From Escherichia coli (GTDB lineage: Bacteria > Pseudomonadota > Gammaproteobacteria > Enterobacterales > Enterobacteriaceae): a stretch of DNA of 64,000 bases. Made by a program: the position numbers and the translations under genes. This document shows, piece by piece, positions 1-64,000 of the stretch (within the stretch, counting starts at the first letter, position 1; the number at the start of each line of letters is the position of its first letter). The notes beneath the pieces were generated by a model, which worked only from the letters and a program-made list of their open reading frames with translations, was not told the origin of the DNA and searched no databases. The stretch is taken from the NCBI RefSeq assembly GCF_003334405.1, contig NZ_QOWM01000001.1; one strand, written 5' to 3'.

Positions 1-359
1 ATAAAACCGTTTTCTTTCAGGCGAGAGTAGATAAGTTCTGACAACTGGCGGTTCTCTTCGCTGTGCGTCGAGTGATAGTTGTCATAGCTGATGTTAAAGC
101 CTGCGAAATCAGTCTGATGCTCCTGACTCATTTCGCCAATCATCTGCTCCGGGGTGATACCAAGCTGCTGAGCTTTCAGCATGATCGGTGTACCGTGGGC
201 ATCGTCGGCGCAGATGAAGTTGACCTCGTGGCCGCGCATTCGCTGGTAACGGACCCAGACATCAGCCTGGATGTGCTCCAGCATATGGCCGAGGTGGATT
301 GAGCCGTTAGCGTACGGCAGTGCGCACGTCACCAGAATTTTCTTCGCGACTTGAGTCAT
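1..359 (-). CDS. metG: methionyl-tRNA synthetase, N-terminal part (gene continues past window start)
   Basis: Reverse complement from 359 reads ATGACTCAA... = [29 protein letters not shown]..., with the class I aaRS HIGH-type motif (SIHLGH); the + strand ORF 63..302 is its antisense artefact. Confidence 0.93.
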
Positions 360-490
360 AGTAGGCATTACTTCTTAATAGTGAAAAGGGGTTAGATAGT
401 ACCAAATGGGAAAATGTTAAGTAAGTACTTCTCTATATTCTTCAGGTAAACTATCAGCTGATGGTTTATCTATACAAAAAAGGAGTCGGG

Positions 491-1600
491 ATGAACGAAC
501 AATCCCAGGCCAAATCACCAGAAGCCTTGCGCGCAATGGTCGCCGGGACACTGGCCAATTTTCAGCACCCAACCCTGAAGCATAACCTCACCACGCTGAA
601 AGCGTTGCACCATGTCGCCTGGATGGACGACACGTTGCATGTGGAACTGGTTATGCCATTCGTCTGGCATAGCGCGTTTGAAGAGTTAAAAGAGCAATGT
701 AGCGCCGAACTGCTGCGTATCACCGGGGCGAAAGCTATCGACTGGAAACTGTCGCACAATATCGCCACCTTAAAACGCGTGAAGAATCAGCCGGGTATTA
801 ATGGCGTGAAGAACATCATTGCGGTCAGTTCCGGTAAAGGCGGCGTGGGTAAATCCTCCACGGCGGTAAACCTGGCGCTGGCACTGGCGGCGGAAGGGGC
901 GAAAGTCGGCATTCTGGACGCCGATATCTACGGCCCATCAATTCCCACCATGCTGGGCGCAGAAAATCAGCGTCCAACTTCGCCGGACGGTACCCATATG
1001 GCACCGATTATGTCTCATGGCCTGGCAACCAATTCAATTGGTTATCTGGTCACTGACGACAATGCGATGGTGTGGCGTGGACCGATGGCGAGCAAGGCGT
1101 TAATGCAGATGCTGCAGGAAACCTTGTGGCCGGATCTCGACTATCTGGTGCTTGATATGCCGCCAGGCACCGGTGACATTCAATTGACGCTGGCGCAAAA
1201 CATTCCAGTAACTGGTGCAGTCGTGGTCACCACCCCGCAGGACATCGCGTTGATCGATGCGAAAAAAGGCATTGTGATGTTCGAGAAAGTCGAGGTTCCG
1301 GTGCTCGGTATTGTCGAGAACATGAGTGTGCATATTTGCAGTAACTGTGGTCACCATGAACCGATTTTCGGTACCGGTGGTGCAGAGAAACTGGCTGAAA
1401 AATACCATACACAGCTGCTGGGGCAGATGCCGTTACACATCTCCTTACGTGAGGATCTCGATAAAGGCACGCCAACGGTTATCAGCCGTCCGGAGAGCGA
1501 ATTTACCGCTATCTACCGCCAGCTGGCTGACCGCGTTGCAGCTCAGCTCTACTGGCAGGGTGAAGTCATTCCAGGCGAGATTTCCTTCCGCGCGGTCTAA
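491..1600 (+). CDS. apbC: Fe-S cluster carrier P-loop ATPase Mrp/ApbC
   Basis: ORF 461..1600; likely start at internal Met (MNEQSQAKSPE...); Walker A SGKGGVGKSS, C-terminal CSNCGHH cysteine motif. Confidence 0.93.
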   Translation: MNEQSQAKSPEALRAMVAGTLANFQHPTLKHNLTTLKALHHVAWMDDTLHVELVMPFVWHSAFEELKEQCSAELLRITGAKAIDWKLSHNIATLKRVKNQPGINGVKNIIAVSSGKGGVGKSSTAVNLALALAAEGAKVGILDADIYGPSIPTMLGAENQRPTSPDGTHMAPIMSHGLATNSIGYLVTDDNAMVWRGPMASKALMQMLQETLWPDLDYLVLDMPPGTGDIQLTLAQNIPVTGAVVVTTPQDIALIDAKKGIVMFEKVEVPVLGIVENMSVHICSNCGHHEPIFGTGGAEKLAEKYHTQLLGQMPLHISLREDLDKGTPTVISRPESEFTAIYRQLADRVAAQLYWQGEVIPGEISFRAV

Positions 1601-1630
1601 CGCCTATTAACCATTCTGGTTATTCTTCAT

Positions 1631-1671
1631 ACACCGCAGAGATGTTATATTGATGCGGTGTATTTGTTTTT
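1631..1671 (+). terminator. Rho-independent terminator after apbC
   Basis: Inverted repeat acaccgca...tgcggtgt followed by a T-rich run (atttgttttt), 30 bp after the apbC stop. Confidence 0.6.
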
Positions 1672-1862
1672 GCCGCATTAATGAACACTTATTTAATACT
1701 GCGAATATTCTGCGGACCTTCGTCCGAAACTCTACAAAGTCGATTGATCGTACAGGCAATGCTTCATTATCATCCTTCGTGGCTGTGTAGTGGATGTACA
1801 GCTATAGTTTGTTATGCACTCATTCTATCCAGGCATAACCTTTACTACAGGGATAACGTTCA

Positions 1863-2144
1863 ATGAATAAGTATTGGCTGTCAGGAATTATTTTTCTTGC
1901 CTATGGATTGGCTTCTCCCGCGTTCTCTTCAGAGACTGCAACATTAACCATCAATGGCAGAATTAGTTCCCCTACATGCAGTATGGATGTTGTTAATAAT
2001 CATCTTCAGCAACGTTGTGGGCAGTTGTTACAACGAGTTGAAACCAACTATCGTGCTTCTTCTACTGCAAAAGGCGTTACGACAGAAGTGGTAACTGTGG
2101 GTAATAACGACAAACGCAAAATCGTGTTAAATCGCTACGATTAA
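1863..2144 (+). CDS. yehE: small secreted protein YehE, first gene of the yeh fimbrial cluster
   Basis: 93 aa ORF with N-terminal signal-like segment (MNKYWLSGIIFLAYGLASPAFS); position between apbC and yehD matches E. coli synteny. Confidence 0.75.
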   Translation: MNKYWLSGIIFLAYGLASPAFSSETATLTINGRISSPTCSMDVVNNHLQQRCGQLLQRVETNYRASSTAKGVTTEVVTVGNNDKRKIVLNRYD

Positions 2145-2442
2145 TTTGCCAACACCGTTTTAAGCATTAAGCATATTTAAAAAGCCAAAATCATTCCTAT
2201 GAATGATTTTGGCTTTTTTATTCACCTAATGAATGTTATTTACGGTAATTTACGGTAATTAATCAGTTTCAAAAATGTTTGTTATAGCGAATTATTTGTT
2301 GTATTTATATCGCATTAGTTAATTTGTTTTAAATCAACAAAACAATATGTTTACATTGCGGCAACTTTTTTGATGTGAGAAATTTGTTTCCAAGAGATAC
2401 AGACTCTTAACAAAACAAAATAAACTTATTAAGGAATGCATC

Positions 2443-2985
2443 ATGAAACATTCAATTATTGCTGTCGCTGTCTTATCTTCTGTATTTATGAGTGCTGGTA
2501 TTTTCGCTGCTGAAGTAGATACCGGAACTTTAACCATTAAAGGTAATATTGCTGAATCACCATGTACATTTGTCGCTGGCGGTGATTCAGTCAGTATTAA
2601 TATGCCGACTGTACCCACCACTGTATTTGATGGTAAAGCGAAATATTCAACTTATGATGGCGCGGTTGGTGTAACCAGCAGTATGCTGAAAATTACTTGT
2701 CCGAAGACTATTGATGGCGTAAAACTTTCGTTGATCACCAACGAGAAAATTCTTGGTAATGATAAGGCAATATCCAGTAGTAATGACACAGTTGGATACT
2801 ATCTCTATTTGGGAGATAGCAGTGACGTACTGGATATTTCCGCACCATTTAATATTGAAAGTTATAAAACTGCTGATGGACAATATGCAATACCGTTTAA
2901 GGCAAAATATCTGAAGTTGACTGACAGTGGTGTTGCATCTGGTACTGTTAACTCTTCATTGGTTATGCGTGTTGCCCAGGATTAA
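2443..2985 (+). CDS. yehD: fimbrial major subunit (chaperone-usher pathway)
   Basis: 180 aa, signal peptide, conserved Cys pair, pilin-like C-terminal beta-strand region; AAGGA RBS upstream. Confidence 0.88.
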   Translation: MKHSIIAVAVLSSVFMSAGIFAAEVDTGTLTIKGNIAESPCTFVAGGDSVSINMPTVPTTVFDGKAKYSTYDGAVGVTSSMLKITCPKTIDGVKLSLITNEKILGNDKAISSSNDTVGYYLYLGDSSDVLDISAPFNIESYKTADGQYAIPFKAKYLKLTDSGVASGTVNSSLVMRVAQD

Positions 2986-3024
2986 ATATTTAAAATAATC
3001 ATCTTGTTTTTTCAGTAAGTTAAA

Positions 3025-3747
3025 ATGGCCGCCATATTCATGGCGGCCAGCATAAATATAAGAGGCATTAAGATGAAAGGGTTATTATCTTTACTCATCT
3101 CTTCTATGATATTCCCCGTGCATGCCGGAATGGTTATTTTCGGGACCCGTATCATTTACCCGGCAGAGCAGAAAGAGGTCATGGTACAACTGATGAATCA
3201 GGGAAACCGCTCTTCGCTGATGCAGGCGTGGATTGATGATGGCGACACGTCTCTGCCGCCAGAAAAGATTCAGGTTCCTTTCATGTTAACGCCACCAGTA
3301 GTGAAAGTAGCGGCCAATTCTGGGCAACAAATAAAAATTAAAATCATGCCTAATAAATTACCCAGTAATAAGGAAAGTATTTTTTATCTTAATGTTCTGG
3401 ATATTCCACCGAATAGTCCAGAACAAGAAGGTAAGAATGCACTGAAGTTTGCGATGCAAAACAGAATCAAATTGTTTTACCGGCCGGCGGGTATTGCTCC
3501 GGTGAATAAAGCGACCTTTAAAAAGTTACTGATAAATCGCAGTGGCAATGGATTGGTGATAAAAAATGACTCAGCTAATTGGGTGACGATTTCGGATGTC
3601 AAAGCTAATAATGTCAAAGTCAATTATGAAACTATTATGATTGCCCCCTTAGAAAGTCAGAGTGTTAATGTCAAAAGTAATAATGCAAACAACTGGTATC
3701 TGACCATTATCGATGACCACGGCAACTATATTAGTGACAAAATTTAA
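3025..3747 (+). CDS. yehC: periplasmic fimbrial chaperone (PapD-like)
   Basis: ORF 3025..3747; alternative start at 3073 (MKGLLSLLISSMIFPVHA signal peptide); chaperone-type sequence including the LFYRPAG segment. Confidence 0.85.
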   Translation: MAAIFMAASINIRGIKMKGLLSLLISSMIFPVHAGMVIFGTRIIYPAEQKEVMVQLMNQGNRSSLMQAWIDDGDTSLPPEKIQVPFMLTPPVVKVAANSGQQIKIKIMPNKLPSNKESIFYLNVLDIPPNSPEQEGKNALKFAMQNRIKLFYRPAGIAPVNKATFKKLLINRSGNGLVIKNDSANWVTISDVKANNVKVNYETIMIAPLESQSVNVKSNNANNWYLTIIDDHGNYISDKI

Positions 3748-3762
3748 TTGCAGGAGCTGTCT

Positions 3763-6243
3763 ATGTTGAGAATGACCCCACTTGCATCAGCAATCGTAGC
3801 GTTATTGCTCGGCATTGAAGCTTATGCAGCTGAAGAAACCTTTGATACCCATTTTATGATAGGTGGAATGAAAGACCAGCAGGTTGCAAATATTCGTCTT
3901 GATGATAATCAACCCTTGCCGGGGCAGTATGACATCGATATTTATGTCAATAAGCAATGGCGCGGGAAATATGAGATCATTGTTAAAGACAACCCGCAAG
4001 AAACATGTTTATCAAGAGAAGTTATCAAGCGGTTAGGCATTAATAGCGATAACTTCGCCAGTGGTAAGCAATGTTTAACATTTGAGCAACTTGTTCAGGG
4101 TGGGAGCTATAGCTGGGATATCGGGGTTTTTCGTCTCGATTTCAGTGTCCCGCAGGCTTGGGTGGAAGAACTGGAAAGTGGCTATGTTCCACCGGAAAAC
4201 TGGGAGCGGGGTATTAATGCGTTTTATACCTCTTATTATGTGAGTCAGTATTACAGCGACTATAAAGCGTCGGGTAATAACAAGAGTACATATGTACGTT
4301 TTAACAGCGGGTTAAATTTACTGGGGTGGCAACTGCATTCTGATGCCAGTTTCAGTAAAACAAATAACAATCCAGGGGTGTGGAAAAGCAATACCCTGTA
4401 TCTGGAACGTGGATTTGCCCAACTTCTCGGCACGCTTCGCGTGGGTGATATGTACACATCAAGCGATATTTTTGATTCTGTTCGCTTCAGCGGTGTGCGG
4501 TTGTTTCGTGATATGCAGATGTTGCCTAACTCGAAACAAAATTTTACGCCACGGGTGCAGGGGATTGCTCAGAGTAACGCGCTGGTAACTATTGAACAGA
4601 ATGGTTTTGTCGTTTATCAGAAAGAGGTTCCTCCTGGCCCGTTTGCGATTACAGATTTGCAGTTGGCCGGTGGTGGAGCAGATCTTGATGTCAGCGTGAA
4701 AGAGGCGGACGGCTCGGTTACCACCTATCTGGTACCTTATGCAGCGGTGCCAAATATGCTGCAACCCGGCGTATCGAAATATGATTTTGCGGCGGGTCGT
4801 AGCCATATTGAAGGGGCGAGCAAACAAAGTGATTTTGTCCAGGCGGGTTATCAGTATGGTTTTAATAATTTATTGACGCTGTATGGTGGCTCGATGGTCG
4901 CGAATAATTATTACGCGTTCACTTTGGGGACTGGCTGGAATACCCGCATTGGTGCCATTTCCGTCGATGCCACGAAGTCGCATAGTAAACAAGACAACGG
5001 CGATGTGTTTGACGGGCAAAGTTATCAAATTGCCTACAACAAATTTGTGAGCCAAACGTCGACGCGTTTTGGTCTGGCGGCCTGGCGTTATTTGTCGCGT
5101 GATTACCGGACATTTAACGATCACGTTTGGGCAAACAATAAAGATAATTATCGCCGTGATAAAAACGATATCTATGACATTGCCGATTATTACCAGAACG
5201 ATTTTGGCCGTAAAAATAGCTTTTCTGCCAATATGAGCCAGTCATTGCCAGAAGGCTGGGGGTCTGTGTCCTTAAGTACGTTATGGCGAGATTACTGGGG
5301 GCGTAGCGGCAGCAGTAAGGATTATCAGTTGAGTTATTCCAATAACTGGCGGCGGATAAGCTATACCCTCGCGGCAAGCCAGGCGTATGACGAGAATCAT
5401 CATGAAGAGAAACGTTTTAATATTTTTATATCGATTCCCTTTGATTGGGGTGATGACGTTACGACGCCTCGTCGGCAAATATATATGTCTAACTCAACGA
5501 CGTTTGATGATCAGGGGGTTGCCTCAAATAATACGGGATTATCAGGAACCGTTGGAAGCCGGGATCAGTTTAACTATGGGGTCAACCTGAGTTATCAGCA
5601 TCAGGAAAATGAAACGACAGCTGGGGCGAATTTGACCTGGAACGCGCCGGTTGCGACAGTGAATGGCAGTTATAGTCAGTCGAGTACTTATCGACAGGCT
5701 GGAGCCAGTGTTTCAGGGGGCATTGTCGCCTGGTCGGGTGGCGTTAATCTGGCGAACCGTCTTTCCGAAACGTTTGCTGTGATGAATGCGCCAGGAATTA
5801 AAGATGCTTATGTCAATGGGCAAAAATATCGCACAACAAACCGTAATGGAGTGGTGATATACGACGGAATGACACCTTATCGGGAAAATCACCTGATGCT
5901 GGATGTGTCGCAAAGCGATAGCGAAGCAGAATTACGTGGCAACCGGAAAATTGCCGCACCTTATCGCGGCGCGGTTGTACTGGTTAATTTTGATACCGAT
6001 CAGCGCAAGCCCTGGTTTATAAAAGCGTTAAGAGCGGATGGTCAACCATTAATGTTTGGTTATGAAGTCAATGATATCCATGGTCATAATATTGGCGTTG
6101 TCGGCCAGGGAAGCCAGTTATTTATTCGCACCAATGAAGTACCGCCATCGGTTAATGTGGCAATTGATAAGCAACAAGGACTTTCATGCACAATCACCTT
6201 CGGTAAAGAGATTGATGAAAGTAGAAATTATATTTGCCAGTAA
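3763..6243 (+). CDS. yehB: fimbrial outer-membrane usher
   Basis: ORF 3748..6243 (831 aa); start probably MLRMTPLASA... at 3763; size and composition typical of PapC/FimD ushers. Confidence 0.9.
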   Translation: MLRMTPLASAIVALLLGIEAYAAEETFDTHFMIGGMKDQQVANIRLDDNQPLPGQYDIDIYVNKQWRGKYEIIVKDNPQETCLSREVIKRLGINSDNFASGKQCLTFEQLVQGGSYSWDIGVFRLDFSVPQAWVEELESGYVPPENWERGINAFYTSYYVSQYYSDYKASGNNKSTYVRFNSGLNLLGWQLHSDASFSKTNNNPGVWKSNTLYLERGFAQLLGTLRVGDMYTSSDIFDSVRFSGVRLFRDMQMLPNSKQNFTPRVQGIAQSNALVTIEQNGFVVYQKEVPPGPFAITDLQLAGGGADLDVSVKEADGSVTTYLVPYAAVPNMLQPGVSKYDFAAGRSHIEGASKQSDFVQAGYQYGFNNLLTLYGGSMVANNYYAFTLGTGWNTRIGAISVDATKSHSKQDNGDVFDGQSYQIAYNKFVSQTSTRFGLAAWRYLSRDYRTFNDHVWANNKDNYRRDKNDIYDIADYYQNDFGRKNSFSANMSQSLPEGWGSVSLSTLWRDYWGRSGSSKDYQLSYSNNWRRISYTLAASQAYDENHHEEKRFNIFISIPFDWGDDVTTPRRQIYMSNSTTFDDQGVASNNTGLSGTVGSRDQFNYGVNLSYQHQENETTAGANLTWNAPVATVNGSYSQSSTYRQAGASVSGGIVAWSGGVNLANRLSETFAVMNAPGIKDAYVNGQKYRTTNRNGVVIYDGMTPYRENHLMLDVSQSDSEAELRGNRKIAAPYRGAVVLVNFDTDQRKPWFIKALRADGQPLMFGYEVNDIHGHNIGVVGQGSQLFIRTNEVPPSVNVAIDKQQGLSCTITFGKEIDESRNYICQ

Positions 6244-6258
6244 TAGTCAGGTGGTTCT

Positions 6259-7293
6259 ATGGAAATTCGCATAATGCAATTTATATTAATGATGATGGTT
6301 ATGCCTGTGAGCTATGCGGCATGTTATAGTGAGTTATCTGTTCAGCACAACTTGGTTGTTCAGGGGGATTTTGCACTTACTCAAACACAAATGGCGACAT
6401 ATGAGCATACTTTTAATGATTCGTCATGCGTGAGTACAAATACTATCACCCCTATGAGCCCGTCGGATATTATTGTTGGACTTTATAACGATACCATAAA
6501 ATTAAATTTACATTTTGAATGGACCAATAAAAACAACATCACGTTGTCAAATAATCAGACCAGTTTCACCAGTGGTTATTCAGTTACGGTGACACCTGCG
6601 GCCAGTAATGCAAAAGTGAATGTTTCTGCGGGGGGCGGCGGTTCAGTGATGATTAATGGTGTTGCGACATTATCCAGTGCTTCATCATCGACACGCGGGA
6701 GTGCCGCAGTACAATTTCTACTGTGTTTATTAGGTGGCAAGTCATGGGATGCATGTGTAAATAACTACAGAAATGCATTGGCACAAAATGCAGGTGTCTA
6801 TTCCTTTAATCTGACATTGTCATACAACCCGATAACCACAACCTGCAAACCGGACGATTTATTAATTACTTTAGACAGCATTCCCGTTTCACAATTACCA
6901 GCCACAGGTAACAAAGCAACAATAAATAGTAAACAAGGGGATATTATTCTGCGTTGTAAAAGTTTATTAGGTCAACAAAATCAAACATCACGGAAAATGC
7001 AGGTGTATTTATCAAGTTCTGACTTGTTAACCAACAGCAACACAATACTGAAAGGTGCGGAAGATAATGGCGTAGGATTTATTCTTGAAAGTAATGGTTC
7101 GCCAGTCACACTTTTAAATATCACTAACAGCAGTAAAGGATACACAAATTTAAAAGAAATTGCGGCAAAGTCAAAACTTACAGATACAACGGTTTCAATT
7201 CCGATAACAGCCAGTTACTACGTCTACGATACAAACAAAGTTAAATCTGGCGCACTGGAGGCAACCGCATTAATCAACGTGAAATACGACTAA
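6259..7293 (+). CDS. yehA: fimbrial adhesin-like subunit
   Basis: 344 aa, signal peptide, two-domain size typical of tip adhesins; last gene of the operon. Confidence 0.85.
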   Translation: MEIRIMQFILMMMVMPVSYAACYSELSVQHNLVVQGDFALTQTQMATYEHTFNDSSCVSTNTITPMSPSDIIVGLYNDTIKLNLHFEWTNKNNITLSNNQTSFTSGYSVTVTPAASNAKVNVSAGGGGSVMINGVATLSSASSSTRGSAAVQFLLCLLGGKSWDACVNNYRNALAQNAGVYSFNLTLSYNPITTTCKPDDLLITLDSIPVSQLPATGNKATINSKQGDIILRCKSLLGQQNQTSRKMQVYLSSSDLLTNSNTILKGAEDNGVGFILESNGSPVTLLNITNSSKGYTNLKEIAAKSKLTDTTVSIPITASYYVYDTNKVKSGALEATALINVKYD

Positions 7294-7349
7294 TAACAAG
7301 CAAGACGAGCAAGTGGCTAATAATAAAAAATAACAAGGTGTCTGCATTT

Positions 7350-7377
7350 CCCCCTCATGATGAGGGGGCTTTTTTTA
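7350..7377 (+). terminator. Rho-independent terminator after yehA
   Basis: Hairpin ccccctca-tga-tgaggggg followed by seven T; the T-run overlaps the rcnB stop codon on the opposite strand. Confidence 0.75.
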
Positions 7378-7713
7378 GCGATGATAAAAAATCTCACCGT
7401 CGTAGGCTTTAATGATTTTACCGTCGGTGTCGCTGATCAACACGTACGCGCCACCCATATAGGTCCAGTGCGTCCCGGCATCAGGCGCGGGCAGGTTACG
7501 CAACTGCCACTGCTTAATGTTGTACTCATCGGTACGGTACATTTCTGGTACGGTGTCCCCTGGTTTGAAATGCTTAAAGTCAGCAATGAAACTACTTAAC
7601 TCATACTTAGAAATTCCCGAGGTATTGGTCGAACCCGCGGTGGCTGGTGCGGCCCAGGCGGCACTGGTAACCAGCAAAAGCGCACCCAGTAACATCTTAT
7701 TTTTAATGGTCAT
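7375..7713 (-). CDS. rcnB: periplasmic protein RcnB (nickel/cobalt homeostasis)
   Basis: ORF 7375..7938 but product matches RcnB from internal Met (MTIKNKMLLGALLLVTSAAWA..., 112 aa); signal peptide. Confidence 0.88.
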   Translation of the reverse strand: MTIKNKMLLGALLLVTSAAWAAPATAGSTNTSGISKYELSSFIADFKHFKPGDTVPEMYRTDEYNIKQWQLRNLPAPDAGTHWTYMGGAYVLISDTDGKIIKAYDGEIFYHR

Positions 7714-7934
7714 AAACTCTCCACTTTGGGGATCTGTAATATCAGTCGCATATCTTTCCTGCCATACAATATAACTGACAAGCGATATTTTGTTAGTGAT
7801 CCCATGATTTCGTAAAAAGTGTAAATGAAAGGATGCCCTAAAAGCATCCTTAGCGAGCAGAGAGTCAGCGGAAATAGCTGATTTAAGAATCATCCTGGGC
7901 TGAAGATAACATGCAAGCCTAAAGGATTGAGTTA

Positions 7935-8780
7935 TCACATTATGCCCATGAAGCCATGTACGCCCATATACACACCGACTAAGCCAATCAACAGACTGGA
8001 AAAATAGGGGGCGCGTTTAGCGAGAGTGTTAAATCCGCTCCAGCGTTTTGCGACCTGCTGAACGCTGATTGCTGCGCCAACGCCTACGGTGACAAGCGTA
8101 AACGCCAGGCCAATGCTGAAACTGACGACCAGTGTTGCGCCCAGTGTCAGGGCTTTCAACTGAATGCATATCAATAGCACGGTAATTGCTGCCGGGCAGG
8201 GGATAAGGCCACCGGTTAAGCCAAATAACAAAATTTGCCAGTTGGTGACCTCTCTACCATCAAAGCGTCGTTTAATGTCATTGGCATGGGCTCGTGCATG
8301 GGCATCCTGATACTCGCCATGTTCGTGATGGTGATGATGTCCATGGTCGTGGTGATGTTCGTGGTCTTGATGATGTTCGTGATCGTGATGATGGTGATGA
8401 TGCTCATAATCATACTCGTGCATATTCTCCAGCCAGTTGCGTTCGCCGCGCCAGGTACGCCAGAACATCCAGAACGCGGTGCCAATAATGATCACTGCGG
8501 AAATCAGCTGGAGCCACGGTTCTGCTGATTGAGCAGTAAAGCGCTTGCTGATCACCATCCCGCCAAAGGCAATTAACCAGACCACTGCGGTATGCGAAAT
8601 AGTTGCTGCCAGTCCGAGCATCACCGCTTGTTTAATGGTGCCTTTGATGGCGATGATAAACGCCGCCATCATCGTTTTTGAGTGCCCTGGTTCCAGGCCA
8701 TGAAGCGCACCAAGTAAGATGGCGCTGGGGATGAAGAACCAGGCGTTTCCTTGCTGAAGAAGAGTTGTAAATTCGGTCAT
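7935..8780 (-). CDS. rcnA: nickel/cobalt efflux transporter RcnA with His-rich loop
   Basis: 281 aa; MTEFTTLLQQGNAWFFIPSAILLGALHGLEPGHSK...; central loop HEYDYEHHHHHHDHEHHQDHEHHHDHGHHHHHEHGE. Confidence 0.95.
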   Translation of the reverse strand: MTEFTTLLQQGNAWFFIPSAILLGALHGLEPGHSKTMMAAFIIAIKGTIKQAVMLGLAATISHTAVVWLIAFGGMVISKRFTAQSAEPWLQLISAVIIIGTAFWMFWRTWRGERNWLENMHEYDYEHHHHHHDHEHHQDHEHHHDHGHHHHHEHGEYQDAHARAHANDIKRRFDGREVTNWQILLFGLTGGLIPCPAAITVLLICIQLKALTLGATLVVSFSIGLAFTLVTVGVGAAISVQQVAKRWSGFNTLAKRAPYFSSLLIGLVGVYMGVHGFMGIM

Positions 8781-8817
8781 GATAATAATTCTTAGTATTA
8801 ATTCGGCAATCTGATTC

Positions 8818-8852
8818 TACTCCCCCCCAGTACCTGATACTACCCCCCAGTA
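8818..8852. promoter_or_regulatory. tandem RcnR operator sites (TACT-C/G tract-AGTA) in the rcnA/rcnR divergent promoter
   Basis: tactcccccccagta at 8818..8832 and tactaccccccagta at 8838..8852; matches the known RcnR recognition pattern TACT-G6-N-AGTA. Confidence 0.8.
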
Positions 8853-8900
8853 GATTAATAGTGCTATGATTTTTCATATTCTTGTTAACCAGGTGTTGCC

Positions 8901-9173
8901 ATGTCTCATACAATCCGTGATAAACAGAAACTGAAAGCGCGTGCCAGTAAGATTCAGGGCCAGGTCGTGGCGCTCAAGAAAATGCTCGACGAGCCGCACG
9001 AATGCGCTGCAGTTTTACAACAGATTGCTGCTATCCGTGGCGCGGTAAACGGTCTGATGCGGGAAGTGATTAAAGGTCATCTGACGGAACACATCGTTCA
9101 CCAGGGGGATGAGCTAAAACGTGAAGAAGATCTGGATGTCGTTCTGAAGGTGCTGGATTCATATATCAAATAA
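8901..9173 (+). CDS. rcnR: Ni/Co-responsive repressor RcnR (CsoR/RcnR family)
   Basis: 90 aa [22 protein letters not shown]...; divergent from rcnA. Confidence 0.95.
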
Positions 9174-9254
9174 TTTATTAACGCGATTGTAAAACTGCCG
9201 TTTTTCCTCGTTTACAACGGGTGCGCTGGACATTACCATCCTCCTCTGCGATTT

Positions 9255-9395
9255 ATCATCGCAACCAAACGACTCGGGGTGCCCTTCTGCGTGAAGGCTG
9301 AGAAATACCCGTATCACCTGATCTGGATAATGCCAGCGTAGGGAAGTCACGGACCACCAGGTCATTGCTTCTTCACGTTATGGCAGGAGCAAACT
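9255..9395 (+). promoter_or_regulatory. TPP (THI-box) riboswitch in the thiM leader
   Basis: cgactcggggtgcccttctgcgtgaaggctgagaaatacccgtatcacctgatctggataatgccagcgtagggaagtc matches the thiM thiamine-pyrophosphate aptamer; ends at the thiM start codon. Confidence 0.9.
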
Positions 9396-10184
9396 ATGCA
9401 AGTCGACCTGCTGAGTTCCGCGCAATCTGCGCACACGTTACACCTTTTTCACCAACATTCCCCTCTTGTGCATTGCATGACCAACGATGTGGTGCAAACC
9501 TTTACTGCCAATACCTTGCTGGCGATCGGTGCATCGCCAGCGATGGTTATCGAAACCGAAGAGGCCAGTCAGTTTGCGGCTATCGCCAGTGCCTTGTTGA
9601 TTAACGTTGGCACACTGACGCAGCCACGCGCACAGGCGATGCGTGCTGCCGTTGAGCAAGCAAAAAGCTCTCAAACACCCTGGACGCTTGATCCAGTAGC
9701 GGTTGGTGCGCTCGATTATCGCCGCCATTTTTGTCATGAACTTTTATCTTTTAAACCGGCAGCGATACGTGGTAATGCTTCGGAAATCATGGCATTAGCT
9801 GGCGTTGCTAATGGTGGACGGGGAGTGGATACCACTGACGCCGCAGCTAACGCGATACCCGCTGCACAAACACTGGCACGGGAAACTGGCGCAATCGTCG
9901 TGGTCACTGGCGAGGTGGATTATGTTACCGATGGTCGTCGCACCGTTGGCATTCACGGCGGCGATCCGTTAATGGCCAAAGTGGTAGGAACTGGCTGTGC
10001 ATTATCGGCAGTTGTCGCTGCCTGCTGTGCGTTACCAGGCGATATGCTGGAAAATGTCGCATCTGCCTGTCACTGGATGAAACAAGCCGGAGAACGCGCA
10101 GTCGCCAGAAGCGAGGGGCCAGGCAGTTTTGTTCCACATTTCCTTGATGCGCTCTGGCAATTGACGCCGGAGGTGCAGGCATGA
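9396..10184 (+). CDS. thiM: hydroxyethylthiazole kinase
   Basis: 262 aa [33 protein letters not shown]...; follows THI-box. Confidence 0.95.
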
Positions 10185-10981
10185 AACGAATTAACGCTCT
10201 GACGATTGCCGGTACTGATCCGAGTGGTGGTGCGGGGATTCAGGCCGATCTTAAAACCTTCTCGGCACTTGGCGCTTATGGTTGCTCAGTTATTACTGCT
10301 CTGGTGGCGCAAAACACCCGTGGCGTACAGTCGGTGTATCGCATTGAGCCTGATTTTGTCGCTGCCCAGCTCGATTCGGTGTTCAGCGATGTGCGAATCG
10401 ACACCACTAAAATCGGTATGTTGGCGGAAACCGATATTGTTGAAGCGGTGGCAGAACGGTTGCAACGTTATCAGATCCAAAACGTGGTACTCGACACCGT
10501 TATGCTGGCAAAAAGCGGCGACCCGCTGCTTTCACCTTCGGCGGTTGCTACGTTGCGCAGTCGATTATTGCCACAGGTTTCATTAATAACGCCAAACTTG
10601 CCCGAAGCTGCTGCCTTGCTCGACGCGCCACACGCGCGCACCGAACAGGAAATGCTGGAACAAGGGCGATCGCTGTTGGCGATGGGCTGTGGCGCAGTGC
10701 TAATGAAAGGTGGTCATCTGGATGATGAGCAAAGCCCGGACTGGCTGTTTACCCGCGAGGGTGAACAACGGTTTACCGCACCGCGCATTATGACCAAAAA
10801 CACCCACGGCACTGGTTGTACGCTCTCTGCGGCGTTGGCTGCACTACGCCCGCGCCATACAAACTGGGCTGACACCGTACAGGAGGCAAAAAGCTGGCTT
10901 TCATCAGCATTAGCCCAGGCCGACACGCTGGAAGTTGGTCACGGTATTGGTCCGGTTCACCACTTCCACGCCTGGTGGTGA
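10181..10981 (+). CDS. thiD: hydroxymethylpyrimidine/phosphomethylpyrimidine kinase
   Basis: 266 aa [34 protein letters not shown]...; overlaps thiM stop by 4 nt. Confidence 0.95.
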
Positions 10982-11045
10982 GCACCGTACTATAGCTGCT
11001 TTGGTTATTGTCAGCCTTTGGCACTGACATTCAGGGATGAAACCA

Positions 11046-11864
11046 ATGCAGCTGAGAATCACCAGTCGAAAAAAATTCACCGCTTTATTATGCGCTCTTG
11101 GGCTAATTTCCATCGTTGCAATTTGTCCACGTCAGACGGTGAATTTTTTCTATTCGACAGCAGTTCAGATTAAAGACTACATCCACTTCTACGGTTATCG
11201 CCCGGTTAAATCTTTCGCTATTCGCATTCCTGCCAGTTACACCATTCACGGAATAGATGTTTCGCGCTGGCAGGAGCGGATCGACTGGCAGCGGGTGGCA
11301 AAAATGCGCGACAACGGTATCCGCTTACAGTTTGCTTTTATTAAGGCGACGGAAGGCGAAAAGCTGGTGGACCCCTATTTTTCGCGTAACTGGCAACTAA
11401 GCCGCGAAAATGGCCTGCTGCGCGGGGCGTATCATTATTTCTCCCCGTCGGTAGCAGCGCCTGTTCAGGCGCGATTATTTCTGCAAACGGTGGATTTCTC
11501 ACAAGGCGATTTCCCTGCCGTGCTGGACGTAGAAGAACGGGGAAAATTATCGGCAAAAGAATTACGCAAGAGGGTAAGTCAGTGGCTAAAAATGGTCGAA
11601 AAAAGTACGGGGAAAAAGCCGATTATTTACTCAGGAGCCGTTTTTTATCACACGAATCTGGCGGGCTATTTCAATGAATATCCGTGGTGGGTGGCTCACT
11701 ACTATCAACGTCGTCCGGACAATGACGGCATGTCCTGGCGCTTCTGGCAGCATTCCGACCGTGGACAGGTAGATGGCATCAATGGTCCGGTGGATTTTAA
11801 TGTGTTTAATGGCACGGTGGAGGAGTTGCAGGCATTCGTTGATGGGATTAAAGAAACGCCTTAA
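11046..11864 (+). CDS. yegX: glycoside hydrolase family 25 (lysozyme/muramidase-like) protein
   Basis: ORF 11037..11864; GIDVSRWQERIDWQRV...FAFIKATEG motifs typical of GH25; N-terminal hydrophobic segment. Confidence 0.85.
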   Translation: MQLRITSRKKFTALLCALGLISIVAICPRQTVNFFYSTAVQIKDYIHFYGYRPVKSFAIRIPASYTIHGIDVSRWQERIDWQRVAKMRDNGIRLQFAFIKATEGEKLVDPYFSRNWQLSRENGLLRGAYHYFSPSVAAPVQARLFLQTVDFSQGDFPAVLDVEERGKLSAKELRKRVSQWLKMVEKSTGKKPIIYSGAVFYHTNLAGYFNEYPWWVAHYYQRRPDNDGMSWRFWQHSDRGQVDGINGPVDFNVFNGTVEELQAFVDGIKETP

Positions 11865-11915
11865 ATAAGAAGCAGTGATATACTCCCACCAGACTCCCTG
11901 GCAGGAAAAAGACAA

Positions 11916-12662
11916 ATGGAACAAGCGCATACCCAGCTGATTGCCCAACTGAACGAGCGTATTTTAGCGGCGGATAACACGCCGCTTTATATTAAGTTTG
12001 CCGAAACGGTAAAAAATGCCGTGCGCAGCGGGGTGCTGGAGCATGGCAATATTTTGCCCGGTGAGCGTGATTTAAGTCAGTTAACCGGCGTTTCGCGCAT
12101 TACGGTGCGCAAGGCGATGCAGGCGCTGGAAGAAGAGGGCGTGGTGACGCGTTCGCGTGGTTACGGCACGCAGATCAACAACATCTTCGAATACTCGTTG
12201 AAAGAAGCGCGAGGTTTTTCTCAGCAGGTGGTATTGCGCGGGAAAAAGCCCGATACGCTATGGGTTAACAAGCGTGTCGTGAAATGTCCCGAAGAAGTCG
12301 CGCAGCAGCTGGCGGTCGAAGCGGGAAGTGATGTCTTTTTGCTTAAGCGTATTCGCTATGTCGATGAAGAAGCGGTATCGATTGAGGAATCGTGGGTTCC
12401 GGCGCATTTAATTCATGATGTTGATGCCATCGGGATTTCACTTTATGACTATTTCCGCAGCCAGCACATTTACCCACAACGTACGCGTTCCCGCGTTAGC
12501 GCCCGGATGCCGGATGCCGAGTTTCAGTCACATATTCAGTTAGATAGCAAAATACCGGTGCTGGTGATCAAGCAAGTGGCGCTTGACCAACAGCAACGGC
12601 CTATTGAGTACAGCATTAGCCACTGTCGCAGCGATCTATACGTTTTTGTGTGCGAGGAGTAG
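11916..12662 (+). CDS. yegW: GntR/HutC-family transcriptional regulator
   Basis: 248 aa; N-terminal winged HTH (LPGERDLSQLTGVSRITVRKAMQALEEEGVV) plus C-terminal effector domain. Confidence 0.88.
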   Translation: MEQAHTQLIAQLNERILAADNTPLYIKFAETVKNAVRSGVLEHGNILPGERDLSQLTGVSRITVRKAMQALEEEGVVTRSRGYGTQINNIFEYSLKEARGFSQQVVLRGKKPDTLWVNKRVVKCPEEVAQQLAVEAGSDVFLLKRIRYVDEEAVSIEESWVPAHLIHDVDAIGISLYDYFRSQHIYPQRTRSRVSARMPDAEFQSHIQLDSKIPVLVIKQVALDQQQRPIEYSISHCRSDLYVFVCEE

Positions 12663-13601
12663 TTCCTCGCGCGTTGGCGCACAATCACCGCCCCGATGCC
12701 CGACAACCCACGACGCCACTGCATTGCCCAGTAATACGGCATCCGCCAGTGGCAGACCAGAGGCCAGCCCGGCAAGTACGCCACCGGCATGACTGTCGCC
12801 CGCCCCAATGGTGTCGACAACTTGCGTTGGAAATGCCGGAATGCAGCCAGAAGCGTCGTTGCTGAAATACCATGCGCCTTCTTTATCGAGACGAACGATC
12901 AACGGCGCGGCAAATTTCTCCTGCCATTGCTTGCCAAGTGTTGTTATCTCTGCGGATAAAGCAAAACGTTCGGCGGCAATCTCAGCCTCTTGACGATTGA
13001 GCGACACTAAAGGTCGACAGGCCATGATCCGCGCCAGTAATGCATCCGGGATATCGCCAATACGTGGGCCAAAATCGATAAACGGCGTCACGTCTTGCAG
13101 CTCTTCCAGCCATTCCACTAACAATTCGCCGCAGGGCGAGGCCAGTTGATAACCGGAAAAATAGAGCAGGCTGCCAGGCGCAACGGTTAATCGCGCCAGC
13201 CACTGGCGATTCCACTGATTTTCCACACCGCTGAATGACATAAAAGTGCGTTCGCCATCCGGCTCAACCAGCGCCAGACACCAGCCGTTATCACCTTCGG
13301 CGTTATCGATCAGGCTGATTAAGCCCTCTTTTGCCATCCGGTTGCGAATAATCTCCGCCCACACGCCCTGACCGAGCGGCAAGGCATTACCCGCTTCGAT
13401 GCCGAGGCGCTTTAACGCCACGGCAATATTCAGTGCGCAGCCGCCAACGTTAACGCTCTGCTGTTTCAGTTCGATATCGCACCCACGCCAGGGGAGGGCA
13501 TAAGCGTCGGCGATCACGTCAATGACCGCCGCGCCGACGACCATCACCGGCTGACGCGTGGTTAATTCAGGCAGCAGCGTGTGTAATCGAGCGCCGCTCA
13601 T
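12636..13601 (-). CDS. yegV: PfkB-family sugar/nucleoside kinase
   Basis: 321 aa; C-terminal DTIGAGDSHAGG motif of the ribokinase/PfkB family; 3' end overlaps yegW by 27 nt. Confidence 0.85.
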   Translation of the reverse strand: MSGARLHTLLPELTTRQPVMVVGAAVIDVIADAYALPWRGCDIELKQQSVNVGGCALNIAVALKRLGIEAGNALPLGQGVWAEIIRNRMAKEGLISLIDNAEGDNGWCLALVEPDGERTFMSFSGVENQWNRQWLARLTVAPGSLLYFSGYQLASPCGELLVEWLEELQDVTPFIDFGPRIGDIPDALLARIMACRPLVSLNRQEAEIAAERFALSAEITTLGKQWQEKFAAPLIVRLDKEGAWYFSNDASGCIPAFPTQVVDTIGAGDSHAGGVLAGLASGLPLADAVLLGNAVASWVVGHRGGDCAPTREELLLAHKNV

Positions 13602-14602
13602 ACCGCCTCCCGTTGTTGACGATATTTCGCCAGCGCTGTGGCATAGCGGTTGAAATCAAGCTGATTTACCGCATCCAGTTCCGCCTTTAACGCAGGATCG
13701 ATAGCGTTAACGCCATGCAACGCGCCGCAAATTGCCGTCGCCATAGCACCGATGGTGTCTGTGTCGCCGCCAAGGTTAGCGCACAGGACGGCGCAGCGAT
13801 TCGGGTCGGTTTGTGCCAGTTCAACCAGCGCAATGGCGCACGGAACGGACTCAATAGTGCTGGTACCTGCGCCAACGACCTGGTAAAGCTGTTCGCTGGC
13901 GGATTCGGTGCCGTCGGCATTGCGCACAATTTTCAGCGCAATCTCCAGCCGCGCCGCCAGTGAGGCGCTGAACGTAGTGATGCGTTTTTGCTGTGCATGT
14001 CGCGCAATTGAAGGCAGGGAATCAACAATCGCTGACCAGCTTTCTCCGTCAATGGCACGAGAAATCGCCCATGCGATGACTACCGCGCCTGCAACCGCCA
14101 GATCGGATTTATGGGTCGGGCTGGACGCCAGCGCTACATCATCAATAAAGGAATCAACATCACGCGCCGGAAGCAAACAACCTAATGGCGAGACGCGCAT
14201 CGCTGCGCCGTTGGTCACGCCGTTGTTTTCCAGTTCAGCAACGGGTTTACCGTCGCGAATGGCGTTAAGCGCAATCTTCGAGGTCGGACCTAGTACGTTT
14301 TTGTTAAAGGCGTCGAAACGCAGCGCCCAGTCGAGAATATTACGCCCAATCAGATCCGGATCGATCTTGCCTTCACGTTCCAGTAACGCATCCGCCAGAC
14401 ACAGCGCCATCGAGGTATCGTCGGTGAATTCGGCGCGGTTAAAATAACAGGCCGCGTTATTCTCCTTTGGTCCAGGAAGAAAACGGTCAATCCAGCCAAA
14501 GTGTGCTTTAACGCGGCTGCGTGGCCAAAGCTCGGAGGGCATCCCCATCGCATCCCCTAACGCCTGCCCATAAAGAGCACCGAGAATACGTTCTGTTTTC
14601 AT
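13598..14602 (-). CDS. yegU: ADP-ribosylglycohydrolase-family protein
   Basis: 334 aa; N-terminal GALYGQALGDAMGMPSE typical of the ADP-ribosylglycohydrolase fold. Confidence 0.85.
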   Translation of the reverse strand: MKTERILGALYGQALGDAMGMPSELWPRSRVKAHFGWIDRFLPGPKENNAACYFNRAEFTDDTSMALCLADALLEREGKIDPDLIGRNILDWALRFDAFNKNVLGPTSKIALNAIRDGKPVAELENNGVTNGAAMRVSPLGCLLPARDVDSFIDDVALASSPTHKSDLAVAGAVVIAWAISRAIDGESWSAIVDSLPSIARHAQQKRITTFSASLAARLEIALKIVRNADGTESASEQLYQVVGAGTSTIESVPCAIALVELAQTDPNRCAVLCANLGGDTDTIGAMATAICGALHGVNAIDPALKAELDAVNQLDFNRYATALAKYRQQREAV

Positions 14603-15876
14603 TTAACTTCCCCTTGTGTCAACGCAATATCGCGATCATCGACCTTGATAGCCGTAATTTCGTTGTCGGATTCGCGGAAAAAAATCATGAACAGCACGGC
14701 GATAATGGCAATCATCACCGCGCCGAAAGTCCACATCCCGGACCAGTTGAAAGTCAGTCCGTTTACCGGTTCCTGATAAGCGAACATCTTTTCCATCATC
14801 ACACCGCCAAGACGATAGCCGAGCAAACTGCCGAAGCCCTGGCAGCAGAGCGTGATCAGCCCCTGCGCAGCGGTACGCATATGCACGGGGGCTTTTTTAT
14901 CGACATAGATGTAAGCGGTAACGTAGTAAAAATCGTAACTTACGCCGTGAAGCAAAATACCGAGGAACAGTAACGCGTAGGTGAAATATTCATCCGCACT
15001 ACCGTAAATAAAGAAGCCATAGCGGATCGCAGCGGTGACCAGACCAAGCAATAATACCTTTTTGATACCAAAGCGTTTAGTGAAAAACGGCAATGCCAGC
15101 ATAAAGAAGATTTCAGAGAACTGGCCGAGCGTCATCCAGCCGGTGGCGTTTTTCATGCCAACTTCGGTCAGATAACCGTTGGCAAAGATGTAATAGAACG
15201 CCAGTGGCATCGCAAACAGGAATGAACAGAAGAAAAAGACGAGGAAGTTTTTATCGCGCAGCAGGATCAGCGCATCCAGGCCGAGCATGACTTTAATATC
15301 CATTTTGCCGGTGCTTTTTGGTGGCGTGTCGGGCAGGAAAAACGCAAACACACCGAGCAGAGCAGAACTTCCGGCGGTAATCAGCAGCGGGATGTTAGTC
15401 GGTGAGATATCGGCATACCCCAGTATTTGCGGCAAGAAACCACATGCCAGACCGGAGGCAATCCAGCCGATAGTGCCCATCACACGAATGCGCGGGAAAT
15501 CACGCTCAACATCCGGCACGTTGGCAAAAGCGATGCTGTTAGTCAGCGCAATGGTCGGCATATAGGTTAGCGAGTAGGCCAGCAGTAACGGGAAGAACCC
15601 GGCAAAAGTGGTCTGTTGCGCAGCGAAATACATCAGCAGCGCGCCTGCGAACATCAATACCGCCAGCACTTTCTGCGCCGAGAAAAAGCGGTCAGTGATG
15701 GAGCCAACCAGAATTGGCGACAGGATCGCCGCAATGGCGGTACAGGCATACGACCAGCCAATTTCTCCGGCACTAAAACCGCTTTTACTTAACCATAACC
15801 ACAATGGCACAAACCACGCGCCCCAGATAAACCATTCAACAAACATCATGAACGACAGCTTTGCTGTTGTTTTCAT
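14599..15876 (-). CDS. yegT: MFS nucleoside:H+ symporter-family transporter
   Basis: 425 aa, about 12 predicted TM segments, NupG/XapB-like. Confidence 0.85.
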   Translation of the reverse strand: MKTTAKLSFMMFVEWFIWGAWFVPLWLWLSKSGFSAGEIGWSYACTAIAAILSPILVGSITDRFFSAQKVLAVLMFAGALLMYFAAQQTTFAGFFPLLLAYSLTYMPTIALTNSIAFANVPDVERDFPRIRVMGTIGWIASGLACGFLPQILGYADISPTNIPLLITAGSSALLGVFAFFLPDTPPKSTGKMDIKVMLGLDALILLRDKNFLVFFFCSFLFAMPLAFYYIFANGYLTEVGMKNATGWMTLGQFSEIFFMLALPFFTKRFGIKKVLLLGLVTAAIRYGFFIYGSADEYFTYALLFLGILLHGVSYDFYYVTAYIYVDKKAPVHMRTAAQGLITLCCQGFGSLLGYRLGGVMMEKMFAYQEPVNGLTFNWSGMWTFGAVMIAIIAVLFMIFFRESDNEITAIKVDDRDIALTQGEVK

Positions 15877-16132
15877 CTTTTAATTCCTTCATGACAGGTA
15901 ATGTAAGGTACGCGATGACAATACCACTTAATAATACCTTTTAAATACCTTTGCGGTGAAAACTTGACCGCGCTAACATTTTTTCTGATGAATCGAGCCA
16001 ACAGAAAACGCTGAAAAAACATCCAAAAGATGGAAAAACTCGCCCGTAACGACCAGGATTATGATTGCCCGCAAAAGGCGGGCCAGGAAAATCCATAGCC
16101 GATATCCAATCGGAATTTACGGGAGCATAGTA

Positions 16133-17185
16133 ATGACAGATATTGCGCAGTTGCTTGGCAAAGACGCCGACAACCTTTTACAGCACCGTTGTATGACTAT
16201 TCCTTCTGACCAGCTTTATCTCCCCGGACATGACTACGTAGACCGCGTGATGATTGACAATAATCGCCCGCCTGCGGTGTTACGTAATATGCAGACGTTG
16301 TACAACACCGGGCGTCTGGCTGGCACAGGATATCTTTCTATTCTGCCGGTTGACCAGGGCGTTGAGCACTCTGCCGGAGCTTCATTTGCTGCTAACCCGC
16401 TCTACTTTGACCCGAAAAACATTGTTGAACTGGCGATCGAAGCGGGCTGTAACTGTGTGGCGTCAACTTACGGCGTGCTGGCGTCGGTATCGCGGCGTTA
16501 TGCGCATCGCATTCCATTCCTCGTCAAACTTAATCACAACGAGACGCTAAGTTACCCGAATACCTACGATCAAACGCTGTATGCCAGCGTGGAGCAGGCG
16601 TTCAACATGGGCGCGGTTGCGGTTGGTGCGACTATCTATTTTGGCTCGGAAGAGTCACGTCGCCAGATTGAAGAAATTTCTGCGGCTTTTGAACGTGCGC
16701 ACGAGCTGGGCATGGTGACAGTGCTGTGGGCCTATTTGCGTAACTCCGCCTTTAAGAAAGATGGCGTTGATTACCATGTTTCCGCCGACCTGACTGGTCA
16801 GGCGAACCATCTGGCGGCGACCATTGGCGCGGACATCGTCAAACAGAAAATGGCGGAAAATAACGGCGGTTATAAAGCGATTAATTACGGTTATACCGAC
16901 GATCGCGTGTACAGCAAGTTAACCAGCGAAAACCCGATTGATCTGGTGCGTTATCAGTTAGCTAACTGCTATATGGGCCGGGCTGGGTTGATAAACTCCG
17001 GCGGTGCTGCAGGCGGTGAAACTGACCTCAGTGATGCAGTGCGTACTGCGGTTATCAACAAACGCGCTGGCGGAATGGGGCTGATTCTTGGACGTAAGGC
17101 GTTCAAGAAATCGATGGCTGACGGCGTGAAACTGATTAACGCCGTGCAGGACGTTTATCTCGATAGCAAAATTACTATTGCCTGA
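16133..17185 (+). CDS. fbaB: fructose-bisphosphate aldolase class I
   Basis: ORF 16061..17185; product starts [60 protein letters not shown]... Confidence 0.93.
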
Positions 17186-17204
17186 TACGCCTTATACGAA
17201 CAAC

Positions 17205-17335
17205 ACCACCCCGTAGGACGGATAAGGCGTTTACACTGCATCCGGCAACCTATGCCTGATGCGACGCGGAAGCGTCTTATCATGCCTACATAGCACTGCC
17301 ACGTATGTTTACACCGCATCCGGCATAAAAACACG
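17205..17335. repeat. cluster of REP (repetitive extragenic palindrome) units
   Basis: Repeated gcctgatgcgacgc / ccgcatccggca / gtaggacggataaggcg palindromic units between fbaB and gatY. Confidence 0.8.
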
Positions 17336-17437
17336 CGCACTTTGCTACGGCTTCCCTATCGGGAGGCCGTTTTTTTGCCTTTCACTCCTCGAACAATTTT
17401 CATATTGTCGTTTTGTGATCGTTATCTCGATATTTAA

Positions 17438-19637
<2,200 letters not shown>

Positions 19638-19646
19638 GGACGGTAT

Positions 19647-20099
19647 ATGACTAACCTGTTTGTTCGTAGCGGAATTTCTTTTGTCGATCGTAGCGAAGTT
19701 TTAACCCATATCGGTAATGAGATGCTCGCCAAAGATGTGGTTCATGATACCTGGCCACAGGCATTAATTGCCAGAGAAGCAGAATTCCCTACCGGGATAA
19801 TGCTTGAGCAGCACGCCATTGCAATACCGCATTGTGAGGCGATTCATGCTAAGTCGTCAGCCATTTATCTGTTAAGGCCAACAAATAAAGTTCATTTTCA
19901 GCAAGCGGATGATGATAACGACGTGGAGGTATCGTTGGTTATTGCGTTGATTGTGGAAAATCCGCAGCAGCAATTGAAACTTTTACGCTGTTTATTTGGC
20001 AAGTTACAACAGCCCGATATCGTCGAGACACTAATCACTCTTCCTGAAACCCAGTTAAAGGAATACTTCACAAAGTATGTTTTAGATTCAGAAGAATAA
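19647..20099 (+). CDS. gatA: galactitol PTS enzyme IIA
   Basis: 150 aa; gat operon position. Confidence 0.92.
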   Translation: MTNLFVRSGISFVDRSEVLTHIGNEMLAKDVVHDTWPQALIAREAEFPTGIMLEQHAIAIPHCEAIHAKSSAIYLLRPTNKVHFQQADDDNDVEVSLVIALIVENPQQQLKLLRCLFGKLQQPDIVETLITLPETQLKEYFTKYVLDSEE

Positions 20100-20129
20100 A
20101 TCCCTCTGTAACAATAAAAAGGACTATTT

Positions 20130-20414
20130 ATGAAACGCAAGATTATTGTCGCTTGCGGAGGCGCGGTTGCGACCTCTACGATGGCGGCGGAAGAAATTAA
20201 AGAGTTGTGTCAGAATCATAATATTCCTGTTGAATTAATCCAGTGTCGGGTTAATGAAATAGAAACCTATATGGATGGTGTGCATTTGATATGCACCACT
20301 GCCAAAGTGGATCGTAGTTTTGGCGATATTCCGTTAGTTCACGGCATGCCTTTTATTTCTGGTGTCGGTATCGAAGCATTACAAAATAAAATTCTGACTA
20401 TCTTACAGGGGTGA
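20130..20414 (+). CDS. gatB: galactitol PTS enzyme IIB
   Basis: 94 aa [27 protein letters not shown]..., EIIB Cys motif. Confidence 0.92.
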
Positions 20415-20417
20415 CCT

Positions 20418-21773
20418 ATGTTTTCAGAAGTCATGCGTTATATTCTCGACCTCGGCCCTACGGTGATGCTTCCGATTGTCATCATTATTTTTTCTAAAAT
20501 ATTAGGCATGAAGGCAGGCGATTGCTTTAAAGCGGGTCTGCATATCGGGATTGGCTTTGTTGGCATTGGCCTTGTGATTGGCTTAATGCTGGATTCCATT
20601 GGTCCGGCGGCGAAAGCGATGGCGGAAAATTTCGACCTGAATCTGCATGTGGTCGATGTCGGCTGGCCGGGCTCTTCACCAATGACCTGGGCGTCGCAAA
20701 TTGCGCTGGTGGCGATTCCGATTGCGATTCTGGTTAACGTGGCGATGTTACTGACCCGTATGACGCGGGTGGTAAATGTTGATATCTGGAATATCTGGCA
20801 TATGACCTTCACCGGCGCGTTGCTGCATCTGGCAACCGGTTCATGGATGATAGGGATGGCAGGTGTGGTAATTCACGCGGCGTTTGTTTATAAGCTCGGC
20901 GACTGGTTTGCCCGCGATACCCGAAATTTCTTTGAGCTGGAAGGTATTGCTATTCCGCACGGTACGTCGGCGTATATGGGGCCGATTGCGGTGCTGGTCG
21001 ATGCTATCATCGAGAAAATCCCAGGCGTTAACCGAATTAAATTTAGCGCCGACGATATTCAGCGCAAATTTGGTCCATTTGGCGAGCCTGTCACCGTGGG
21101 TTTTGTGATGGGGCTGATTATCGGCATCCTCGCGGGTTACGATGTCAAAGGTGTATTGCAGCTGGCGGTAAAAACGGCGGCAGTGATGCTGCTAATGCCA
21201 CGGGTGATTAAACCCATCATGGATGGTTTAACGCCCATCGCTAAGCAGGCCCGTAGTCGTTTACAGGCGAAGTTCGGCGGTCAGGAGTTCCTGATTGGCC
21301 TGGATCCCGCATTACTGCTGGGGCATACGGCGGTGGTATCGGCAAGCCTGATTTTTATCCCGCTCACCATTTTAATTGCTGTTTGTGTTCCGGGTAATCA
21401 GGTGCTGCCGTTTGGCGATCTTGCCACCATCGGCTTCTTTGTGGCGATGGCAGTCGCCGTGCATCGTGGAAATCTGTTCCGCACCTTAATCTCGGGTGTC
21501 ATCATCATGAGCATCACTCTGTGGATCGCGACGCAAACTATTGGTTTGCACACCCAACTGGCGGCTAATGCTGGGGCGTTAAAAGCCGGGGGTATGGTGG
21601 CTTCAATGGATCAGGGCGGTTCTCCCATTACCTGGTTACTGATTCAGGTTTTCTCCCCGCAAAATATTCCCGGTTTCATTATTATCGGCGCAATTTATCT
21701 GACCGGTATTTTCATTACCTGGCGTAGAGCGCGTGGTTTTATTAAACAAGAGAAAGCCGTTCTCGCAGAATAA
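20418..21773 (+). CDS. gatC: galactitol PTS enzyme IIC permease
   Basis: 451 aa polytopic membrane protein. Confidence 0.93.
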   Translation: MFSEVMRYILDLGPTVMLPIVIIIFSKILGMKAGDCFKAGLHIGIGFVGIGLVIGLMLDSIGPAAKAMAENFDLNLHVVDVGWPGSSPMTWASQIALVAIPIAILVNVAMLLTRMTRVVNVDIWNIWHMTFTGALLHLATGSWMIGMAGVVIHAAFVYKLGDWFARDTRNFFELEGIAIPHGTSAYMGPIAVLVDAIIEKIPGVNRIKFSADDIQRKFGPFGEPVTVGFVMGLIIGILAGYDVKGVLQLAVKTAAVMLLMPRVIKPIMDGLTPIAKQARSRLQAKFGGQEFLIGLDPALLLGHTAVVSASLIFIPLTILIAVCVPGNQVLPFGDLATIGFFVAMAVAVHRGNLFRTLISGVIIMSITLWIATQTIGLHTQLAANAGALKAGGMVASMDQGGSPITWLLIQVFSPQNIPGFIIIGAIYLTGIFITWRRARGFIKQEKAVLAE

Positions 21774-21820
21774 TTTTTAACTGAGGGGGAGTTTATCCCC
21801 CTTAACAATCAGGAGTTTTT

Positions 21821-22861
21821 ATGAAATCAGTGGTGAATGATACTGATGGTATCGTGCGCGTTGCAGAAAGCGTCATTCCTGAAATTAAACATCAGGATGA
21901 GGTACGGGTAAAAATTGCCAGCTCGGGCTTATGTGGTTCCGATTTACCCAAGATATTTAAAAATGGTGCACATTATTATCCAATAACGTTAGGCCATGAA
22001 TTTAGCGGCTATATTGATGCGGTGGGATCCGGTGTTGATGATTTACACCCTGGCGATGCGGTTGCCTGTGTGCCGTTATTACCCTGTTTTACTTGTCCAG
22101 AGTGTTTGAAAGGGTTTTATTCCCAGTGCGCAAAATATGATTTTATTGGCTCGCGGCGTGATGGTGGATTTGCTGAATATATTGTCGTTAAGCGAAAAAA
22201 TGTCTTTGCTCTACCCACGGATATGCCTATTGAGGATGGGGCTTTTATTGAGCCGATTACCGTTGGACTGCATGCTTTTCATTTAGCGCAAGGTTGTGAG
22301 AATAAAAACGTTATTATTATTGGTGCCGGAACCATTGGCCTGCTGGCTATTCAGTGCGCTGTCGCGCTGGGAGCAAAGAGTGTGACGGCTATCGACATTA
22401 GCTCAGAAAAACTGGCACTGGCAAAATCTTTCGGTGCGATGCAAACATTTAACAGTAGCGAAATGAGCGCGCCGCAAATGCAGAGCGTTTTACGCGAACT
22501 GCGCTTTAATCAGCTTATCCTCGAGACGGCTGGCGTACCGCAAACTGTCGAACTGGCGGTAGAGATTGCCGGTCCTCATGCCCAACTGGTGCTGGTGGGC
22601 ACGTTGCATCAGGATCTGCATTTAACATCGGCAACGTTTGGCAAAATATTGCGTAAAGAGCTGACGGTTATCGGCAGTTGGATGAACTACTCCAGCCCTT
22701 GGCCGGGGCAGGAGTGGGAAACGGCGAGCCGGTTGCTGACAGAACGTAAGTTAAGCCTGGAGCCATTAATCGCTCACCGTGGAAGCTTTGAAAGCTTCGC
22801 CCAGGCGGTGCGTGACATCGCTCGTAATGCCATGCCGGGCAAAGTGTTGCTCATTCCCTGA
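21821..22861 (+). CDS. gatD: galactitol-1-phosphate 5-dehydrogenase (Zn-dependent)
   Basis: 346 aa; GHEFSGYIDAVGSGV zinc-ADH signature and GAGTIGL Rossmann motif. Confidence 0.93.
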   Translation: MKSVVNDTDGIVRVAESVIPEIKHQDEVRVKIASSGLCGSDLPKIFKNGAHYYPITLGHEFSGYIDAVGSGVDDLHPGDAVACVPLLPCFTCPECLKGFYSQCAKYDFIGSRRDGGFAEYIVVKRKNVFALPTDMPIEDGAFIEPITVGLHAFHLAQGCENKNVIIIGAGTIGLLAIQCAVALGAKSVTAIDISSEKLALAKSFGAMQTFNSSEMSAPQMQSVLRELRFNQLILETAGVPQTVELAVEIAGPHAQLVLVGTLHQDLHLTSATFGKILRKELTVIGSWMNYSSPWPGQEWETASRLLTERKLSLEPLIAHRGSFESFAQAVRDIARNAMPGKVLLIP

Positions 22862-22864
22862 AAC

Positions 22865-22896
22865 CGCGGGCCAGCGTGATGCTGGCCCGGTATTGT
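22865..22896 (+). terminator. putative terminator hairpin after gatD
   Basis: gggccagc-gtgat-gctggccc hairpin followed by tattgtg; the T-run is weak. Confidence 0.4.
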
Positions 22897-22960
22897 GCAA
22901 AACAGATCATTCACCAATGGTCCCCCTTCGTTTACACTAGCCACAATTGAATATGGGTAA

Positions 22961-23740
22961 ATGACGATGAATTCATTCGAGCGAAGGAATAAGATCATCC
23001 AATTAGTGAATGAACAGGGAACCGTGCTTGTTCAGGATCTGGCGGGAGTATTTGCTGCCTCGGAAGCGACAATCCGTGCCGATTTGCGCTTTCTCGAACA
23101 AAAAGGCGTGGTTACGCGCTTTCATGGCGGTGCGGCGAAAATAATGTCCGGTAATAGTGAAACCGAGACCCAGGAAGTCGGGTTTAAAGAGCGATTTCAG
23201 CTCGCCAGCGCGCCGAAAAACAGAATAGCGCAGGCGGCAGTCAAAATGATCCATGAAGGGATGACCGTTATTCTCGACAGCGGAAGTACCACAATGCTTA
23301 TCGCCGAAGGATTAATGACCGCCAAAAATATCACGGTGATTACCAACAGTCTCCCGGCTGCGTTTGCCCTTTCCGAAAATAAAGACATTACTCTGGTCGT
23401 CTGCGGTGGCACGGTCCGCCATAAAACGCGATCTATGCATGGATCTATTGCTGAACGTTCCCTGCAGGATATTAATGCCGATTTAATGTTTGTCGGTGCT
23501 GATGGTATTGATGCGGTTAATGGTATTACGACCTTTAATGAAGGTTATTCGATTAGCGGTGCGATGGTCACCGCCGCTAATAAAGTGATTGCCGTTCTCG
23601 ATTCATCGAAATTTAATCGTCGCGGTTTTAATCAGGTACTGCCAATCGAAAAAATTGACATTATTATTACCGATGATGCTGTATCAGAGGTGGATAAACT
23701 GGCATTGCAGAAGACACGGGTAAAATTAATTACGGTGTAG
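22961..23740 (+). CDS. gatR: DeoR-family repressor of the gat operon (intact)
   Basis: 259 aa (alternative start 22967 MNSFERR...); N-terminal HTH plus sugar-binding domain; no interruption by an insertion sequence. Confidence 0.9.
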   Translation: MTMNSFERRNKIIQLVNEQGTVLVQDLAGVFAASEATIRADLRFLEQKGVVTRFHGGAAKIMSGNSETETQEVGFKERFQLASAPKNRIAQAAVKMIHEGMTVILDSGSTTMLIAEGLMTAKNITVITNSLPAAFALSENKDITLVVCGGTVRHKTRSMHGSIAERSLQDINADLMFVGADGIDAVNGITTFNEGYSISGAMVTAANKVIAVLDSSKFNRRGFNQVLPIEKIDIIITDDAVSEVDKLALQKTRVKLITV

Positions 23741-23750
23741 TATTGTTCTG

Positions 23751-23786
23751 TATGCCGGATAAGGTATTTACACCGCATCCGGCATT
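23751..23786. repeat. REP element
   Basis: tgccggataaggtatttacaccgcatccggca palindromic unit between convergent gatR and yegS. Confidence 0.75.
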
Positions 23787-23821
23787 TCGGATTCTCCCTG
23801 GTTCAAGAGAGAATAGTTTGA

Positions 23822-24721
23822 TTAACGCAATAATGGACAATCTGGTGGTAATCGACAACGCAACGCCGCCGGAAGTATTTCAATATGAAAGTTTTGTCCG
23901 CTCAACGGTTCGCCATCAAGATTAAAAGTGATTTCGTGTGGGGCTTGTATATCAAACCACGACGAAGCGCCTTCGATAATATTCGGGTTATCTTCGTCAG
24001 ATTTTAAGGTTGATACGAGAGCCGGAAGAATTTCATCGCCGGTAAAAATGCGCAGTTGCAGCAAGCCATCGTTAATTAACGCGTTCGGACACAATTGCTG
24101 ACCGCCACCGGCCTGACGCCCGTTACCAATACCAATGACCAGGGCGTCACCTTGCCAGTGAAAGTTTTCACCGCGGATTTCACAACGGTCCGGTTGCAGA
24201 GTATCCATGCGCATTAAGCCATGAATGATGTAAGAGACGCCACCCAGCGCGGCTTTTAATTTTTCCGGCGTTTCTGTGGTAATACGCGTCCCAAATCCGC
24301 CTGTCGCCATATTAATAAAACAGGTTTGTTTGTTGACCTGCGCCATATCTATCGCAATGGCGTTACCGGCAATTGCCAGTTTCAGCGCCTTATCCAGTGC
24401 CTCAGGAATCCCTACACTGGTGGCAAAATCATTGGCGGTTCCTAATGGCAAAATTCCCAGCGCGGGTATGCCATCCCCCTCACACTGAATCAACGCTGTA
24501 GAAACTTCATTAATGGTGCCATCGCCACCACCGGCAATCACCGTTGCGACGTCCAACTTCCGGGCCTCCTCTACATATCGTGCGGCATCGCCTTTCTCCC
24601 AGGTGACCCGCACATGGATCGTCATTCCTTCCTCACGCAACAGCATAATTGCTTCGCGCAAGGGTAGATTGTCAGTACTTTTGCCATTAAGAATCAGTAA
24701 GCTGGCGGGAAATTCTGCCAT
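23822..24721 (-). CDS. yegS: lipid kinase YegS (DAGK catalytic-domain family)
   Basis: 299 aa [32 protein letters not shown]...; GGDGT motif. Confidence 0.93.
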
Positions 24722-25126
24722 GATCGTATGTGCCTTTATGATTGGTCTGTAGATAGTGTAGAGCAGAAAACAAAAGGTGGAGTCAGAACAGGATGAAAGT
24801 CGGAGGATAAAAAGTCAGTTCAAGTATGGAGGATTCAGTGGTTACCACCAGGAGCTTGCAATGGGGACAGCGAATACTAACGGCTGCCACCGATAAATTT
24901 CAAAAAAGAGCATATACCTAATATTCAACTAAACAGTGGCATCTTCAATATAATATATTAAAGCCCCCATGGAGTTACCCTGAAGGGCCTCAATGTCCGT
25001 AATTCCTACTTATGTAGGAAATGTTGTACAGAACATTTATTATAATCCTATTCAATTATAATAATCATGCCATTATTATATTTAAACACTAGAGAGTGTC
25101 GTTGGTATTTAATGGGGGAAGGTGAG

Positions 25127-25444
25127 ATGAAAAAGATAGCTGCTATATCATTAATTAGTATTTTTCTTATATCTGGTTGTGCTGTGCATAATGATGAAAC
25201 AAGTATCGGTAAATTTGGTCTTGCATATAAAAGTAATATTCAGCGTAAACTCGATAACCAATACTACACCGAAGCCGAAGCTTCTTTAGCCAGGGGTAGA
25301 ATATCTGGTGCAGAAAATATAGTAAAAAATGATGCAGCCCATTTCTGTGTTACTCAGGGCAAAAAAATGCAGATAGTTGACCTGAAGACAGAAGGTGCAG
25401 GATTACATGGCGTCGCTCGTCTGACATTCAAATGTGGAGAGTGA
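25127..25444 (+). CDS. yegR: small lipoprotein YegR
   Basis: ORF 25067..25444; probable start MKKIAAISLISIFLISGCAV with lipobox (LISGC); 105 aa. Confidence 0.8.
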   Translation: MKKIAAISLISIFLISGCAVHNDETSIGKFGLAYKSNIQRKLDNQYYTEAEASLARGRISGAENIVKNDAAHFCVTQGKKMQIVDLKTEGAGLHGVARLTFKCGE

Positions 25445-25601
25445 GAATATTTTTTGGTAAGCATCAAACATGCGCGTTCTGGTTGTGCTTAGCCGGAACC
25501 TGTGCGAGCACGATGCCGTTACGTGAAAGGCATCGTGCTATGAAGGGAGATTCTATCGATGTGGTCAATGGAAGACGGTGACCAGGGATAGGGCTTATGC
25601 A

Positions 25602-25628
25602 TAAAAAATAAGCCCGTGTAAGGGAGAT
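25602..25628. other. 27 bp sequence matching the phage P2 attachment core (unoccupied attB)
   Basis: aaaaaataagcccgtgtaagggagatt overlaps the 3' end of cyaR; no P2-derived genes (ogrK/yegZ) between cyaR and yegR. Confidence 0.6.
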
Positions 25629-25688
25629 TACACAGGCTAAGGAGGTGGTTCCTGGTACAGCTAGCATTTTATGGGTTATGTTTTTCAG
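25602..25688 (-). ncRNA. cyaR: CRP-activated Hfq-dependent sRNA CyaR (RyeE)
   Basis: Reverse complement reads GCTGAAAAACATAACCCATAAAATGCTAGCTGTACCAGGAACCACCTCCTTAGCCTGTGTAATCTCCCTTACACGGGCTTATTTTTT, matching the CyaR sequence, ending in a terminator hairpin and U-run; TGTGA half-site about 40 bp upstream of the 5' end. Confidence 0.9.
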
Positions 25689-25773
25689 CGAAACGGATGA
25701 TAACCTTAATAAATGCAGCTGTATGTGATCGGTTTCTAAGAATTTTCCATCCGGGAAAAATAATCGAAATTAA

Positions 25774-27135
25774 TCACTTACCGTGGGGATTACGCGTGGT
25801 TTCCCCGGAGAAATTACGCATCAGCAGCGCGTAATTGAGCTCAAGATCCTGCGGGACCGGGAGCCACACAGTATAACCATCGCCTGGTGCTATCGGCATA
25901 GCTTCGCCTTTGGCGTTTTCCATGTGCTCAAGGGTAAAATTAATGTTGCCTTGCGGCGTCATCAGCTCAAGGCTGTCGCCAACGGAGAATTTATTTTTCA
26001 CCGCTACCGCCGCGAGGTCCCCCTTGCGCTCACCGGTAAACTCACCAACAAACTGCTGGCGGTCAGAAACTGAATAACCGTATTCGTAGTTCTGATAATC
26101 GTCGTGAGTATGACGACGCAGGAAACCTTCGGTATAGCCACGATGCGCCAGACCTTCCAGAGTTTCCAGCAGGCTGGTATCGAACGGTTTTCCCGCAGCG
26201 GCGTCATCGATAGCTTTGCGGTAAACCTGTGCGGTGCGTGCACAATAGTAGAAAGATTTGGTACGACCTTCGATTTTCAGCGAATGCACGCCCATTTTGG
26301 TCAGGCGTTCTACATGGGCGATGGCGCGCAGATCTTTCGAGTTCATGATGTAAGTGCCGTGCTCATCTTCAAACGCGGTCATATACTCGCCCGGACGCTG
26401 GGCCTCTTCGATCATAAACACTTTGTCGGTTGGTGCGCCGATACCCAGCGTCGGCTCAACATTTTGCACCGGAATCGGCTCGTACTTGTGTACGATGTTG
26501 CCAACATCATCTTCTTTCCCTTCCTGGACGTTGTACTCCCAGCGGCAGGCGTTGGTGCAGGTGCCCTGGTTCGGGTCGCGCTTGTTGATATAGCCAGAGA
26601 GCAGGCAGCGACCGGAGTAGGCCATGCACAGCGCGCCGTGAACGAAGATCTCGATCTCCATATCCGGCACCTGATTGCGGATCTCTTCAATCTCTTCCAG
26701 CGACAGCTCGCGAGAGAGGATCACGCGGGTCAGGCCCATTTGCTGCCAGAATTTCACCGTCGCCCAGTTCACGGCGTTAGCCTGCACCGAAAGGTGGATC
26801 GGCATTTCAGGGAAGTGCTCACGCACCAGCATAATCAGCCCTGGATCGGACATAATCAGCGCATCCGGCCCCATTTCCACCACCGGTTTCAGGTCACGGA
26901 TAAAGGTTTTCAGCTTGGCGTTGTGCGGTGCAATGTTGACCACGACATAAAACTTTTTCCCCAGCGCGTGGGCTTCATTGATGCCGAGCTGAAGATTTTC
27001 GTGGTTGAATTCGTTGTTGCGCACACGCAGGGAATAACGCGGCTGGCCCGCATAAACAGCATCTGCGCCATAAGCGAAAGCGTAACGCATATTTTTCAGT
27101 GTTCCCGCCGGGGAAAGGAGTTCCGGTTTAAACAT
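25774..27135 (-). CDS. trhP: peptidase U32-family protein (YegQ/TrhP, tRNA U34 hydroxylation factor)
   Basis: 453 aa MFKPELLSPAGTLKNMRYAFAYGADAVYAGQPRYSLRVRNNEF... Confidence 0.92.
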   Translation of the reverse strand: MFKPELLSPAGTLKNMRYAFAYGADAVYAGQPRYSLRVRNNEFNHENLQLGINEAHALGKKFYVVVNIAPHNAKLKTFIRDLKPVVEMGPDALIMSDPGLIMLVREHFPEMPIHLSVQANAVNWATVKFWQQMGLTRVILSRELSLEEIEEIRNQVPDMEIEIFVHGALCMAYSGRCLLSGYINKRDPNQGTCTNACRWEYNVQEGKEDDVGNIVHKYEPIPVQNVEPTLGIGAPTDKVFMIEEAQRPGEYMTAFEDEHGTYIMNSKDLRAIAHVERLTKMGVHSLKIEGRTKSFYYCARTAQVYRKAIDDAAAGKPFDTSLLETLEGLAHRGYTEGFLRRHTHDDYQNYEYGYSVSDRQQFVGEFTGERKGDLAAVAVKNKFSVGDSLELMTPQGNINFTLEHMENAKGEAMPIAPGDGYTVWLPVPQDLELNYALLMRNFSGETTRNPHGK

Positions 27136-27237
27136 AATTCTCTCGTTCTGATGACAGGTCAGATCCGCTTCACCTGATGAAGCGGTTAGGGGAGTGCCCC
27201 CACTTTAAGGGCGGGCATTGTAGCGCAATCGGCGGGT

Positions 27238-27534
27238 TTAGCTCCAGTGTAAATGTCTGGTGGCGTCCTGGTTTTGGTTAAGGATACGAATGACGATAAT
27301 TTCCCCTGGTGATTGCAGGAAATAAATGACGTGGCGTTCAAAAGGAAGAACAAAAATACCTTCGCCTAATTCAGGTCTGGGCGTACCTATATTATTGTTA
27401 CTCAGAATCTGGAGAACGTCTGAAAGATGTTCCACATATCTGTCGGCTTGTGGTTCGCCGAAATGGTGATAGCTGTAATACCAGATGCCTTCTAAATCCT
27501 CATTGGCTTTTGGCATGAGTTTAATAATACGCAC
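27238..27534 (-). CDS. ParE/RelE-superfamily type II toxin
   Basis: 98 aa MRIIKLMPKANEDLEGIWYYSYHHFGEPQADRYVEHLSDVLQILSNNNIGTPRPELGEGIFVLPFERHVIYFLQSPGEIIVIRILNQ...; ParE-like size and pattern; starts 1 nt after the upstream antitoxin stop. Confidence 0.8.
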   Translation of the reverse strand: MRIIKLMPKANEDLEGIWYYSYHHFGEPQADRYVEHLSDVLQILSNNNIGTPRPELGEGIFVLPFERHVIYFLQSPGEIIVIRILNQNQDATRHLHWS

Positions 27535-27535
27535 A

Positions 27536-27787
27536 TTATTTCCTTATCCCTGCTTTCACCTTCCGTAAGAACGCGTCCTTTTCCCACGGCTGAGCTTCAC
27601 CACTACTCAACCCTTCTGCGAGCATGTCACGTAACGCTTGCAGGCGAGACTCTGCTTGCTTTTCTCGAAGTAATCGCAGTGACTCACGGATCACTTCGCT
27701 TTGGGTGCGATAGTCGCCGGATTCAATTAAGGACTCGATAAATTCACGCAACTCATCGCCGAGATCAACCGTCATCGTTCTGGCCAT
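27536..27787 (-). CDS. ParD-like ribbon-helix-helix antitoxin
   Basis: ORF 27536..27832; likely start MARTMTVDLGDELREFIESLIESGDYRTQSEVIRESLRLLREKQ... (GGCGGG 8 nt upstream); RHH antitoxin pattern. Confidence 0.75.
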   Translation of the reverse strand: MARTMTVDLGDELREFIESLIESGDYRTQSEVIRESLRLLREKQAESRLQALRDMLAEGLSSGEAQPWEKDAFLRKVKAGIRK

Positions 27788-28040
27788 TTTACGCCCGCCT
27801 GTAAGTAAAAATCTTACATCAGTGTATGTCATAAACCGGATAGCGTCACGAAAGTATTAGAAGATATTTTGGCACATGAACATGTTCAGGAGGATAAGTA
27901 TGGGATGGTAAACAAAGAAAGCACAACGAGTGCTCGTCAGTGCCCACTATTTTAATGGCGGCGGTTACTCTTAATTATTAATAACTAAGCGTTATTTGGA
28001 TATAAAGCCGGACGCCAACAACCCACGCCCGGCATCGTAA

Positions 28041-28373
28041 TTACGTATTGTCTTTCACCGTCTGGCTTGTGCCATTGGCTTTAACGGAGGCAATTCCGGT
28101 TTCACGAGATTGCGCGGTGGCGTACATCTGGCTGGAGCCGATAATTTGATGATTAGCGGCTTTCAGATTGAAATAGAATTTGCCGTTACTTGCCGTTTTT
28201 TTCTCATAGCGTTCTTCTTGCGGGCTGTTGCTACGCACCGACGCGATGCCCTTTTCCGCAGAGGCTTTTGATGTATACAGCTCGCTGGTGAGGATAGTCT
28301 CACCATTGCCCGCTTTTAGCACAAACCGGAACTGATTATCACTGCTCTTACTGAGTTCAAACCAACCAGCCAT
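28041..28373 (-). CDS. yegP: UPF0339/DUF1508 tandem-repeat protein YegP
   Basis: ORF 28041..28412; product from MAGWFELSKSSDNQFRFVLKAGNGE... with an internal duplication (FRFVLKAGNGE / FYFNLKAANHQ). Confidence 0.88.
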   Translation of the reverse strand: MAGWFELSKSSDNQFRFVLKAGNGETILTSELYTSKASAEKGIASVRSNSPQEERYEKKTASNGKFYFNLKAANHQIIGSSQMYATAQSRETGIASVKANGTSQTVKDNT

Positions 28374-28563
28374 AATGACTCCTTGATTGAAATTGTGTAT
28401 CGAAAACAGCATCTAAAGGTGCTGTTTACCGATTAAAGTATGAGCGATTTTCTGATGCCTGCCAGGGCGGAGAGATAATGTCAGTTTGCTGACCATGCGT
28501 GGGATAATGTTGCCGGATCGGGTCTGAACGCCATCTCCGGCTAACAAAATAATGTCGCTAAAA

Positions 28564-29286
28564 CTAAACGATGCGGCAGGCGTCGGCTTCCCAGCGGTAA
28601 CCGACGCTGTAAACGGCGCGGATAAATGACTGTTCGGCGTCGAGAGATTCCAGCTTGCGGCGCAGGTTTTTAATGTGGCTGTCGATGGTGCGGTCGGTTA
28701 CTACGCGGTAGTCGTCATAAAGATGATTGAGCAAATGCTCGCGGGAGAACACTTTTCCTGGTTCATGAGAGAGCGTTTTCAGCAGACGAAATTCCGCAGG
28801 CGTCAGGTCAAGCATTTTACCGCGCCATGAAGCCTGAAAACGACCTTCGTCGATAATCAACGGGCTTTCAGCATCCTGTTGCTGCAACTCGCGCTGCGGT
28901 TTGCAACGGCGCAAAATGGTTTTGACGCGCGCTACCACTTCCCGTGGGCTGTACGGCTTACAGATATAATCATCTGCGCCAATCTCCAGCCCCAGCAGGC
29001 GATCGATCTCTTCGATTTTTGCCGTCACCATCACGATCGGAATGTCAGAAAAACGACGAATTTCCCGGCACAGCGTCAGGCCATCGGTGCCAGGGAGCAT
29101 CAGATCTAACAGGATCAGATCCGGTGGTGTCTGGCGCACATACGGCAGTACCTGATCGCCGTGGCTGATAAGCGTCGGCGCATAGCTCGCAGCACGCAGA
29201 TAATCAATGAGCAACTGCCCCAGCTTCGGTTCATCTTCCACGATCAAAATACGCGGTGTGTTTTCGTCGATTGGTAACTCGGTCAT
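28564..29286 (-). CDS. baeR: envelope-stress response regulator BaeR (OmpR family)
   Basis: 240 aa [26 protein letters not shown]...; receiver plus winged-helix domains. Confidence 0.95.
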
Positions 29287-30686
29287 ACTTCTCTCTGTAA
29301 ATCCCGTTCCAGCGGTAACTCTACTGTAATGCTTACCCCGCCAAAAGGCGAATGGGCAGCAATAATGCGACCATTATGTGCTTCAACAATGTTCAGGCAA
29401 ATCGCCAGCCCCAGCCCGGAACCGCCGCTGGCACGGTTGCGGGAACCTTCGGTGCGATAAAAACGTTCAAACAATTTTTGTAGCTGATCGTCACTGACAC
29501 CTGGCGCACTGTCGGCAAAGGTCAGGCGCACCGTTTTGTCGCGCTGCCCGGCAGAGATTTGCAGGCTGCCGCCGCTGTCAGTGTAGCGCAGGCTGTTTTC
29601 CAGTAAGTTATTGAATAACTGCATTAAACGGTCGCGATCGCCAAATACGGTAATACTGTCTGGCAGGGAAAATTGCAGTTTCAGGCCACGACTGGCGAAT
29701 CGTTCGCGAAATGCGCCGCCCGCCACTTCCAGCAGTGGGATCAAATCTACCGGTGCTTTTTGATAGGCGAGAGCGCCTTCATCAGACATCGACAACTGAT
29801 GGAGATCGTCAACCAGTTTGGTCAGTGTACCGACCTCCGCCTGTAAAGACGCCACCGTCTCCGGCGTGAATTTACGCACGCCATCCTGAATGGCTTCCAG
29901 TTCACCGCGCAGCACCGCTAATGGCGTACGCAGTTCGTGAGAAATATCGGCCATAAAATCGCGCCGCATTTGCTGGTTTTTCTCCAGTGTGCTGGCAAGC
30001 TGGTTGAAGTCTTGCGCCAGTTTGCCCAGTTCATCTTCACTGGTGGGCGTTACGCGGGTAGTGAAATCGCCCGCCGCCAGTTTGTGCGTGCCATCGACAA
30101 GTCGTTTTACCGGTGCCAGTAAACCGCGCGCCAGCAGAAAAGTGGCAAGTGCCGCGAGTAACGTTGCCAGGGCGACAATCAACCAGCTGGTTTGCCGCTG
30201 TTGTTTATCGAAATTGATATCAGTATTGCGCGTTAACCGCTCAACGGGGGAGGCGATCACCGCGCCAACTTCCGCACCGTTGACCAGAATGGGTCGCCGT
30301 GTACCGTCAGGTGGAATCGGCGCTCGCGGACCAACCAGCACTTTGTTGTTTTGATCAACCACCCAGAACTGGGTACGCCAGCCGTGCGGTGGCATACCCG
30401 GGCCGGGTTTATCTTCCGAATTATCGTGTTCAAATGAACGCAGGATCTGAAAGACAAAGCGATCATTGTTGCGCAGGAAGCGCCAGTTGCCATGCTGCGC
30501 ATACTGCTCGCCAAGCGCATCACTTAACAGTTGTAATCGCTGTTCATTACCATGCTTGATGTAATCAATAAAGCCACGCTCAAAACTGATACGCACCGCC
30601 CAGTGCATACTGATCAGCAAGACAATGCAGGTGGCGAAAATCGCCAGAAACAGTTTGCCGGTAATACCGGGTCGCCAGAACTTCAT
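29283..30686 (-). CDS. baeS: sensor histidine kinase BaeS
   Basis: 467 aa; two TM segments, HAMP, H-box (ISHELRTPL), HATPase. Confidence 0.95.
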
Positions 30687-32098
30687 TGCGCGCTCCTTTT
30701 TCGCCGCGAAATAGCTACATTTTGATGCGTATCGTTCGGCACTCTGGCAAAGATGAACGCCGGAAGGGCGATGATCAACGCCATGCTAAGCCAGGTGTAG
30801 ATAAAGACGGTTTGTGTGGTGCCGCTGTCGACGCTGACATGCTGTGAACCAAAAAGTCCCAGCAACAGCCCGGCGATAGTGACGCCGATACTCATCGACA
30901 ATTGCATAATCATCGACAGCAGGCTGTTGCCGCTGCTCGCCAGATTGTCCGGGAGATCTTTCAGCGTCAGGGTGTTCATGGAGGAGAAACGCGTCGAGTT
31001 GACCATCCCTTGTAAAAACAGGACGAACGGCAAAACGTAGTACCAGCCCAGCAGGGCGGTAGTCATAAACAACAGGGTGACCAGCGACAGGCCAAGCGTG
31101 GTTGCCACCAGTACCCGACGATAGCCAAAGCGATTCACCACCTGTACCACAATTCGCTTCATCCCCATGCTGCCGAGCACCATCGGGATCATCATCAGTC
31201 CGGCATGAAAAGGCGAGAAACCGAGGCCAATTTGCAGGAAAACCGGTGTCATAAAGGGCAACATGCCACTGCCAATACGTCCGGCAAAGCTCCCCGCCAG
31301 GCCCAGCGAAAAGGTACGAGTACGGAACAGTTTCAGACTGAACAGGGCACGGTTGTTATTTCTGGCGTGCAGCAGATAAAGCACCAGTGCCACCACGCCA
31401 ACTGCGACCAGGCCAGCAATCGCCAGCGGCGATAAACCTGTAACTTTACTGCCGTCCAGCGCCAGGGTTAATACCGCCATGCCAACCGCCAGCAATAAAA
31501 ATCCGGAGAGATCAAAGCGCCGCGTCTGCATGGTGTAGTTCGGCATTAACAGCAATGTGGCGATCGCACCGATAATCCCCACCGGAATGTTGATCAAAAA
31601 GATCCAGTGCCACGACGCGTACTCCACCAGCAGACCGCCGAGCGCCGGACCGAGCAGCGGACCGACCTGACCGGGTAACGTGACAAAGGTCATCGCCGCC
31701 ATATATTGCTCGCGCGGTACGATTTTCATCACCGTCAATCTGCCGACCGGCACCATCATCGCGCCGCCAACGCCCTGTAACGCGCGTGCCAGCAACAGTT
31801 CGTTCAGCGTGCCGGAAAGCGCGCAAAACAGTGAACCGAGAGTAAACAGCACGATGGCGGTAAAGAAAATATTGCGCACGCCGACTTTGTCCGCCAGCCA
31901 GCCGCTGGCGGGCAGCATCACCGCCACGGTCAGCACATAAGAGACAATGACCATGTGCATATGCAACGGACTTTCCCCGAGGCTTTGCGCCATTGAGGGA
32001 AGGGCGGTGTTTACGATGGTGGTGTCCAGCGACTGCATAAAGAAGCCGAAAGCCACAATCCACAATTGCCAACGGGTGCTGTCGGGAAGATCTGTCAT
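30683..32098 (-). CDS. mdtD: MFS transporter MdtD
   Basis: 471 aa [41 protein letters not shown]... Confidence 0.95.
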
Positions 32099-52213: not shown

Positions 52214-54067
52214 ATGAGACGATTTCTGACGACGCTGATGATACTCCTGGTCGTGCTGGTGGCCGGGTTATCTGCGTTAGTGTTGCTGGTGAATCCGAAT
52301 GATTTCCGCGACTATATGGTCAAGCAAGTTGCTGCACGTAGCGGTTATCAATTGCAGCTCGACGGGCCACTGCGTTGGCACGTCTGGCCGCAGCTTAGTA
52401 TCCTCTCCGGGCGAATGTCTCTCACCGCCCAGGGCGCAAGCCAGCCACTGGTTCGCGCCGACAACATGCGTCTGGACGTGGCGCTTTTACCACTACTGAG
52501 TCATCAACTGAGCGTTAAGCAGGTGATGCTAAAAGGGGCAGTGATCCAACTGACGCCGCAGACGGAAGCGGTGCGCAGTGAAGACGCTCCGGTTGCACCG
52601 CGCGACAATACCTTGCCGGATCTGTCAGACGATCGCGGATGGTCGTTTGATATATCCAGTCTTAAGGTGGCGGACAGCGTGCTGGTGTTCCAGCATGAAG
52701 ATGACGAGCAGGTGACAATCCGCAATATCCGCCTGCAAATGGAACAAGATCCCCAACATCGTGGCTCATTTGAGTTCTCCGGGCGGGTTAATCGCGATCA
52801 GCGCGATCTCACAATATCCCTTAACGGTACGGTAGATGCTTCTGATTATCCGCATGATTTAACGGCGGCTATTGAACAAATTAACTGGCAGTTGCAGGGT
52901 GCCGATTTACCAAAACAAGGTATTCAGGGGCAGGGGAGTTTCCAGGCCCAGTGGCAGGAGTCACATAAACGCCTTTCATTTAACCAAATCAGCTTGACCG
53001 CCAATGACAGTACGCTGAGCGGGCAAGCACAGGTCACGCTGACAGAGAAACCGGAATGGCAGCTGAGACTGCAATTCCCGCAACTGAATCTTGACAACCT
53101 CATCCCGCTTAATGAAACCGCGAATGGTGAAAACGGTGCCGCGCAGCAGGGGCAGAGCCAATCAACGTTGCCGCGCCCGGTCATTTCTTCGCGTATTGAT
53201 GAACCGGCCTATCAGGGACTGCAAGGCTTTACGGCTGATATTTTGTTGCAGGCCAGTAACGTGCGCTGGCGCGGAATGAATTTTACAGATGTTGCCACGC
53301 AAATGACCAACAAGTCGGGTTTGCTGGAAATTACTCAACTGCAGGGCAAACTTAACGGTGGACAGGTTTCACTGCCGGGCACGCTGGACGCGACATCAAT
53401 AAATCCGCGGATAAACTTCCAGCCACGGCTGGAAAACGTTGAGATTGGTACCATTCTGAAGGCGTTTAACTATCCGATTTCGTTGACCGGAAAAATGTCA
53501 CTGGCTGGTGATTTCTCCGGTGCTGACATAGATGCCGACGCATTCCGCCACAACTGGCAAGGACAGGCACATGTCGAAATGACCGACACGCGCATGGAAG
53601 GGATGAACTTCCAGCAGATGATTCAGCAAGCGGTAGAGCGTAATGGCGGTGATGTGAAGGCCGCTGAAAACTTTGATAACGTGACGCGGCTTGACCGCTT
53701 TACCACCGATTTGACGTTGAAGGATGGCGTCGTGACGTTAAACGACATGCAAGGTCAATCGCCTGTGCTGGCGCTGACAGGGGAAGGCATGTTGAATCTG
53801 GCAGATCAAACCTGCGACACCCAGTTTGATATTCGGGTCGTGGGTGGCTGGAACGGGGAAAGCAAACTGATTGATTTCCTCAAAGAAACGCCAGTACCGC
53901 TGCGGGTTTATGGCAACTGGCAGCAACTCAATTACAGTCTGCAAGTGGATCAGTTACTGCGCAAACATCTACAGGACGAAGCGAAACGTCGCCTGAATGA
54001 CTGGGCCGAGCGGAATAAAGATTCCCGCAATGGCAAAGATGTGAAGAAGTTGCTGGAGAAGATGTAG
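52214..54067 (+). CDS. asmA: AsmA-family outer-membrane assembly protein
   Basis: 617 aa; N-terminal membrane anchor MRRFLTTLMILLVVLVAGLSALVLL. Confidence 0.93.
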   Translation: MRRFLTTLMILLVVLVAGLSALVLLVNPNDFRDYMVKQVAARSGYQLQLDGPLRWHVWPQLSILSGRMSLTAQGASQPLVRADNMRLDVALLPLLSHQLSVKQVMLKGAVIQLTPQTEAVRSEDAPVAPRDNTLPDLSDDRGWSFDISSLKVADSVLVFQHEDDEQVTIRNIRLQMEQDPQHRGSFEFSGRVNRDQRDLTISLNGTVDASDYPHDLTAAIEQINWQLQGADLPKQGIQGQGSFQAQWQESHKRLSFNQISLTANDSTLSGQAQVTLTEKPEWQLRLQFPQLNLDNLIPLNETANGENGAAQQGQSQSTLPRPVISSRIDEPAYQGLQGFTADILLQASNVRWRGMNFTDVATQMTNKSGLLEITQLQGKLNGGQVSLPGTLDATSINPRINFQPRLENVEIGTILKAFNYPISLTGKMSLAGDFSGADIDADAFRHNWQGQAHVEMTDTRMEGMNFQQMIQQAVERNGGDVKAAENFDNVTRLDRFTTDLTLKDGVVTLNDMQGQSPVLALTGEGMLNLADQTCDTQFDIRVVGGWNGESKLIDFLKETPVPLRVYGNWQQLNYSLQVDQLLRKHLQDEAKRRLNDWAERNKDSRNGKDVKKLLEKM

Positions 54068-54087
54068 GTTACCAGGTGACCTGTCCT

Positions 54088-54125
54088 GTAGGCCTGATAA
54101 GACGCGTAAAGCGTCGCATCAGGCG
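54088..54125. repeat. REP element after asmA
   Basis: gtaggcctgataagacgcgtaaagcgtcgcatcaggcg. Confidence 0.75.
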
Positions 54126-54340
54126 TTCGCGGCGGCACCATTATATTCTGAATATGTAAGATCGAAGGCTGTTCCGTTCACTTGATGTTCCTCACTACTA
54201 TGGAACGCTCAAGCCGGTGAACGTGCCAGGGTGGCTCAATCGCCACCACCCTGGCAACCCGGGCTCCCGGCGGTAAATCGCCGCTGGCGCGGTTCCCTCA
54301 TCTTATTCCTTTCGGCTATCGGGTAAAATGACCGATACCA

Positions 54341-55924
54341 TCACACCTCGTACTTCAACTCGCCATCCTTATGCAGCGGAATAATCTGCACCTTCTGCAC
54401 GCGATGGCTTTCCACCTGCAACGTTTTAAGCAAATAATCCCCCACCTGAACTTCTTCGCCAGGTTTTGGAATACGCTGTAAATATTCCATCAACAGCCCG
54501 GCAATGGTGTGATATTCACGTTTTTCATCCAGCGGCAGCGGCACATATTGCACCAGATCTTCCAGCGGCATATGACCATTCGCCGTCCAGGAACCGTCCG
54601 CATTCTTCTGAATATCATGGCGGGCGTCGATCTCTTCCACTTCGTTCGGTAAGTTACCGGCAATGGTTTCAGTGACGTCACTTAATGTCACAATCCCTTC
54701 CACCGAGCCAAACTCATCCACCACAAAAGCAAAGTGTGTGCGGGCATTACGGAACTGCTCCAGGGCAGGTAACAACGGCAAGGTTTCCGGGAACACCAGC
54801 GGCTGGCGAATCAACACCCGCAGGTTGAGCGGTTCGCCGCGCAGTGACTGTTGTAGCAGGTCGATAACGTGAACAACACCGAGCAAATCTTCTGCGTCAT
54901 CACCGTCGGTAACCACCAGCCGCGTATGCTGATTTCGCTCCAGCAACTGGCGGATTTCTTCTTCCGGCGCGTTGAGATCGATATGCTCAATATCGTGGCG
55001 CGACGTCATAATGCTGCTGACAGTACGCTGGTTAAGATTAAGTACCCGCTCAATCATCCGCCGTTCCTGCGGATTAAAGATCTGCTGGTTACCATGATCG
55101 ACCAGCATGGACGCGGTTTCGGCGTCCAGTTCCGCATCTTCTTTTTGCCCGCTAAGCAGGCGCATTACCGCTTCGGTAGTCCGCTGGCGTAGCGTCTGGT
55201 TAGCGGAAAGAAAACGTCGCCGGTTAAAGATAGCCAACTGATTGAGCGCCTCGATCATCACCGAGAAACCAATGGCAGCGTACAGGTAGCCTTTCGGAAT
55301 GACGAAGCCGAAACCTTCTGCCACCAGGCTAAAGCCAATCATCAACAGGAAGCTTAAGCAGAGAATAACGATGGTCGGGTGGCTATTAACGAACTGGGTT
55401 AACGGCTTGCTGGCCATCAACATCAGGCTGATAGCGATAACCACGGCGGCCATCATGACCAGTAAATGGTCGACCATCCCGACGGCGGTAATCACTGAGT
55501 CGAGTGAGAAAATGGCGTCCAGCACCACAATTTGCGTCACCACGCCCCAGAACTTCGCACCTTTGCGTTGTGTGGGATTATTGCTGTCTTTCCCTTCCAG
55601 CCGTTCGTTCAGCTCCATCGTGGCTTTGAACAACAGGAAGAAACCACCAAACAGCATGATTAAGTCGCGGGCGCTAAAGGTAAACGAGCGGAAGCTGAAC
55701 AGCGGTTGAGTCAGGGTGACCAGCCAGGAGATTGACGCCAGCAGTAACAGGCGCATTAACATCGCCAGCAGCAGCCCGGTAACCCGTGCGCGGTCGCGCT
55801 GCTTCGGCGGTAGTTTTTCGGCGAGGATGGCAATAAAGACCAGGTTATCAATGCCGAGGACCAGTTCGATCACAATCAGCGTGATTAACCCGGCCCAGAT
55901 AGACGGATCGGCAATCCATTCCAT
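54341..55924 (-). CDS. yegH: TerC-family membrane protein with CBS and CorC/HlyC domains
   Basis: ORF 54341..55990; product from [35 protein letters not shown]... (TerC-type TM region) with C-terminal CBS pair. Confidence 0.9.
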
Positions 55925-56392
55925 AGTAAGTACAAAACCTATTCGTTGTATGACAAATGTCACAATTCGATCATGGATAAATCGGGGCAAAAATGCAATG
56001 TTGCAGCACTATTTATCTCATATTATTTGAGGGTAATAACCTTACATTATCCCTGAATTAAAAGTAGTAATAATAAAACATTATTTAAGAAATATCGCAT
56101 GTGGAGACGCAATATTAAATATTGTCAACCTAAAGAAACTCCTAAAAACCATATTGAATGACACTTAATATAATTCTTAAAAATAGCCAATTGCCGAATT
56201 GTTACCTTGCCTGCTATTCCGTTAGCTGTAACACTTCCTCCTGCATTATTGGAGAGCCAATATTCAATTACCATAATGTCACCTTATATTCGGAAGTTAA
56301 TTTCCGCAATAACCCTTTCTCATCAACAATTGTATGCAGAGAGGGTTTGAAAAATTAAGCTAAATCAGTGTATTGGTAGCTAAAAAGCCAGG

Positions 56393-56404
56393 GGCGGTAG
56401 CGTG
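56393..56404 (+). promoter_or_regulatory. ops element (RfaH recruitment site) within the JUMPstart of the colanic acid operon leader
   Basis: ggcggtagcgtg, exact ops consensus, about 180 bp upstream of the wza start. Confidence 0.85.
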
Positions 56405-56582
56405 TCTGGATGCCTGAAAGACCAGTCTGAATTATTCTGTCAATAGCCTGCGGATGAAATCAATTTTTTTAGGACTGATGCCAGTTAAATTTTTATTCAA
56501 TTAACTGCAAGGTAAATGTGCATGGCGACATTGCTATTAATAGTGCACAGGATAATTACTCTGCCAAAGTGATAAATAAACA

Positions 56583-57722
56583 ATGATGAAATCCAAAATG
56601 AAATTGATGCCATTATTGGTGTCAGTAACCTTGATAAGCGGTTGCACAGTACTTCCGGGCAGCAATATGTCGACGATGGGCAAAGACGTCATCAAACAGC
56701 AGGACGCTGATTTCGATCTCGACAAAATGGTGAATGTTTATCCGCTGACCCCGCGCCTGATTGACCAATTACGCCCACGCCCGAATGTAGCGCGCCCCAA
56801 TATGACGCTGGAAAGCGAGATCGCGAATTACCAGTATCGCGTCGGGCCGGGGGACGTTCTTAATGTCACCGTCTGGGATCACCCGGAACTCACCACGCCA
56901 GCCGGTCAGTACCGCAGTTCCAGCGACACCGGCAACTGGGTACAGCCTGACGGCACTATGTTTTACCCGTATATCGGCAAGGTTCACGTAGTTGGGAAAA
57001 CGCTCGCTGAAATCCGCAGTGATATTACCGGGCGCTTAGCGACGTACATCGCTGACCCGCAGGTGGACGTTAATATCGCCGCCTTCCGCTCACAAAAGGC
57101 CTATATCTCCGGACAGGTGAATAAATCCGGCCAACAGGCGATCACCAACGTGCCACTGACCATTCTCGACGCCATCAACGCCGCAGGTGGCCTGACCGAC
57201 ACCGCTGACTGGCGCAACGTGGTGTTAACACACAATGGTCGTGAAGAACGCATTTCTTTGCAGGCGCTGATGCAAAACGGCGACCTCAATCAGAACCGAC
57301 TGCTTTACCCCGGCGATATTCTCTATGTGCCGCGTAATGATGATCTGAAAGTATTTGTGATGGGTGAAGTGAAGAAACAGAGCACCCTGAAAATGGACTT
57401 TAGCGGCATGACCCTGACTGAAGCTCTGGGCAATGCCGAAGGTATCGACATGACCACCTCCAACGCCAGCGGCATCTTTGTCATTCGTCCGCTGAAAGGC
57501 GAGGGCGGGCGTAACGGCAAGATTGCCAATATCTACCAGCTGGATATGTCCGATGCGACGTCGCTGGTGATGGCGACAGAATTCCGCCTGCAACCTTATG
57601 ACGTGGTGTATGTCACCACCGCCCCGGTTTCCCGCTGGAACCGTCTGATCAATCAGTTGCTGCCAACTATTAGCGGTGTCCGTTACATGACGGATACAGC
57701 CAGCGACATTCATAACTGGTAA
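56583..57722 (+). CDS. wza: outer-membrane polysaccharide export lipoprotein Wza
   Basis: 379 aa [21 protein letters not shown] (lipobox)... Confidence 0.95.
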
Positions 57723-57727
57723 TCGTC

Positions 57728-58171
57728 ATGTTTAACAACATCTTAGTTGTCTGTGTCGGCAATATTTGCCGTTCCCCGACGGCGGAACGCTTACTGCAAC
57801 GTTATCACCCGGAGCTGAAAGTGGAGTCCGCTGGACTCGGCGCGCTGGTCGGTAAGGGCGCTGATCCTACCGCTATCAGCGTCGCCGCAGAACATCAACT
57901 GTCTCTGGAAGGTCACTGTGCACGGCAAATCAGCCGCCGCCTGTGTCGCAACTATGACCTGATTTTGACCATGGAAAAGCGCCATATCGAACGCTTATGC
58001 GAGATGGCACCTGAGATGCGCGGCAAAGTGATGCTGTTTGGTCACTGGGATAACGAATGTGAAATCCCCGATCCGTATCGCAAAAGCCGGGAAACGTTTG
58101 CAGCGGTGTACACATTACTTGAACGGTCTGCCCGCCAGTGGGCGCAGGCATTGAACGCAGAGCAGGTATAA
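57728..58171 (+). CDS. wzb: low-molecular-weight protein-tyrosine phosphatase Wzb
   Basis: 147 aa; CVGNICRSP (CX5R) active-site motif. Confidence 0.95.
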   Translation: MFNNILVVCVGNICRSPTAERLLQRYHPELKVESAGLGALVGKGADPTAISVAAEHQLSLEGHCARQISRRLCRNYDLILTMEKRHIERLCEMAPEMRGKVMLFGHWDNECEIPDPYRKSRETFAAVYTLLERSARQWAQALNAEQV

Positions 58172-58173
58172 GA

Positions 58174-60336
58174 ATGACAGAAAAAGTAAAACAACATGCC
58201 GCTCCGGTAACGGGCAGTGATGAAATCGATATTGGTCGCCTGGTCGGCACCGTCATTGAAGCGCGCTGGTGGGTGATTGGCATCACCGCTGTATTTGCCC
58301 TCTGTGCCGTGGTTTACACCTTCTTCGCCACGCCGATTTATAGTGCCGACGCACTGGTACAAATCGAGCAAAACAGCGGCAATTCGTTAGTGCAGGACAT
58401 TGGTTCGGCATTAGCCAACAAACCGCCTGCATCGGACGCCGAGATCCAGTTGATTCGTTCGCGTCTGGTGCTTGGTAAAACGGTGGACGATCTCGACCTC
58501 GATATTGCGGTGAGCAAAAACACGTTCCCGATTTTCGGTGCGGGCTGGGATCGTTTGATGGGACGTCAGAACGAGACGGTGAAAGTGACCACCTTTAACC
58601 GCCCGAAAGAGATGGCGGACCAGGTGTTTACGCTTAATGTGCTGGACAATAAAAACTACACCCTGAGCAGTGATGGCGGCTTTAGCGCCCGTGGGCAAGC
58701 GGGCCAGATGCTGAAAAAAGAAGGCGTCACGCTGATGGTTGAAGCCATTCACGCCCGCCCGGGCAGTGAGTTTACCGTCACCAAATACTCCACGTTGGGG
58801 ATGATCAACCAACTGCAAAACAGCCTGACGGTAACGGAGAACGGCAAAGACGCTGGCGTACTGAGCCTGACTTATACCGGTGAAGATCGCGAACAGATCC
58901 GCGACATTCTTAACAGTATCGCTCGTAACTATCAGGAACAAAATATTGAGCGCAAATCGGCGGAAGCGTCGAAAAGCCTCGCCTTCCTCGCGCAACAGTT
59001 ACCGGAAGTACGTAGCCGCCTTGATGTTGCCGAAAACAAACTGAATGCCTTCCGTCAGGATAAAGATTCTGTTGATCTGCCGCTGGAAGCAAAAGCGGTG
59101 CTCGATTCGATGGTGAACATCGACGCGCAGTTGAACGAACTGACCTTTAAAGAAGCGGAAATCTCCAAGCTGTACACCAAAGTTCACCCGGCGTACCGCA
59201 CGCTGCTGGAGAAACGGCAGGCGCTGGAAGACGAAAAAGCCAAACTTAACGGTCGCGTAACGGCGATGCCGAAAACCCAGCAGGAAATTGTCCGTCTGAC
59301 CCGCGATGTCGAGTCTGGTCAACAGGTCTATATGCAACTGCTGAATAAAGAGCAGGAGCTGAAAATCACCGAAGCCAGCACCGTCGGCGATGTGCGCATT
59401 GTTGACCCGGCAATCACCCAGCCTGGCGTGCTAAAACCGAAGAAAGGGCTGATTATCCTCGGCGCGATTATCCTCGGCCTGATGCTCTCTATCGTGGGTG
59501 TGCTGCTGCGCTCGTTGTTTAATCGCGGTATCGAAAGCCCACAGGTGCTGGAAGAACACGGAATCAGCGTCTATGCCAGCATCCCGCTGTCGGAGTGGCA
59601 GAAAGCGCGCGATAGCGTCAAAACTATCAAAGGGATTAAACGCTATAAACAGAGCCAGCTACTGGCGGTGGGGAATCCAACCGATCTGGCGATTGAAGCC
59701 ATCCGTAGTCTGCGTACCAGTTTGCACTTCGCGATGATGCAGGCGCAGAACAATGTGTTGATGATGACCGGGGTTAGCCCGTCAATCGGTAAAACCTTTG
59801 TCTGCGCCAACCTGGCGGCGGTGATCAGTCAGACCAATAAACGGGTGTTGTTGATCGACTGCGATATGCGCAAAGGCTACACCCACGAGCTGTTGGGCAC
59901 CAATAACGTCAATGGCCTGTCGGAAATTCTGATTGGTCAGGGCGATATTACTACCGCTGCTAAACCGACCTCTATTGCCAAATTTGACCTGATCCCGCGC
60001 GGTCAGGTGCCGCCAAATCCTTCTGAACTGTTGATGAGCGAACGCTTTGCCGAACTGGTGAACTGGGGGAGTAAAAACTACGACCTGGTGTTGATTGATA
60101 CGCCGCCGATTCTGGCAGTGACCGATGCGGCAATTGTTGGTCGTCATGTCGGAACCACGTTAATGGTGGCGCGTTATGCGGTCAACACATTGAAAGAAGT
60201 GGAAACCAGTCTGAGCCGCTTTGAGCAAAACGGTATTCCGGTGAAAGGGGTGATTCTGAACTCCATCTTCCGCCGCGCCAGCGCGTATCAGGATTATGGC
60301 TATTACGAATACGAATATAAGTCGGATGCGAAATAA
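58174..60336 (+). CDS. wzc: tyrosine autokinase / polysaccharide co-polymerase Wzc
   Basis: ORF 58138..60336; product from MTEKVKQHAAPVTGSDEIDIGRLVG...; Walker A GVSPSIGKT; C-terminal Tyr cluster YQDYGYYEYEY. Confidence 0.95.
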   Translation: MTEKVKQHAAPVTGSDEIDIGRLVGTVIEARWWVIGITAVFALCAVVYTFFATPIYSADALVQIEQNSGNSLVQDIGSALANKPPASDAEIQLIRSRLVLGKTVDDLDLDIAVSKNTFPIFGAGWDRLMGRQNETVKVTTFNRPKEMADQVFTLNVLDNKNYTLSSDGGFSARGQAGQMLKKEGVTLMVEAIHARPGSEFTVTKYSTLGMINQLQNSLTVTENGKDAGVLSLTYTGEDREQIRDILNSIARNYQEQNIERKSAEASKSLAFLAQQLPEVRSRLDVAENKLNAFRQDKDSVDLPLEAKAVLDSMVNIDAQLNELTFKEAEISKLYTKVHPAYRTLLEKRQALEDEKAKLNGRVTAMPKTQQEIVRLTRDVESGQQVYMQLLNKEQELKITEASTVGDVRIVDPAITQPGVLKPKKGLIILGAIILGLMLSIVGVLLRSLFNRGIESPQVLEEHGISVYASIPLSEWQKARDSVKTIKGIKRYKQSQLLAVGNPTDLAIEAIRSLRTSLHFAMMQAQNNVLMMTGVSPSIGKTFVCANLAAVISQTNKRVLLIDCDMRKGYTHELLGTNNVNGLSEILIGQGDITTAAKPTSIAKFDLIPRGQVPPNPSELLMSERFAELVNWGSKNYDLVLIDTPPILAVTDAAIVGRHVGTTLMVARYAVNTLKEVETSLSRFEQNGIPVKGVILNSIFRRASAYQDYGYYEYEYKSDAK

Positions 60337-60340
60337 CGAC

Positions 60341-60398
60341 GCCTGCATTCGCACCGCCCCGTAGGCCGGATAAGCCGCTCACGCCGCATCCGGCAAGC
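60341..60398. repeat. REP elements between wzc and wcaA
   Basis: gcctgcattcgcaccgccccgtaggccggataagccgctcacgccgcatccggcaagc. Confidence 0.75.
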
Positions 60399-60428
60399 AA
60401 ACCAGCTCATAAGCCGGGAGAACAACCT

Positions 60429-61268
60429 ATGAAAGACAATCCGCTGATCTCAATCTATATGCCGACCTGGAACCGCCAACAACTGGCGATTCGGGCGATA
60501 AAATCGGTTCTGCGCCAGGACTACAACAACTGGGAGATGATCATCGTGGATGATTGCTCCACCTCCTGGGAACAACTGCAACAATACGTCACCGCCCTCA
60601 ACGATCCGCGTATTACCTACATTCACAACGACATTAACAGCGGAGCGTGCGCGGTACGTAACCAGGCAATTATGCTGGCGCAAGGGGAATACATCACCGG
60701 GATCGATGATGATGATGAATGGACACCCAACCGCCTGAGCGTCTTCCTCGCCCATAAACAGCAACTGGTCACACACGCCTTTTTGTACGCTAACGACTAC
60801 GTTTGCCAGGGCGAAGTTTATTCCCAACCGGCAAGCCTGCCGCTGTATCCCAAATCGCCGTATTCACGCCGCCTGTTCTACAAACGCAATATCATTGGCA
60901 ACCAGGTCTTTACCTGGGCATGGCGTTTCAAAGAGTGCTTGTTTGATACCGAACTGAAAGCGGCACAGGATTACGACATCTTCCTGCGGATGGTGGTGGA
61001 GTACGGCGAACCGTGGAAAGTGGAAGAGGCGACGCAGATCCTGCATATCAATCACGGCGAAATGCAGATCACCTCGTCACCGAAAAAATTCTCCGGATAC
61101 TTCCACTTTTACCGCAAGCACAAAGACAAATTCGACCGTGCCAGCAAAAAATATCAGCTGTTTACCCTCTACCAGATCCGCAATAAACGTATGACCTGGC
61201 GCACTTTGCTGACGCTGCTGTCGGTGCGTAACGGCAAACGTCTGGCTGATGGTATTCGGGGGCGCTAA
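60429..61268 (+). CDS. wcaA: colanic acid biosynthesis glycosyltransferase (GT2)
   Basis: 279 aa MKDNPLISIYMPTWNRQQLAIRAIKSVLRQ..., GT2 family with DxD-type region. Confidence 0.93.
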   Translation: MKDNPLISIYMPTWNRQQLAIRAIKSVLRQDYNNWEMIIVDDCSTSWEQLQQYVTALNDPRITYIHNDINSGACAVRNQAIMLAQGEYITGIDDDDEWTPNRLSVFLAHKQQLVTHAFLYANDYVCQGEVYSQPASLPLYPKSPYSRRLFYKRNIIGNQVFTWAWRFKECLFDTELKAAQDYDIFLRMVVEYGEPWKVEEATQILHINHGEMQITSSPKKFSGYFHFYRKHKDKFDRASKKYQLFTLYQIRNKRMTWRTLLTLLSVRNGKRLADGIRGR

Positions 61269-61270
61269 AG

Positions 61271-61759
61271 ATGCTGGAAGATCTGCGCGCCAACAGCTGG
61301 AGTTTACGCCCGTGCTGCATGGTGCTTGCCTATCGCGTCGCCCATTTTTGTTCAGTGTGGCGCAAAAAGAACGTTCTCAACAATCTGTGGGCGGCTCCGC
61401 TGCTGGTGCTGTATCGCATTATCACCGAATGCTTTTTCGGTTATGAAATCCAGGCCGCCGCGACCATTGGCCGCCGCTTTACTATCCATCACGGTTACGC
61501 CGTAGTGATCAATAAAAACGTGGTAGCGGGGGATGATTTCACCATTCGCCACGGCGTCACTATCGGCAATCGTGGTGCCGATAACATGGCATGTCCACAC
61601 ATTGGCAACGGCGTCGAACTCGGTGCCAACGTCATTATTCTTGGTGATATCACGATTGGTAACAACGTCACCGTGGGCGCGGGCAGCGTGGTGCTCGACT
61701 CTGTCCCGGACAACGCGCTGGTGGTGGGAGAAAAAGCGCGAGTGAAGGTAATTAAATGA
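61271..61759 (+). CDS. wcaB: colanic acid biosynthesis acetyltransferase (hexapeptide repeat)
   Basis: 162 aa; left-handed beta-helix hexapeptide repeats (IGNRGADN..., IGNNVTVGAGSVV). Confidence 0.93.
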   Translation: MLEDLRANSWSLRPCCMVLAYRVAHFCSVWRKKNVLNNLWAAPLLVLYRIITECFFGYEIQAAATIGRRFTIHHGYAVVINKNVVAGDDFTIRHGVTIGNRGADNMACPHIGNGVELGANVIILGDITIGNNVTVGAGSVVLDSVPDNALVVGEKARVKVIK

Positions 61760-62973
61760 ATATTCTGCAATTTAATGTGCGACTGGCGGAAGGCGGGGCA
61801 GCAGGTGTGGCGTTAGATCTCCACCAGCGCGCGCTGCAACAGGGGCTGGCGTCACATTTTGTCTACGGCTACGGCAAAGGCGGCAAAGAGAGCGTCAGCC
61901 ATCAGAACTATCCGCAGGTCATCAAACATACGCCGCGGATGACCGCGATGGCGAACATTGCGTTGTTTCGTCTGTTTAATCGCGATCTGTTTGGCAATTT
62001 CAATGAGTTATATCGCACTATTACCCGCACACCGGGTCCGGTGGTCCTGCATTTTCATGTGCTGCACAGCTACTGGTTGAATCTTAACAGCGTGGTGCGC
62101 TTTTGCGAAAAAGTGAAAAACCACAAACCGGATATCACACTGGTCTGGACGCTGCACGACCACTGGAGCGTTACCGGACGCTGCGCCTTTACCGACGGTT
62201 GCGAAGGCTGGAAAACAGGCTGCCGGAAATGCCCGACCTTAAATAATTATCCGCCGGTGAAGATTGATCGCGCGCACCAGCTGGTGGCGGGCAAACGCCA
62301 GTTAGTCCGTGAGATGCTGGCGCTGGGCTGTCAGTTTATTTCCCCCAGCCAGCATGTGGCTGACGCTTTCAATAGCCTGTACGGGCCAGGGCGTTGCCGG
62401 ATTATCAATAATGGCATTGATATGGCAACCGAAGCGATTCTGGCGGATCTGCCTCCGGTGCGCGAAACTCAGGGCAAGCCGAAAATCGCGGTGGTGGCGC
62501 ATGACCTGCGTTACGACGGCAAAACTAACCAGCAACTGGTGCGCGAGATGATGGCGCTGGGCGACAAAATCGAACTGCATACCTTTGGTAAGTTCTCGCC
62601 GTTCACCGCTGGTAACGTGGTTAATCACGGCTTTGAAACCGACAAGCGTAAGTTGATGAGCGCGCTCAATCAGATGGATGCGCTGGTGTTCAGTTCTCGC
62701 GTCGATAACTACCCGCTGATTTTGTGTGAGGCGTTATCAATTGGTGTACCGGTAATAGCCACCCATAGCGATGCGGCGCGTGAAGTGCTGCAAAAATCCG
62801 GCGGTAAAACCGTCAGCGAAGAAGAGGTGCTCAAACTGGTGCAGTTAAGCAAACCGGAAATCGCGCAGGCGGTATTTGGTACCACGCTGGCTGAGTTCAG
62901 CCAACGCAGCCGCGCCGCCTACAGTGGACAACAGATGCTGGAGGAGTATGTCAACTTCTATCAGAATCTGTAG
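61756..62973 (+). CDS. wcaC: colanic acid biosynthesis glycosyltransferase (GT1/GT4)
   Basis: 405 aa MNILQFNVRLAEGGAAGVALDLHQRALQQGL... Confidence 0.93.
   Translation: MNILQFNVRLAEGGAAGVALDLHQRALQQGLASHFVYGYGKGGKESVSHQNYPQVIKHTPRMTAMANIALFRLFNRDLFGNFNELYRTITRTPGPVVLHFHVLHSYWLNLNSVVRFCEKVKNHKPDITLVWTLHDHWSVTGRCAFTDGCEGWKTGCRKCPTLNNYPPVKIDRAHQLVAGKRQLVREMLALGCQFISPSQHVADAFNSLYGPGRCRIINNGIDMATEAILADLPPVRETQGKPKIAVVAHDLRYDGKTNQQLVREMMALGDKIELHTFGKFSPFTAGNVVNHGFETDKRKLMSALNQMDALVFSSRVDNYPLILCEALSIGVPVIATHSDAAREVLQKSGGKTVSEEEVLKLVQLSKPEIAQAVFGTTLAEFSQRSRAAYSGQQMLEEYVNFYQNL

Positions 62974-64000: not shown

Follow-up and report, generated by a model that had tools for sequence, protein, structure and literature searches.

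A hybrid Yhl/Yeh chaperone-usher pilus locus and its AT-rich upstream spacer in Escherichia coli

The stretch of Escherichia coli DNA analysed here (64 kb, hereafter the window) carries the core-genome Yeh pilus locus of the species, with mrp/apbC on one side and rcnB on the other, and this locus is a recombinant between the Yhl and Yeh forms. The chaperone-usher locus itself is already known, intact and ordinary; its hybrid Yhl/Yeh make-up is the new part. Taken as a whole, the region is quite probably best explained as the known Yeh locus, organized in two transcription units, chimeric between Yhl and Yeh, and carrying a repeat produced by slippage; the gene content, intactness, chimerism, terminator covariation, conservation profile and copy-number variation were all observed directly here. 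The complete, intact yeh locus described at 1863–7293 by the initial annotation is borne out, with five open reading frames on the + strand. The locus has a match in 5424 of the 5426 complete genomes, with 100% identity to E. coli VG48B2, and a search of the 64-kb window for a second yeh-like copy found none. An Rfam scan of 1500–7700 returned no RNA family, with one sub-threshold match on the yehA/rcnB terminator.

The recombinant block, of the Yhl type found in O157:H7 and Escherichia sp. E1V33, spans about 1.48 kb (1940 to about 3417) within a K-12-type Yeh backbone. Informative sites are K-12-like from 1711 to 1938, nearly all O157-like from 1940 to 3411, and K-12-like again from 3424 to 7361, a pattern with which the sliding identity agrees. 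Mature YehE, the spacer, the pilin and the N-terminal half of the chaperone all fall within this block; the usher, the adhesin and what remains of the chaperone have the K-12/UTI89 Yeh form. The same junction within yehC is present in 40 of 5,426 complete genomes, at an identity of at least 99%. This ~1.5-kb block comes from the allelic Yhl form, which occurs in O157:H7 and in a cryptic Escherichia lineage. The initial annotation had missed the recombinant nature of the locus.

Comparison with the two parental forms makes the mosaic explicit. The Yeh locus of K-12/UTI89 lies at the same chromosomal site with the same gene order, and its usher (98.2%), its adhesin (98.5%) and the island holding the ArcA box (41/43) are nearly identical to those of the window; it differs in the pilin (85.6% at the amino-acid level), mature YehE (about 66%) and the distal spacer (about 56%), where the 10-mer pair described below is present only in degenerate form. 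The Yhl operon of O157:H7 (Z3276–Z3279) occupies this same site and is allelic to Yeh; it has an identical pilin protein and a spacer with the same tandem 10-mer, whereas its usher is 78–93% identical in nucleotides and its adhesin, YhlD (PDB 8V9V), shares only about 50% nucleotide identity with the Yeh adhesin of the window. The comparison shows the Yeh and Yhl pili of the literature to be allelic variants at a single chromosomal site, with recombination taking place inside the chaperone gene. Note that the K-12 names yehDCBA correspond, in reverse order, to the Hultgren-lab names yehABCD. Salmonella Stc (stcABCD), a gamma-4 operon of four genes, is orthologous and occupies the same locus (PMC3559732, PMC12778044); the likeness to Stc is drawn from these papers, the best NCBIfam match of the window chaperone being StcB at 340.8 bits against a curated cut-off of 500.

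The major pilin gene yehD (2443–2985, + strand) is of the Yhl-operon type, its product WP_000682830.1 being identical in O157:H7 and the gene 100% identical to that of Escherichia sp. E1V33. Compared with K-12, it is 85.6% identical in amino acids and 80% in nucleotides (dS 1.2, dN/dS 0.07). It aligns over residues 1–179 with the NCBIfam YehD model (NF011766) at 106 bits, below the 136 cut-off, and RefSeq names it 'fimbrial protein' only; it combines a signal peptide with a Fimbrial fold, and representatives of its 99%-identical cluster carry PF00419. In pap and fim operons, a stem-loop is placed after the major-subunit gene. The window too has a stable GC-rich hairpin directly 3′ of the pilin gene, between yehD and yehC (3026–3049, + strand), lying within a fold of 2986–3080 (−29.3 kcal/mol, z −5.6). 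Compensatory changes in this hairpin occur in E. whittamii, E. albertii and MOD1, and in Citrobacter and UBA5654 its place is taken by another GC hairpin, so that the position is conserved across genera; in Escherichia no U tract follows it.

The periplasmic chaperone gene yehC (3073–3747, + strand) is itself chimeric, with the crossover near 3411–3424. Its reading frame is also open from 3025, but the true start is 3073, the RefSeq start, preceded by the conserved ribosome-binding site AAGAGGCATTAAGATG. YehC matches NCBIfam StcB (E 3e-102) and models of fimbrial chaperones over the full length; although every one of these matches falls below the equivalog cut-off, the assignment as a PapD-like chaperone is unambiguous. 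The outer-membrane usher gene yehB (3763–6243, + strand) is of the K-12 type: its product matches NF011763 over 1–826 of 826 positions at 1753.8 bits (cut-off 933) and is 98.2% identical in amino acids to K-12 YehB. Ushers from homologous loci carry PF13954, PF00577 and PF13953. From this 98% identity and the published classification (PMC12778044, PMC3559732), the usher would belong to the gamma-4 clade.

The last gene, yehA (6259–7293, + strand), encodes a two-domain tip adhesin of the Yeh type, which matches NF011788 over 1–344 of 344 positions at 679.8 bits (cut-off 395) and has a Pfam Fimbrial domain (PF00419) at 184–344. Its receptor-binding domain (residues 21–193) is identical at 171 of 173 positions to PDB 9N4G, the pectin-binding Yeh adhesin described in 2026 (PMC12778044); the earlier remark that the specificity of the adhesin was unknown is therefore outdated. 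In the PDB search with the window adhesin, 8V9V was absent among the matches, and it is the O157 adhesin from the same locus that matches this structure of YhlD (PMC12778044). YhlD binds colonic mucosa and not pectin, whereas the window carries the Yeh adhesin; by its adhesin, the pilus type is Yeh, not Yhl. At the gene level, usher, chaperone, pilin and two-domain tip adhesin make up a classical chaperone-usher set. The operon ends with a terminator (7350–7376, + strand; an 8-bp GC stem and a T run in the terminator scan) lying between the convergent yehA and rcnB and identical in sequence in K-12.

All five genes, yehE, yehD, yehC, yehB and yehA, have the length of their K-12 counterparts, and none contains a frameshift or premature stop relative to K-12; such lesions in yehB or yehA had been named as what would make the operon non-functional. 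With dN/dS ratios of 0.04–0.28 over the four operon genes and 0.29–0.32 for yehE, all genes are under purifying selection. That the locus is instead a decaying, non-functional relic might be suggested by the poor expression of Yeh in laboratory K-12 (Korea et al, 2010, as cited) and by the chimeric chaperone. The intact frames and the low dN/dS values, however, stand against decay, as do the retention of the same intact hybrid by 40 genomes from diverse hosts and the published expression or function of each parental form (PMC11287998, PMC12778044), which leaves the relic reading extremely improbable. Neither does the label "cryptic" given earlier hold, the same upstream allele giving native expression in EHEC 86-24 (PMC11287998).

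The first gene, yehE (1863–2144, + strand), encodes a 93-aa secreted DUF2574 protein (PF10836, E 3.1e-44, 1–93 of 93 positions), 74% identical to K-12 YehE overall and about 66% in the mature part, where dN/dS is 0.29. It had been grouped with the other four as a yehEDCBA operon, from which we remove it: yehE is a separate transcription unit. Downstream of it lies an intrinsic terminator (2179–2220, + strand) made of an 18-bp stem, a 4-nt loop and a T tract, with a folding energy of −22.4 kcal/mol (z −7.67). In an alignment of eight alleles, 98% of the cells are paired and four pairs have changed on both sides, a covariation score that 0 of 500 shuffles reached; the structure covaries across Escherichia and Citrobacter and has the make-up of a Rho-independent terminator. 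A consensus scan alone gives a candidate sigma-70-like promoter, TTGATC-18-TATCAT (1744–1773, + strand), which scores 9/12 and precedes the yehE ATG by about 90 bp.

One could alternatively consider yehE as the first gene of a five-gene operon in which the 2179–2220 hairpin merely acts as a partial attenuator. The two genes yehE and yehD are co-oriented, the DUF2574 gene always adjoins a Yeh-type four-gene pilus operon in the homologous loci, and the scan of the spacer found no sigma-70-like promoter scoring 9/12 or better. This organization is nevertheless quite unlikely in view of the strong, covarying terminator flanked by A and T tracts, of the 298-bp spacer with its conserved regulatory island, and of the one distant homologous locus (L015) in which the DUF2574 gene is divergent from the pilus operon. 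In published work, too, the operon begins with yehD, and a native yeh promoter serves for complementation (PMC11287998). The locus would thus comprise two transcription units, yehE alone and then yehDCBA, for major pilin, chaperone, usher and two-domain tip adhesin.

The spacer between these units (2145–2442, 298 bp) had been described as very AT-rich, and it is: its GC content is 26.8%, compared to 50.7% for the window, which makes it the most AT-rich stretch of the 64 kb, among the lowest 0.1% of all 298-bp windows in GC, the ten lowest all lying within 2101–2500. Before yehD, a 118-bp regulatory island (2296–2413, + strand) is 95% identical to K-12, with a mean identity of 0.92 across Escherichia and 0.81 to Citrobacter, whereas its flanks are 56–72% identical to K-12 and the part of the spacer far from yehD about 56%. 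Inside the island, 2325–2367 is the reverse complement of the ArcA~P box published upstream of yeh in K-12 (mapped sequence in the supplement of PMC3798270), identical at 41 of 43 positions and presenting, upstream of the operon, the direct repeats expected of an ArcA regulon member. According to this supplement, yehD has no known transcription start site.

Silencing by H-NS, as initially proposed, agrees with the AT-richness and with H-NS binding data (PMC5797941), the published evidence coming from the K-12 allele: H-NS associates with K-12 yehDCBA (Kahramanoglou, 2011; Oshima, 2006; as tabulated in PMC5797941). Over-expression of SlyA up-regulates yeh, an effect attributed to H-NS antagonism (PMC5797941). 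In EHEC 86-24, CsrA bound the yeh 5′ UTR in EMSA and binding was lost on changing GG to CC (PMC11287998). The Shine-Dalgarno sequence AAGGA of yehD (2431–2435, + strand) contains the one GG found in the proximal 5′ UTR, and from this sequence and the EMSA it is the probable CsrA site. The AT-rich spacer is the control region, acted upon in the two parental alleles by H-NS and SlyA, by ArcA~P repression through the island box and by CsrA at the 5′ UTR; we infer that this regulation, published for K-12 or EHEC alleles, may carry over to the present strain.

Between the yehE terminator and the island, 183–203 bp upstream of the yehD ATG, lies a tandem of the 10-mer TTACGGTAAT in two copies (2238–2260; TRF: period 10, 2.3 copies, 100% match). 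The initial annotation had correctly seen a perfect repeat but put it one base off, at 2241–2260, the exact units being at 2240–2249 and 2250–2259. It is the sole perfect tandem of period at least 10 in the 64 kb; such tandems arise in 7% of composition-preserving shuffles of the window and in 28 of 20,000 shuffles of the spacer, therefore the repeat is not an artefact of composition. The tandem is identical in O157 and E1V33, and has three copies in O157:H7 TB21-1 and at least nine genomes, two copies in about 350 of roughly 370 Yhl-type genomes and one copy in E. whittamii. One-copy alleles are documented only in the latter species; among E. coli genomes, the matches of at least 99% to a one-copy query are made of split or partial alignments. 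Since one, two or three copies occur in close relatives, slippage is the likely origin of the repeat. The spacer does accumulate such events, as indicated by a second small duplication private to this lineage, TTAAGCA ×2 (2160–2174; TRF), which is present as a single copy in O157, strain 106 and K-12.

A duplication of this kind is a mutational event and in itself no sign of function. The 10-mer pair is most likely a replication-slippage product without sequence-specific role, contributing at most generic AT-rich DNA, and we infer it to be functionally neutral. A rather unlikely alternative is that the units are helically phased half-sites for a dimeric or tandem-binding regulator (e.g. of the OmpR/PhoB type) exerting distal control of yehD. 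The improbability of the tandem by chance and its 10-bp period, equal to one helical turn, speak for such a site. TTTAC recurs at this period, and E. albertii and K-12-type alleles retain at the same place a degenerate two-unit form (TTTACnnnAA/TyTACnnTAA), so that some constraint is possible. Each unit holds a 9-bp palindrome, TTAC-G-GTAA, resembling TTGCGGCAA in the island; the units may also resemble OmpR half-sites, a lead only. Deletion of ompR in Salmonella up-regulates yehD (PMC13413605). Against a regulatory site, near-identical alleles carry anything from 1 to 3 copies, the mean pairwise identity of the 10-mer (0.60) is no better than that of the neutral-looking spacer around it (0.61; 0.92 for the island), and the motif is unrecognizable in Citrobacter. 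The sole mapped regulator site, that of ArcA, lies elsewhere in the spacer, and our literature search found no publication placing a site on the 10-mer.

Compared by eye with the repeat, the SlyA consensus TTA-N6-TAA does not fit and matches to the IHF and CRP consensuses are unconvincing; the ArcA direct-repeat motif fails on a period of 10 rather than 11 and on a poor half-site match. Across the window, 14 palindromes of the TTRCnGYAA family were counted for 6.2 expected, in no regulon-like pattern.

In other fimbrial promoters, repeats are known to mediate switching. Here, copy-number polymorphism (1, 2 or 3) in natural isolates might likewise suggest that gain and loss of 10-bp units tunes or switches pilus expression by phase variation. 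We regard this as highly improbable: with only two or three units, slippage rates should be low, and two copies prevail in about 350 of roughly 370 genomes, as counted above. In addition, the tract precedes the island and lies 183–203 bp before the ATG, making a promoter-spacer position unlikely; it is outside any reading frame, and a 10-bp step preserves the helical phase. The tract thus has neither the many units nor the placement, in a promoter spacer or reading frame, of simple-sequence contingency loci, and neutral slippage remains our preferred explanation.

As to the product of yehE, its sequence might suggest an unlikely role as a "mini-pilin", a dedicated accessory of Yeh-type pili that could associate with the chaperone and act as a cap or terminator of the fibre. 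The mature N-terminus copies the N-terminal strand of the pilin (SETATLTINGRISSPTC vs DTGTLTIKGNIAESPC), and the invariant C-terminal R-x-I-V-L-N-R-Y-D is reminiscent of the strand that ends the adhesin pilin domain (…INVKYD). If so, co-adaptation would explain why mature YehE, the pilin and the chaperone N-domain were all moved in one recombinant block. BLASTP of YehE against YehD was not significant, and hhalign gave 84% probability over residues 1–42 only, signal peptides included. An exhaustive profile search with YehE recovered 32 proteins only, most of them short (about 90 aa or fragments) and four long ones matching over short stretches only; none was a pilin-sized protein of ~180 aa, and a pilin origin of YehE is therefore unsupported. 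A PDB search with YehE gave only a non-significant match to FimG, and AlphaFold2 modelled YehE (14-sequence alignment) with a mean pLDDT of 44 and a YehC-linker-YehE fusion (8 paired sequences) with a pLDDT of 35, both too low to be informative. A terminator subunit is otherwise absent from four-gene Yeh operons.

The practical value of these findings is small and lies in a corrected annotation: yehE is a separate unit, yehC starts at 3073, and the ligand of the adhesin is known. The fact that DUF2574 is strictly linked to Yeh-type operons offers a testable lead on an uncharacterized protein family. Finally, as Yeh and Yhl alleles recombine inside yehC, a typing scheme based solely on the adhesin gene assigns the pilin to the wrong class, with possible consequences for serology or vaccine ideas that target the pilin.

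In this E. coli window the locus lies between mrp/apbC and the convergent rcnB, in the order yehE, yehD, yehC, yehB, yehA, opposite to the K-12 map orientation; 5424 of the 5426 complete genomes match 1601–7400, over which strain VG48B2 is 100% identical. Frameshifts in yehB or yehA, named by the initial annotation as what would make the operon non-functional, were looked for and none was found: the operon is intact, with all five yeh ORFs open and equal in length to their K-12 counterparts. Full-length matches link the YehB usher to NF011763 (1753.8 bits) and the YehC chaperone to the StcB and fimbrial chaperone models, and the YehA adhesin (NF011788, 679.8 bits) has a receptor-binding domain at its N-terminus and a Pfam Fimbrial domain (184–344) at its C-terminus. 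YehE is a DUF2574 protein over its full length. Beyond the operon, rcnA (7932–8780, minus strand) shows a 24-nt length difference from K-12, probably in the His-rich loop region, with 96.5% identity across 849 aligned columns.

The two ends of the operon differ sharply in their relation to K-12. Compared gene by gene, mrp, yehB, yehA and rcnB are 97.5–99.7% identical to K-12 at the nucleotide level, versus ~80% for yehE and yehD and 89.5% for yehC. By sliding identity and a scan of informative sites, with K-12 and O157:H7 as references, we assigned 1711–1938 and 3424–7361 to K-12 as the closest relative, and the intervening 1940–3411 to O157:H7 (~305 of 310 informative sites). Within this imported block lie mature YehE, the entire yehE–yehD spacer with its repeat, the pilin and the chaperone's N-terminal half. 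O157:H7 and Escherichia sp. E1V33 encode the identical pilin (WP_000682830.1; 100%), and those of E. whittamii and E. albertii are 97% and 93% identical to it, respectively. At the other end, the window adhesin shares 171 of 173 positions with PDB 9N4G, the UTI89 “YehD” that binds pectin (PMC12778044, where gene naming runs in reverse order), so that the earlier view of its specificity as unknown is outdated. The O157 adhesin from the same mrp–rcnB site matches PDB 8V9V, the receptor-binding domain of “YhlD”, which was cloned from Sakai (PMC12778044). Since one site thus holds YhlD in O157 and a Yeh adhesin here, “Yhl” and “Yeh” are alleles of one locus, and the window is, as judged from these alignments, a Yhl-type pilin end joined to a Yeh-type usher and adhesin end.

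The junction within yehC is common to exactly 40 of the 5426 complete genomes at ≥99%, from pigs, people, poultry, wildlife and water, and the Yhl-type 5′ segment is carried by ~368 genomes in all. Between allele classes, dS reaches ~1.2 for yehD (dN/dS 0.07) and 0.87 for mature yehE (dN/dS 0.29); both classes are old, with function kept in each. The yhl locus of O157:H7 (L003:5600–10800) is 98–100% identical to that of the cryptic-clade E1V33 (L005), whereas identity is no more than 88–95% in mrp and metG on its flanks. A near-identical locus within diverged flanks suggests that the complete Yhl cassette moved between lineages by homologous recombination. Separately, Yhl-type genomes (O157:H7, strain 300709) contain a second, weaker chromosomal match to the yehE–yehD segment; none was found within the 64-kb window. 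This match may be related to the co-occurrence of the yehD and yhlD adhesin genes, both carried by half of phylogroup E strains according to a published report.

Directly 3′ of the pilin gene lies a GC-rich hairpin (3026–3049) with compensatory changes in three Escherichia lineages; its place is taken in Citrobacter and UBA5654 by another GC hairpin, unrelated to it. The hairpin at 3026–3049 may govern the ratio of pilin to chaperone transcript. In the K-12 annotation the yehC start codon falls within it, probably wrongly; we place the start at 3073, because a conserved ribosome-binding site and the RefSeq annotation agree there. Note that in Citrobacter sp. Res13-Sevr-PEB04-36 the Yeh-locus chaperone ORF (L012:6658–7119) has only 153 aa, with tblastn coverage of residues 1–135 only, and the gene is probably disrupted.

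At 35 bp past the yehE stop stands a perfect 18-bp hairpin set between A and T tracts (2179–2220; ΔG −22.4 kcal/mol, z −7.7). Among eight distinct Escherichia and Citrobacter alleles its pairing holds in 98% of cells, with changes on both sides in four pairs, a score unreached by any shuffle or slid register. Upstream of yehE, a sigma-70-like site is predicted at 1744–1773. Divergent DUF2574 homologues (~35–47% identity; L015:4975–6273, and loci L017 and L019) always adjoin a four-gene Yeh-type operon; in L015 (MAG GCA_032071645.1), which has a different genomic context, the DUF2574 and pilin genes are arranged head-to-head. Together, the terminator, the promoter-like site, the constant linkage and the one divergent orientation argue that YehE is a conserved partner of Yeh-type pili, yet a separate transcription unit. 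The yehEDCBA operon of the initial annotation thus does not stand. The literature also starts at yehD, with a single transcript from yehD to yehA (PMC11287998). The likeness of YehE to pilins is confined to its N-terminal 42 residues.

At 26.8% GC versus 50.7% for the window, the spacer between yehE and yehD (2145–2442) is richer in AT than any other 298-bp stretch of the 64 kb, in line with the initial description, and H-NS association had already been published for K-12 yehDCBA, from two genome-wide studies (PMC5797941). An alignment of spacers from eleven sources was scored for conservation over the Escherichia alleles. Mean pairwise identity is 0.58 in the yehE 3′ UTR (2145–2178), 0.84 in the terminator (2179–2220), 0.61 in the distal spacer (2221–2295) and 0.92 in an island at 2296–2413 (0.81 to Citrobacter), where the window is 95% identical to K-12 despite saturated neighbouring synonymous sites. 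In reverse complement, positions 2325–2367 agree at 41 of 43 bases with the ArcA~P box that was mapped in front of yehD in K-12; loss of ArcA derepresses yehDCBA 5.4-fold (PMC3798270 supplement), and SlyA over-expression raises K-12 yehDCBA 3.6-fold (PMC5797941). In EHEC 86-24, whose upstream region is of the Yhl type, the native promoter is active, ethanolamine raises expression and the binding of CsrA to the 5′ UTR depends on GG (PMC11287998). The only GG of the proximal UTR in the window belongs to the Shine-Dalgarno AAGGA (2431–2435), a putative CsrA site. A consensus scan of the spacer found no sigma-70-like site of ≥9/12, which fits a weak, regulator-dependent promoter; no yehD transcription start site is published (PMC3798270 supplement).

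The tandem 10-mer of the initial annotation is real, one position from where it had been placed: TTACGGTAAT/TTACGGTAAT at 2240–2259, extended by TRF to 2238–2260. It is the sole perfect tandem of period ≥10 in the window, and such a tandem arises in 7% of composition-preserving shuffles of the window and 0.14% of those of the spacer. The repeat belongs to the Yhl-type spacer. O157:H7 and E1V33 have it in identical form, E. whittamii has one unit and differs by a clean indel of 10 bp, E. albertii (TTTACAACAA/TTTACGGTAA) and K-12 (TTTACATAAA/TCTACATTAA) have degenerate versions, and in the Citrobacter spacer alignment it is not recognisable. The units are 9-bp palindromes with a period of one helical turn, and a degenerate pair is retained throughout the genus, as might be expected of a specific binding site, but the repeat lies outside the conserved island and is no better conserved than the distal spacer (0.60 versus 0.61), making such a role improbable. 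Some O157:H7 isolates have three copies, read directly in TB21-1 (L013:183–212) and also present in strain HB6 (L014), both cattle isolates from Nebraska; at least nine complete genomes match this form at ≥99%. A contingency switch is highly improbable. Copy-number variation among near-identical alleles, conservation no better than the flanks and a position outside the island instead favour replication slippage, in AT-rich DNA under weak constraint. A second perfect tandem duplication, of 7 bp and private to the window (two copies of TTAAGCA, 2160–2174), lies in the yehE 3′ UTR; the unit is single in O157, strain 106 and K-12.

Earlier publications cover the operon, the AT-rich control region with its H-NS association and the adhesin ligand (PMC3559732, PMC5797941, PMC3798270, PMC11287998, PMC12778044; Korea 2010, as cited in other papers), so that the locus as initially described is known and the description partly outdated. 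Added here are the recombinant allele and the allelic relation of Yeh and Yhl, yehE as a separate unit strictly linked to Yeh-type operons, and the variable repeat copy number, all tidy and unsurprising for a fimbrial locus.

Follow-up and report, generated by a model that had tools for sequence, protein, structure and literature searches.

The histidine-rich loop of Escherichia coli RcnA: a degenerate 18-nt coding repeat with in-frame length polymorphism at the CVN007 typing locus

The rcnA locus and its histidine-rich tract

The stretch of DNA analysed, termed the window, comprises 64,000 nucleotides of an E. coli genome and contains the nickel and cobalt efflux gene rcnA flanked by rcnR and rcnB. 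The features of the locus are as follows.

7375..7713, minus strand: rcnB, gene of a periplasmic accessory protein, downstream of rcnA (coordinates carried over from the near-identical genome 300709)
7935..8780, minus strand: coding sequence of rcnA, for a 281-aa nickel/cobalt efflux protein of the NicO family (ORF list, identity and profiles)
7935..7937, minus strand: TGA stop at the position of the K-12 CGA codon (Arg274), with the ancestral TAA directly after it (codon comparison)
8241..8450, minus strand: central hydrophilic segment of RcnA, residues ~111-180, between two hydrophobic halves, predicted cytoplasmic (Kyte-Doolittle scan)
8313..8420, minus strand: His-rich tract, residues 121-156, a degenerate coding repeat of 18-nt period and the variable part of CVN007
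8385..8402, minus strand: perfect tandem (CATCATCAC)x2 encoding HHHHHH, the longest in the tract (offset 18)
8818..8852, no strand assigned: two RcnR operator-type TACT-C6/7-AGTA sites in the rcnR/rcnA intergenic region (pattern match)
8901..9173, plus strand: rcnR, divergent Ni/Co-responsive repressor (NF011613, 197 bits against a cutoff of 138, and annotation)

The assignment of the gene to rcnA, made in an earlier note on this DNA, was confirmed by identity and profile searches. The deduced product was 100% identical with that of the RefSeq-annotated rcnA (WP_000134584.1) of E. coli 300709 and 042, matched the NCBIfam profile NF007454 (nickel/cobalt efflux transporter) over residues 1-281 with 563.4 bits against a cutoff of 195, and matched Pfam NicO (PF03824) over residues 13-281 with an E value of 5.4e-72. 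The product belongs to the RcnA/NicO family and is predicted to export Ni and Co. A search of the PDB with the RcnA sequence returned no relevant solved homologue. The rcnR-rcnA-rcnB arrangement is present in the window, and the RcnR operator-type sites between the divergent rcnR and rcnA agree with the published consensus TACT-G6-N-AGTA, described as occurring there in two copies (PMC7055735). The rcnB gene sits within a mechanical ORF at 7375..7938 and gave no match in the NCBIfam profile search at E <= 0.001. A TPP riboswitch is annotated upstream of thiM in 300709, and by offset from that annotation it would lie at ~9265..9361 in the window. The context differs in O157:H7 Z1816 (locus 327-998), where two small genes, one annotated as hypothetical and the other as 'outer membrane protein', stand beside rcnR at the position occupied in other strains by the TPP riboswitch, thiM and thiD.

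The earlier note had described a histidine-rich coding microsatellite of about 40 codons at 8290-8420. The peptide that it quoted is present exactly as residues 121-156 of the 281-aa ORF, HEYDYEHHHHHHDHEHHQDHEHHHDHGHHHHHEHGE, encoded at 8313..8420. The broader span does hold this peptide but also covers the following YQDAHARA, and the peptide amounts to 36 codons by count: CAT (12), CAC (9), GAA/GAG (6), GAT/GAC (4), TAT (2) and one each of CAA, GGA and GGC. Histidine accounts for 21 of these 36 residues versus 6 of the 245 in the remainder of RcnA. Three other low-complexity ORFs, at 8235..8528 (plus strand, 97 aa), 8294..8488 (plus strand, 64 aa) and 8216..8485 (minus strand, 89 aa), were treated as by-products because they overlap a conserved gene, and the note had likewise called those of the opposite strand spurious.

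The term microsatellite overstates the purity of the tract. Tandem Repeats Finder reported a period of 18 with 4.2 copies, 80% matches and a score of 101 and, less strongly, periods of 12 and 9 nt, with all periods at 73-90% match. The autocorrelation at lag 18 was 0.678, a value equalled in only 26 of 5000 codon shuffles, which indicates periodicity beyond that expected from composition. By the same procedure the perfect (CATCATCAC)x2 tandem was unexceptional for the composition, being equalled or beaten in 870 of 5000 shuffles. No perfect hexamer array was present in the tract of the window allele, in which the longest perfect tandem is two copies of 9 nt. The tract is a degenerate coding repeat of 18-nt period, roughly HHxDHE, that is cryptically simple and not a pure microsatellite.

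The placement of the tract in the protein is based on the hydropathy scan and on the published prediction that the central loop of RcnA is cytoplasmic (PMC11247825). The Kyte-Doolittle scan found no hydrophobic window in residues 111-180, and this 70-residue segment (residues ~111-180) contains 7 K+R, 16 D+E and 23 His. The loop may bind Ni and Co in the cytoplasm.

The CVN007 typing locus and allele lengths in complete genomes

CVN007 is one of the VNTR loci scored in the generic MLVA scheme for E. coli (Lindstedt et al. 2007; 7- and 10-locus GECM). The primers and the sizing formula, (product - 314)/18, were taken from PMC8143711 (Table 1), where the formula implies a repeat unit of 18 bp. 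Both primers were located in the window.

8500..8520, minus strand: CVN007 forward primer ACCGTGGCTCCAGYTGATTTC, exact match with 0 mismatches, 0 expected by chance
8128..8148, plus strand: CVN007 reverse primer ACCAGTGTTGCGCCCAGTGTC, exact match

Each primer is unique in the 64-kb window, and the two are convergent and bracket the tract with an amplicon of 393 bp at 8128..8520. CVN007 and the tract thus share both primers, the 18-bp period and a varying amplicon length. No paper naming the gene of CVN007 or linking CVN007 to yohM or rcnA was found in the literature searched, and the link between CVN007 and rcnA therefore rests on the primer mapping described here. PMC3777172, on MLVA loci of E. 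coli O157, was checked for the tract and gives no motif or gene information. The published alleles of CVN007 are 1 to 4; 87% of isolates carry allele 3, and the locus has little discriminatory power (PMC3407997). The polymorphism of the tract is therefore already known as a VNTR marker, and the window carries an uncommon allele of it, which is no discovery.

The tract of K-12 is HGHDYEHHHHDHEHHHDHGHHHHHEHGE, with 28 aa and 17 His, versus 36 aa in the window. The rcnA of JM109 is 825 nt and encodes 274 aa, in agreement with the K-12 length given in the earlier note, which had proposed that the 281-aa ORF contains a longer loop. The loop is indeed longer, although the alignment showed that the net gain of seven residues is composed of eight additional loop codons and the loss of one codon at the C-terminus. 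The latter is due to the CGA to TGA change, which removes the last residue so that the window protein ends in GFMGIM. The same change at the K-12 Arg274 codon was also found in CFS3246, a strain with the 384-bp allele. The two tracts differ in addition by substitutions (G122E, H123Y and an HHQDHE-type unit). Since substitutions as well as indels separate them, the K-12 and window alleles are regarded as old haplotypes that lie more than one slippage step apart.

The comparison of rcnA across E. coli genomes that the note had proposed was made over 5,426 complete genomes, with the 393-bp segment 8128-8520 as query, for which 5,364 genomes had a match. For rcnA, a match was obtained in 5,366 of the 5,426 genomes and none in the other 60. 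The matches to the segment fell into the following bands of identity.

At least 99%: 52 genomes (~1%), the 393-bp window allele, 46 of them at 100%
95-99%: 246 genomes (~5%), mostly a 384-bp form
90-95%: 4,833 genomes (~90%), the K-12 length of 369 bp being seen in 50 of 51 evenly sampled single-piece matches
80-90%: 233 genomes (~4%), the divergent O157 type

The loop is polymorphic in length, and the outcome that would have refuted the note, one and the same tract in K-12 as elsewhere in the species, was not obtained. Among 59 full-length matches sampled at even intervals, the amplicon was 369 bp in 50 and 354 bp in two, with one each of 393, 384, 381, 402, 396, 390 and 330 bp. The dominance of the 369-bp form in this sample agrees with the 87% published for CVN007 allele 3. 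Application of the sizing formula to the 369-bp product of K-12 gave 3.06, to the 393-bp product of the window 4.39, and to the sampled range of 330-402 bp 0.9-4.9. The published alleles 1 to 4 correspond to amplicons of 330-402 bp, and allele 3 to the K-12-length band of ~90%. The real alleles differ from the nominal scheme in that they are not separated by whole 18-bp steps but by steps of 3, 6, 9, 15, 27 and 54 bp.

All sampled tract alleles were in frame. Among complete genomes the tracts ranged from 15 to 39 aa, with lengths of 15 (MS 16-3), 23 (HB42), 27 (2020CK-00188), 28, 32 (A26), 33, 35, 36, 37 and 39 aa (O157 EC4115). The tract of HB42 contains (CACGAG)5, and for an rcnA with a tract shorter by 3 nt an amplicon of 366 bp is implied. 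The protein database yielded 41 distinct tract sequences of 28-54 aa among the top 120 representatives. The histidine count of the tract was 9 to 21 in complete genomes and up to 32 in database variants. Within these distributions the window represents a rare long allele (393 bp, 36-aa tract, 21 His) carried by ~1% of complete genomes.

Low-complexity repeats can be misassembled, and the additional 24 nt could be viewed as an assembly or sequencing artefact; this is scarcely credible, as 46 complete genomes, each sequenced independently, contain the 393-bp amplicon at 100% identity and 52 contain it at >=99%, and the 108-nt tract is far below the length of a sequencing read. The artefact was rejected on the recurrence of the allele in these 52 genomes. 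The repetitive coding tract in a non-essential gene, and the annotation of rcnA as frameshifted in CFS3313, would accord with a phase-variable contingency locus that toggles rcnA by frameshift. Such a switch is highly improbable and was also rejected, given that every repeat unit is a multiple of 3, that each tract allele sampled keeps the reading frame and that the sole frameshift met lies outside the tract: the lesion of CFS3313 is the loss of 1 nt in an A run at nt 102 (CTCAAAAAC to CTCAAAAC) versus a tract at nt 361-444. The rcnA of CFS3313 may be a true pseudogene, or the missing nucleotide may be a sequencing error in the homopolymer.

Several rcnA loci of unusual structure were encountered in the census. 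ZF31 retains just the first 111 nt of rcnA, adjoining yehA. An IS3-family element adjoins the rcnA of E. coli PCP06021 (NZ_CM129877.1, locus 1-1029), which is annotated as partial; the match begins at amplicon position 158 (approximately window position 8363), inside the His tract, and the N-terminal half is absent. A few E. coli genomes have two copies of rcnA, and one copy is plasmid-borne.

Single-unit changes, recombination and repeat purity

The first 25 kb of the window is 100% identical to several genomes (VG48B2, D53-1, 160-11H1 and others) and 99.9% identical to a porcine ETEC/O141 strain group in which the matched span is 8-10 bp shorter. P13-6 (O141:H4), itself 99.9% identical over 25 kb, was aligned with the window over 3.4 kb. 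The alignment contained 0 SNPs and a single 9-bp gap at 8394-8402 corresponding to exactly one CATCATCAC unit. The difference from P13-6 is a clean gain or loss of a single unit, a slippage-type event.

A second case was found in the O157-type alleles, present in 239 genomes, which differ from the window allele by many substitutions and a DNE insert. A perfect (GACCAC)n array is contained in these alleles, with 6 copies in 133 genomes and mostly 7 or 5 in the others. In a spread sample of matches at >=98.5% identity, 33, 16 and 5 alleles had 6, 7 and 5 copies respectively, and the GACCAC copy number was their sole difference. Derivatives of the window type with tandem insertions of 2, 9 and 18 residues (P0005, P0004 and P0001) were also present in the protein database.

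Comparison with more distant strains gave a different picture. E. coli 042 and SMN013SH2 carry the same 393-bp tract as the window, and their rcnA genes differ from that of the window by only 1-2 SNPs, although the 3.4-kb flanks differ by 43 and 78 SNPs respectively. For 042, 37 of the 43 SNPs are located at 9435-10010 in thiM (~580 bp, ~6% divergence) and the rcnA-rcnB region is almost identical. The cluster resembles either the sharp edge of a recombined segment or a polymorphism of long standing beside rcnR. Judged from these alignments, recombination clearly appears to carry rcnA alleles between backgrounds as well.

It is possible, though doubtful, that the length differences among strains, including that between the window and K-12, are mainly those of old divergent rcnA haplotypes spread by homologous recombination. 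This would account for the identical tracts of 042 and SMN013SH2 within sharply diverged flanks, thiM especially, for the many substitutions and the DNE insert of the O157-type allele, and for the mixture of substitutions and indels that separates the K-12 and window alleles. It does not account for P13-6, which is one 9-bp unit apart from the window with 0 SNPs over 3.4 kb, nor for O157-type alleles at >=98.5% identity that vary just in GACCAC copies, nor for the existence of window-type derivatives with perfect tandem duplications. Furthermore, recombination spreads alleles without explaining their origin, and is in this respect complementary to slippage.

Because the same tract persists within the diverged flanks of 042 and SMN013SH2, the mutation rate of the window allele is considered to be low. 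The claim in the earlier note that the tract is prone to slipped-strand length changes is upheld in that lengths differ among strains by multiples of 3; the presence of one tract in diverged backgrounds makes that instability relative. This persistence, together with the predominance of the 28-aa length, suggests that instability scales with repeat purity and that the window allele is only mildly unstable.

Related RcnA loops and interpretation

The counterpart of the tract in Salmonella is STTR5, a classic VNTR in yohM (= rcnA) described as lying 'between two domains', with a motif of CACGAC/ACCACG in 6-25 copies that changes within 50 passage generations (PMC1781188, PMC5183578, PMC3170611). 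STTR5 resembles the E. coli tract in residing in rcnA and in encoding His-Asp repeats with in-frame variation, and on the literature description it would also correspond in its location between two membrane domains. The hexamer of STTR5 is the same as that of the (GACCAC)5-7 arrays, and a perfect CACGAC/ACCACG array of at least 5-6 copies, which is a feature of STTR5, is thus present in the O157-type E. coli alleles (5-7 copies). STTR5 differs from the window allele in being a long, perfect and fast-mutating array, whereas the window allele, in which no perfect hexamer array is present, has the same tract in backgrounds that have diverged.

Histidine-rich cytoplasmic loops also occur in other metal transporters (CDF/ZnT and ZIP), where they are disordered, lie between transmembrane helices and may serve in binding or sensing the metal that is transported, in folds and families unrelated to RcnA. 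Within the RcnA family, a scan for (GACCAC)4 in contigs of one genome per species returned matches that, among those listed, were mostly from unrelated high-GC taxa, with none from Salmonella. RcnA homologues with a DH/HD repeat coded by (GACCAC)n in the corresponding central loop were found in at least four taxa, namely Citrobacter sp. Cu233, Thiolinea disciformis, a Beijerinckiaceae MAG and Mitsuaria chitosanitabida, with 36-71% identity and, as an example, the loop HDHDHDHDHDHDH. The HD expansion in these four homologues is either of repeated origin or an ancient retained repeat. The RcnA proteins of cable bacteria have expanded loops of 100-123 aa with 33-53 His, which have been read as an adaptation to a nickel-intensive lifestyle (PMC11247825). 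They belong to the same family as the E. coli protein, with the same predicted-cytoplasmic loop varying in length and histidine count, but the variation in cable bacteria is between genera while that in E. coli is confined to one species and to a much smaller range. The HD-repeat homologues and the cable-bacteria loops together point to length-variable histidine loops as a general property of the RcnA family.

The carriers of the 393-bp allele and of the O157-type 390-402-bp alleles are often bovine or STEC, an association that is confounded by phylogeny and sampling. This association has a bearing on whether loop length could be an adaptive tuning knob, with the number of histidines setting Ni/Co binding or the set-point of efflux and selection acting by niche, for example for long alleles in ruminant-associated or STEC lineages. 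The range of histidine counts (9-21 in complete genomes and up to 32 in database variants), the many carriers of long alleles from cattle or STEC, the greatly expanded loops of cable bacteria with their nickel-intensive lifestyle (PMC11247825), and the recurrence of HD-repeat expansions in the Citrobacter, Thiolinea, Beijerinckiaceae and Mitsuaria homologues are all consistent with tuning. Nevertheless the tuning explanation is unlikely, since the host association is confounded as stated and the ~90% of genomes in the band of 28-aa length would fit stabilising selection or neutrality equally well. No experiment showing that RcnA loop length affects Ni/Co handling was found in the literature searched, and the mechanism of RcnA has been described as incompletely understood (PMC11247825). 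Differences in loop length appear to be tolerated and are probably close to neutral.

The results taken together very probably identify the RcnA loop as a degenerate 18-nt coding repeat with an in-frame, slippage-type polymorphism, the same that is scored as CVN007. The tract encodes the central loop, rich in histidine and acidic residues, of RcnA, the Ni(II)/Co(II) exporter of the inner membrane. Its DNA consists of degenerate 18-nt units (roughly HHxDHE) in tandem and holds short perfect sub-repeats. Whole codons would be gained or lost via replication slippage or unequal exchange between the 18-nt units, the generating mechanism suggested by the P13-6 and O157-type comparisons. Only in-frame products would survive, frameshifted products presumably being purged through loss of the C-terminal membrane half of the transporter. 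The outcome is a species-wide in-frame polymorphism of loop length, in use as CVN007, of which the Salmonella STTR5 locus in yohM would be a purer and much faster counterpart, and in which the window allele is set apart from its nearest allele by one extra 9-bp CATCATCAC unit. The observation in the earlier note is confirmed by these results and its interpretation is supported, with qualifications regarding the purity of the repeat and the C-terminal codon.

For typing, the strain from which the window derives would be scored as CVN007 allele 4, unlike the common allele 3. For annotation, RcnA lengths of ~261 to 299 aa are to be expected and do not imply loss of function. Loop length, at 9 to >30 His in E. 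coli, might quantitatively set cytoplasmic Ni/Co buffering or the threshold of efflux and be selected by niche, with long alleles, the window allele and the O157 type among them, favoured in ruminant-associated lineages; this is quite improbable on the present comparative analysis, yet if it were true a 'neutral' typing marker would be a fast-evolving dial of metal homeostasis, as suggested for cable bacteria. The alleles may be arranged as a natural purity series, in which length hardly varies among the degenerate tracts of the K-12 type, tracts with a tandem of 2 x 9 nt undergo occasional single-unit changes, the (GACCAC)5-7 array varies among O157-type genomes, and the 6-25-copy array of Salmonella changes within tens of generations.

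Follow-up and report, generated by a model that had tools for sequence, protein, structure and literature searches.

Two 15-bp C-rich elements lie in tandem between the divergent rcnA and rcnR genes in the Escherichia coli window (the whole stretch of 64,000 nucleotides that was analysed), and very probably they would constitute the shared operator of the rcnA(-rcnB) and rcnR promoters of this species. The argument for an operator is built on the identity of both DNA and protein with E. coli K-12; binding, stoichiometry, release by metal and DNA wrapping are taken from the literature, and the promoter geometry is deduced from conservation. Judged by its sequence, the feature is an already known one, letter for letter the K-12 operator, and the sequence-only reading that pointed it out was right but ordinary. 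As regards the window, the strain carries a standard Ni/Co efflux switch, which can be annotated with confidence and has little further import. Only the comparative material is new, namely the site-specific identity of the N position, the alleles differing in run length, and the variants with one, three or extra sites, and its interest is modest.

Two tandem elements with the sequence of the RcnR operator

The rcnA-rcnR intergenic stretch extends from 8781 to 8900: the minus-strand ATG of rcnA occupies positions up to 8780, and the plus-strand ATG of rcnR begins at 8901. The open reading frames leave exactly the 120 bp that the sequence-only reading had counted between divergent start codons. 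Direct reading of the sequence and a pattern search both place site 1, TACTCCCCCCCAGTA, at 8818-8832 and site 2, TACTACCCCCCAGTA, at 8838-8852, where they had been proposed to lie. Their local context is ...GATTC TACTCCCCCCCAGTA CCTGA TACTACCCCCCAGTA GATTAAT..., and 37 bp are left beside the pair toward rcnA and 48 bp toward rcnR (Table 1). Other parts of the earlier description need rewording. Both elements had been written as TACT-(C)6-7-AGTA, which suits site 1 but not site 2, where an A precedes the six C (TACT-A-C6-AGTA), both elements being 15 bp long; the distance of 20 bp given for them is correct from start to start but not as a gap, which measures 5 bp (8833-8837); and the pair is centred only roughly, since its own centre falls at 8835 and the intergenic midpoint at 8840.5, a displacement of 5.5 bp toward rcnA.

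Table 1. Coordinates of the operator, the predicted promoter elements and the neighbouring genes in the window
Feature	Position	Strand	Description
Probable RcnR site 1, rcnA-proximal	8818..8832		TACT-C-CCCCCC-AGTA; opposite strand TACT-G6-G-AGTA; N = G/C; run C7
Probable RcnR site 2, rcnR-proximal	8838..8852		TACT-A-CCCCCC-AGTA; opposite strand TACT-G6-T-AGTA; N = T/A
Spacer CCTGA between sites	8833..8837		5 bp; 20 bp centre to centre, about two helical turns
Outer imperfect inverted repeat	8806..8864		Arms 8806-8821 and 8849-8864, 75% complementary; dyad at 8835; both sites inside
Predicted rcnA -10, TAGAAT	8814..8819	-	Shares the first two bases of site 1
Candidate rcnR -10, TAGATT	8851..8856	+	Mirror of the rcnA hexamer; shares the last two bases of site 2
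Alternative or second candidate rcnR element, extended -10 TGCTATGAT	8862..8870	+	
rcnR	8901..9173	+	90-aa Ni(II)/Co(II)-sensing repressor, CsoR/RcnR family; NCBIfam NF011613 equivalog, 197 bits (cut-off 138)
rcnA	7935..8780	-	Ni/Co efflux transporter, 281 aa; NCBIfam NF007454, 563 bits (cut-off 195); K-12 annotation at equivalent position
rcnB	7375..7713	-	Accessory subunit, downstream of rcnA; position equals the K-12 rcnB annotation
TPP riboswitch	9265-9361	+	Between rcnR and thiM; Rfam RF00059, 71.2 bits; annotated likewise in K-12

Both elements are exact matches to TACTNCCCCCCAGTA, and they are the sole ones in the 64 kb even when up to two mismatches are allowed; in the output of a repeat finder they form a direct repeat of 15 nt, with 93% identity and a start-to-start distance of 20 nt. 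It could be argued that such a repeat has arisen by chance, or that it is a structural RNA or DNA feature (a hairpin, a terminator or a leader) with no operator role, given that the TACT/AGTA arms are self-complementary and that the pair is contained in a larger imperfect palindrome. Against the 0.12 matches expected from shuffled sequence for a window of this length, however, there are two that are exact and adjacent, and just one out of 100 shuffles reached that number. The fold of the 120 nt is not outstanding either (z = -1.18, with 27 of the 200 shuffles folding as well or better), no terminator-like site was found in the intergenic region, and a search of Rfam found no family there, its sole match being the thiM TPP riboswitch. 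The match statistics, the fold test and the Rfam search, together with the cross-species conservation described below, effectively refute chance or structure as an explanation, and we give it practically no credence.

The RcnR protein encoded in the window carries the metal-site residues His3, Cys35, His60 and His64, as read from its translation, and this H-C-H-H pattern is the mark of RcnR according to a 2024 review (PMC11672702). The same review remarks on the "lack of a structure"; likewise, we found no solved structure of an RcnR-DNA complex, the closest solved chains being those of FrmR and InrS. The product of rcnB had no match in the NCBIfam search. Expression of RcnAB is under RcnR regulation (PMC7055735), and the co-transcription of rcnA and rcnB is taken from the literature. 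RcnA has 281 residues here versus 274 in K-12: the His-rich loop (about 8367-8390) contains an 8-residue insertion, HHDHEHHQ, with two substitutions (EY for GH) close to it, and the C-terminus (7935-7940) lacks the final Arg. The annotated length of rcnA in other E. coli strains ranges from 810 to 852 nt.

A comparison with the K-12 operator, which the sequence-only reading had suggested as a check, revealed no difference, the intergenic DNA being identical to that of K-12 MG1655 at 120 out of 120 positions and RcnR being identical over all of its 90 residues. The gene order yehA-rcnB-rcnA / rcnR-thiM-thiD-yegX is also common to the window and K-12. Differences from K-12 are found in the RcnA loop and in the surrounding 6.1 kb, which are 98.3% identical; at that level of identity about 1.6 differences would be expected in 120 bp (an estimate), so that their absence is not significant when taken alone. 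The K-12 rcnA-rcnR tandem RcnR operator was reportedly described by Iwig & Chivers in 2009 (J Mol Biol 393:514) and by Blaha et al. in 2011 (Biochimie 93:434). Three papers (PMC7055735, PMC3902906 and PMC5146963, all citing Iwig & Chivers 2009) describe apo-RcnR as occupying two TACT-G6-N-AGTA sites in this region with a single tetramer on each, and refer to footprinting for contact at the TACT/AGTA repeats. One of them (PMC3902906) classes the sites as a tandem type 1 operator and ascribes A-form character to the unbroken G/C tract. Moreover, RcnR has been reported to repress both itself and rcnA (PMC6338753).

The elements of the window have this very sequence, with its 4-bp inverted repeat and unbroken G/C run, in two tandem copies between divergent rcnA and rcnR genes. 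The nature of the flanking genes, the identity of DNA and RcnR with those of K-12, and the published motif bear out the proposal that the paired elements are RcnR operators. Contact at the TACT/AGTA repeats on identical DNA, as cited there, is also the opposite of the lack of protection that the sequence-only reading had named as the outcome contrary to its proposal. On the other hand, the seven C of site 1 against the six C of site 2, regarded in that reading as something that could alter repressor affinity or DNA wrapping, do not amount to a variant. The contrast is real, but the additional C equals the N of the published motif, and the C7/C6 contrast is the reference state rather than a peculiarity of the strain, because K-12 has the same two sites.

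Operators of other members of the family share some of these characteristics. The E. coli FrmR operator in Pfrm resembles the one discussed here in its tandem G/C tracts, its 4-bp AT-rich inverted repeat and its recognition by tetramers of the CsoR/RcnR family, but it has ATAC/GTAT arms and 9-bp GC-rich tracts, and its effector is formaldehyde instead of a metal (PMC5146963). Type 2 operators of CsoR, for instance that of Streptomyces lividans, have in common with it an A-form G/C tract, a GTA dyad and a regulator of the same fold family, and differ in their interrupted G/C tract, in the distance of about 11 bp between the repeats, and in the binding of two tetramers per site rather than one (PMC3902906). 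The sites might thus be regarded as operators of FrmR, of another family member or of an unrelated protein, being merely similar to those of RcnR. FrmR is indeed the closest relative of RcnR, which scores 76 bits against the FrmR model, and provides the nearest solved structure, and tandem type 1 sites are used by FrmR too (PMC5146963). This assignment is nevertheless hardly credible: the 9-bp GC tracts with ATAC/GTAT of FrmR are located in Pfrm (PMC5146963), the elements in the window are exact TACT-G6-N-AGTA sequences, and a homologue of rcnR, of rcnA or of both adjoins the sites at every one of the 77 loci from species-level genomes for which flanks are available.

The operator of the Salmonella enterica rcnR-rcnA pair (rcnRAPro; Osman et al. 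2016, PMC5016687) is like that of the window in having two sites in 35 bp, which bind two tetramers and are released by Ni or Co. Two tetramers of Salmonella RcnR bound a 35-bp two-site probe with a K_DNA of 1.5e-7 M; in the presence of Ni(II) the value rose to 5.9e-6 M or more, and in the presence of Co(II) to 1.5e-5 M or more (PMC5016687). At the locus of S. enterica subsp. diarizonae the same two 15-bp cores are separated by a 5-bp spacer; the spacer there reads TGTAA where the window has CCTGA, the flanks are different too, and the two RcnR proteins share 94% identity.

Predicted promoters and a model of repression

Conservation of sequence at the edges of the operator points to the position of the promoters. 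Among the 59 loci with a 5-bp spacer that were compared, a minus-strand TAnnnT is present at the position of the predicted rcnA -10 hexamer in all 59, which would imply an rcnA start near 8807 and a leader of about 27 nt. The rcnA ATG, for its part, keeps a fixed distance of 35-42 bp to site 1. The situation is less uniform on the rcnR side, where a plus-strand TAnnnT is found at the equivalent of 8851-8856 in 36 of the 59 loci, with TAGAAT or TATAAT in many species, and at the offset of TGCTATGAT in 40 of them. An rcnR start near either 8863 or 8877 is predicted from these two candidates; in the case of TGCTATGAT the -35 position (8842-8847) would fall within the C-run of site 2. The flanks of the operator are also conserved, as gATtC ahead of site 1 and GAa past site 2, which form the outer arms of the imperfect palindrome centred on the spacer. 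Ahead of site 1 the most frequent bases across loci are A at -4 (100%), T at -3 (85%) and C at -1 (80%), and past site 2 they are G at +1 (79%), A at +2 (93%), T at +10 (85%) and G at +11 (68%).

A scan for consensus promoters returned two weak candidates that do not include the proposed ones, which it would have missed because their -35 hexamers are poor, a property that fits the report of PrcnA as a weak promoter (PMC7105576). One of them, TTAACC/TACAAT (8885-8914, plus strand), runs into the rcnR start codon, and transcription from the other, TTGCCG/TATTAT (8809-8782, minus strand), would begin inside rcnA. Neither was adopted, and the conserved hexamers at the operator edges appear to be a better fit than either.

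According to the model that emerges from these predictions and from the literature, in the absence of surplus Ni(II) or Co(II) each 15-bp TACT-G6-N-AGTA site would be occupied by one apo-RcnR tetramer, which would recognise the TACT/AGTA inverted repeat together with the unusual shape, resembling A-form DNA, that the literature describes for the G/C run. The 35-bp pair of sites would be situated between two outward-facing -10-like hexamers, and RcnR, once bound, would cover the spacer and the -35 regions of both promoters and keep RNA polymerase off; such an arrangement, with the operator filling these regions of both predicted promoters, would agree with occlusion by a shared operator. The occupation of His3, Cys35, His60 and His64 by Ni(II) or Co(II) would make DNA binding 40- to 100-fold or more weaker, and from the released operator rcnA-rcnB would be transcribed, with the result that metal would be pumped out, and rcnR would be derepressed too.

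A further block in the intergenic region, located by the rcnA start (8781-8799), is fairly conserved across species; its minus-strand sequence is AGAATnATTCT, and in Citrobacter it is perfectly palindromic. The window has GATAATAATTCTTAGTATT in this place, which resembles a Fur box by eye (13 of 19 positions); a search of the 64-kb window for the 19-bp Fur consensus, with up to three mismatches allowed, gave no match. The block could be the site of a second regulator or a ribosome-binding region.

Conservation of the operator across species

A scan in which each species was represented by a single genome, for two TACTNCCCCCCAGTA cores separated by 2-10 bp (perfect cores required, the N of either site left free), matched 77 species-level genomes; the frequency of imperfect sites lies outside this perfect-core set. 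The matches belong to the Enterobacterales (Escherichia, Citrobacter, Salmonella, Enterobacter, Klebsiella, Raoultella, Kosakonia, Rahnella, Erwinia, Tatumella, Hafnia, Serratia, Cedecea and Buttiauxella, among others) and also to Vibrio, Shewanella and Chromobacterium. Wherever the flanks reach, the left-hand neighbour is an rcnA homologue on the minus strand, whose start lies 32-42 bp from site 1, and the right-hand neighbour is an rcnR homologue on the plus strand, 80-134 bp away as measured from where site 1 begins, with RcnR identity down to 58% among the loci with tandem sites.

In the perfect-core set, the N of site 1 (8822 in the window) is C in all except one of the 77 loci and the N of site 2 (8842) is A in every one. 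The spacer, on the other hand, comprises 37 distinct sequences, with a length of 5 bp at 61 of the loci and of 6 bp at the remaining 16; its first four positions vary freely, and the last base is A in all 61 of the 5-bp spacers. Since N is near-invariant while the spacer varies, a site-specific N seems to be under constraint within the perfect-core set, and its conservation suggests that the asymmetry between the two sites is not neutral.

A third site-like element is present a few bases past site 2 in some loci of Enterobacter, Klebsiella, Lelliottia and Kosakonia. It is found in inverted orientation, as TACTC(A/C)GGGGGAGTA, in 13 loci (Enterobacter, Klebsiella, Lelliottia), and in the same orientation, as ACTCCCCCCCAGT, in five, mostly from Kosakonia; the rcnR start is 98-134 bp away in the loci with a third element versus 81-88 bp. 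Pairs of rcnR and rcnA whose RcnR is 92% identical were also observed, in a spread sample, on large plasmids of Klebsiella, Enterobacter, Citrobacter and Salmonella. The IncHI2 plasmid pKOX100_1, with an RcnR of that same identity, has both cores and the spacer AAATA in otherwise different flanks, and its rcnR-rcnA pair adjoins pcoS and encodes a longer RcnA (1,116 nt). On a Ralstonia megaplasmid (62% identical) there is only one site, TACTCCCCCCTAGTA, in which the N lies at the other end of the run.

Run-length and site-number variants within E. coli

Of 5,426 complete E. coli genomes, 5,362 contain the 120-bp stretch, and in 5,039 of those its identity is 99% or higher. With a 62-bp query that includes both sites (8814-8875), exact matches were obtained in 4,816 of 5,342 genomes, about 90%. 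Among these 5,342 genomes, exact matches to versions with an altered run showed that at site 1 (8822-8828) about 126 have a C6 run and about 105 a C8 run, and that at site 2 (8843-8848) 28 have C5 and 29 have C7. Several O111 strains and two of O157:H7 (EC4115 and SS17) are among the best 40 of the approximately 126 C6 matches, and several O121:H19 strains are among the best 40 of the approximately 105 C8 matches. The strain names among the matches listed suggest that at least some of the run-length variants are inherited alleles. Part of them are likely to be sequencing errors, because some length variants come from assemblies in which rcnA is frameshifted or, in one, has an internal stop.

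These numbers bear on the possibility that the C-runs are slippage-prone contingency tracts, in which changes of length would switch rcnA or rcnR through promoter spacing, repressor binding being secondary. The run lengths do vary at both sites, the longer run is about four times more variable, as slippage predicts, and the run of site 1 falls in the spacer of the predicted rcnA promoter. We consider this possibility very unlikely, however. About 90% of the genomes carry the exact reference 62 bp, and C6 and C8 appear to be bound to lineages, as judged by strain name among the best 40 matches, unlike the flicker of a switch; frequent and reversible changes of length within lineages, which define a phase-variable locus, were not what we found. 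Runs of six or seven are also short for phase variation, and the frameshifted or stopped rcnA of some variants suggests homopolymer sequencing errors. Furthermore, the 15-bp form of both sites has been kept in 77 species, and binding of RcnR is documented.

The substitutions seen affect the spacer (8833, 8834 and 8836) or a position just outside site 1 (G8813T), and no substitution in the TACT/AGTA arms was found among the E. coli variants examined. Three out of four substitution variants obtained with a 76-bp query carry G8813T, and the fourth carries C8833T; position 8813 lies 5 bp beyond the edge of site 1 and immediately follows the predicted rcnA -10.

A further proposal concerns the N position; we advance it tentatively and regard it as doubtful on balance. 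N would perhaps not be free, site 1 being held to C7 and site 2 to A-C6, as the cores would double as spacer and -35 DNA of two back-to-back promoters, or the two tetramers would need unlike affinities, or both. Natural alleles with a C6 or a C8 run (which, judged by strain name, include several O111 strains for C6 and several O121:H19 strains for C8) and the rare one- and three-site alleles would then shift the set-point of Ni/Co efflux between E. coli lineages. The conserved asymmetry and the natural alleles of run length and site number may be of interest for work on metal sensors and for RcnR-based cobalt/nickel biosensors, and the C6/C7/C8 and one-, two- and three-site alleles could be used as ready-made variants relating operator geometry to induction threshold.

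Some rearrangements of the region were observed in single strains. In strain WW2, from wastewater sludge, a 23-bp tandem duplication (within positions 301-443 of the WW2 locus) results in three RcnR sites, and in strain 97_3250 a 20-bp deletion has merged the two sites into one. In strain ETEC4085 the place of the rcnA start is taken by a gene for an IS5-family transposase, whose end lies 8 bp inside the intergenic region; rcnA is missing at that position, and the operator and rcnR are intact. Finally, CP137936.1, an E. coli sequence of 365 kb designated "plasmid unnamed1" and typed as non-mobilizable, contains the whole yehA-rcnB-rcnA-rcnR-thiM-thiD-yegX block, with an RcnR that is 100% identical, and may be either a misassigned piece of chromosome or a large chromosomal capture.

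Follow-up and report, generated by a model that had tools for sequence, protein, structure and literature searches.

The yegTUV operon of Escherichia coli: a candidate GgaR operator and a tentative role in the breakdown of a riboside-type compound

Several described systems share components with the yegTUV operon of Escherichia coli. The closest in overall logic is the E. coli psuT-psuG-psuK cluster (yeiM-yeiN-yeiC), a small catabolic cluster which likewise encodes a nucleoside-type transporter, a kinase of the PfkB family and an enzyme that cleaves a glycosidic bond; in the pseudouridine route the kinase first forms the 5'-monophosphate, from which the glycosidase releases ribose-5-phosphate and the base. 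In Salmonella, STM4066 is a PfkB kinase of aminoimidazole riboside which is silenced by an adjacent GntR-type repressor, STM4068. The individual proteins of the locus also have known relatives, namely the NHS symporters NupG and XapB, the HutC-subfamily single-operon repressors FarR/MngR, NagR, PhnF and TreR, and the ARH/DraG enzymes (ARH1, ARH3, DraG, Tri1), which act on ADP-ribosylated proteins or ADP-ribose derivatives.

[quoted passage not shown] It was analysed here within a window of 64,000 nt, the whole stretch of E. coli DNA under study. The ORF list of this window bears out, to the base, the five genes with their two ATGA stop/start overlaps and a convergent overlap of 27 nt, and RefSeq annotates the same genes, with the same products, in an E. 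coli record of 100% identity. On the plus strand lie yegX (from 11037 or 11046 to 11864), encoding a GH25 muramidase-like protein with an N-terminal hydrophobic anchor, and yegW, renamed ggaR (11916–12662), encoding a HutC-subfamily GntR repressor of yegTUV. On the minus strand lie yegT (14599–15876), an NHS-family MFS proton symporter, yegU (13598–14602), a predicted ARH-fold (ADP-ribosylglycohydrolase family) metal-dependent glycohydrolase, and yegV (12636–13601), a PfkB-family kinase. Profile searches upheld the families which a first-pass annotation had given to the five proteins and placed neither YegU nor YegV in an unrelated one. The ATGA overlaps at the yegT/yegU and yegU/yegV junctions imply translational coupling and, together with the published single 3.3-kb mRNA (PMC10819704), bear out the single operon proposed at that stage. 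The order yegT-yegU-yegV, with yegW alongside, is kept across Enterobacterales and Vibrionaceae in the 80 related loci sampled here.

The reading we favour, at a probability of roughly 45%, is that yegTUV is a GgaR-repressed operon by which the cell takes up a non-canonical riboside-type compound and degrades it internally, and that yegX is an unrelated Escherichia-specific insertion. Under this reading GgaR would bind a direct-repeat operator, GGTAYY-N5-GGTAYTAY, overlapping the spacer and -10 element of the yegT promoter, as well as another copy within yegT, about 880 bp downstream, both together producing repression of about 30-fold; an inducer would free it, as ADP-glucose does in vitro, and in the cell this role may fall to a related nucleotide-like intermediate. 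YegT would bring in the substrate together with a proton, YegV would phosphorylate it, the ribose 5'-OH being the likeliest site, and the ARH-type two-metal site of YegU would cut the ribosyl C1 bond to give ribose-5-phosphate and an aglycone, a reaction logic identical to that of psuT-psuK-psuG for pseudouridine. Both the type of substrate and the kinase-then-hydrolase order are inferred; the literature yielded no demonstrated substrate for YegT, YegU or YegV. The two systems differ in their parts, since PsuG has an indigoidine synthase A-like fold and YegU an ARH fold, and the psu transporter is of the NupC type whereas YegT belongs to the NHS family. The STM4066/STM4068 pair resembles yegV/yegW in joining a PfkB kinase, in that case for a non-canonical riboside, to an adjacent GntR-family repressor, but STM4066 is without an ARH partner, and no STM4066-type structure occurs among the PDB matches of YegV at E <= 1e-10. 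The logic of uptake, phosphorylation and glycosidic cleavage put forward in the first-pass annotation is strengthened by recurring gene sets, gene fusions and the binding data on YegT, all described below; two elements of that annotation, the membership of yegX and an orphan regulator, had to be given up.

YegT scores 654.9 bits against the nucleoside permease model TIGR00889 (cut-off 446.1), has a 12-TM MFS fold with the TM10 GxxxD protonation site, and is accordingly a member of the NHS family; it is identical to the protein of PDB entry 8ZOJ except for the engineered K267A. It shares with NupG and XapB the fold (RMSD 1.57 A to NupG) and the GxxxD site, and the NupG residues R136, T140, Q261, E264 and D323 are retained as R131, T135, Q252, E255 and D315. 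Uridine-contacting residues of NupG are, in contrast, replaced (F143, Q225, N228, Y318 and F322 by W138, A226, Y229, H310 and Y314), and in isothermal calorimetry (ITC) with the purified protein none of the four nucleosides uridine, adenosine, cytidine and guanosine bound (PMC11979927). Both observations fit a substrate other than the canonical nucleosides, in keeping with the modified nucleoside suggested earlier, and the published biochemistry points away from a transporter of canonical nucleosides only.

YegV, still termed uncharacterised in the 2025 literature, has a full-length PfkB domain (PF00294, 2.9e-56), and its translation contains VVDTIGAGDSHAGG, the C-terminal DTxGAGD signature, features by which it is assigned to the PfkB carbohydrate/nucleoside kinases. 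The best NCBIfam model is ribokinase TIGR02152 (82.1 bits, 4e-23, cut-off 299.65) and the best PDB matches are ribokinases as well (1e-15 to 1e-13). Two equivalog assignments were rejected: RbsK ribokinase, as scores fall far below the curated cut-offs (for PRK11142, 59.7 bits against 341), and the pseudouridine kinase PsuK (NF007355, 19 bits against 540), a further difference from the psu system.

The combination of a glycohydrolase of this kind with a PfkB kinase and a transporter, of NHS or NCS1 type, is found repeatedly in Proteobacteria, Lactobacillales and Actinomycetota; in Photobacterium, Actinomycetaceae, Lentilactobacillus and Pediococcus, homologs with 40–57% identity have a PfkB kinase and an NCS1 transporter as neighbours. 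Fusion proteins exist in both domain orders, ARH-PfkB and PfkB-ARH, and a PNP_UDP_1 nucleoside phosphorylase gene adjoins two of the homologous loci. On a broader reading, to which we give somewhat less than even odds, YegU and YegV would represent a phylogenetically broad two-enzyme pathway, often fused, in which the ARH-fold enzyme would act on a small-molecule riboside or riboside 5'-phosphate and not on ADP-ribosylated macromolecules. If so, a nutritional or salvage role would be new to the ARH fold. In Serratia, Edwardsiella and some Brenneria, neither a kinase nor a transporter gene adjoins yegU, which counts against the riboside-pathway reading of yegTUV.

The order of the two reactions could also be the reverse, with YegU acting like a nucleoside hydrolase on the unphosphorylated riboside and a ribokinase-like YegV phosphorylating the freed ribose or another sugar. 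This order, which we consider unlikely though not negligible, is matched equally well by the ribokinases that head the full-length profile and structure matches of YegV, and operon synteny and fusions fit it as well as they do kinase-first; the ARH/PfkB fusions favour neither order. Phosphorylation before cleavage is preferred because, to our knowledge, the ribose that is cleaved has a phosphate ester at its C5 in all characterised substrates of ARH enzymes, because E. coli already has the ribokinase RbsK, and because YegV lies so far under the ribokinase cut-off. E. coli also already possesses RihABC, which argues against hydrolysis as the first step.

YegW is a GntR-family protein of the HutC subfamily, with an N-terminal GntR winged helix (PF00392, 7e-16, residues 29–87) and a C-terminal UTRA effector domain (PF07702, 3.5e-36, residues 108–242). 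The first-pass annotation had called it an orphan regulator; it was in fact characterised in 2024 as GgaR, a repressor that has yegTUV as its single target and responds to ADP-glucose in vitro (PMC10819704), so that the suggested control of the operon by its HutC-type neighbour is borne out. ChIP-chip gave a sole peak in the E. coli genome, at fbaB/yegT, with two sub-sites which EMSA assigned to probe-2 (upstream) and probe-5 (yegT ORF nt 571–869); a Northern blot showed the yegTUV mRNA only in the ggaR knockout, with derepression of about 30-fold; and GgaR protein was constant at about 20–30 molecules per cell (PMC10819704). Like FarR/MngR, NagR, PhnF and TreR, GgaR combines a GntR wHTH with a UTRA domain, is encoded next to its sole target operon and is released by a pathway-related phosphorylated metabolite (PMC10819704). 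It differs from them in the reported effector, ADP-glucose, and in its predicted operator, a direct-repeat pair 11 bp apart with an auxiliary copy inside yegT at a distance of about 880 bp. Transcription of yegW itself probably starts from its own promoter, to judge by a candidate extended -10 element (TGaTATACT, 11876–11884, plus strand) read from the sequence; it sits where synteny with loci without yegX resumes, and in Citrobacter, where thiD precedes yegW, TATACT occupies the corresponding position ahead of yegW.

The candidate operator, GGTAYY-N5-GGTAYTAY, is new in this analysis and is predicted from motif statistics and conservation. The form GGTATYN5GGTATTAT has exactly two matches in the 64 kb (0.03 expected), one within each published EMSA probe (PMC10819704). 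The first, a candidate primary operator (O1, 15920–15949, minus strand), falls within probe-2 and comprises GGTATT direct repeats at 15949–15944 and 15938–15933 with a third at 15925–15920. It overlaps a predicted sigma-70-like yegT promoter (15931–15960, minus strand), in which a consensus scan placed a -35 element TTCACC (15960–15955), an 18-nt spacer and a -10 element TATTAT (15936–15931). The second, a candidate auxiliary operator (O2, 15051–15069, minus strand, GGTATCAAAAAGGTATTAT), lies inside yegT at ORF nt 808–826 and falls within probe-5. A mismatch-free motif occurs 64–107 nt upstream of yegT in nearly all sampled loci from Escherichia to Vibrio. Serratia, Edwardsiella and Brenneria roseae lack yegT, and there the motif is found upstream of yegU instead. 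At O2, synonymous codons are skewed toward the motif (GGT 69% against a background of 23%, AAG 83% against 27%, GTA 54% against 15% and TTA 48% against 8%, kinship among the sequences being ignored). Direct repeats are also seen in FarR operators, whose TGTATTA-like units resemble the GGTATTA of the candidate.

The authors who characterised GgaR proposed a different role, in which YegTUV import, make or spare ADP-glucose or a precursor, ADP-glucose is the true inducer and derepression leads to more glycogen (PMC10819704). In their experiments ADP-glucose at 10–100 uM freed GgaR in EMSA, glucose and ADP being without effect, and the ggaR knockout contained 2–3 times more glycogen and grew more slowly (PMC10819704). 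In addition, a yegV knockout was reported among low-glycogen mutants and the paralog NupG was reported to import ADP-glucose. Part of this evidence weighs directly on the riboside reading: ADP-glucose is no riboside, and riboside catabolism is no obvious explanation for the glycogen rise and slower growth of the knockout. We nevertheless regard the ADP-glucose proposal as improbable. We know of no enzymatic step by which ADP-glucose synthesis would involve a PfkB kinase or a hydrolase of the ARH type, hydrolysis of ADP-glucose would reduce glycogen and not increase it, and the same gene set occurs with a nucleobase/nucleoside-type NCS1 transporter in Lactobacillales and Actinomycetota. The effector tests covered only three compounds (PMC10819704), and the glycogen change could be indirect, through a perturbation of nucleotides or ribose-5-phosphate. 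If the pathway is as proposed here, the identity of the YegU/YegV substrate would also account for the way in which GgaR, ADP-glucose and glycogen are connected in E. coli.

YegU belongs to the ARH fold family, as indicated by its ADP_ribosyl_GH domain (PF03747, 2.5e-66), a predicted catalytic Glu and two Asp/Thr metal-binding motifs. Residues aligned to the catalytic Glu and metal ligands of ARH3 are kept (E24 in GMPSE, T60-D61-D62, D280, D282, T283), and the AF2 model (pLDDT 96.9) has MJ1187 (1t5j), ARH3 and DraG as its top fold matches, MJ1187 being the closest solved structure. The fold, catalytic Glu and two-metal ligand set are those of ARH1, ARH3, DraG and Tri1, and with ARH3 and DraG as the closest characterised structures and a predicted site that is intact, YegU might be a de-ADP-ribosylase of this type, acting on a protein or nucleic acid target beside incidental neighbours. 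Such a function is very improbable, as YegU forms a distinct clade and lies far under the equivalog cut-offs of both DraG (79.5 bits against 337) and Tri1 (69 against 490), its gene is translationally coupled to, and elsewhere fused with, that of a sugar/nucleoside kinase beside small-molecule transporters, a PADLOC search matched no defence system or toxin partner, and no ADP-ribosyltransferase gene occurs among the annotated neighbours of yegU.

The first-pass annotation had included the GH25 gene in the module. YegX has a predicted full-length, muramidase-like GH25 catalytic domain (PF01183, 4e-54, model positions 1–180 of 180) and also matches PHROG endolysin families; no characterisation of it was found in the literature. 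Among the 80 related loci, yegX lies beside yegW solely in E. coli and is missing from all 77 non-Escherichia loci and from two other Escherichia loci; where it is missing, yegW abuts thiD, the neighbour in other Enterobacteriaceae, or synteny breaks, and in E. albertii and Escherichia sp. homology begins at about position 11875 of the window. The nearest relatives of YegX beyond Escherichia and Shigella are in Sphingobacteriia (45–56% identity), the 64-kb motif scan found no GgaR operator motif near yegX, and the only GgaR peak is at fbaB/yegT (PMC10819704), all of which place the gene outside the module as an Escherichia-specific insertion unrelated to yegTUV. A five-gene pathway, in which the muramidase would free or process a cell-wall-derived glycoside for import and degradation by YegTUV, is therefore hardly credible, even though yegX adjoins yegW in E. 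coli, upstream and in the same orientation, the more so as published RpoD SELEX places a constitutive promoter of its own in the thiD/yegX spacer.

The yegW and yegV coding sequences converge and overlap by 27 nt (12636–12662), the yegW stop TAG being at 12660–12662 and the yegV stop at 12636–12638 on the minus strand. The coordinates of this antisense overlap had been given exactly in the first-pass annotation, and since the 3' end of yegW extends into yegV the two transcripts necessarily overlap; no terminator-like site is suitably placed. With convergent genes and overlapping transcripts the pair has the arrangement of a convergent excludon, and published RNA-seq lists yegV-yegW in the MG1655 core convergent excludome. 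The constant level of GgaR (PMC10819704) speaks against any strong interference in the conditions of those experiments. The invariance of the overlap is new in this analysis: of 49 close Enterobacteriaceae loci, 47 have an overlap of precisely 27 nt, and its length in Erwinia, Pantoea and Izhakiella is 14 nt.

The segment of the window at 11046-15876 contains five genes: yegX (11046..11864, plus strand, with a start also possible at 11037), yegW (11916..12662, plus), yegV (12636..13601, minus), yegU (13598..14602, minus) and yegT (14599..15876, minus). The ORF list reproduces them as described in the first-pass annotation, and profile searches upheld the family proposed for each product: GH25 for YegX, GntR plus UTRA domains for YegW, PfkB for YegV, ADP-ribosylglycohydrolase (ARH) for YegU and, with a score above the curated cut-off, nucleoside permease (TIGR00889) for YegT. 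No NCBIfam equivalog provided a specific assignment for YegW, YegV or YegU, all scores being below cut-off. The overlapping stops and starts reported within yegTUV are indeed present, as the yegT/yegU and yegU/yegV junctions are each an ATGA overlap preceded by a Shine-Dalgarno-like purine run. Several E. coli chromosomes are 100% identical over the segment, which occurs in 5425 of 5426 complete E. coli genomes with matching RefSeq gene names, and is flanked by thiM-thiD upstream and by fbaB and gatYZABCD downstream (RefSeq annotation of an identical record). Adjoining thiM is a prophage fragment (window ~5046-8205), annotated in the 100%-identical UMNF18 record with head-tail connector, large terminase and hypothetical genes as well as a frameshifted HNH endonuclease and a frameshifted P27-family small terminase.

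While the observation itself was thus confirmed, its interpretation as one yegX-yegW-yegVUT module under an orphan regulator is supported in part. The regulator is no orphan, YegW having been characterized in 2024 and renamed GgaR (PMC10819704). ChIP-chip found it at one place in the genome, a peak made up of two sub-sites, the first in the fbaB/yegT spacer and the second within yegT; EMSA mapped these to a probe of 190 bp upstream of yegT and a probe of ORF nucleotides 571-869; the recognition sequence is not given in that report (PMC10819704). A 3.3-kb yegTUV mRNA is seen in the ggaR knockout only (derepression of about 30-fold), and this mutant shows higher glycogen accumulation and slower growth on glucose minimal medium (PMC10819704). 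ADP-glucose at 10-100 uM frees GgaR in EMSA, glucose and ADP being the sole other compounds tried as effectors and neither releasing it, and the regulator is present at ~20-30 molecules per cell at all times (PMC10819704). The yegTUV locus and its regulation are already known; the present analysis adds that yegX is to be excluded, that the glycohydrolase-kinase pair recurs across phyla and is often fused, that a candidate operator motif coincides with the two published GgaR binding regions, and that the 27-nt yegV/yegW overlap is deeply conserved.

The neighbors of YegU relatives were mapped by tblastn in 80 loci, one genome per species. The arrangement yegT-yegU-yegV with a convergent yegW is kept in Escherichia, Citrobacter, Enterobacter, Raoultella, Cedecea, Buttiauxella, Atlantibacter and Mangrovibacter, and also in Erwinia, Pantoea, Budvicia, Brenneria, Rahnella, Hafnia and Gilliamella, while in Vibrio and Photobacterium yegW is co-directional with yegT-yegU-yegV. 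In these Vibrionaceae (comparison loci L068-L074) an L-lactate/oxalate:formate-type MFS transporter gene lies between yegV and yegW and a YeiL-like regulator gene follows (e.g., L069 9038-10273 and 11194-11865). Other loci have yegU without adjoining yegT or yegV (L079, L085 and L086 from Edwardsiella and Serratia marcescens; L076 and L078 from Brenneria), the first three with a convergent yegW-like gene. The adjacency to thiMD is not retained outside Enterobacteriaceae and was treated as coincidental.

Among the 80 loci yegX is found only in E. coli, and in other Enterobacteriaceae yegW follows thiD by ~40-50 bp with no yegX between them. The candidate GgaR operator motif described below does not occur near yegX in a pattern search of the 64-kb window, and the GgaR ChIP peak is absent there (PMC10819704). 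In view of these data yegX, which had been placed in the module, is not part of it. In one E. albertii contig and one Escherichia sp. contig homology to the window ends at ~11875, just past yegX and at the site of an extended -10-like element (TGaTATACT); since TATACT also occurs upstream of yegW in Citrobacter, yegW probably retains its own predicted promoter. Published RpoD SELEX data include a constitutive promoter in the thiD/yegX spacer. The best YegX matches outside Escherichia/Shigella belong to Sphingobacteriia (Solitalea, Pedobacter, Anseongella; 45-56% identity), and truncation to 160-240 aa is seen in the match list for many copies from Shigella and some from E. coli, as would fit the decay of a gene gained by horizontal transfer. 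An origin from a coliphage endolysin was discarded, phage matches being below 46% identity and mostly from phages of Gram-positive hosts. A literature search on YegX returned nothing.

Beyond Enterobacterales, 234 YegU relatives were found at E <= 1e-30 among 50%-identity cluster representatives. Sampled full-length relatives (40-57% identity) adjoin a PfkB kinase and an NCS1 (PF02133) transporter in Photobacterium damselae, an Actinomycetaceae MAG, Lentilactobacillus raoultii, Pediococcus stilesii and further contigs; the P. damselae locus has a divergent GntR/UTRA regulator, and a PNP_UDP_1 nucleoside phosphorylase gene adjoins in two of these loci. Two-domain fusions account for 11 of the top 150 representatives, 4 of them ARH-PfkB (e.g., Arsenicicoccus piscis) and 7 PfkB-ARH, and one fusion gene sits after ECF transporter components. 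The transporter beside the pair (NHS or NCS1) is thus replaceable and the hydrolase-kinase pair constant, and hydrolase and kinase almost certainly work on successive intermediates. What calls for study is consequently the glycohydrolase-kinase pair together with a transporter, yegX being left out. Distant loci that have the pair also contain an isochorismatase-family gene (L091 1555-2136), ECF transporter T and A components (L092 1424-3840) and a TENA_THI-4 gene (L095 10365-11192); each was seen only once and may give a hint, so far unconfirmed, as to the aglycone. As pointers to one particular aglycone such neighbors, PNP_UDP_1 included, were rejected, each occurring once or twice with no convergence.

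The operon yegTUV is one of the few in the E. coli core genome without assigned biochemistry, despite a characterized regulator and a transporter crystal structure. The literature examined (yegU, yegV, PF03747, and ARH with nucleoside, PfkB or operon) contained no YegU or YegV enzymology, and as late as 2025 YegV appears in a survey as an uncharacterized sugar kinase. YegU retains E24, T60-D61-D62, D280, D282 and T283, that is, every residue aligned to the ARH3 catalytic Glu and metal ligands, and its AF2 model is a high-confidence ARH fold; its score is far below the DraG and Tri1 equivalog cut-offs. A PDB sequence search and a fold search with the AF2 model returned only MJ1187, a Thermus ARH-related protein, ARH3, DraG and Tri1, none of which has a small-molecule riboside function, so that structure offers no clue to the substrate. 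YegU also has a full-length match (5e-100) to PHROG phrog_6572 (ADP-ribosylglycohydrolase), which places close relatives in the phage/prophage protein collection.

The crystal structure of YegT (PDB 8ZOJ, 2025) shows an NHS-family fold with a TM10 GxxxD protonation site; the same study reports that the NupG uridine-contacting residues are not conserved and that ITC detected no binding of uridine, adenosine, cytidine or guanosine (PMC11979927). Equivalents of NupG R136, T140, Q261, E264 and D323 are retained, and NupG F143, Q225, N228, Y318 and F322 are replaced by W138, A226, Y229, H310 and Y314. These retained and replaced residues together with the negative ITC point to a riboside-like compound whose aglycone would be unusual, and such a riboside is the probable substrate of yegTUV.

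Ribokinases are the best matches of YegV, as would be expected if YegU acted before YegV and the kinase received the freed sugar. The YegV score is, however, well short of the ribokinase cut-off, a ribokinase is already present in E. coli and, as far as is known, every characterized ARH substrate has a phosphoester at C5 of the ribose that is cleaved. Taken together these points favor a kinase-first order resembling that of psuK/psuG, in which YegV would make a riboside 5'-phosphate and YegU would then free ribose-5-phosphate and the aglycone; the reverse order is less likely. A role of yegTUV in ADP-glucose supply or glycogen, suggested by one EMSA with three compounds and an indirect phenotype, appears improbable, as no plausible chemistry was found to tie the YegTUV enzymes to ADP-glucose supply. 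That YegU is a macromolecular de-ADP-ribosylase is very improbable, since this clashes with its operon and fusion context and no defense-system or toxin context was found. A defense-system origin was likewise abandoned after zero PADLOC hits. If YegU does act on a small riboside phosphate, this would widen the known chemistry of the ARH fold, which is familiar mainly from ADP-ribosylation signaling, and might also account for the glycogen phenotype.

The convergent coding overlap of yegW and yegV (12636..12662, both strands), for which antisense interference had been proposed, is real in sequence, and yegV-yegW is one of 165 convergent excludons that RNA-seq (ExcludonFinder) places in the MG1655 core excludome. 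Of 49 close Enterobacteriaceae loci, 47 have an overlap of exactly 27 nt, as does a Pectobacterium polonicum contig; the overlap shrinks to 14 nt in Erwinia, Pantoea and Izhakiella and to 4 nt in Tatumella, and gives way to a gap in Rahnella, Budvicia, Brenneria, Gilliamella and Hafnia. Neither the yegW nor the yegV stop is followed by a terminator-like hairpin, so the two transcripts must overlap. The constant GgaR level suggests that the overlap has no strong effect while yegTUV is repressed, and its invariant length may be a mere dual-coding constraint.

Upstream of yegT, GGTATT direct repeats occur on the minus strand at 15949-15944, 15938-15933 and 15925-15920 (spacings 11 and 13 bp), the first two overlapping the spacer and -10 of a sigma-70-like promoter predicted by consensus scan (TTCACC-18-TATTAT, 15960..15931, minus). 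The pattern GGTATYN5GGTATTAT has exactly two matches in the 64-kb window (0.03 expected), both on the yegT strand: 15931-15949 (O1) and 15051-15069 (O2, yegT ORF nt 808-826), which coincide with the two published GgaR binding regions. O1 would be the primary operator, occluding the yegT promoter, and O2, ~880 bp downstream, an auxiliary operator that may work by looping or as a roadblock. From Escherichia to Vibrio, nearly all loci have a relaxed motif, GGTAYY-N5-GGTAYTAY, with zero mismatches at 64-107 nt upstream of yegT; in Serratia, Edwardsiella and Brenneria roseae, all of which lack yegT, the motif is upstream of yegU instead. At O2 the peptide FGIKKVLL is conserved and synonymous codons are biased toward those spelling the motif (GGT 69% vs. 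23% background, AAG 83% vs. 27%, GTA 54% vs. 15%, TTA 48% vs. 8%; these statistics ignore kinship). A concrete candidate operator is thus to hand for reporter and mutagenesis work.

An inverted-repeat operator, GGTAT-N11-RTACC, was rejected, its window matches being no better than chance and the promoter not being matched; this test brought up GGTATTAATGCGTTTTATACC at 4210-4230, an exact inverted repeat with 5-bp arms (GGTAT/ATACC) and an 11-bp spacer, unrelated to the yegT promoter. The fbaB ORF (16061-17185) runs 24 codons upstream of its annotated start at 16133, and this extension falls in the fbaB/yegT spacer that also contains the GgaR site. Among yegU-only loci, a GGTAY direct-repeat motif precedes yegU in L079, L085, L086 and L076, L078 being the exception. 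In Budvicia (L063 6458-6476; L067 ~5329) a perfect TATAAT a short way upstream of yegW is overlapped by GGTAGTATAATGGTATTAC, an operator-like motif, which suggests that yegW is autoregulated there, unlike in E. coli. In Buttiauxella izardii (L049 235 and 4798) the upstream operator is duplicated, with a further copy upstream of yegW.

Follow-up and report, generated by a model that had tools for sequence, protein, structure and literature searches.

An uninterrupted gatR gene next to the galactitol operon of a natural, non-K-12 Escherichia coli

The stretch of E. coli DNA analysed here (64,000 nucleotides, referred to as the window) carries the complete galactitol operon, followed immediately on its 3' side by gatR, which is convergent with yegS. 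The same gene order is found in annotated genomes. The features of this locus, all on the plus strand, are as follows.

17380-17491, plus strand: putative gatY promoter and candidate operator region, assigned from the sequence
17492-22861, plus strand: gatYZABCD, intact, presumed targets of GatR (ORFs, annotation of matching genomes)
17492-18346, plus strand: gatY (ORF)
18375-19637, plus strand: gatZ (ORF)
19647-20099, plus strand: gatA (ORF)
20130-20414, plus strand: gatB (ORF)
20418-21773, plus strand: gatC (ORF)
21821-22861, plus strand: gatD (ORF)
22867-22889, plus strand: GC-rich hairpin in the gatD-gatR spacer, CGGGCCAGC-GTGAT-GCTGGCCCG, without a T tract (read from the sequence)
22961-23740, plus strand: gatR, galactitol-operon repressor of the DeoR/GlpR family (maximal ORF of 259 codons, ORF list and sequence)
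22982-23140, plus strand: HTH_DeoR DNA-binding domain, residues 8-60 of the 259-aa ORF (Pfam PF08220, E=2.9e-16)
23213-23674, plus strand: DeoRC sugar-phosphate sensor domain, GatR residues 85-238 (Pfam PF00455, E=4.1e-51)
23263-23265, plus strand: unoccupied GAC target triplet in gatR (shared by two blastn segments; GAC is duplicated around IS3E in MG1655)

The gatR frame runs unbroken from an ATG to a TAG. In genomes with identical DNA, RefSeq/PGAP places the start two codons further in, at the second in-frame ATG (22967), which gives a protein of 257 aa beginning with MNSFERR. This product is listed as WP_001295426.1 in the PGAP annotation of strains 300709, HS and NCM3722, and the exact 257-aa sequence is present in at least 1000 public contigs. 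With a DeoR-type helix-turn-helix at the N-terminus and a DeoRC effector-binding domain at the C-terminus, GatR is a member of the DeoR/GlpR family. The continuous 259-codon ORF without insertion sequence that had been noticed in a preliminary description of this DNA is therefore real. An ORF of 83 codons on the opposite strand within gatR (23003-23254) found no support. A chance open frame or a mis-assembly at gatR can be dismissed outright, given Pfam E-values down to 4e-51, the conserved synteny and the identical DNA of the region in independent assemblies.

The top NCBIfam models for GatR were those of AgaR and SrlR (233 and 226 bits, full-length alignment), the DeoR-family repressors of the N-acetylgalactosamine and glucitol operons. 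Both share the HTH_DeoR plus DeoRC design with GatR, and both repress a PTS/tagatose-type sugar operon. However, GatR does not reach the curated cut-offs of these models (260 and 350) and has to be regarded as a paralogue, not as AgaR or SrlR itself; its gene, unlike theirs, sits with the gat genes. [quoted passage not shown]

Knowledge of the K-12 lesion gatR::IS3E dates back to 1996, and studies of gut evolution have repeatedly dealt with its consequences. According to blastn, the window corresponds to the reverse complement of K-12 MG1655 2,194,658-2,129,826, and the two are collinear at gatR apart from IS3E. The gatR pseudogene of MG1655 (b4498, formerly b2087/b2090) lies at the same locus, between the same flanking genes, and has the same GAC triplet. 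There, a 1,258-bp IS3E (2,170,171-2,171,428; insE5/insF5) is inserted after codon 99 of the 257-aa frame, with a 3-bp GAC duplication on both flanks, and gat expression is constitutive. The alignment breaks at this point: window positions 1-23265 align down to MG1655 2,171,429, and the second segment begins at window position 23263 and MG1655 2,170,170. The overlap of the two segments, 23263-23265, is the GAC target duplication of MG1655. Marking the ends of the element with slashes, the MG1655 junctions read ...GGGATGAC/TGATCC(IS3)...GATCA/GACCGTT, while the window reads ...GGGATGACCGTT... at the same site, with a single GAC and no insertion sequence in gatR. The statement in the preliminary description that an IS element splits K-12 gatR is thus correct for MG1655, and the site is empty here. 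One passage of an earlier study (PMC5850726) names the K-12 insertion IS1; according to annotation and sequence it is an IS3.

To compare the coding sequences, we deleted IS3E and one GAC from MG1655, which yielded a reconstructed K-12 gatR ORF of 780 nt. The window gatR differs from it by 21 nucleotides in 20 codons, all of them synonymous, and is thus not identical to K-12 across gatR even apart from the missing IS3E. Synonymous differences, again 21, also separate it from the HS allele. The GatR proteins of HS, NCM3722 and IS-free K-12 have the same amino acid sequence as that of the window (100% identity), the same domain architecture and the same place between gatD and yegS. By comparison, among the codons that differ from K-12, 7 of 11 in gatZ/gatA/gatB and 6 of 18 in yegS are nonsynonymous. 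Since all 21 differences in gatR are silent and most differing codons of gatZ/A/B are not, GatR is, judging from these codon comparisons, under strong purifying selection.

We next asked how common the uninterrupted allele is. The query, 1,301 bp comprising the end of gatD, gatR and the end of yegS, matched 5,419 of 5,426 complete E. coli genomes, and the gatR stretch was uninterrupted and in a single place in 4,757 of the 5,426 (88%), a count that excludes large insertions only and does not separate alleles with point nonsense or frameshift mutations. A second query of 120 bp over the K-12 gatR/IS3 junction, for which full coverage was required, was found in 344 of the 5,426 genomes (~6%). 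Among the matches listed, the carriers include ER1709, RP437 and TG1, which are laboratory derivatives of K-12. In the chicken-meat isolate SY3626C1, gatR is also split by an IS3-family transposase; like K-12, this isolate retains the ogrK remnant. Intact gatR is accordingly the ancestral and majority state, and the lesion caused by IS3E is derived and essentially confined to MG1655-type laboratory strains of K-12. An intact gatR in the window is therefore nothing new but textbook E. coli genetics. It has been suggested in the literature that constitutive mutants occur as segregating variants in nature; the counts supplement this in a small, quantitative way.

A further ~300 complete genomes (roughly 5-6%) matched the query at the yegS end alone; they lack the gat operon together with gatR. 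In the one example that was opened, strain rl0044 (NZ_CP121356.1, 1-8927), ribitol/D-arabitol (rbt/dal) genes adjoin yegS instead of gat. Link and Reiner are said to have described such a 'genotypic exclusion' of gat and rbt/dal genes in 1983, with E. coli C as the type. The rbt/dal genomes use the same chromosomal slot beside yegS, but without gatYZABCD-gatR, whereas the window carries the gat alternative and is therefore not E. coli C-like.

In the preliminary description, the intact gatR was taken as a marker of a non-K-12 lineage. The lineage assignment stands, but gatR is not diagnostic alone. The same protein is encoded by an uninterrupted gatR in NCM3722, which is a genuine K-12 strain (PMC3045373), and in its genome (NZ_CP011495.1, 10852-14174) gatC is intact as well; the MG1655 lesions are therefore specific to a sub-lineage inside K-12. 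In MG1655, gatC is a pseudogene because of a frameshift, while it is intact in the window. Because of NCM3722 and the 4757 of 5426 uninterrupted genomes, the presence of an intact gatR alone is no reason to exclude K-12 ancestry.

A K-12 origin of the window could thus be argued for, either from a strain into whose gatR IS3E never inserted, similar to NCM3722, or from one that lost the element by precise excision. However, the sequence makes this next to impossible. In the first 23 kb, 517 mismatches separate the window from MG1655 (97.46% identity); taken segment by segment, the whole alignment gives 96.8-99.8% identity. gatR itself carries 21 synonymous differences. Furthermore, the window has parDE but no ogrK P2 remnant, and NCM3722 shows the reverse. 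Finally, window positions 11821-32861 are 100% identical to the draft GCA_003334405.1 and to the Logan assembly of run ERR1948962. On these sequence grounds a non-K-12 origin can be considered secure; the divergence is decisive, and it is joined by several indels, which belong to the following features.

25595-25691, minus strand: cyaR sRNA gene (25606-25691) and unoccupied P2-type attachment site (Rfam CyaR, 100.7 bits; alignment break at 25595-25620)
27227-28006, minus strand: parE/parD toxin-antitoxin islet of 780 bp between yegQ (trhP) and yegP (gap in the K-12 alignment, PGAP names)
27238-27534, minus strand: parE (Pfam ParE_toxin)
27536-27832, minus strand: parD (TIGR02606 ParD, E=4e-25; Pfam ParD_antitoxin)
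39810-40615, minus strand: three tandem Sib RNA/Ibs toxin units between mdtA and yegL (Rfam SIB_RNA, 137.6-149.9 bits)

All three had been listed in the preliminary description, as an empty P2 site, a parDE islet and an extra Ibs/Sib unit, and all three could be verified. K-12 harbors a 0.6-kb P2 remnant, PR-X (ogrK, yegZ), beside cyaR. It is absent from the window, where the cyaR terminator abuts one attachment core; this core, CTACACGGGCTTATTTTTT, is duplicated around ogrK-yegZ in K-12 and single here. The parDE islet is missing from K-12, HS and NCM3722 and present in 1844 of the 5426 complete genomes. Instead of the two Sib units of K-12 (sibA, sibB), the window has three (39810-39952, 40138-40280 and 40467-40615); other genomes have 2-4 at the locus. 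Population counts are usable for gatR and parDE only. Those of empty P2 sites and Sib units by blast coverage are unreliable, since pieces up to ~700 bp apart are joined, which bridges PR-X, and since the Sib repeats cross-match. Rfam further identified two expected elements on the plus strand, a TPP riboswitch (9265-9361), where K-12-like genomes annotate one upstream of thiM, and a JUMPstart element (56366-56404), which by K-12 coordinates lies between yegH and wza.

Within 14000-38999, 9 positions distinguish the window from the nearest complete genomes (300709, CP8-3_Sichuan, UMNF18 and others). These close natural isolates, together with the identical assemblies, indicate that the sequence comes from a natural lineage. 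Compared with 300709 over its full length, the window is a recombination mosaic, with near-identity between ~4.7 and 38.9 kb and a divergence of 2-3% from ~39 kb onwards (38900-64000). SNPs relative to 300709 are densely clustered in two patches, one in the yeh fimbrial region (3423-4611) and one that falls in asmA by K-12 coordinates (53329-53790).

We then examined the presumed targets of GatR. The products of the gat structural genes are all present as exact proteins in public collections. The gatY promoter region comprises ~110 nt downstream of the fbaB terminator hairpin (17347-17370, terminator scan) and is nearly identical to that of K-12, with one T>C exchange and a T run that is one base shorter. 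Within 17380-17491 there are six TTTC/GAAA tetramers, compared with a window background of 1.17 per 100 nt. The region also contains a CRP-like TGTGA-N6-TCTCG motif and an inverted repeat, ATTTCA-N8-TGAAAT (17447-17466). In analogy to AgaR-type sites, this repeat is a candidate for the GatR operator. A search for repeats in the regions upstream of gatY and gatR returned REP-type palindromes and no common operator-like repeat, and a promoter scan gave fewer matches than in shuffled sequences. The hairpin in the gatD-gatR spacer (22867-22889) was not called by the terminator scan.

According to the preliminary description, GatY begins with MKMCVV here and with MYVV in K-12. The MK extension proved to be an artefact of ORF calling: ATGAAA is also present in K-12, the sequence ATGAAAATG upstream of gatY is identical in K-12 and the window, and in K-12 as well as in the relatives of the window gatY is annotated from the second ATG (284 aa). 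The remaining N-terminal difference is real, an A>G exchange at 17496 that turns TAC into TGC (Tyr2Cys). A second difference from K-12 is L153F. GatD deviates from the crystallised K-12 enzyme (PDB 4A2C) by R44K and A257V (window positions 21951 and 22590). It is the most unusual part of the operon, although both substitutions are conservative: the exact GatD was found in 6 public contigs, and every other gat protein of the window in at least 1000. This rare pair of exchanges may influence the pathway itself, though not its regulation by GatR.

We suspected that these changes (gatY Y2C, gatD R44K and A257V, and other sparse SNPs relative to the nearest complete genomes) might be private mutations caused by a mutator or an artefact. 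This was rejected. The MCVV form of GatY is a common allele (at least 1000 contigs), and 6 contigs carry the exact GatD. In addition, the stretch 11821-32861 is reproduced without a difference in both assemblies mentioned above, and at the SNP at 25699 near cyaR the window agrees with K-12.

Taken together with the published experiments, the ORF is very probably the wild-type, functional gatR of a natural non-K-12 E. coli. GatR would bind operators at the gatY promoter and thereby keep gatYZABCD switched off until an effector derived from galactitol releases it. By analogy with other DeoR-family repressors, this effector is probably a phosphorylated intermediate of the pathway. In MG1655, the splitting of gatR by IS3E makes gat expression constitutive. 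As the repressor is intact in the window, the gat operon is expected to be inducible here. [quoted passage not shown] Lyons et al. found higher gat expression in MG1655 than in NCM3722 and ascribed it to the disruption of gatR (PMC3045373). In a 2026 CRISPRi preprint, silencing of gatR altered fitness in LF82 and CFT073, whereas MG1655 showed no effect, which was likewise ascribed to IS3E (bioRxiv 10.64898/2026.01.05.697630).

It is conceivable that gatR is intact and regulation is nevertheless lost or altered, either through changes in the operator or promoter or because the GatY and GatD substitutions shift inducer levels, so that expression would be constitutive or non-inducible. The T>C exchange and the shortened T run upstream of gatY as well as the rarity of GatD R44K plus A257V could be taken in this sense, and the CRISPRi data suggest that some clinical strains do not de-repress gat in the mouse gut (bioRxiv 10.64898/2026.01.05.697630). 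However, this seems improbable. The gatY promoter of the window is common to many natural isolates of independent origin (apart from the nine scattered SNPs, 300709, UMNF18 and others match), both GatD exchanges are conservative, and purifying selection on the GatR protein is strong. We therefore favor a functional repressor, and with it the view that the window represents a natural E. coli with a normally regulated galactitol pathway. MG1655, with gatR::IS3E and the gatC frameshift, is the oddity, and its gat phenotypes should not be carried over to this strain.

A more far-reaching idea is that, in this lineage with its intact repressor, the rare GatD (R44K plus A257V) and GatY Tyr2Cys might tune the flux or the toxicity of galactitol-1-phosphate. 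Nature would then have another way of adjusting gat than the on/off switching by IS elements seen in gut evolution experiments, although we regard this as very doubtful.

Follow-up and report, generated by a model that had tools for sequence, protein, structure and literature searches.

An empty P2-family attachment site at the terminator of the sRNA gene cyaR in Escherichia coli, and a possible relic of an older insertion beside it

Introduction

Several phages and genomic islands insert into the 3′ ends of tRNA, tmRNA and sRNA genes, e.g., phage 186 in tRNA-Ile, Fels-2 and SopE-phi in ssrA, or Salmonella phages at ryeB/sdsR. In these systems, the attP core duplicates the terminal hairpin of the target and the gene is rebuilt upon integration, while remnants of integrated elements accumulate beside the site. 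The locus described in this study shares these traits, but differs from the tRNA-like targets of such integrators in that its target is the terminator of an Hfq-dependent sRNA and in that the core is short (27 nt).

For phage P2, the site at the end of cyaR (ryeE) is presumably the preferred “locI-type” site of E. coli C. Barreiro and Haggard-Ljungquist reportedly found in 1992 that locI is the preferred site of P2, that its core is identical to attP and that the K-12 remnant lies at that very site. The genome paper of E. coli W lists “cyaR RNA” as an insertion site, which is occupied by Wphi2 (P2 type) in W, by ogr-D′ in K-12 and by P2*B in strain B and is vacant in Crooks (PMC3032704), and Bobay et al. 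refer to E. coli ryeE as “previously known to be targeted by phages” (PMC3603311).

Here, we analyzed the surroundings of cyaR in a 64-kb stretch of E. coli DNA (the window), for which an initial annotation made from the letters alone had proposed an unoccupied P2 attachment core. The site agrees with the described P2 attB at cyaR/ryeE in its core, which equals attP, and in its position at the cyaR terminator, with yegR and yegQ as neighbors; P2-type prophages occupy the identical junction in other strains, and we found nothing essential that sets the site apart.

Results

The gene order in the window is gat operon, yegS (23822..24721, minus strand), yegR (plus strand), cyaR and yegQ/trhP (25774..27135, minus strand). 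The latter, taken from the list of open reading frames and the annotation, is the conserved gene upstream of cyaR on the B′ side, while the equally conserved yegS marks the B side, and its upstream region adjoins the core in sister species. Between yegR and cyaR, the 27-mer AAAAAATAAGCCCGTGTAAGGGAGATT occupies positions 25603..25629 of the plus strand and is the only exact copy in the 64-kb window, where its chance expectation is 0 even with three mismatches allowed. A blastn search of a phage collection returned the same 27 bases at positions 24356–24382 of the P2 genome (AF063097), where the record annotates 24356–24382 as “attP” and 24356–24383 as the Int-binding “attP core.” The T preceding the core is common to P2 as well, giving 28 identical bases (25602–25629 of the window and 24355–24382 of AF063097). 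In P2, this core is flanked on one side by the IHF site, the P arm, a terminator and ogr, and on the other side by the Cox sites, the P′ arm and int. The proposal that the 27-mer is the P2 att core, which a mismatch with the published sequence would have refuted, hence stands with 27 of 27 bases in agreement, only its placement at 25602–25628 being one base off. Likewise, the distance between yegR and cyaR given before as about 155 bp compares well with the 158 bp we measured from the end of the yegR stop codon (25444) to the core.

The sRNA gene itself (25606..25691, minus strand) matches the Rfam family RF00112 over model positions 1–85 of 85 with 100.7 bits, compared to a gathering score of 47 (E = 1e-19). 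Its intrinsic terminator (25601..25638, minus strand) consists of a hairpin at 25611–25638, for which RNA folding gave an 11-bp stem, and a U-tract at 25601–25610, and it is the sole terminator-like site that a terminator scan reported within 24700–25800. As already noticed in the initial annotation, core and CyaR terminator coincide: loop, 3′ stem arm and U-tract lie inside the 27-mer, and the 5′ stem arm (25630–25638) lies outside.

What integration does to the sRNA gene can be read from occupied sites. Positions 25603–25680 are identical, base for base, in the K-12 remnant, in the junction record “Phage TP,” in strain elppa10 and in a contaminating contig of a metagenome-assembled genome (MAG), and all differences in these remnant and lysogen sequences are confined to the DNA beyond the U-tract. 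Consequently, cyaR is regenerated by integration; of the two outcomes considered before, a regenerated or an altered 3′ end, only the first one is observed.

To determine occupancy, junction-specific queries were run against 5,424 complete E. coli genomes. The contiguous 171-bp attB region as present in the window was found in 4,208 genomes (~78%), and 820 genomes (~15%) contain an attL junction with a P2-type P′ arm and int that ends exactly at 25629. A further 356 genomes (~7%) feature the K-12-type junction of B arm, left core and D′, a count agreeing with the difference of 4,563 minus 4,208. In strain SRY157, for example, similarity to the window ends precisely at position 25629. Beyond it lie the genes for an integrase (100% identical to P2 Int) and a C-type repressor, then cox and P2-type replication genes. 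The reciprocal attR junction, in which ogr and P arm are joined to cyaR, is present in K-12, the “Phage TP” record and strain elppa10, and the exact core occurs in more than 120 IMG/VR contigs among the matches listed. Based on the 820 attL junctions, the P2-identical integrase and the 4,208 contiguous sites, this locus is a live hotspot whose majority state is empty. The suggestion that the strain retains an intact P2-family integration hotspot, together with the expectation that P2-like prophages would be found at this coordinate in other genomes, is thereby borne out, although being empty is the common state of the site and no peculiarity of this strain.

It could be argued that the 27-mer is merely the conserved cyaR terminator, with the identity to P2 being incidental and the site unused in strains of this kind. 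Indeed, the hairpin and its loop AAUCUCCCUU are conserved in cyaR across the Enterobacterales, phage or no phage, and the exact 27-mer appears in only 3 of 120 species-representative loci among the matches listed. Such a coincidence is hardly credible, however, in view of 820 E. coli genomes in which a P2-type prophage is joined to this B arm at 25629, the integrase at one such junction being that of P2, and of the attP annotation of P2 itself, which spans these 27 bases. We therefore regard it as very probable that the feature is an ordinary, currently empty P2-family attB at the 3′ end of the CRP-dependent sRNA gene cyaR.

Comparison with K-12 MG1655 places its cryptic remnant at precisely this site. 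K-12 carries 630 extra bp in the interval, comprising a C-terminal fragment of gpD (D′, yegZ) and ogrK. Its sequence is colinear with window positions 25400–25620 through the first 18 nt of the core; D′, ogrK and the ogr terminator come next, and a P2 P arm and the IHF region precede the complete core that leads into cyaR. Since an 18-nt left core and a complete right core are both seen, attR is full in K-12 and its attL core is truncated. The two strains thus agree in locus and in the attR core joined to cyaR, and differ in the 630 bp between left and right core, which the window does not have: no ogrK and gpD fragment between a truncated core and an attR core was found there. Similarity to ogr, D and int was absent from the entire 64 kb, and searches of the window with Ogr and P2 Int (tblastn) and with the K-12 remnant DNA (blastn) yielded nothing except a 30-nt stretch resembling the P arm. 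The earlier view that K-12 contains ogrK and yegZ here and that this strain lacks them is confirmed, and the opposite scenario of a remnant located elsewhere and an interval identical in K-12 does not apply.

The 30-nt stretch (25556..25585, plus strand) is located between yegR and the core. Its sequence TCGATGTGGTCAATGGAAGACGGTGACCAG agrees with the P arm of P2, which comprises the arm-type sites of Int (TCGATGTGGTCAATGTGTGGACGTGACCAG), at 27 of 31 aligned positions (87%), lies on the side of the core equivalent to that in attP and obtained a score that none of 1,000 dinucleotide shuffles reached. Compared with the published arm-type repeat consensus tgTGGaCa (PMC3448106), the first repeat, TGTGGTCA, is intact and the second one has degenerated. 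The spacer between this stretch and the core measures 17 nt instead of 33, i.e., it is 16 nt shorter. In the Escherichia lineage L036, which shares the left flank, the IHF spacer is P2-like and has kept its full length; this indicates that the E. coli stretch derives, by shortening, from a genuine P arm. Moreover, K-12 carries this stretch in addition to the P arm of its own remnant further to the right; with both P arms present in one genome, the stretch is older than the K-12 remnant and common to E. coli. Judged by this likeness, the DNA that separates yegR from cyaR is more than ordinary bacterial sequence and includes what looks like a decayed P2-type P arm.

Three nucleotides upstream of this stretch, the 10-mer AAGGGAGATT (25543..25552, plus strand) repeats the right end of the core. 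It occurs twice in the 64 kb, the other copy being inside the core, compared to 0.06 copies expected by chance. The initial annotation had rightly pointed to a partial copy of the core, although at about 25551–25560 instead of 25543–25552, and had left open whether it is a scar or a secondary site. P2 can use secondary sites that share only partial identity with the core, and an exact, non-random match of 10 nt to the right end of the core would be compatible with a functional secondary attB for P2-type integrases. Nevertheless, we consider this very improbable: the 27-nt frame ending at 25552 agrees with the core at only 15 of 27 bases (hand count), the 10-mer varies among strains (AAGGAGGATT in K-12), and every sampled lysogen junction breaks at 25629 and none at 25552, leaving the use of a secondary site without support. 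With a decayed P2-type P arm directly adjoining it, the partial copy is probably a scar, left over from a core copy in the history of the site.

Between yegR and this probable scar, a perfect 10-bp inverted repeat, GCACGATGCC-N11-GGCATCGTGC, can be read from the sequence at 25508..25538, which is kept, with substitutions, in K-12 and in JJ1887. It was considered as a yegR terminator and discarded, as a T-run is absent on both strands and the terminator scan made no call. Directly behind the yegR stop codon (window position 25449), the ST131 strain JJ1887 and a number of further genomes have an AT-rich insertion of about 170 bp, unrelated to the present matter and perhaps a MITE or another kind of remnant; it is absent here.

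Outside E. coli, the site was surveyed by a lineage scan, in which one genome per species was screened with a cyaR terminator pattern, giving at least 120 loci. A P2-type P arm with its IHF flank adjoins the cyaR terminator in 10 of 120 species-representative loci among the matches listed, namely in five Citrobacter genomes, a Buttiauxella MAG, Enterobacter sp. Bisph1, E. albertii, the L036 lineage and a contaminating E. coli contig. The cyaR terminator hence serves as a landing site for the P2 family across several genera. The cores in these loci follow the terminator sequence of the respective host, e.g., AAAAAATAAGCCTGCGTAAGGGAGATT among the core variants of the Citrobacter, Buttiauxella and Enterobacter loci, which suggests that phage cores co-vary with the cyaR sequences of their hosts.

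Two further records from these searches deserve mention. A MAG labelled Collinsella sp. contains a contig (JAIJJM010000051.1) in which E. coli cyaR is joined to a P2 attR with ogr terminator, P arm and the exact core, presumably a case of binning contamination. In Kluyvera ascorbata, the exact 27-nt P2 core is located at the cyaR terminator and about 830 bp separate yegS from cyaR, which could represent another small insertion at the site.

The scan also revealed that the DNA to the left of the core is not shared by all close relatives. In E. whittamii, Escherichia sp. E1V33 and a strain labelled “E. coli E69,” the latter probably belonging to another species as its yegS is only 87% identical, the upstream region of yegS joins the core directly. 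Similarity to the window runs up to 24813 and resumes at about 25603 (in E. whittamii up to 24802 and from 25599). Because the flanks adjoin at the core in these three sister lineages, the 789 bp at 24814..25602, the “yegR island,” constitute an insertion precisely at the left edge of the core. The island has a GC content of 0.29–0.39, compared to 0.50–0.59 in yegS and yegQ.

Its only gene is yegR (25127..25444, plus strand), which according to the RefSeq annotation and its translation encodes a predicted lipoprotein of 105 aa with a lipoprotein-type signal MKKIAAISLISIFLISGC at its start. The list of open reading frames gives a 125-aa form beginning with the ATG at 25067, and this longer form is also found in some database clusters. 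Homologues of YegR are almost confined to E. coli and Shigella, and the few distant ones reside in an Enterobacter island rich in IS elements or in a chromosomal context that is unrelated. The only strong family match, phrog_21109, covers YegR from end to end. A tblastn search of the phage collection gave only two records with YegR, both with host flank, and phrog_21109 is probably such flanking DNA included in predicted prophages. These searches therefore gave no evidence for yegR as a phage gene: its matches in the phage collection are records with host flank, and its distant homologues occur in contexts other than P2-like prophages.

A search of the phage collection with the B arm (25445–25602) gave two genuine matches only. 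In “Phage TP” (AY639599.1), yegR and yegQ flank an ogr-D′ remnant like that of K-12, and vB_EcoM-720R8 (ON470606.1) runs through gatR, yegS and yegR. With gatR, yegS, yegR and yegQ included as flanks, both records are prophage junctions rather than attP.

At the left end of the island, the 27-mer AAAAAGTCAGTTCAAGTATGGAGGATT (24809..24835, plus strand) is identical to the core at 18 of 27 positions and is a candidate for a decayed core copy, i.e., an attL relic. The sequence that follows, to about 24905, can be aligned colinearly with the P′ side of attL of P2 and E. albertii. When the synteny break is used to set the register beforehand, agreement past a shared A-run amounts to 16 of 28 positions (binomial 5e-4), and the anchored score is equalled by only 20 of 127,946 window positions; in an unanchored local alignment, 17 of 1,000 shuffles reach the score, in line with a modest likeness. 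Between the same boundaries, E. albertii harbors a P2-type remnant of its own, 3.3 kb in length, whose attL is well preserved.

From these observations, we lean toward reading the 789-bp island including yegR as the decayed remains of an ancient P2-type element, with today’s attB corresponding to its attR. The insertion is absent from relatives and ends at the core, and core repeats and arm sequences appear in attL/attR order, clearly at the right end and more weakly at the left, while residual phage genes or pseudogenes are missing inside the island, where neither Int nor Ogr similarity was detected.

Alternatively, the partial core copy and the P-arm-like stretch might not derive from an old integration, and yegR might have arrived by a route unrelated to P2. 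In that case, an ogr-type terminator whose descending stem and T-run have decayed, or chance, could account for the 10-mer. That the P2 sequence preceding the P arm agrees at 8 of 14 positions in this comparison (GAGGGGCTTTTTTG and GAAGGGAGATTCTA; hand count) would fit the terminator variant, and the island without any remaining phage gene as well as the IS-rich or unrelated surroundings of other YegR homologues speak for a separate origin of yegR. We regard an arrival of yegR independent of P2 as possible but doubtful, and a terminator or chance origin of the 10-mer as similarly tentative, because the likeness to the P arm is strong (equalled by no shuffle) and located on the correct side of the core, the island ends at the core edge on one side and, on the other, at a 27-mer that resembles the core and sits in the register expected from the synteny break, and E. 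albertii has a recognizable P2-type remnant between identical boundaries.

Discussion

The main finding of this study, an empty P2 site of the usual kind at cyaR, is correct but already known, as cyaR has been published as an insertion site of P2-type phages (PMC3032704; PMC3603311). The confirmation of this site is useful for annotation only, where it marks the landing place of a P2-type prophage and indicates that cyaR would survive such an integration intact.

Following established P2 biology, from which the chemistry is taken over, integration at this site could proceed as follows. The attP of the phage duplicates, over 27 nt, the loop, 3′ stem arm and U-tract of the cyaR terminator, and the P2 integrase, a tyrosine recombinase assisted by IHF, would exchange strands inside this identical stretch. 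The prophage would thereby end up between two copies of the core: attL would face yegR, with P′ and int next to it, and in attR, ogr and the P arm would precede the core that continues into the cyaR body. Because the core is identical, cyaR and its terminator are rebuilt exactly. Host factors or immunity could still block the integration of P2 in this particular strain.

If anything in our analysis is new, it is the support for reading the yegR interval as what remains of an older P2-type insertion. An ancient P2-type element integrating at the cyaR terminator after E. coli had split from its sister Escherichia lineages appears to us a rather likely course of events, and yegR would then be a gene left by, or captured within, this prophage. 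The island resembles grounded prophage remnants with orphan genes beside att sites in its low GC content and lineage specificity, and also in its layout, with a decayed core and P′-like sequence on the left and a P-arm-like stretch and an intact core on the right. It differs from them in that all phage genes are gone and the single gene yegR is without a genuine phage homologue.

Apart from annotation, the use of an sRNA terminator as a long-lived landing pad across genera is a side result of modest evolutionary interest. Reading the island as a relic would suggest where yegR, an orphan gene specific to E. coli, came from and would illustrate how the “bacterial” arm of an attB can arise through repeated rounds of integration and decay. 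If this reading is true, the canonical “empty” P2 site of E. coli would not be virgin chromosome.

Follow-up and report, generated by a model that had tools for sequence, protein, structure and literature searches.

The spacer between yegQ/trhP and yegP is 146 bp long in Escherichia coli K-12 and 905 bp long in the E. coli DNA studied here. What does the additional DNA encode, how did it come to lie at this site, and what could it mean for the neighbouring gene? We have addressed these questions in a 64-kb window, by which we mean the whole stretch of DNA that was analysed. The spacer is exactly the interval 27136-28040 and the gene order around it is the same as in K-12, with baeR and baeS upstream of yegP. 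The neighbouring features are:

25606-25691: CyaR, downstream of yegQ
25774-27135, minus strand: yegQ/trhP
28041-28373, minus strand: yegP

Within the spacer are two co-directional ORFs on the minus strand, 27536-27832 and 27238-27534. A single nucleotide (27535) separates the stop codon TAA of the first from the GTG start codon of the second, which is the arrangement given in a preliminary description of this DNA. There, the ORFs were read as a ParD-like RHH antitoxin and a toxin of the ParE/RelE fold on a strain-variable islet that is absent from K-12. Both parts of this reading hold. The family assignments agree across PF03693, TIGR02606, PF05016 and PDB sequence matches, and the islet is carried by 1844 of 5426 complete E. 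coli genomes. The pair is not a core feature shared with K-12, and similarity of the toxin to the ParE/RelE profiles is clear.

We suggest that this locus is most probably a functional and autoregulated ParD/ParE type II toxin-antitoxin (TA) module, located on a 780-bp islet that has inserted into the yegQ promoter. In itself the cassette is an ordinary two-gene ParD/ParE system and is apparently functional. What is unusual is where it lies: within the conserved promoter of yegQ/trhP, at a hotspot that has three alleles. Chromosomal ParDE is an already known kind of module and this one is annotated in about 1800 complete E. coli genomes. All carriers sampled have the proteins under the RefSeq names "type II toxin-antitoxin system RelE/ParE family toxin" and "ParD family antitoxin", and the exact proteins are found on at least 1000 contigs each in public collections. 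The importance of the locus is limited in the sense that the understanding of ParDE systems is unchanged by it. In literature searches, including those with yegP/yegQ/toxin and with the RefSeq protein accessions, we found no experimental study of the locus.

Limits and polarity of the insertion

Alignment with K-12 confirms that the extra DNA is real and defines its junctions. The flanks are identical up to 27226 and again from 28007, and between these points there are 21 nt in K-12 and 780 bp in the window. The features at the limits of the islet are:

27227-28006, no strand assigned: parDE islet, 780 bp, replacing 21 nt of ancestral spacer (K-12 alignment, outgroup spacers)
28007-28019, minus strand: terminator-like hairpin of yegP, followed by TTTATAT; common to K-12, core DNA (terminator scan)

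The junctions are ambiguous by a few nucleotides, since the ancestral spacer may already have contained the C-run at 27231-27236 and the TTTA at 28003-28006. The yegP hairpin abuts the upstream end of the islet. The G+C content of the islet is 43-47%, compared with 51-59% in yegQ and baeR.

The islet has only two genes. There is no third regulator gene, and the 174 bp upstream of the pair hold no credible ORF. No transposase or integrase ORF is present in the islet, neither a target-site duplication nor terminal repeats are found, and direct and inverted repeats in the flanks are at chance level. Thus, judged by recombinase, terminal repeats and target-site duplication, the islet is not a self-mobile element.

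The polarity of the event is given by the outgroups. E. albertii, Enterobacter asburiae, Kluyvera georgiana and Lelliottia have a short spacer (146-154 bp). Because these outgroups carry the short spacer together with the same promoter, the islet is an insertion and the short spacer is the ancestral form. The same comparison rules out that the empty K-12 spacer is a deletion derivative of an ancestral islet. The islet in E. whittamii and the remnants in other lineages would by themselves have pointed to such a deletion. The 21-nt filler of K-12 has no significant similarity to the islet.

The antitoxin and its start codon

The two genes of the cassette are:

27536-27787, minus strand: parD, antitoxin gene, 83 aa, MARTMTVDLG... 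(profiles, homologue starts, allele comparison)
27238-27534, minus strand: parE, toxin gene, 98 aa, GTG start (PF05016, PDB sequence matches)

The antitoxin matches PF03693 (ParD_antitoxin) with E=8.6e-19 and TIGR02606 with 87.6 bits, where the cutoff is 46.2. A weak match to RHH_1 (E=0.0049) covers residues 21-57 of the long ORF. When the antitoxin is searched against PDB sequences, the partners of the matched ParE toxins are retrieved. ParD is 61% identical to PrpA across residues 2-78. The structure of PrpA has an N-terminal RHH domain and a C-terminal toxin-binding region, and by its sequence ParD fits the same architecture.

RefSeq models ParD as a protein of 98 aa that starts at 27832, which we regard as over-extended. 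The PF03693 and TIGR02606 profiles begin at residue 16-19 of the 98-aa ORF, and the intact Klebsiella and Pantoea plasmid homologues begin with MARTMTVDLG. In addition, O55:H7 and E. whittamii have a 1-nt indel between the two candidate ATGs, which places the upstream ATG (27832) out of frame, and their 83-aa ORF has only synonymous changes or one conservative change. These comparisons support a ParD of 83 aa that starts at the ATG at 27787. RefSeq flags parD of O55:H7 as "frameshifted" because it uses the 98-aa model, and this flag is an annotation artefact. Annotating the 83-aa antitoxin would be a useful correction, since the 98-aa model leads to false pseudogene calls such as the one in O55:H7.

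Predicted promoter and operator of the cassette

Upstream of parD we identified two candidate regulatory elements:

27800-27818, minus strand: inverted repeat TGTAAG-N7-CTTACA, putative ParD/ParDE operator; conserved, overlaps the predicted transcription start
27821-27849, minus strand: predicted parDE promoter, with -35 box GTGACG (27849-27844), a 17-nt spacer and -10 box TACACT (27826-27821)

The predicted promoter agrees with the consensus at 8 of 12 positions, which is under the scan threshold, and was read from the sequence. The inverted repeat is the sole match to TGTAAG-N7-CTTACA in the 64-kb window, where the chance expectation is 0.04. We compared four divergent loci, namely the window, Klebsiella pINF078-VP, Pantoea pDSJ09 and an E. 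coli IncF plasmid. All four keep the inverted repeat between the -10 box and the parD start codon, and a -10-like hexamer lies directly 5' of it in each (TACACT in the window; TATAAT, TATAGT and TAAACT in the others). The DNA further upstream is unalignable among them. The half-site TGTAAG resembles the motif TTTG(T/A)AAT that was found by footprinting of PrpA (PMC7848731, PMC9731233). PrpA binds its own promoter (PMC7848731), and ParDE1 negatively autoregulates its own transcription (PMC10899793). We suggest that the repeat at 27800-27818 is the likely ParD/ParDE operator at the transcription start, and that the module is autoregulated through it. parD and parE are presumably co-transcribed. 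A Shine-Dalgarno sequence, AAGGAA, lies ahead of the parE GTG, within the 3' end of parD. A terminator-like hairpin at 27935-27919 on the minus strand is disrupted in the O55:H7 allele and is probably due to chance.

In the module that we propose, the N-terminal RHH domain of the 83-aa ParD would bind TGTAAG-N7-CTTACA, overlapping the transcription start of its own promoter. The C-terminal tail would bind the toxin, so that ParD would neutralise the 98-aa ParE by wrapping it.

Position within the yegQ/trhP promoter

Two features of the yegQ side are needed here:

27217-27222, minus strand: -10 box TACAAT of yegQ/trhP, retained; its partner -35 box TTTACC is lost here
27165-27185, minus strand: palindrome, the middle hairpin of the yegQ 5' leader; core DNA (K-12 identity, conservation)

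A promoter scan of the K-12 spacer finds the sigma-70-like sequence TTTACC-17 nt-TACAAT, where the chance expectation is 0.1 sites. E. albertii, Enterobacter, Kluyvera and Lelliottia have kept both boxes, also 17 nt apart, and across Escherichia, Enterobacter, Kluyvera and Lelliottia the DNA between the -35 box and the yegQ start codon hardly varies. We found no mapped yegQ transcription start in the literature, and the start is placed by this conservation. In the islet allele, the yegQ-side junction comes 4 nt before the -10 box, and the last codons of parE (GGAGCT) fall where the -35 box would be. The cassette is thus inserted between the two boxes, and the promoter is disrupted.

The promoter scan found no minus-strand promoter in the islet allele, and the terminator scan found no terminator-like site downstream of the parE stop codon and ahead of yegQ. 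Because there is no such terminator between them, read-through from parDE into yegQ would be possible. The preliminary description had suggested that the position of the pair could affect yegQ expression, and this suggestion gains support from the junction lying 4 nt from the -10 box and from the displacement of the conserved -35 box. From the sequence, we suggest that yegQ in carriers is probably without its native -35 box, and a reasonable reading is that its transcription would be changed and may come partly from parDE read-through.

A more far-reaching possibility is that yegQ/trhP is a rewired core gene, with its expression dependent on read-through from the autorepressed parDE promoter, and that ParD in addition acts in trans on plasmid cassettes. 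We think this doubtful. The product of yegQ/trhP is the prephenate-dependent tRNA U34 hydroxylase. If the possibility were true, wobble-base modification would be coupled to the state of a TA module in a third of E. coli strains. The parDE allele splits a promoter that is conserved across at least five genera.

The palindrome CCGCTTCA-CCTGA-TGAAGCGG is exact at 27165-27185, as had been noted before. However, the proposal that it is the insertion junction or a TA operator does not stand. It cannot be the junction because it lies in shared DNA and is identical in K-12, and it is conserved in other genera, which have no islet. The palindrome is the middle one of three predicted leader hairpins. 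This hairpin is conserved in five genera, and three of its pairs have changed on both sides with pairing kept. Thus, the palindrome is an element of the yegQ leader and no part of the TA module. Neither the spacer nor the leader has an Rfam family.

Alleles, age and maintenance of the islet

Among the 5426 complete E. coli genomes surveyed, the spacer has three main forms:

parDE islet: 1844 of 5426 genomes (34%), 97-100% identical
Intact short spacer: 3180 of 5426 genomes
5.1-kb island: 298-305 of 5426 genomes, encoding a PcfJ-domain protein, DUF1266, DUF4034 and a hypothetical protein

The islet is always present as one chromosomal copy in all carriers (1844-1846 genomes), which include O104:H4, O111:H8, O121:H19, O91:H21, O113:H21, B7A and O55:H7. 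The short spacer is found in K-12, ST131 and O157 strains. The 5.1-kb island has replaced the parDE core, because the two ends of that islet, 27227-27256 and 27948-28006, are still present in it. The three forms leave roughly 100 genomes. At this spacer, IS1 insertions occur in the islet allele, and an insertion of IS3 is seen in the short-spacer allele. A "partial islet" in strain BS-04 was rejected as an assembly artefact, as the spacer there is full of homopolymer runs. With the ancestral form, parDE and the 5.1-kb island as alternatives at a single spacer, the locus is a clean natural experiment.

Outside E. coli, the islet is found complete, and at this same position, in E. whittamii. The cryptic-clade strains Escherichia sp. 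E1V33 and E3659 have a decayed remnant at this site, from which 27371-27942 is missing, and with it the promoter, parD and the first half of parE. At synonymous sites, the window and E. whittamii diverge by 0.16-0.23 in parDE, 0.40 in yegQ and 0.49 in baeR. The islet is old and was inserted within the genus Escherichia, and it may have moved between lineages by recombination in its flanks after the split. We suggest that it persists as one of the three spacer alleles.

Could the islet be a decaying selfish remnant, in which the toxin is weak or inactive in many strains, the antitoxin/repressor alone is selected and there is no host function? The toxin does evolve faster than the antitoxin in the allele comparisons, and ParE gathers relatively more amino-acid changes than ParD. 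Compared with E. whittamii, parD has 11 synonymous changes and 1 non-synonymous change (dN/dS 0.02), and parE has 9 and 4 (dN/dS 0.11). In one comparison within E. coli, parE has 4 changes that are non-synonymous and 2 that are synonymous. That chromosomal TA systems decay, comparable intergenic TA islets among them, has been described and reviewed (PMC7167474). At this site the internal deletion in the two cryptic-clade strains, the exchange of the core for another island in about 300 E. coli genomes and the IS1 insertions all fit such a course, as do the stops and frameshifts in relatives from Pluralibacter and from IncF plasmids of E. coli. Even so, no full-length allele in the alignments, that of E. 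whittamii included, has a shortened ORF for either protein, and parE is intact in each of the four full-length islet alleles compared. The dN/dS of parE is 0.09-0.11 in two of three comparisons, both genes are under purifying selection as measured against E. whittamii, and 34% of genomes have retained the islet, with 97-100% identity. We consider decay of this kind improbable and favour a functional module. Separately, relatives have decayed in cryptic-clade Escherichia, on IncF plasmids and in Pluralibacter, so that the toxin of some alleles may be weakened.

Plasmid relatives and possible cross-talk

The nearest relatives outside Escherichia are the parDE genes of IncF-type plasmids from Klebsiella and Pantoea (pINF078-VP, pDSJ09). 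Their proteins are about 91% (ParD) and 63-65% (ParE) identical to those of the window, and here too ParD starts with MARTM, the toxin gene starts with GTG and the operator repeat is present. They differ in that parD and parE overlap by 14 nt, ParD has 88 aa and the genes are plasmid-borne. In total, 881 Enterobacterales plasmids have a relative at 60-80% nucleotide identity, limited to the coding part. The copies on E. coli IncFIA/FIB/FIC plasmids, beside RepFIB, contain stop codons and a frameshift and are pseudogenes, and parE of Pluralibacter gergoviae is frameshifted. On the sequences compared, the antitoxin is much more conserved than the toxin across these relatives (88-92% for ParD, 60-69% for ParE), whereas PMC7848731 reports the opposite trend.

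Such strong conservation of the antitoxin fits cross-talk with plasmid relatives. The chromosomal ParD could then serve in anti-addiction, a concept reviewed in PMC7167474, by neutralising the ParE of IncF-type plasmids and repressing the plasmid operon. ParD is 88-92% identical to its counterparts on Klebsiella/Pantoea IncF plasmids and in Pluralibacter even though synonymous sites are saturated, the operator repeat is common to the plasmid relatives, and these relatives are numerous, as given above. However, ParE has diverged to 60-69% identity, and the E. coli plasmid relatives examined are pseudogenes, so that there may be little to counteract today. We regard cross-regulation of this kind as quite unlikely to account for the locus.

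The toxin and its likely target

ParE matches PF05016 (ParE_toxin) with E=2e-13 over 88 of 89 model positions (1-88). NCBIfam has no model that matches the toxin. The RelE/ParE superfamily holds both gyrase poisons and ribosome-dependent mRNA endonucleases, and the fold alone does not reveal the function. A RelE-like endonuclease would be compatible with PF05016 and with the RefSeq name, as both span the whole superfamily. However, the solved relatives found by sequence are all of the ParE type. Against all PDB sequences, the toxin matches PrpT (7YCS, 2e-12), M. tuberculosis ParE1 (8C24, 6e-8), Caulobacter ParE1 (3KXE, 2e-7), Vibrio ParE2 (7R5A, 7e-7) and Mesorhizobium ParE (6X0A), that is, five solved ParE-type toxins with E-values from 2e-12 to 4e-3. 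Every PDB sequence match with E<0.01 is a ParE or ParD of a TA system, including Mesorhizobium ParDE3. In the same search no structure of RelE, YoeB, HigB or YafQ was matched even at E<=1, and BLASTP of the toxin against an approximate sequence of E. coli RelE gave zero alignments. In addition, the partner is a PF03693 ParD, a class that is paired with ParE toxins (PMC7848731). Thus, we consider a RelE-like activity very unlikely.

By analogy with its relatives, ParE may act on gyrase. M. tuberculosis ParE1 and ParE2 trap gyrase cleavage complexes (PMC10899793), and Vibrio ParE2 poisons gyrase (PMC3001019). ParE is 29-34% identical to PrpT, M. tuberculosis ParE1 and Caulobacter ParE1. Toxicity and SOS induction have been demonstrated for the ParE of Yersinia pYV, but its identity to that of the window is only about 33%. 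Against a gyrase target, identity to toxins with a demonstrated gyrase target is only 29-34%, and the target of PrpT, the closest solved relative, is unstated in PMC7848731 and PMC9731233.

An abortive-infection phage-defence system, as raised in the preliminary description, is the least likely of the alternatives: some TA systems do defend against phage (PMC7167474) and the site is a variable hotspot with alternative cargo, but neither protein matched any family in PADLOC-DB v2 at E<=0.01, phage genomes contain essentially no relatives, no neighbouring defence genes are seen in the window, and the literature searched held no report of ParDE in defence.

Comparison with characterised modules

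The best solved match for both proteins is PrpT/PrpA of Pseudoalteromonas rubra pMBL6842 (7YCS/7YCU; PMC7848731, PMC9731233), which has the same PF05016 and PF03693 architecture and identities of 61% for ParD and 34% for ParE. The N-terminal DNA-reading strand RTMTVD is nearly identical in PrpA, and the operator half-site is similar (TGTAA). PrpTA differs in being plasmid-borne, and PrpA also binds origin iterons and controls plasmid copy number. The pair in the window is chromosomal with no replicon nearby, and a copy-number function would be without an obvious target. As the locus is chromosomal in all carriers and the operator motif occurs once only in the 64-kb window, the pair does not qualify as a copy-number controller of the PrpT/PrpA type.

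Caulobacter crescentus ParDE1, M. tuberculosis ParDE1 and Vibrio cholerae ParDE2 are likewise chromosomal two-gene ParD(RHH)/ParE systems with proteins of similar lengths. They differ in toxin identity (about 29-32%) and in genomic context, and the E. coli pair is known from its sequence. ParDE-I of IncI/IncF plasmids (Kamruzzaman and Iredell 2019, PMC6614396) has, like the window pair, a ParE-superfamily toxin in E. coli, but its antitoxin belongs to COG3905 and its toxin is 15% identical to Caulobacter ParE1. We rejected identity with ParDE-I, as the antitoxin family is another one. PaaR2-PaaA2-ParE2 of O157:H7 prophages is also of the ParE superfamily, but it has three components, is prophage-borne and belongs to another subfamily (PMC7167474). 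The RelE/ParE gene described in the evolution of quinolone resistance (PMC10575684), gained 130 times and found in 192 genomes, is unlike this stable locus and was set aside.

In its genomic setting, the islet resembles ccdO157 in the folA-apaH spacer (Mine et al. 2009, as given in PMC7167474). This too is a small chromosomal intergenic TA islet that is variable among strains and has signs of decay in some lineages. The toxin of ccdO157 is of the CcdB family. Of the two islets, only the parDE insertion splits a conserved promoter, and only at its site has a third allele replaced the TA core.

Conservation of the yegQ/trhP promoter and leader

The promoter and 5' leader of yegQ/trhP lie on the minus strand of the window, beside the parDE islet.

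27136-27226, minus strand: yegQ/trhP promoter and 5' leader, corresponding to 1637-1746 of the K-12 locus L001

Sequence comparison shows that this region is near-invariant across Escherichia, Enterobacter, Kluyvera and Lelliottia. It contains a -35 box (TTTACC) and a -10 box (TACAAT) and is predicted to form three hairpins; the central one (27165-27185) has three compensatory pairs. The Shine-Dalgarno sequence of yegQ/trhP adjoins an invariant leader stem, UCUGA-N7-UCAGA. Because the promoter-leader region is not covered by any family in Rfam, we suggest that this could be a cis-regulatory leader not described before. Downstream of yegQ, the window carries the same small RNA gene as K-12.

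25606-25691, minus strand: CyaR/RyeE sRNA gene (100.7 bits, E=3.6e-20)

Divergence, decay and replacement of parDE

The antitoxin is under tighter constraint than its own toxin, which is unusual. ParD (27536-27787) shares 88-92% identity with its counterparts in three distant relatives (loci L004, L006 and L008), whereas ParE (27238-27534) shares only 60-69% with the toxins of the same loci. Synonymous sites are saturated between the parDE genes of the window and those of these relatives.

Decayed copies are also found. In many IncF plasmids of E. coli, a pseudogenised relative sits beside genes for the RepFIB initiator and an integrase.

L005 2301-2889: pseudogenised parDE relative on the E. 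coli IncFIA/FIB/FIC plasmid NZ_CP113494

In this copy parE has two stop codons and parD a frameshift, and the operator repeat upstream of parD is still recognisable. The genomes of the cryptic-clade strains Escherichia sp. E1V33 (L009) and E3659 (L020) have in common an internal deletion of the islet, equivalent to window 27371-27942. What remains of the islet is the final 43 codons of parE together with some of the non-coding DNA upstream.

At the same site, about 300 complete E. coli genomes, including those of the Nissle-derived SYNB1934, Seattle 1946 and clone D i2, carry a different insert.

L016 15258-20370 (E. coli A26), genes on the opposite strand: 5.1-kb four-gene island, at the site equivalent to window 27257-27947

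The island replaces the parDE core, with both ends of the islet kept. It encodes a PcfJ-domain protein, a DUF1266 protein, a DUF4034 protein and a hypothetical protein, and PADLOC gives no match to it.

Two further copies look irregular. The first is a ParD gene flagged as 'frameshifted' by RefSeq.

L010 910-1207: flagged ParD gene of E. coli O55:H7 DEC5E

The flag is an artefact: the 98-aa model is too long, and the 1-nt indel precedes the true start codon. The second is in E. coli BS-04 (NZ_CP172819, L012 1088-1687), a genome labelled 'complete', where the yegP-yegQ spacer is full of long homopolymer runs of T, G and A that align to parDE. The pattern almost certainly reflects faulty sequencing or assembly rather than biology.

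Within the window, a 17-nt stretch in the 3' end of parE (27258-27274) shows 82% complementarity to the yegP terminator, across its 3' arm and T-tract (28004-28020). This could be due to chance or could be a trace of the insertion event.

Follow-up and report, generated by a model that had tools for sequence, protein, structure and literature searches.

The genes asmA and yegH converge in the window, the whole 64-kb stretch of Escherichia coli DNA analysed here. The asmA ORF ends at position 54067 and the yegH ORF, on the minus strand, at 54341, and the intergenic region measures 273 nt both in the window and in K-12. Within this region the initial annotation described a hairpin with a perfect 10-bp stem and an 11-nt loop at 54225–54255, and this structure (GCCAGGGTGG-CTCAATCGCCA-CCACCCTGGC) is confirmed. 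The perfect arms comprise 11 bp (54224–54234 and 54246–54256), the outer pair being T-A, with 11 nt between them; folding of the minus strand as RNA adds a G-U pair, giving 12 bp and a 9-nt loop. We refer to this structure as hairpin B. Its setting was also described correctly, between convergent genes, with a REP element nearby and the yegH stop some 90 bp away (85 nt as measured). As RNA, the 51-nt segment folds with −24.1 kcal/mol on the plus strand (z = −2.0) and −26.3 kcal/mol on the minus strand (z = −2.7), while the surrounding 141 nt form three consecutive hairpins (z = −5.2 and −3.4 on the plus and minus strands, respectively).

The claim that hairpin B is not a canonical intrinsic terminator is borne out. 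Neither strand carries a U-tract, and a terminator scan of both strands of the locus returned no terminator-like sites. Considered as a lone intrinsic terminator, hairpin B has an adequate stem, but its loop of 11 nt lies outside the 3–8 nt allowed and there is no T-run. It was likewise rejected as a REP element, having no REP-like sequence and no match to the REP consensus. An Rfam search of the window region, admitting E values as high as 10, yielded nothing beyond REP-like and chance matches, with none to TwoAYGGAY; the naRNA4/REP-like match, at 54091–54163, is sub-threshold, and hairpin B lies outside it.

The initial annotation treated the hairpin on its own. The structure stands, but it is not a free-standing feature: hairpin B is one conserved stem-loop of a truncated copy of the TRIP1/RRS repeat, hereafter the relic (Table 1). 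The palindrome pattern occurs once in the 64-kb window, with no second copy even when three mismatches are allowed, and in 0/100 dinucleotide shuffles. The search for the palindrome elsewhere, which had been recommended as a check, brought a family to light once related rather than identical sequences were sought. A pattern lying outside hairpin B found at least 120 stretches in Escherichia, Enterobacter, Silvania, Lelliottia, Kluyvera, Citrobacter and other genera, nearly all of which contain hairpin B. Members of the family, which are dispersed in the Enterobacteriaceae, are rich in GC, consist of consecutive hairpins and span about 270–430 bp.

TRIP1 repeats were reportedly described by Rudd in 1999. 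The same family profile (alignment A3, which includes TRIP1a/c-type sequences) matches both TRIP1a and TRIP1c of K-12 with E of about 1e-64. In nhmmer searches the intact K-12 copies lie at L132 2497–2791 and L133 2622–2901, that is, K-12 ~914996–915290 and ~2229121–2229400. These coordinates match TRIP1a (915016–915281) and TRIP1c (2229122–2229394; Li et al. 2024, PMC10888264), and the ‘Replication Risk Sequences’ (RRS) near lysO and dusC (Pham, Wood, Dunbar, Cox and Goodman; PMC10592627), and the family is therefore TRIP1/RRS. According to a recent proposal, these elements are ‘topological relief valves’, conditionally essential and acting via a G-quadruplex (G4; PMC10592627).

Similarity to TRIP1a and TRIP1c reaches beyond the hairpin: about 160 nt align, with the same hairpin order A-B-C and the shared blocks GTGAACG, AAATCGCCGCT and CGGCTAYCGGGT. 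Like other members, the relic is GC-rich, intergenic and downstream of a gene, and, like the published partial copy TRIP1b, it carries an internal deletion. It differs from TRIP1a and TRIP1c in belonging to a more divergent subfamily (about 76–81% identity over the shared part in blastn of the long asmA/yegH allele against TRIP1a/c-type loci), and from TRIP1c in its opposite orientation. Further copies were found at proX-ygaY, where there is a second copy, and at dusC-yohP and aqpZ-lysO; in K-12, blastn detects the family at three places, which measure about 295, 280 and 161 nt. The asmA/yegH locus is neither among the five published TRIP1 loci (PMC10888264) nor mentioned in the RRS paper (PMC10592627). 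The copies at asmA/yegH and proX/ygaY are divergent family members hitherto unlisted in either the TRIP1 survey or the RRS paper.

In K-12 the relic corresponds to 2139486–2139758. At 2.1395 Mb it is ~550 kb from dif, which we take to lie at ~1.59 Mb, rather than ~650 kb to either side of it; TRIP1a and TRIP1c are at 0.915 and 2.229 Mb. Going by length and copy number, the features compared, the RSA repeat of K-12 (a 150/151-bp unit in six copies) would not fit the family.

The ‘plus’ orientation of the element coincides with the plus strand of the window. Hairpins A, B and C are still present in the relic, as is the sequence as far as CGGCTATCGGGTA; the two hairpins with CATCCNTG loops (D and E) and the distal arm are missing. 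The cause is a 178-bp internal deletion, seen by comparison with the long alleles of E2348/69 and TUM12368: of two direct copies of GGGTA that flank the missing segment, one is left. As the long allele is the form homologous to other family members, the window copy is a deletion derivative; the deletion leaves it short of a full-length element, which has a core of 222–273 bp with the distal hairpins. Neither the window copy nor the one at proX-ygaY shows recognisable terminal inverted repeats or a target duplication. In hairpin A, 98.4% of cells are paired (A3 columns 28–34/73–79), and three pairs show double-sided changes. Hairpin C is predicted only. According to the long-form and Rfam alignments, the partner of its AAATCGCC in intact copies is the distal GGCGATTT, which is deleted in the window; its sequence is invariant across the family, so that covariation speaks neither for nor against it.

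Table 1 Features of the asmA/yegH intergenic region and its borders, in window coordinates
Feature	Position	Strand	Basis and details
REP element	54085–54125 (approx.)		Inverted repeat; downstream of the asmA stop
Truncated divergent TRIP1/RRS-family repeat (relic)	54164–54324 (161 bp)	+	nhmmer, HMM positions 7–167, E = 9.4e-44
Hairpin A	54175–54223		CGTTCAC (54175–54181) pairs with GTGAACG (54217–54223), ~35 nt enclosed; RNA fold
RNA 3′ end, yegH sense	54219 (K-12 2139607, plus strand)	−	Term-seq; 5 nt past the stem
Hairpin B	54224–54256		11-bp arms, 11-nt loop CTCAATCGCCA; homologous to the published RRS ‘G4’ polymerase-block site
RNA 3′ end, asmA sense	54260 (K-12 2139566, minus strand)	+	Term-seq; 4 nt past the stem
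Hairpin C (predicted only)	54268–54283		CGGCG-GTAAAT-CGCCG; RNA fold
Junction of the 178-bp internal deletion	54321–54325		One GGGTA left of two direct copies flanking the missing segment
Rho termination region, peak, asmA sense	54350 (K-12 2139476, minus strand)	+	Adams et al. 2021, Supplementary file 2

The asmA/yegH copy is found in ~80% of E. coli genomes, K-12 included, and the hairpin segment is missing from ~18%. The REP element is the left neighbour of the repeat and not a part of it; strains that lack the repeat have a longer REP stem (GTAGGCC...GGCCTAC, the ATCC 25922 allele). REP pairs and TRIP1-like elements are alternative alleles at the same sites, both at proX-ygaY and at asmA-yegH. 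Some lineages carry uncompensated changes in the stem of hairpin B, with GGGGG opposite CCACC in E2348/69 and E. albertii, and GGTGG opposite CCCCC in strain SCPM-O-B-8794. Together with the genomes that have no such segment, these changes speak for selection on the hairpin being weak or absent at asmA/yegH.

Across the family, copies favour gene 3′ ends and lie mostly between convergent genes (59, against 16 and 14 in the two tandem settings and 4 between divergent genes), and the orientation of the element is unbiased. An Enterobacter genome can carry 16 copies or more. Copies in this genus are ~427 bp long, with terminal inverted repeats and copy-specific flank duplications of 9–10 bp in a REP-like palindrome. 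Among 23 Enterobacter copies with both terminal repeats, identical 9-bp flanks were counted in ten by a strict script, and in about 17 by a by-eye tally that allowed offsets of 1–2 nt. The ends of the element (CTGA..TCCCC, with a 9-bp duplication) may resemble those of the IS10/IS4 type. The family thus resembles MITEs such as ERIC/IRU in being non-coding and multi-copy, in lying at gene 3′ ends, in having filled and empty alleles and, in Enterobacter, in its terminal inverted repeats and flank duplications. It differs from them in that the window copy has no recognisable ends, that the internal helices covary across subfamilies, for which cut-and-paste transposition has no need, and that no transposase partner was found under any match: a blastn search of the element terminus against 72,556 plasmids matched only REP-like repeats. 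Plasmid matches to the family proved to be chromosome-like or mislabelled records, and there was no phage match. The copy number and transposon-like ends in Enterobacter qualify the claim that RRS positions are conserved.

Pairing, rather than sequence, is what the family has kept in hairpin B. Surveyed without alignment, 131 copies from many Enterobacteriaceae showed 53 distinct stems; the stem was perfect in 110 copies, and the median was 11 Watson-Crick pairs versus 5 in shuffles. Compensatory changes occur in 7 of the 9 pairs, and 95.4% of cells are paired. In the covariation test 96.7% of cells were paired, against 83.8% in shuffles, none of which reached as high a value (0/500); sliding the partners lowered the paired fraction to 34–50%, and double-sided changes numbered 136 where 34 were expected. 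Hairpins A, D and E also covary. Because the stem sequence varies freely while complementarity persists across the family, a sequence-specific protein-binding palindrome, which the initial annotation had offered as one option, is unlikely. The pairs of hairpins D and E comprise 345 Watson-Crick, 9 G.T and 4 A.C combinations, and wobble-type cells make up about 1% in hairpins A and B. Such wobble pairs favour neither strand (9 G.T versus 4 A.C in D and E; ~1% of each in A and B), and the near-exclusive Watson-Crick pairing agrees with a need for the stem to form on each of the two strands or at the DNA level.

The other option offered, an RNA 3′ structure, is supported by published Term-seq data for K-12 MG1655, whose hairpin B loop differs by one base (CTCAATCTCCA). 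These data provide the proposed check by 3′-end mapping, with K-12 positions converted to window coordinates via the asmA stop codon. Both asmA and yegH transcripts end at the hairpin, a few nucleotides past the stem in their respective directions (Table 1); the outcome named beforehand as refuting, 3′-end data in which transcripts neither reach nor end at the hairpin, is therefore not what the data show. The asmA-sense end has read counts of 42362.8 (LB, OD 0.4) and 31838.4 (M63), the yegH-sense end of 2740, 2875 and 4207 in three conditions, and both are classed as ‘orphan’ (Adams et al. 2021, Supplementary file 1). Beyond the hairpin, a Rho termination region in the asmA sense (score 7.69, p = 1.1e-18) shows coverage falling from 123 to 22 without bicyclomycin and going from 128 to 176 with it. 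Its peak falls within the 3′ end of yegH, antisense to that gene and ~90 nt beyond the 54260 end, a coarse position since the score is drawn from 800-nt windows. No Rho region in the yegH sense is listed at the searched coordinates (Adams et al. 2021). A 3′ end beside a hairpin is, taken alone, compatible with either exonuclease trimming or hairpin-dependent termination. The two intact K-12 copies have no Term-seq 3′ ends at their hairpin B (9149xx–9152xx and 22291xx–22292xx), so the 3′-end role would depend on local transcription rather than being general for the family.

We therefore consider it likely that hairpin B is the central stem-loop of a decayed TRIP1/RRS copy that now defines and protects RNA 3′ ends in both directions, and is not an intrinsic terminator. 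At least one lineage would have seen the repeat spread in the manner of a miniature transposable element, by insertion into REP-like palindromes that follow genes, and the asmA/yegH copy would have inserted in the convergent intergenic region beside the REP. In the lineage of the window and K-12, the distal 178 bp were then lost by deletion between the two GGGTA repeats, leaving A, B and C. Transcription of both asmA and yegH would run into hairpin B. The asmA transcripts would read through and be stopped by Rho ~90 nt further on, after which 3′-to-5′ exonucleases may digest the RNA as far as the base of the stable ~−24 kcal/mol stem; yegH transcripts would likewise come to end 5 nt beyond the stem on the other strand. 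Hairpin B would in this respect act as REP elements do, and it may stabilise the asmA and yegH mRNAs. The local role would be a by-product of a structure selected for the element’s own biology. This reading would account for two unannotated ‘orphan’ 3′ ends of a K-12 data set in wide use, and for the ending of asmA and yegH transcripts where intrinsic terminators are lacking. It places hairpin B close to the REP/BIME sequences as mRNA 3′-end protectors, with which it shares a stable, GC-rich extragenic hairpin between convergent genes and 3′ ends just past the stem. Unlike them, it is unrelated to the REP consensus, occurs as a single copy per locus and is part of a much longer composite element.

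Several other readings account for part of these observations. The hairpin could be a bidirectional terminator that dispenses with a U-run and works by hairpin-induced pausing and release, possibly with NusG or Rho close by. The position of the 3′ ends between convergent genes, 4–5 nt beyond the stem on either strand, would fit, as would the very stable GC-rich stem and the strong enrichment of the family between convergent genes. With true intrinsic terminators it shares the GC-rich stem and the nearby 3′ ends, yet it lacks their U-tract, has an 11-nt loop and leaves the consensus scan empty. The read-through is moreover Rho-sensitive: when Rho is inhibited, asmA-sense downstream coverage rises from 22 to 176, so that transcription passes the hairpin. 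Exonuclease trimming of Rho-terminated RNAs also leaves ends a few nucleotides past a stem, which counts against this reading, and we regard it as quite unlikely. A palindrome due to chance, or one whose perfection is maintained without selection by template-switch mutation (‘quasipalindrome correction’), is hardly credible. A single template-switch event can indeed make an imperfect inverted repeat perfect, and the most variable pair (A3 columns 88/106) adjoins a duplicated CCN motif that permits slippage. Chance is excluded by the dinucleotide shuffles and by the same position of the hairpin in more than 100 homologous copies, and template switching alone leaves unexplained why helices A, D and E covary as well and why the stem has retained its length and position across subfamilies less than 90% identical.

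The region might also be, or have been, a gene for a non-coding RNA of the TwoAYGGAY type, whose two CANGGAYG loops bind a protein such as CsrA and for which hairpin B would be an accessory stem. Such loops resemble what we take to be the CsrA site consensus. Two CATCCNTG-type loops are present in 95 of 135 copies, with a fixed spacing of 27–29 nt and covarying stems, and the minus strand of long E. coli copies scores 31.5 and 30.6 bits against the Rfam model (E = 0.027 and 0.006). Intact family members share with TwoAYGGAY (RF01731; Weinberg et al. 2010) a pair of neighbouring hairpins whose loops read A-N-G-G-A-Y, the AG linker between them and a long closing helix; the published members are also multi-copy, in gamma-proteobacteria, and have ACAUGGAUGU and ACAGGGACGU loops. 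The scores, however, remain below the gathering threshold of 43 bits and the match varies by subfamily, with none in a larger search of three intact copies or in an Enterobacter copy, and membership was rejected accordingly. The window copy has lost both loops, wobble pairs favour neither strand, the orientation of the element is unrelated to flanking transcription, and the intact K-12 copies show no Term-seq 3′ ends over the searched coordinates. In the CsrA integrated omics table, which is without intergenic peaks, dusC, ybjE and asmA are negative. We judge this reading very unlikely.

A further alternative bears on the biology of the RRS themselves. The relic could still be a working, if weak, RRS, in which, upon unwinding of the duplex, hairpin B and the adjoining G-rich stretch would fold, stall DNA polymerase and seed a post-replication gap that affects chromosome topology, the RNA ends being incidental. 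The published polymerase-blocking G4 of the RRS, GGGGGTGCAGGGGGCGGCGG (PMC10592627), corresponds in TRIP1a to the end of the loop, the hairpin B 3′ arm and the ACCCCC after it, read as their reverse complement; the hairpin of the relic is the homologous site. Almost exclusive Watson-Crick pairing is what a DNA-level or two-strand constraint would predict, an RRS still complements when inverted (PMC10592627), and the relic lies in the interval that is amplified in double-RRS deletants. Against this, elevated RecA/SSB loading is reported by ssGAP-seq at two sites only, lysO and dusC, and the authors, searching the genome for the G4, located no further site (PMC10592627); gap formation, reported for the RRS, is not reported at asmA/yegH. 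The window does not carry the exact motif, the homologous minus-strand stretch being GGGTTGCCAGGGTGGTGG. The G4Hunter maximum is 1.10 in the nearly identical proX-ygaY copy, the closest relative of this stretch among the copies listed, and ~1.15 by hand count in the window, versus 2.30 for the RRS motif. The relic also lacks the distal half of the element, its hairpin segment is absent from part of the species, and its G-rich strand would be the leading-strand template, opposite to the natural RRS at dusC. On balance we think it improbable that the relic works as an RRS.

Several of these observations bear on the RRS model, among them the unlisted divergent copies at asmA/yegH and proX/ygaY. 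The proposed G4 falls on a hairpin whose pairing has been preserved through extensive covariation. The potential to form a G4 has not been preserved, a G4Hunter score of 2.0 or more being reached by only 22 of the 101 distinct copies in the family. A more speculative proposal, to which we give little weight, is that the RRS block is the covarying hairpin B, alone or with the G-rich strand, and not a G-quadruplex as such, and that RRS/TRIP1 are domesticated members of a MITE family still active in Enterobacter. The relic would then be a cryptic weak RRS whose raised dose, through the 2–3-fold insH7-insH8 amplification (2.10–2.29 Mb), rescues double deletants. The K-12 relic does lie inside the only interval whose amplification permits loss of both RRS: 2–3-fold amplification of 2,102,912–2,288,976 was the sole survival route of double-RRS deletants, for which no rescue mechanism was offered (PMC10592627).

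The inverted repeat between the convergent asmA and yegH genes (hairpin B) has the sequence described in the initial annotation, which placed a 10-bp stem at 54225-54255, although the stem proved one pair longer: a repeat finder returned perfect 11-nt arms with 11 nt between them. As RNA, the hairpin is predicted to fold at -24.1 (+ strand) and -26.3 kcal/mol (- strand), and 141 nt around it fold on the + strand into three consecutive hairpins (z = -5.2). With up to three mismatches allowed, the pattern occurs once in the window, and none of 100 shuffles yielded one. A scan found no terminator-like site near the hairpin and no T-run follows the stem on either strand, in line with the earlier view that this is not a canonical terminator. 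By itself the hairpin is ordinary; its interest lies in what it reveals about the TRIP1 repeats, also known as Replication Risk Sequences (RRS).

Table. Features of the asmA/yegH region, in window positions
Feature	Position	Strand	Remark
asmA end	54067	+	
REP	~54085-54125		
RNA 3' end, yegH sense	54219	-	5 nt past stem
Hairpin B, first arm	54224-54234		
Homologue of the RRS G-quadruplex site	54241-54262		
Hairpin B, second arm	54246-54256		
RNA 3' end, asmA sense	54260	+	4 nt past stem
Deletion junction	54321-54325		
yegH end	54341	-	
Rho termination region peak	~54350		

The 3'-end mapping proposed in that annotation is available for K-12 MG1655, where Term-seq reports a pair of ‘orphan’ 3' ends with the hairpin in their printed sequences (Adams et al. 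2021, Supplementary file 1). These are 2139566(-), with read counts of 42,363 (LB OD 0.4) and 31,838 (M63), and 2139607(+), with 2,740, 2,875 and 4,207. The 3' end was taken as base 51 of each 61-nt string, as confirmed on the mog terminator row, and K-12 positions were converted through the asmA stop codon, the intergenic region being 273 nt in both; the K-12 hairpin loop differs from that of the window by one base. A Rho termination region peaks at 2139476(-) (score 7.7, p = 1e-18), where coverage drops from 123 to 22 in the absence of bicyclomycin and, in its presence, goes from 128 to 176 (Adams et al. 2021, Supplementary file 2). The published ends and the Rho region support the initial annotation's reading of an RNA 3' structure rather than a terminator. 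We infer that asmA transcripts would read past hairpin B, be released by Rho downstream and then be trimmed back to the stem, while yegH transcripts would end at the same stem from its opposite side; hairpin B would thus act as a REP-like two-way structure that sets the 3' ends of both RNAs. This reading is limited by the lack of a Term-seq 3' end at hairpin B in either intact K-12 copy of the repeat.

The same annotation suggested looking for the palindrome elsewhere, and a related sequence was indeed found. With 96 nt around the hairpin as query, a blastn search covering 5,426 complete E. coli genomes returned a second locus, proX/ygaY, at 83-85% identity, and the two loci align over ~160 nt, well past the hairpin. 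With the long form of the asmA/yegH element as query, all 5,426 genomes contain relatives, at a median of 3 and a maximum of 11 places per genome, including the dusC-yohP and aqpZ-lysO intergenic regions. Searches with a family profile, built from an alignment of diverged copies (A3), found no further copy in the window and located intact K-12 copies at ~914996-915290 and 2229121-2229400. They are two of the repeats in Li et al. 2024 (PMC10888264), TRIP1a (915016-915281) and TRIP1c (2229122-2229394), and are also the RRS that Pham et al. (PMC10592627) describe next to lysO and dusC. Li et al. give five TRIP1 loci (aqpZ/ybjE, putP/ycdN, yohI/yohG, alx/sstT and copA/ybaP), and neither asmA/yegH nor proX/ygaY appears in these two papers. 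The window thus contains a truncated and more divergent family member that neither of them lists, and the hairpin, a decayed and newly recognised member of a known repeat family, exposes unlisted TRIP1/RRS copies. The element has no Rfam family.

Among the matches listed, nearly all copies carry a hairpin at the B position. Stem differences between E. coli paralogues are compensated (GGTGG/CCACC, GGAGG/CCTCC, GGCGG/CCGCC, CAAGGGAGG/CCTCCCTTG), and an alignment-free survey of 131 copies recorded 53 distinct stems, with 110 copies perfect and a median of 11 Watson-Crick pairs per stem against 5 in shuffled windows. On A3, a MAFFT alignment of 63 copies with mutual identity <90%, RNAalifold recovered hairpins A and B. 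Here 96.7% of cells are paired, compared with 83.8% in column shuffles (0/500 attain the observed value) and 34-50% with partners slid by 1-3 columns, and double-sided changes occupy 136 cells where 34 are expected, the structure being derived from the alignment on which it is tested and the shuffle statistics being inflated by common descent. Compensatory changes affect seven of the nine hairpin B pairs, for example CG 39/UA 20, CG 39/AU 12/UA 10 and GC 19/UA 16/AU 9/CG 6. As the stem sequence varies across the family and its complementarity is kept, the protein-binding palindrome offered as an alternative in the initial annotation is unsupported. The most variable stem pair (A3 columns 88/106) adjoins a CCN motif, duplicated in the loop, which permits an alternative pairing register. 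A T.C mismatch (GCCATGG.../...CCCTGGC) is common to seven genome stretches from different genomes (L017, L030, L038, L040, L041, L076 and L078).

Intact copies have two further hairpins, D and E, which are absent from the window and covary as well (22 and 19 distinct stems). Two CATCCNTG-type loops at a fixed 27-29-nt spacing occur in 95 of 135 copies; in long copies these adjacent loops are of the CANGGAYG type on the element minus strand, which we take to resemble the CsrA/RsmA site consensus. A CsrA omics table was negative for genes neighbouring long copies. Membership of the Rfam family TwoAYGGAY was rejected in favour of a resemblance: long E. coli copies score 31.5 and 30.6 bits at these hairpins on the minus strand (for example L008 1065-1208 and, in K-12, L132 2537-2676), below the threshold of 43, and the other copies tested have no match. 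Wobble-type pairs are scarce and balanced (9 G.T vs 4 A.C among 373 pairs in D/E, ~1% each in A/B), so that the RNA strand cannot be read from them; pairing that is almost wholly Watson-Crick is consistent with a constraint at the level of DNA or of both transcripts.

Pol I, II and IV stop at 5'-GGGGGTGCAGGGGGCGGCGG-3', a G-quadruplex held responsible for RRS activity (Pham et al., PMC10592627). Its reverse complement in TRIP1a, ...CCGCCGCCCCCTGCACCCCC..., comprises the last loop bases and 3' arm of hairpin B plus the next six bases (ACCCCC), which places the RRS polymerase block at the homologue of the window hairpin (compare L010 ~2520-2545 and K-12 TRIP1a). The maximal G4Hunter score at the site ranges from 0.70 to 3.30 (median 1.45), reaching >=2.0 in 22 of 101 distinct copies, against 2.30 for the published motif and 1.10 for the proX-ygaY copy, which at this site is almost the same as the window. 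The feature that the family conserves at the polymerase-blocking site is thus the hairpin, kept almost everywhere, whereas G4 potential varies widely. Double-RRS deletants are reported to survive only with a 2-3-fold amplification of 2,102,912-2,288,976, the K-12 insH7-insH8 interval, and the authors offer no mechanism for the rescue (Pham et al.). The relic at asmA/yegH (K-12 2,139,486-2,139,758, window 54068-54340) lies inside this interval and is a candidate explanation. That it has RRS-like activity nonetheless seems improbable: it is a truncated copy with a low G4 score that apparently lies in reverse orientation, the leading-strand template being its G-rich strand, and only two ssGAP-seq sites are reported (Pham et al.).

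A pattern located outside hairpin B, AAATCGCCGCTN{1,2}CRCGGTNCNNTC, when applied to a single genome of each species, gave at least 120 stretches in Escherichia, Enterobacter, Silvania, Lelliottia, Kluyvera, Citrobacter, Pseudescherichia and others. E. hormaechei DSM 14563 has at least 16 copies among the matches listed (L055-L069), near-identical across ~427 bp (for example L060 8285-8713), with ends that are inverted repeats (CTGAGGGWTCCCCA... and ...TGGGGAWCCCTCAG); each copy interrupts a REP-like palindrome, CCCTCTCCC-NNN-GGGAGAGGG, at its centre. Copy-specific flank duplications of 9-10 bp, including the rare variants CCCCAAGGGG and CCCACGGGG, were counted in 10 of 23 copies by a strict script and in ~17 of 23 by eye, allowing 1-2-nt boundary offsets. 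Together these features argue for MITE behaviour and a recently active subfamily, and so the hairpin points to a MITE-like origin of TRIP1/RRS. Neither a transposase partner nor a phage match was found for the element. Plasmid carriage was rejected, the plasmid matches being chromosome-like records. One of them, the 300-kb ‘plasmid’ LR890350 of E. coli MSB1_9D, carries rna, rnk and uspG (rnk leader, Rfam, 122.5 bits) and, upstream of rnk, a partial TRIP1-like copy with hairpins A and B only (L011 2762-2870).

The element favours gene 3' ends without orientation preference, as 59 of 93 copies with callable flanking ORFs (crude ORF calling) lie between convergent genes and 4 between divergent genes, with tandem arrangements accounting for 16 in one orientation and 14 in the other. 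Turnover within E. coli is visible at two loci. At yohP-dusC, K-12 (L133 2622-2901) and O157:H7 (L009 ~2430-2700) have 100% identical flanks around TRIP1c elements that are oppositely oriented and just 88.6% identical, which indicates an inversion or replacement at one site. At proX-ygaY, K-12 has two REPs (L134 3126-3316) exactly where other strains, with the same flanks, have an element of ~340 bp (L002 2818-3269). REP/BIME and TRIP1-like elements take each other's place at gene 3' sites, as also at asmA-yegH in ATCC 25922. In Enterobacter sp. MGH 24, three copies (L046, L048, L049) have a common junction inside the hairpin B loop, with unrelated sequence (...GGTTTAGGGGTTCAGTGC) in place of hairpin A together with the 5' arm of B, which marks either a chimeric subfamily or a separate insertion event at this hairpin.

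The asmA/yegH region is itself polymorphic among E. coli. Besides the window/K-12 form there are a long form with an additional 178 bp (E2348/69), another deletion beginning directly after hairpin B, a REP alone (ATCC 25922), and alleles in which a RelE/ParE-HTH toxin-antitoxin cassette wholly or partly takes the place of REP and element. Comparison shows that the window form derives from the long form by loss of 178 bp between two GGGTA repeats; since the proX-ygaY copy and further copies have sequence homologous to those 178 bp, the long form is ancestral. A 46-nt hairpin segment is present in 4,466 of 5,426 genomes and identical to the window in 2,929 of these, and some lineages have uncompensated stem changes at this locus, points that also limit the proposed 3'-end reading. 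The cassette, a RelE/ParE-family toxin with an HTH antitoxin, occupies L007 471-1089 in FORC_044, where yegH is annotated as frameshifted, and L008 471-918 in TUM12368, where the long element form adjoins a truncated toxin gene.
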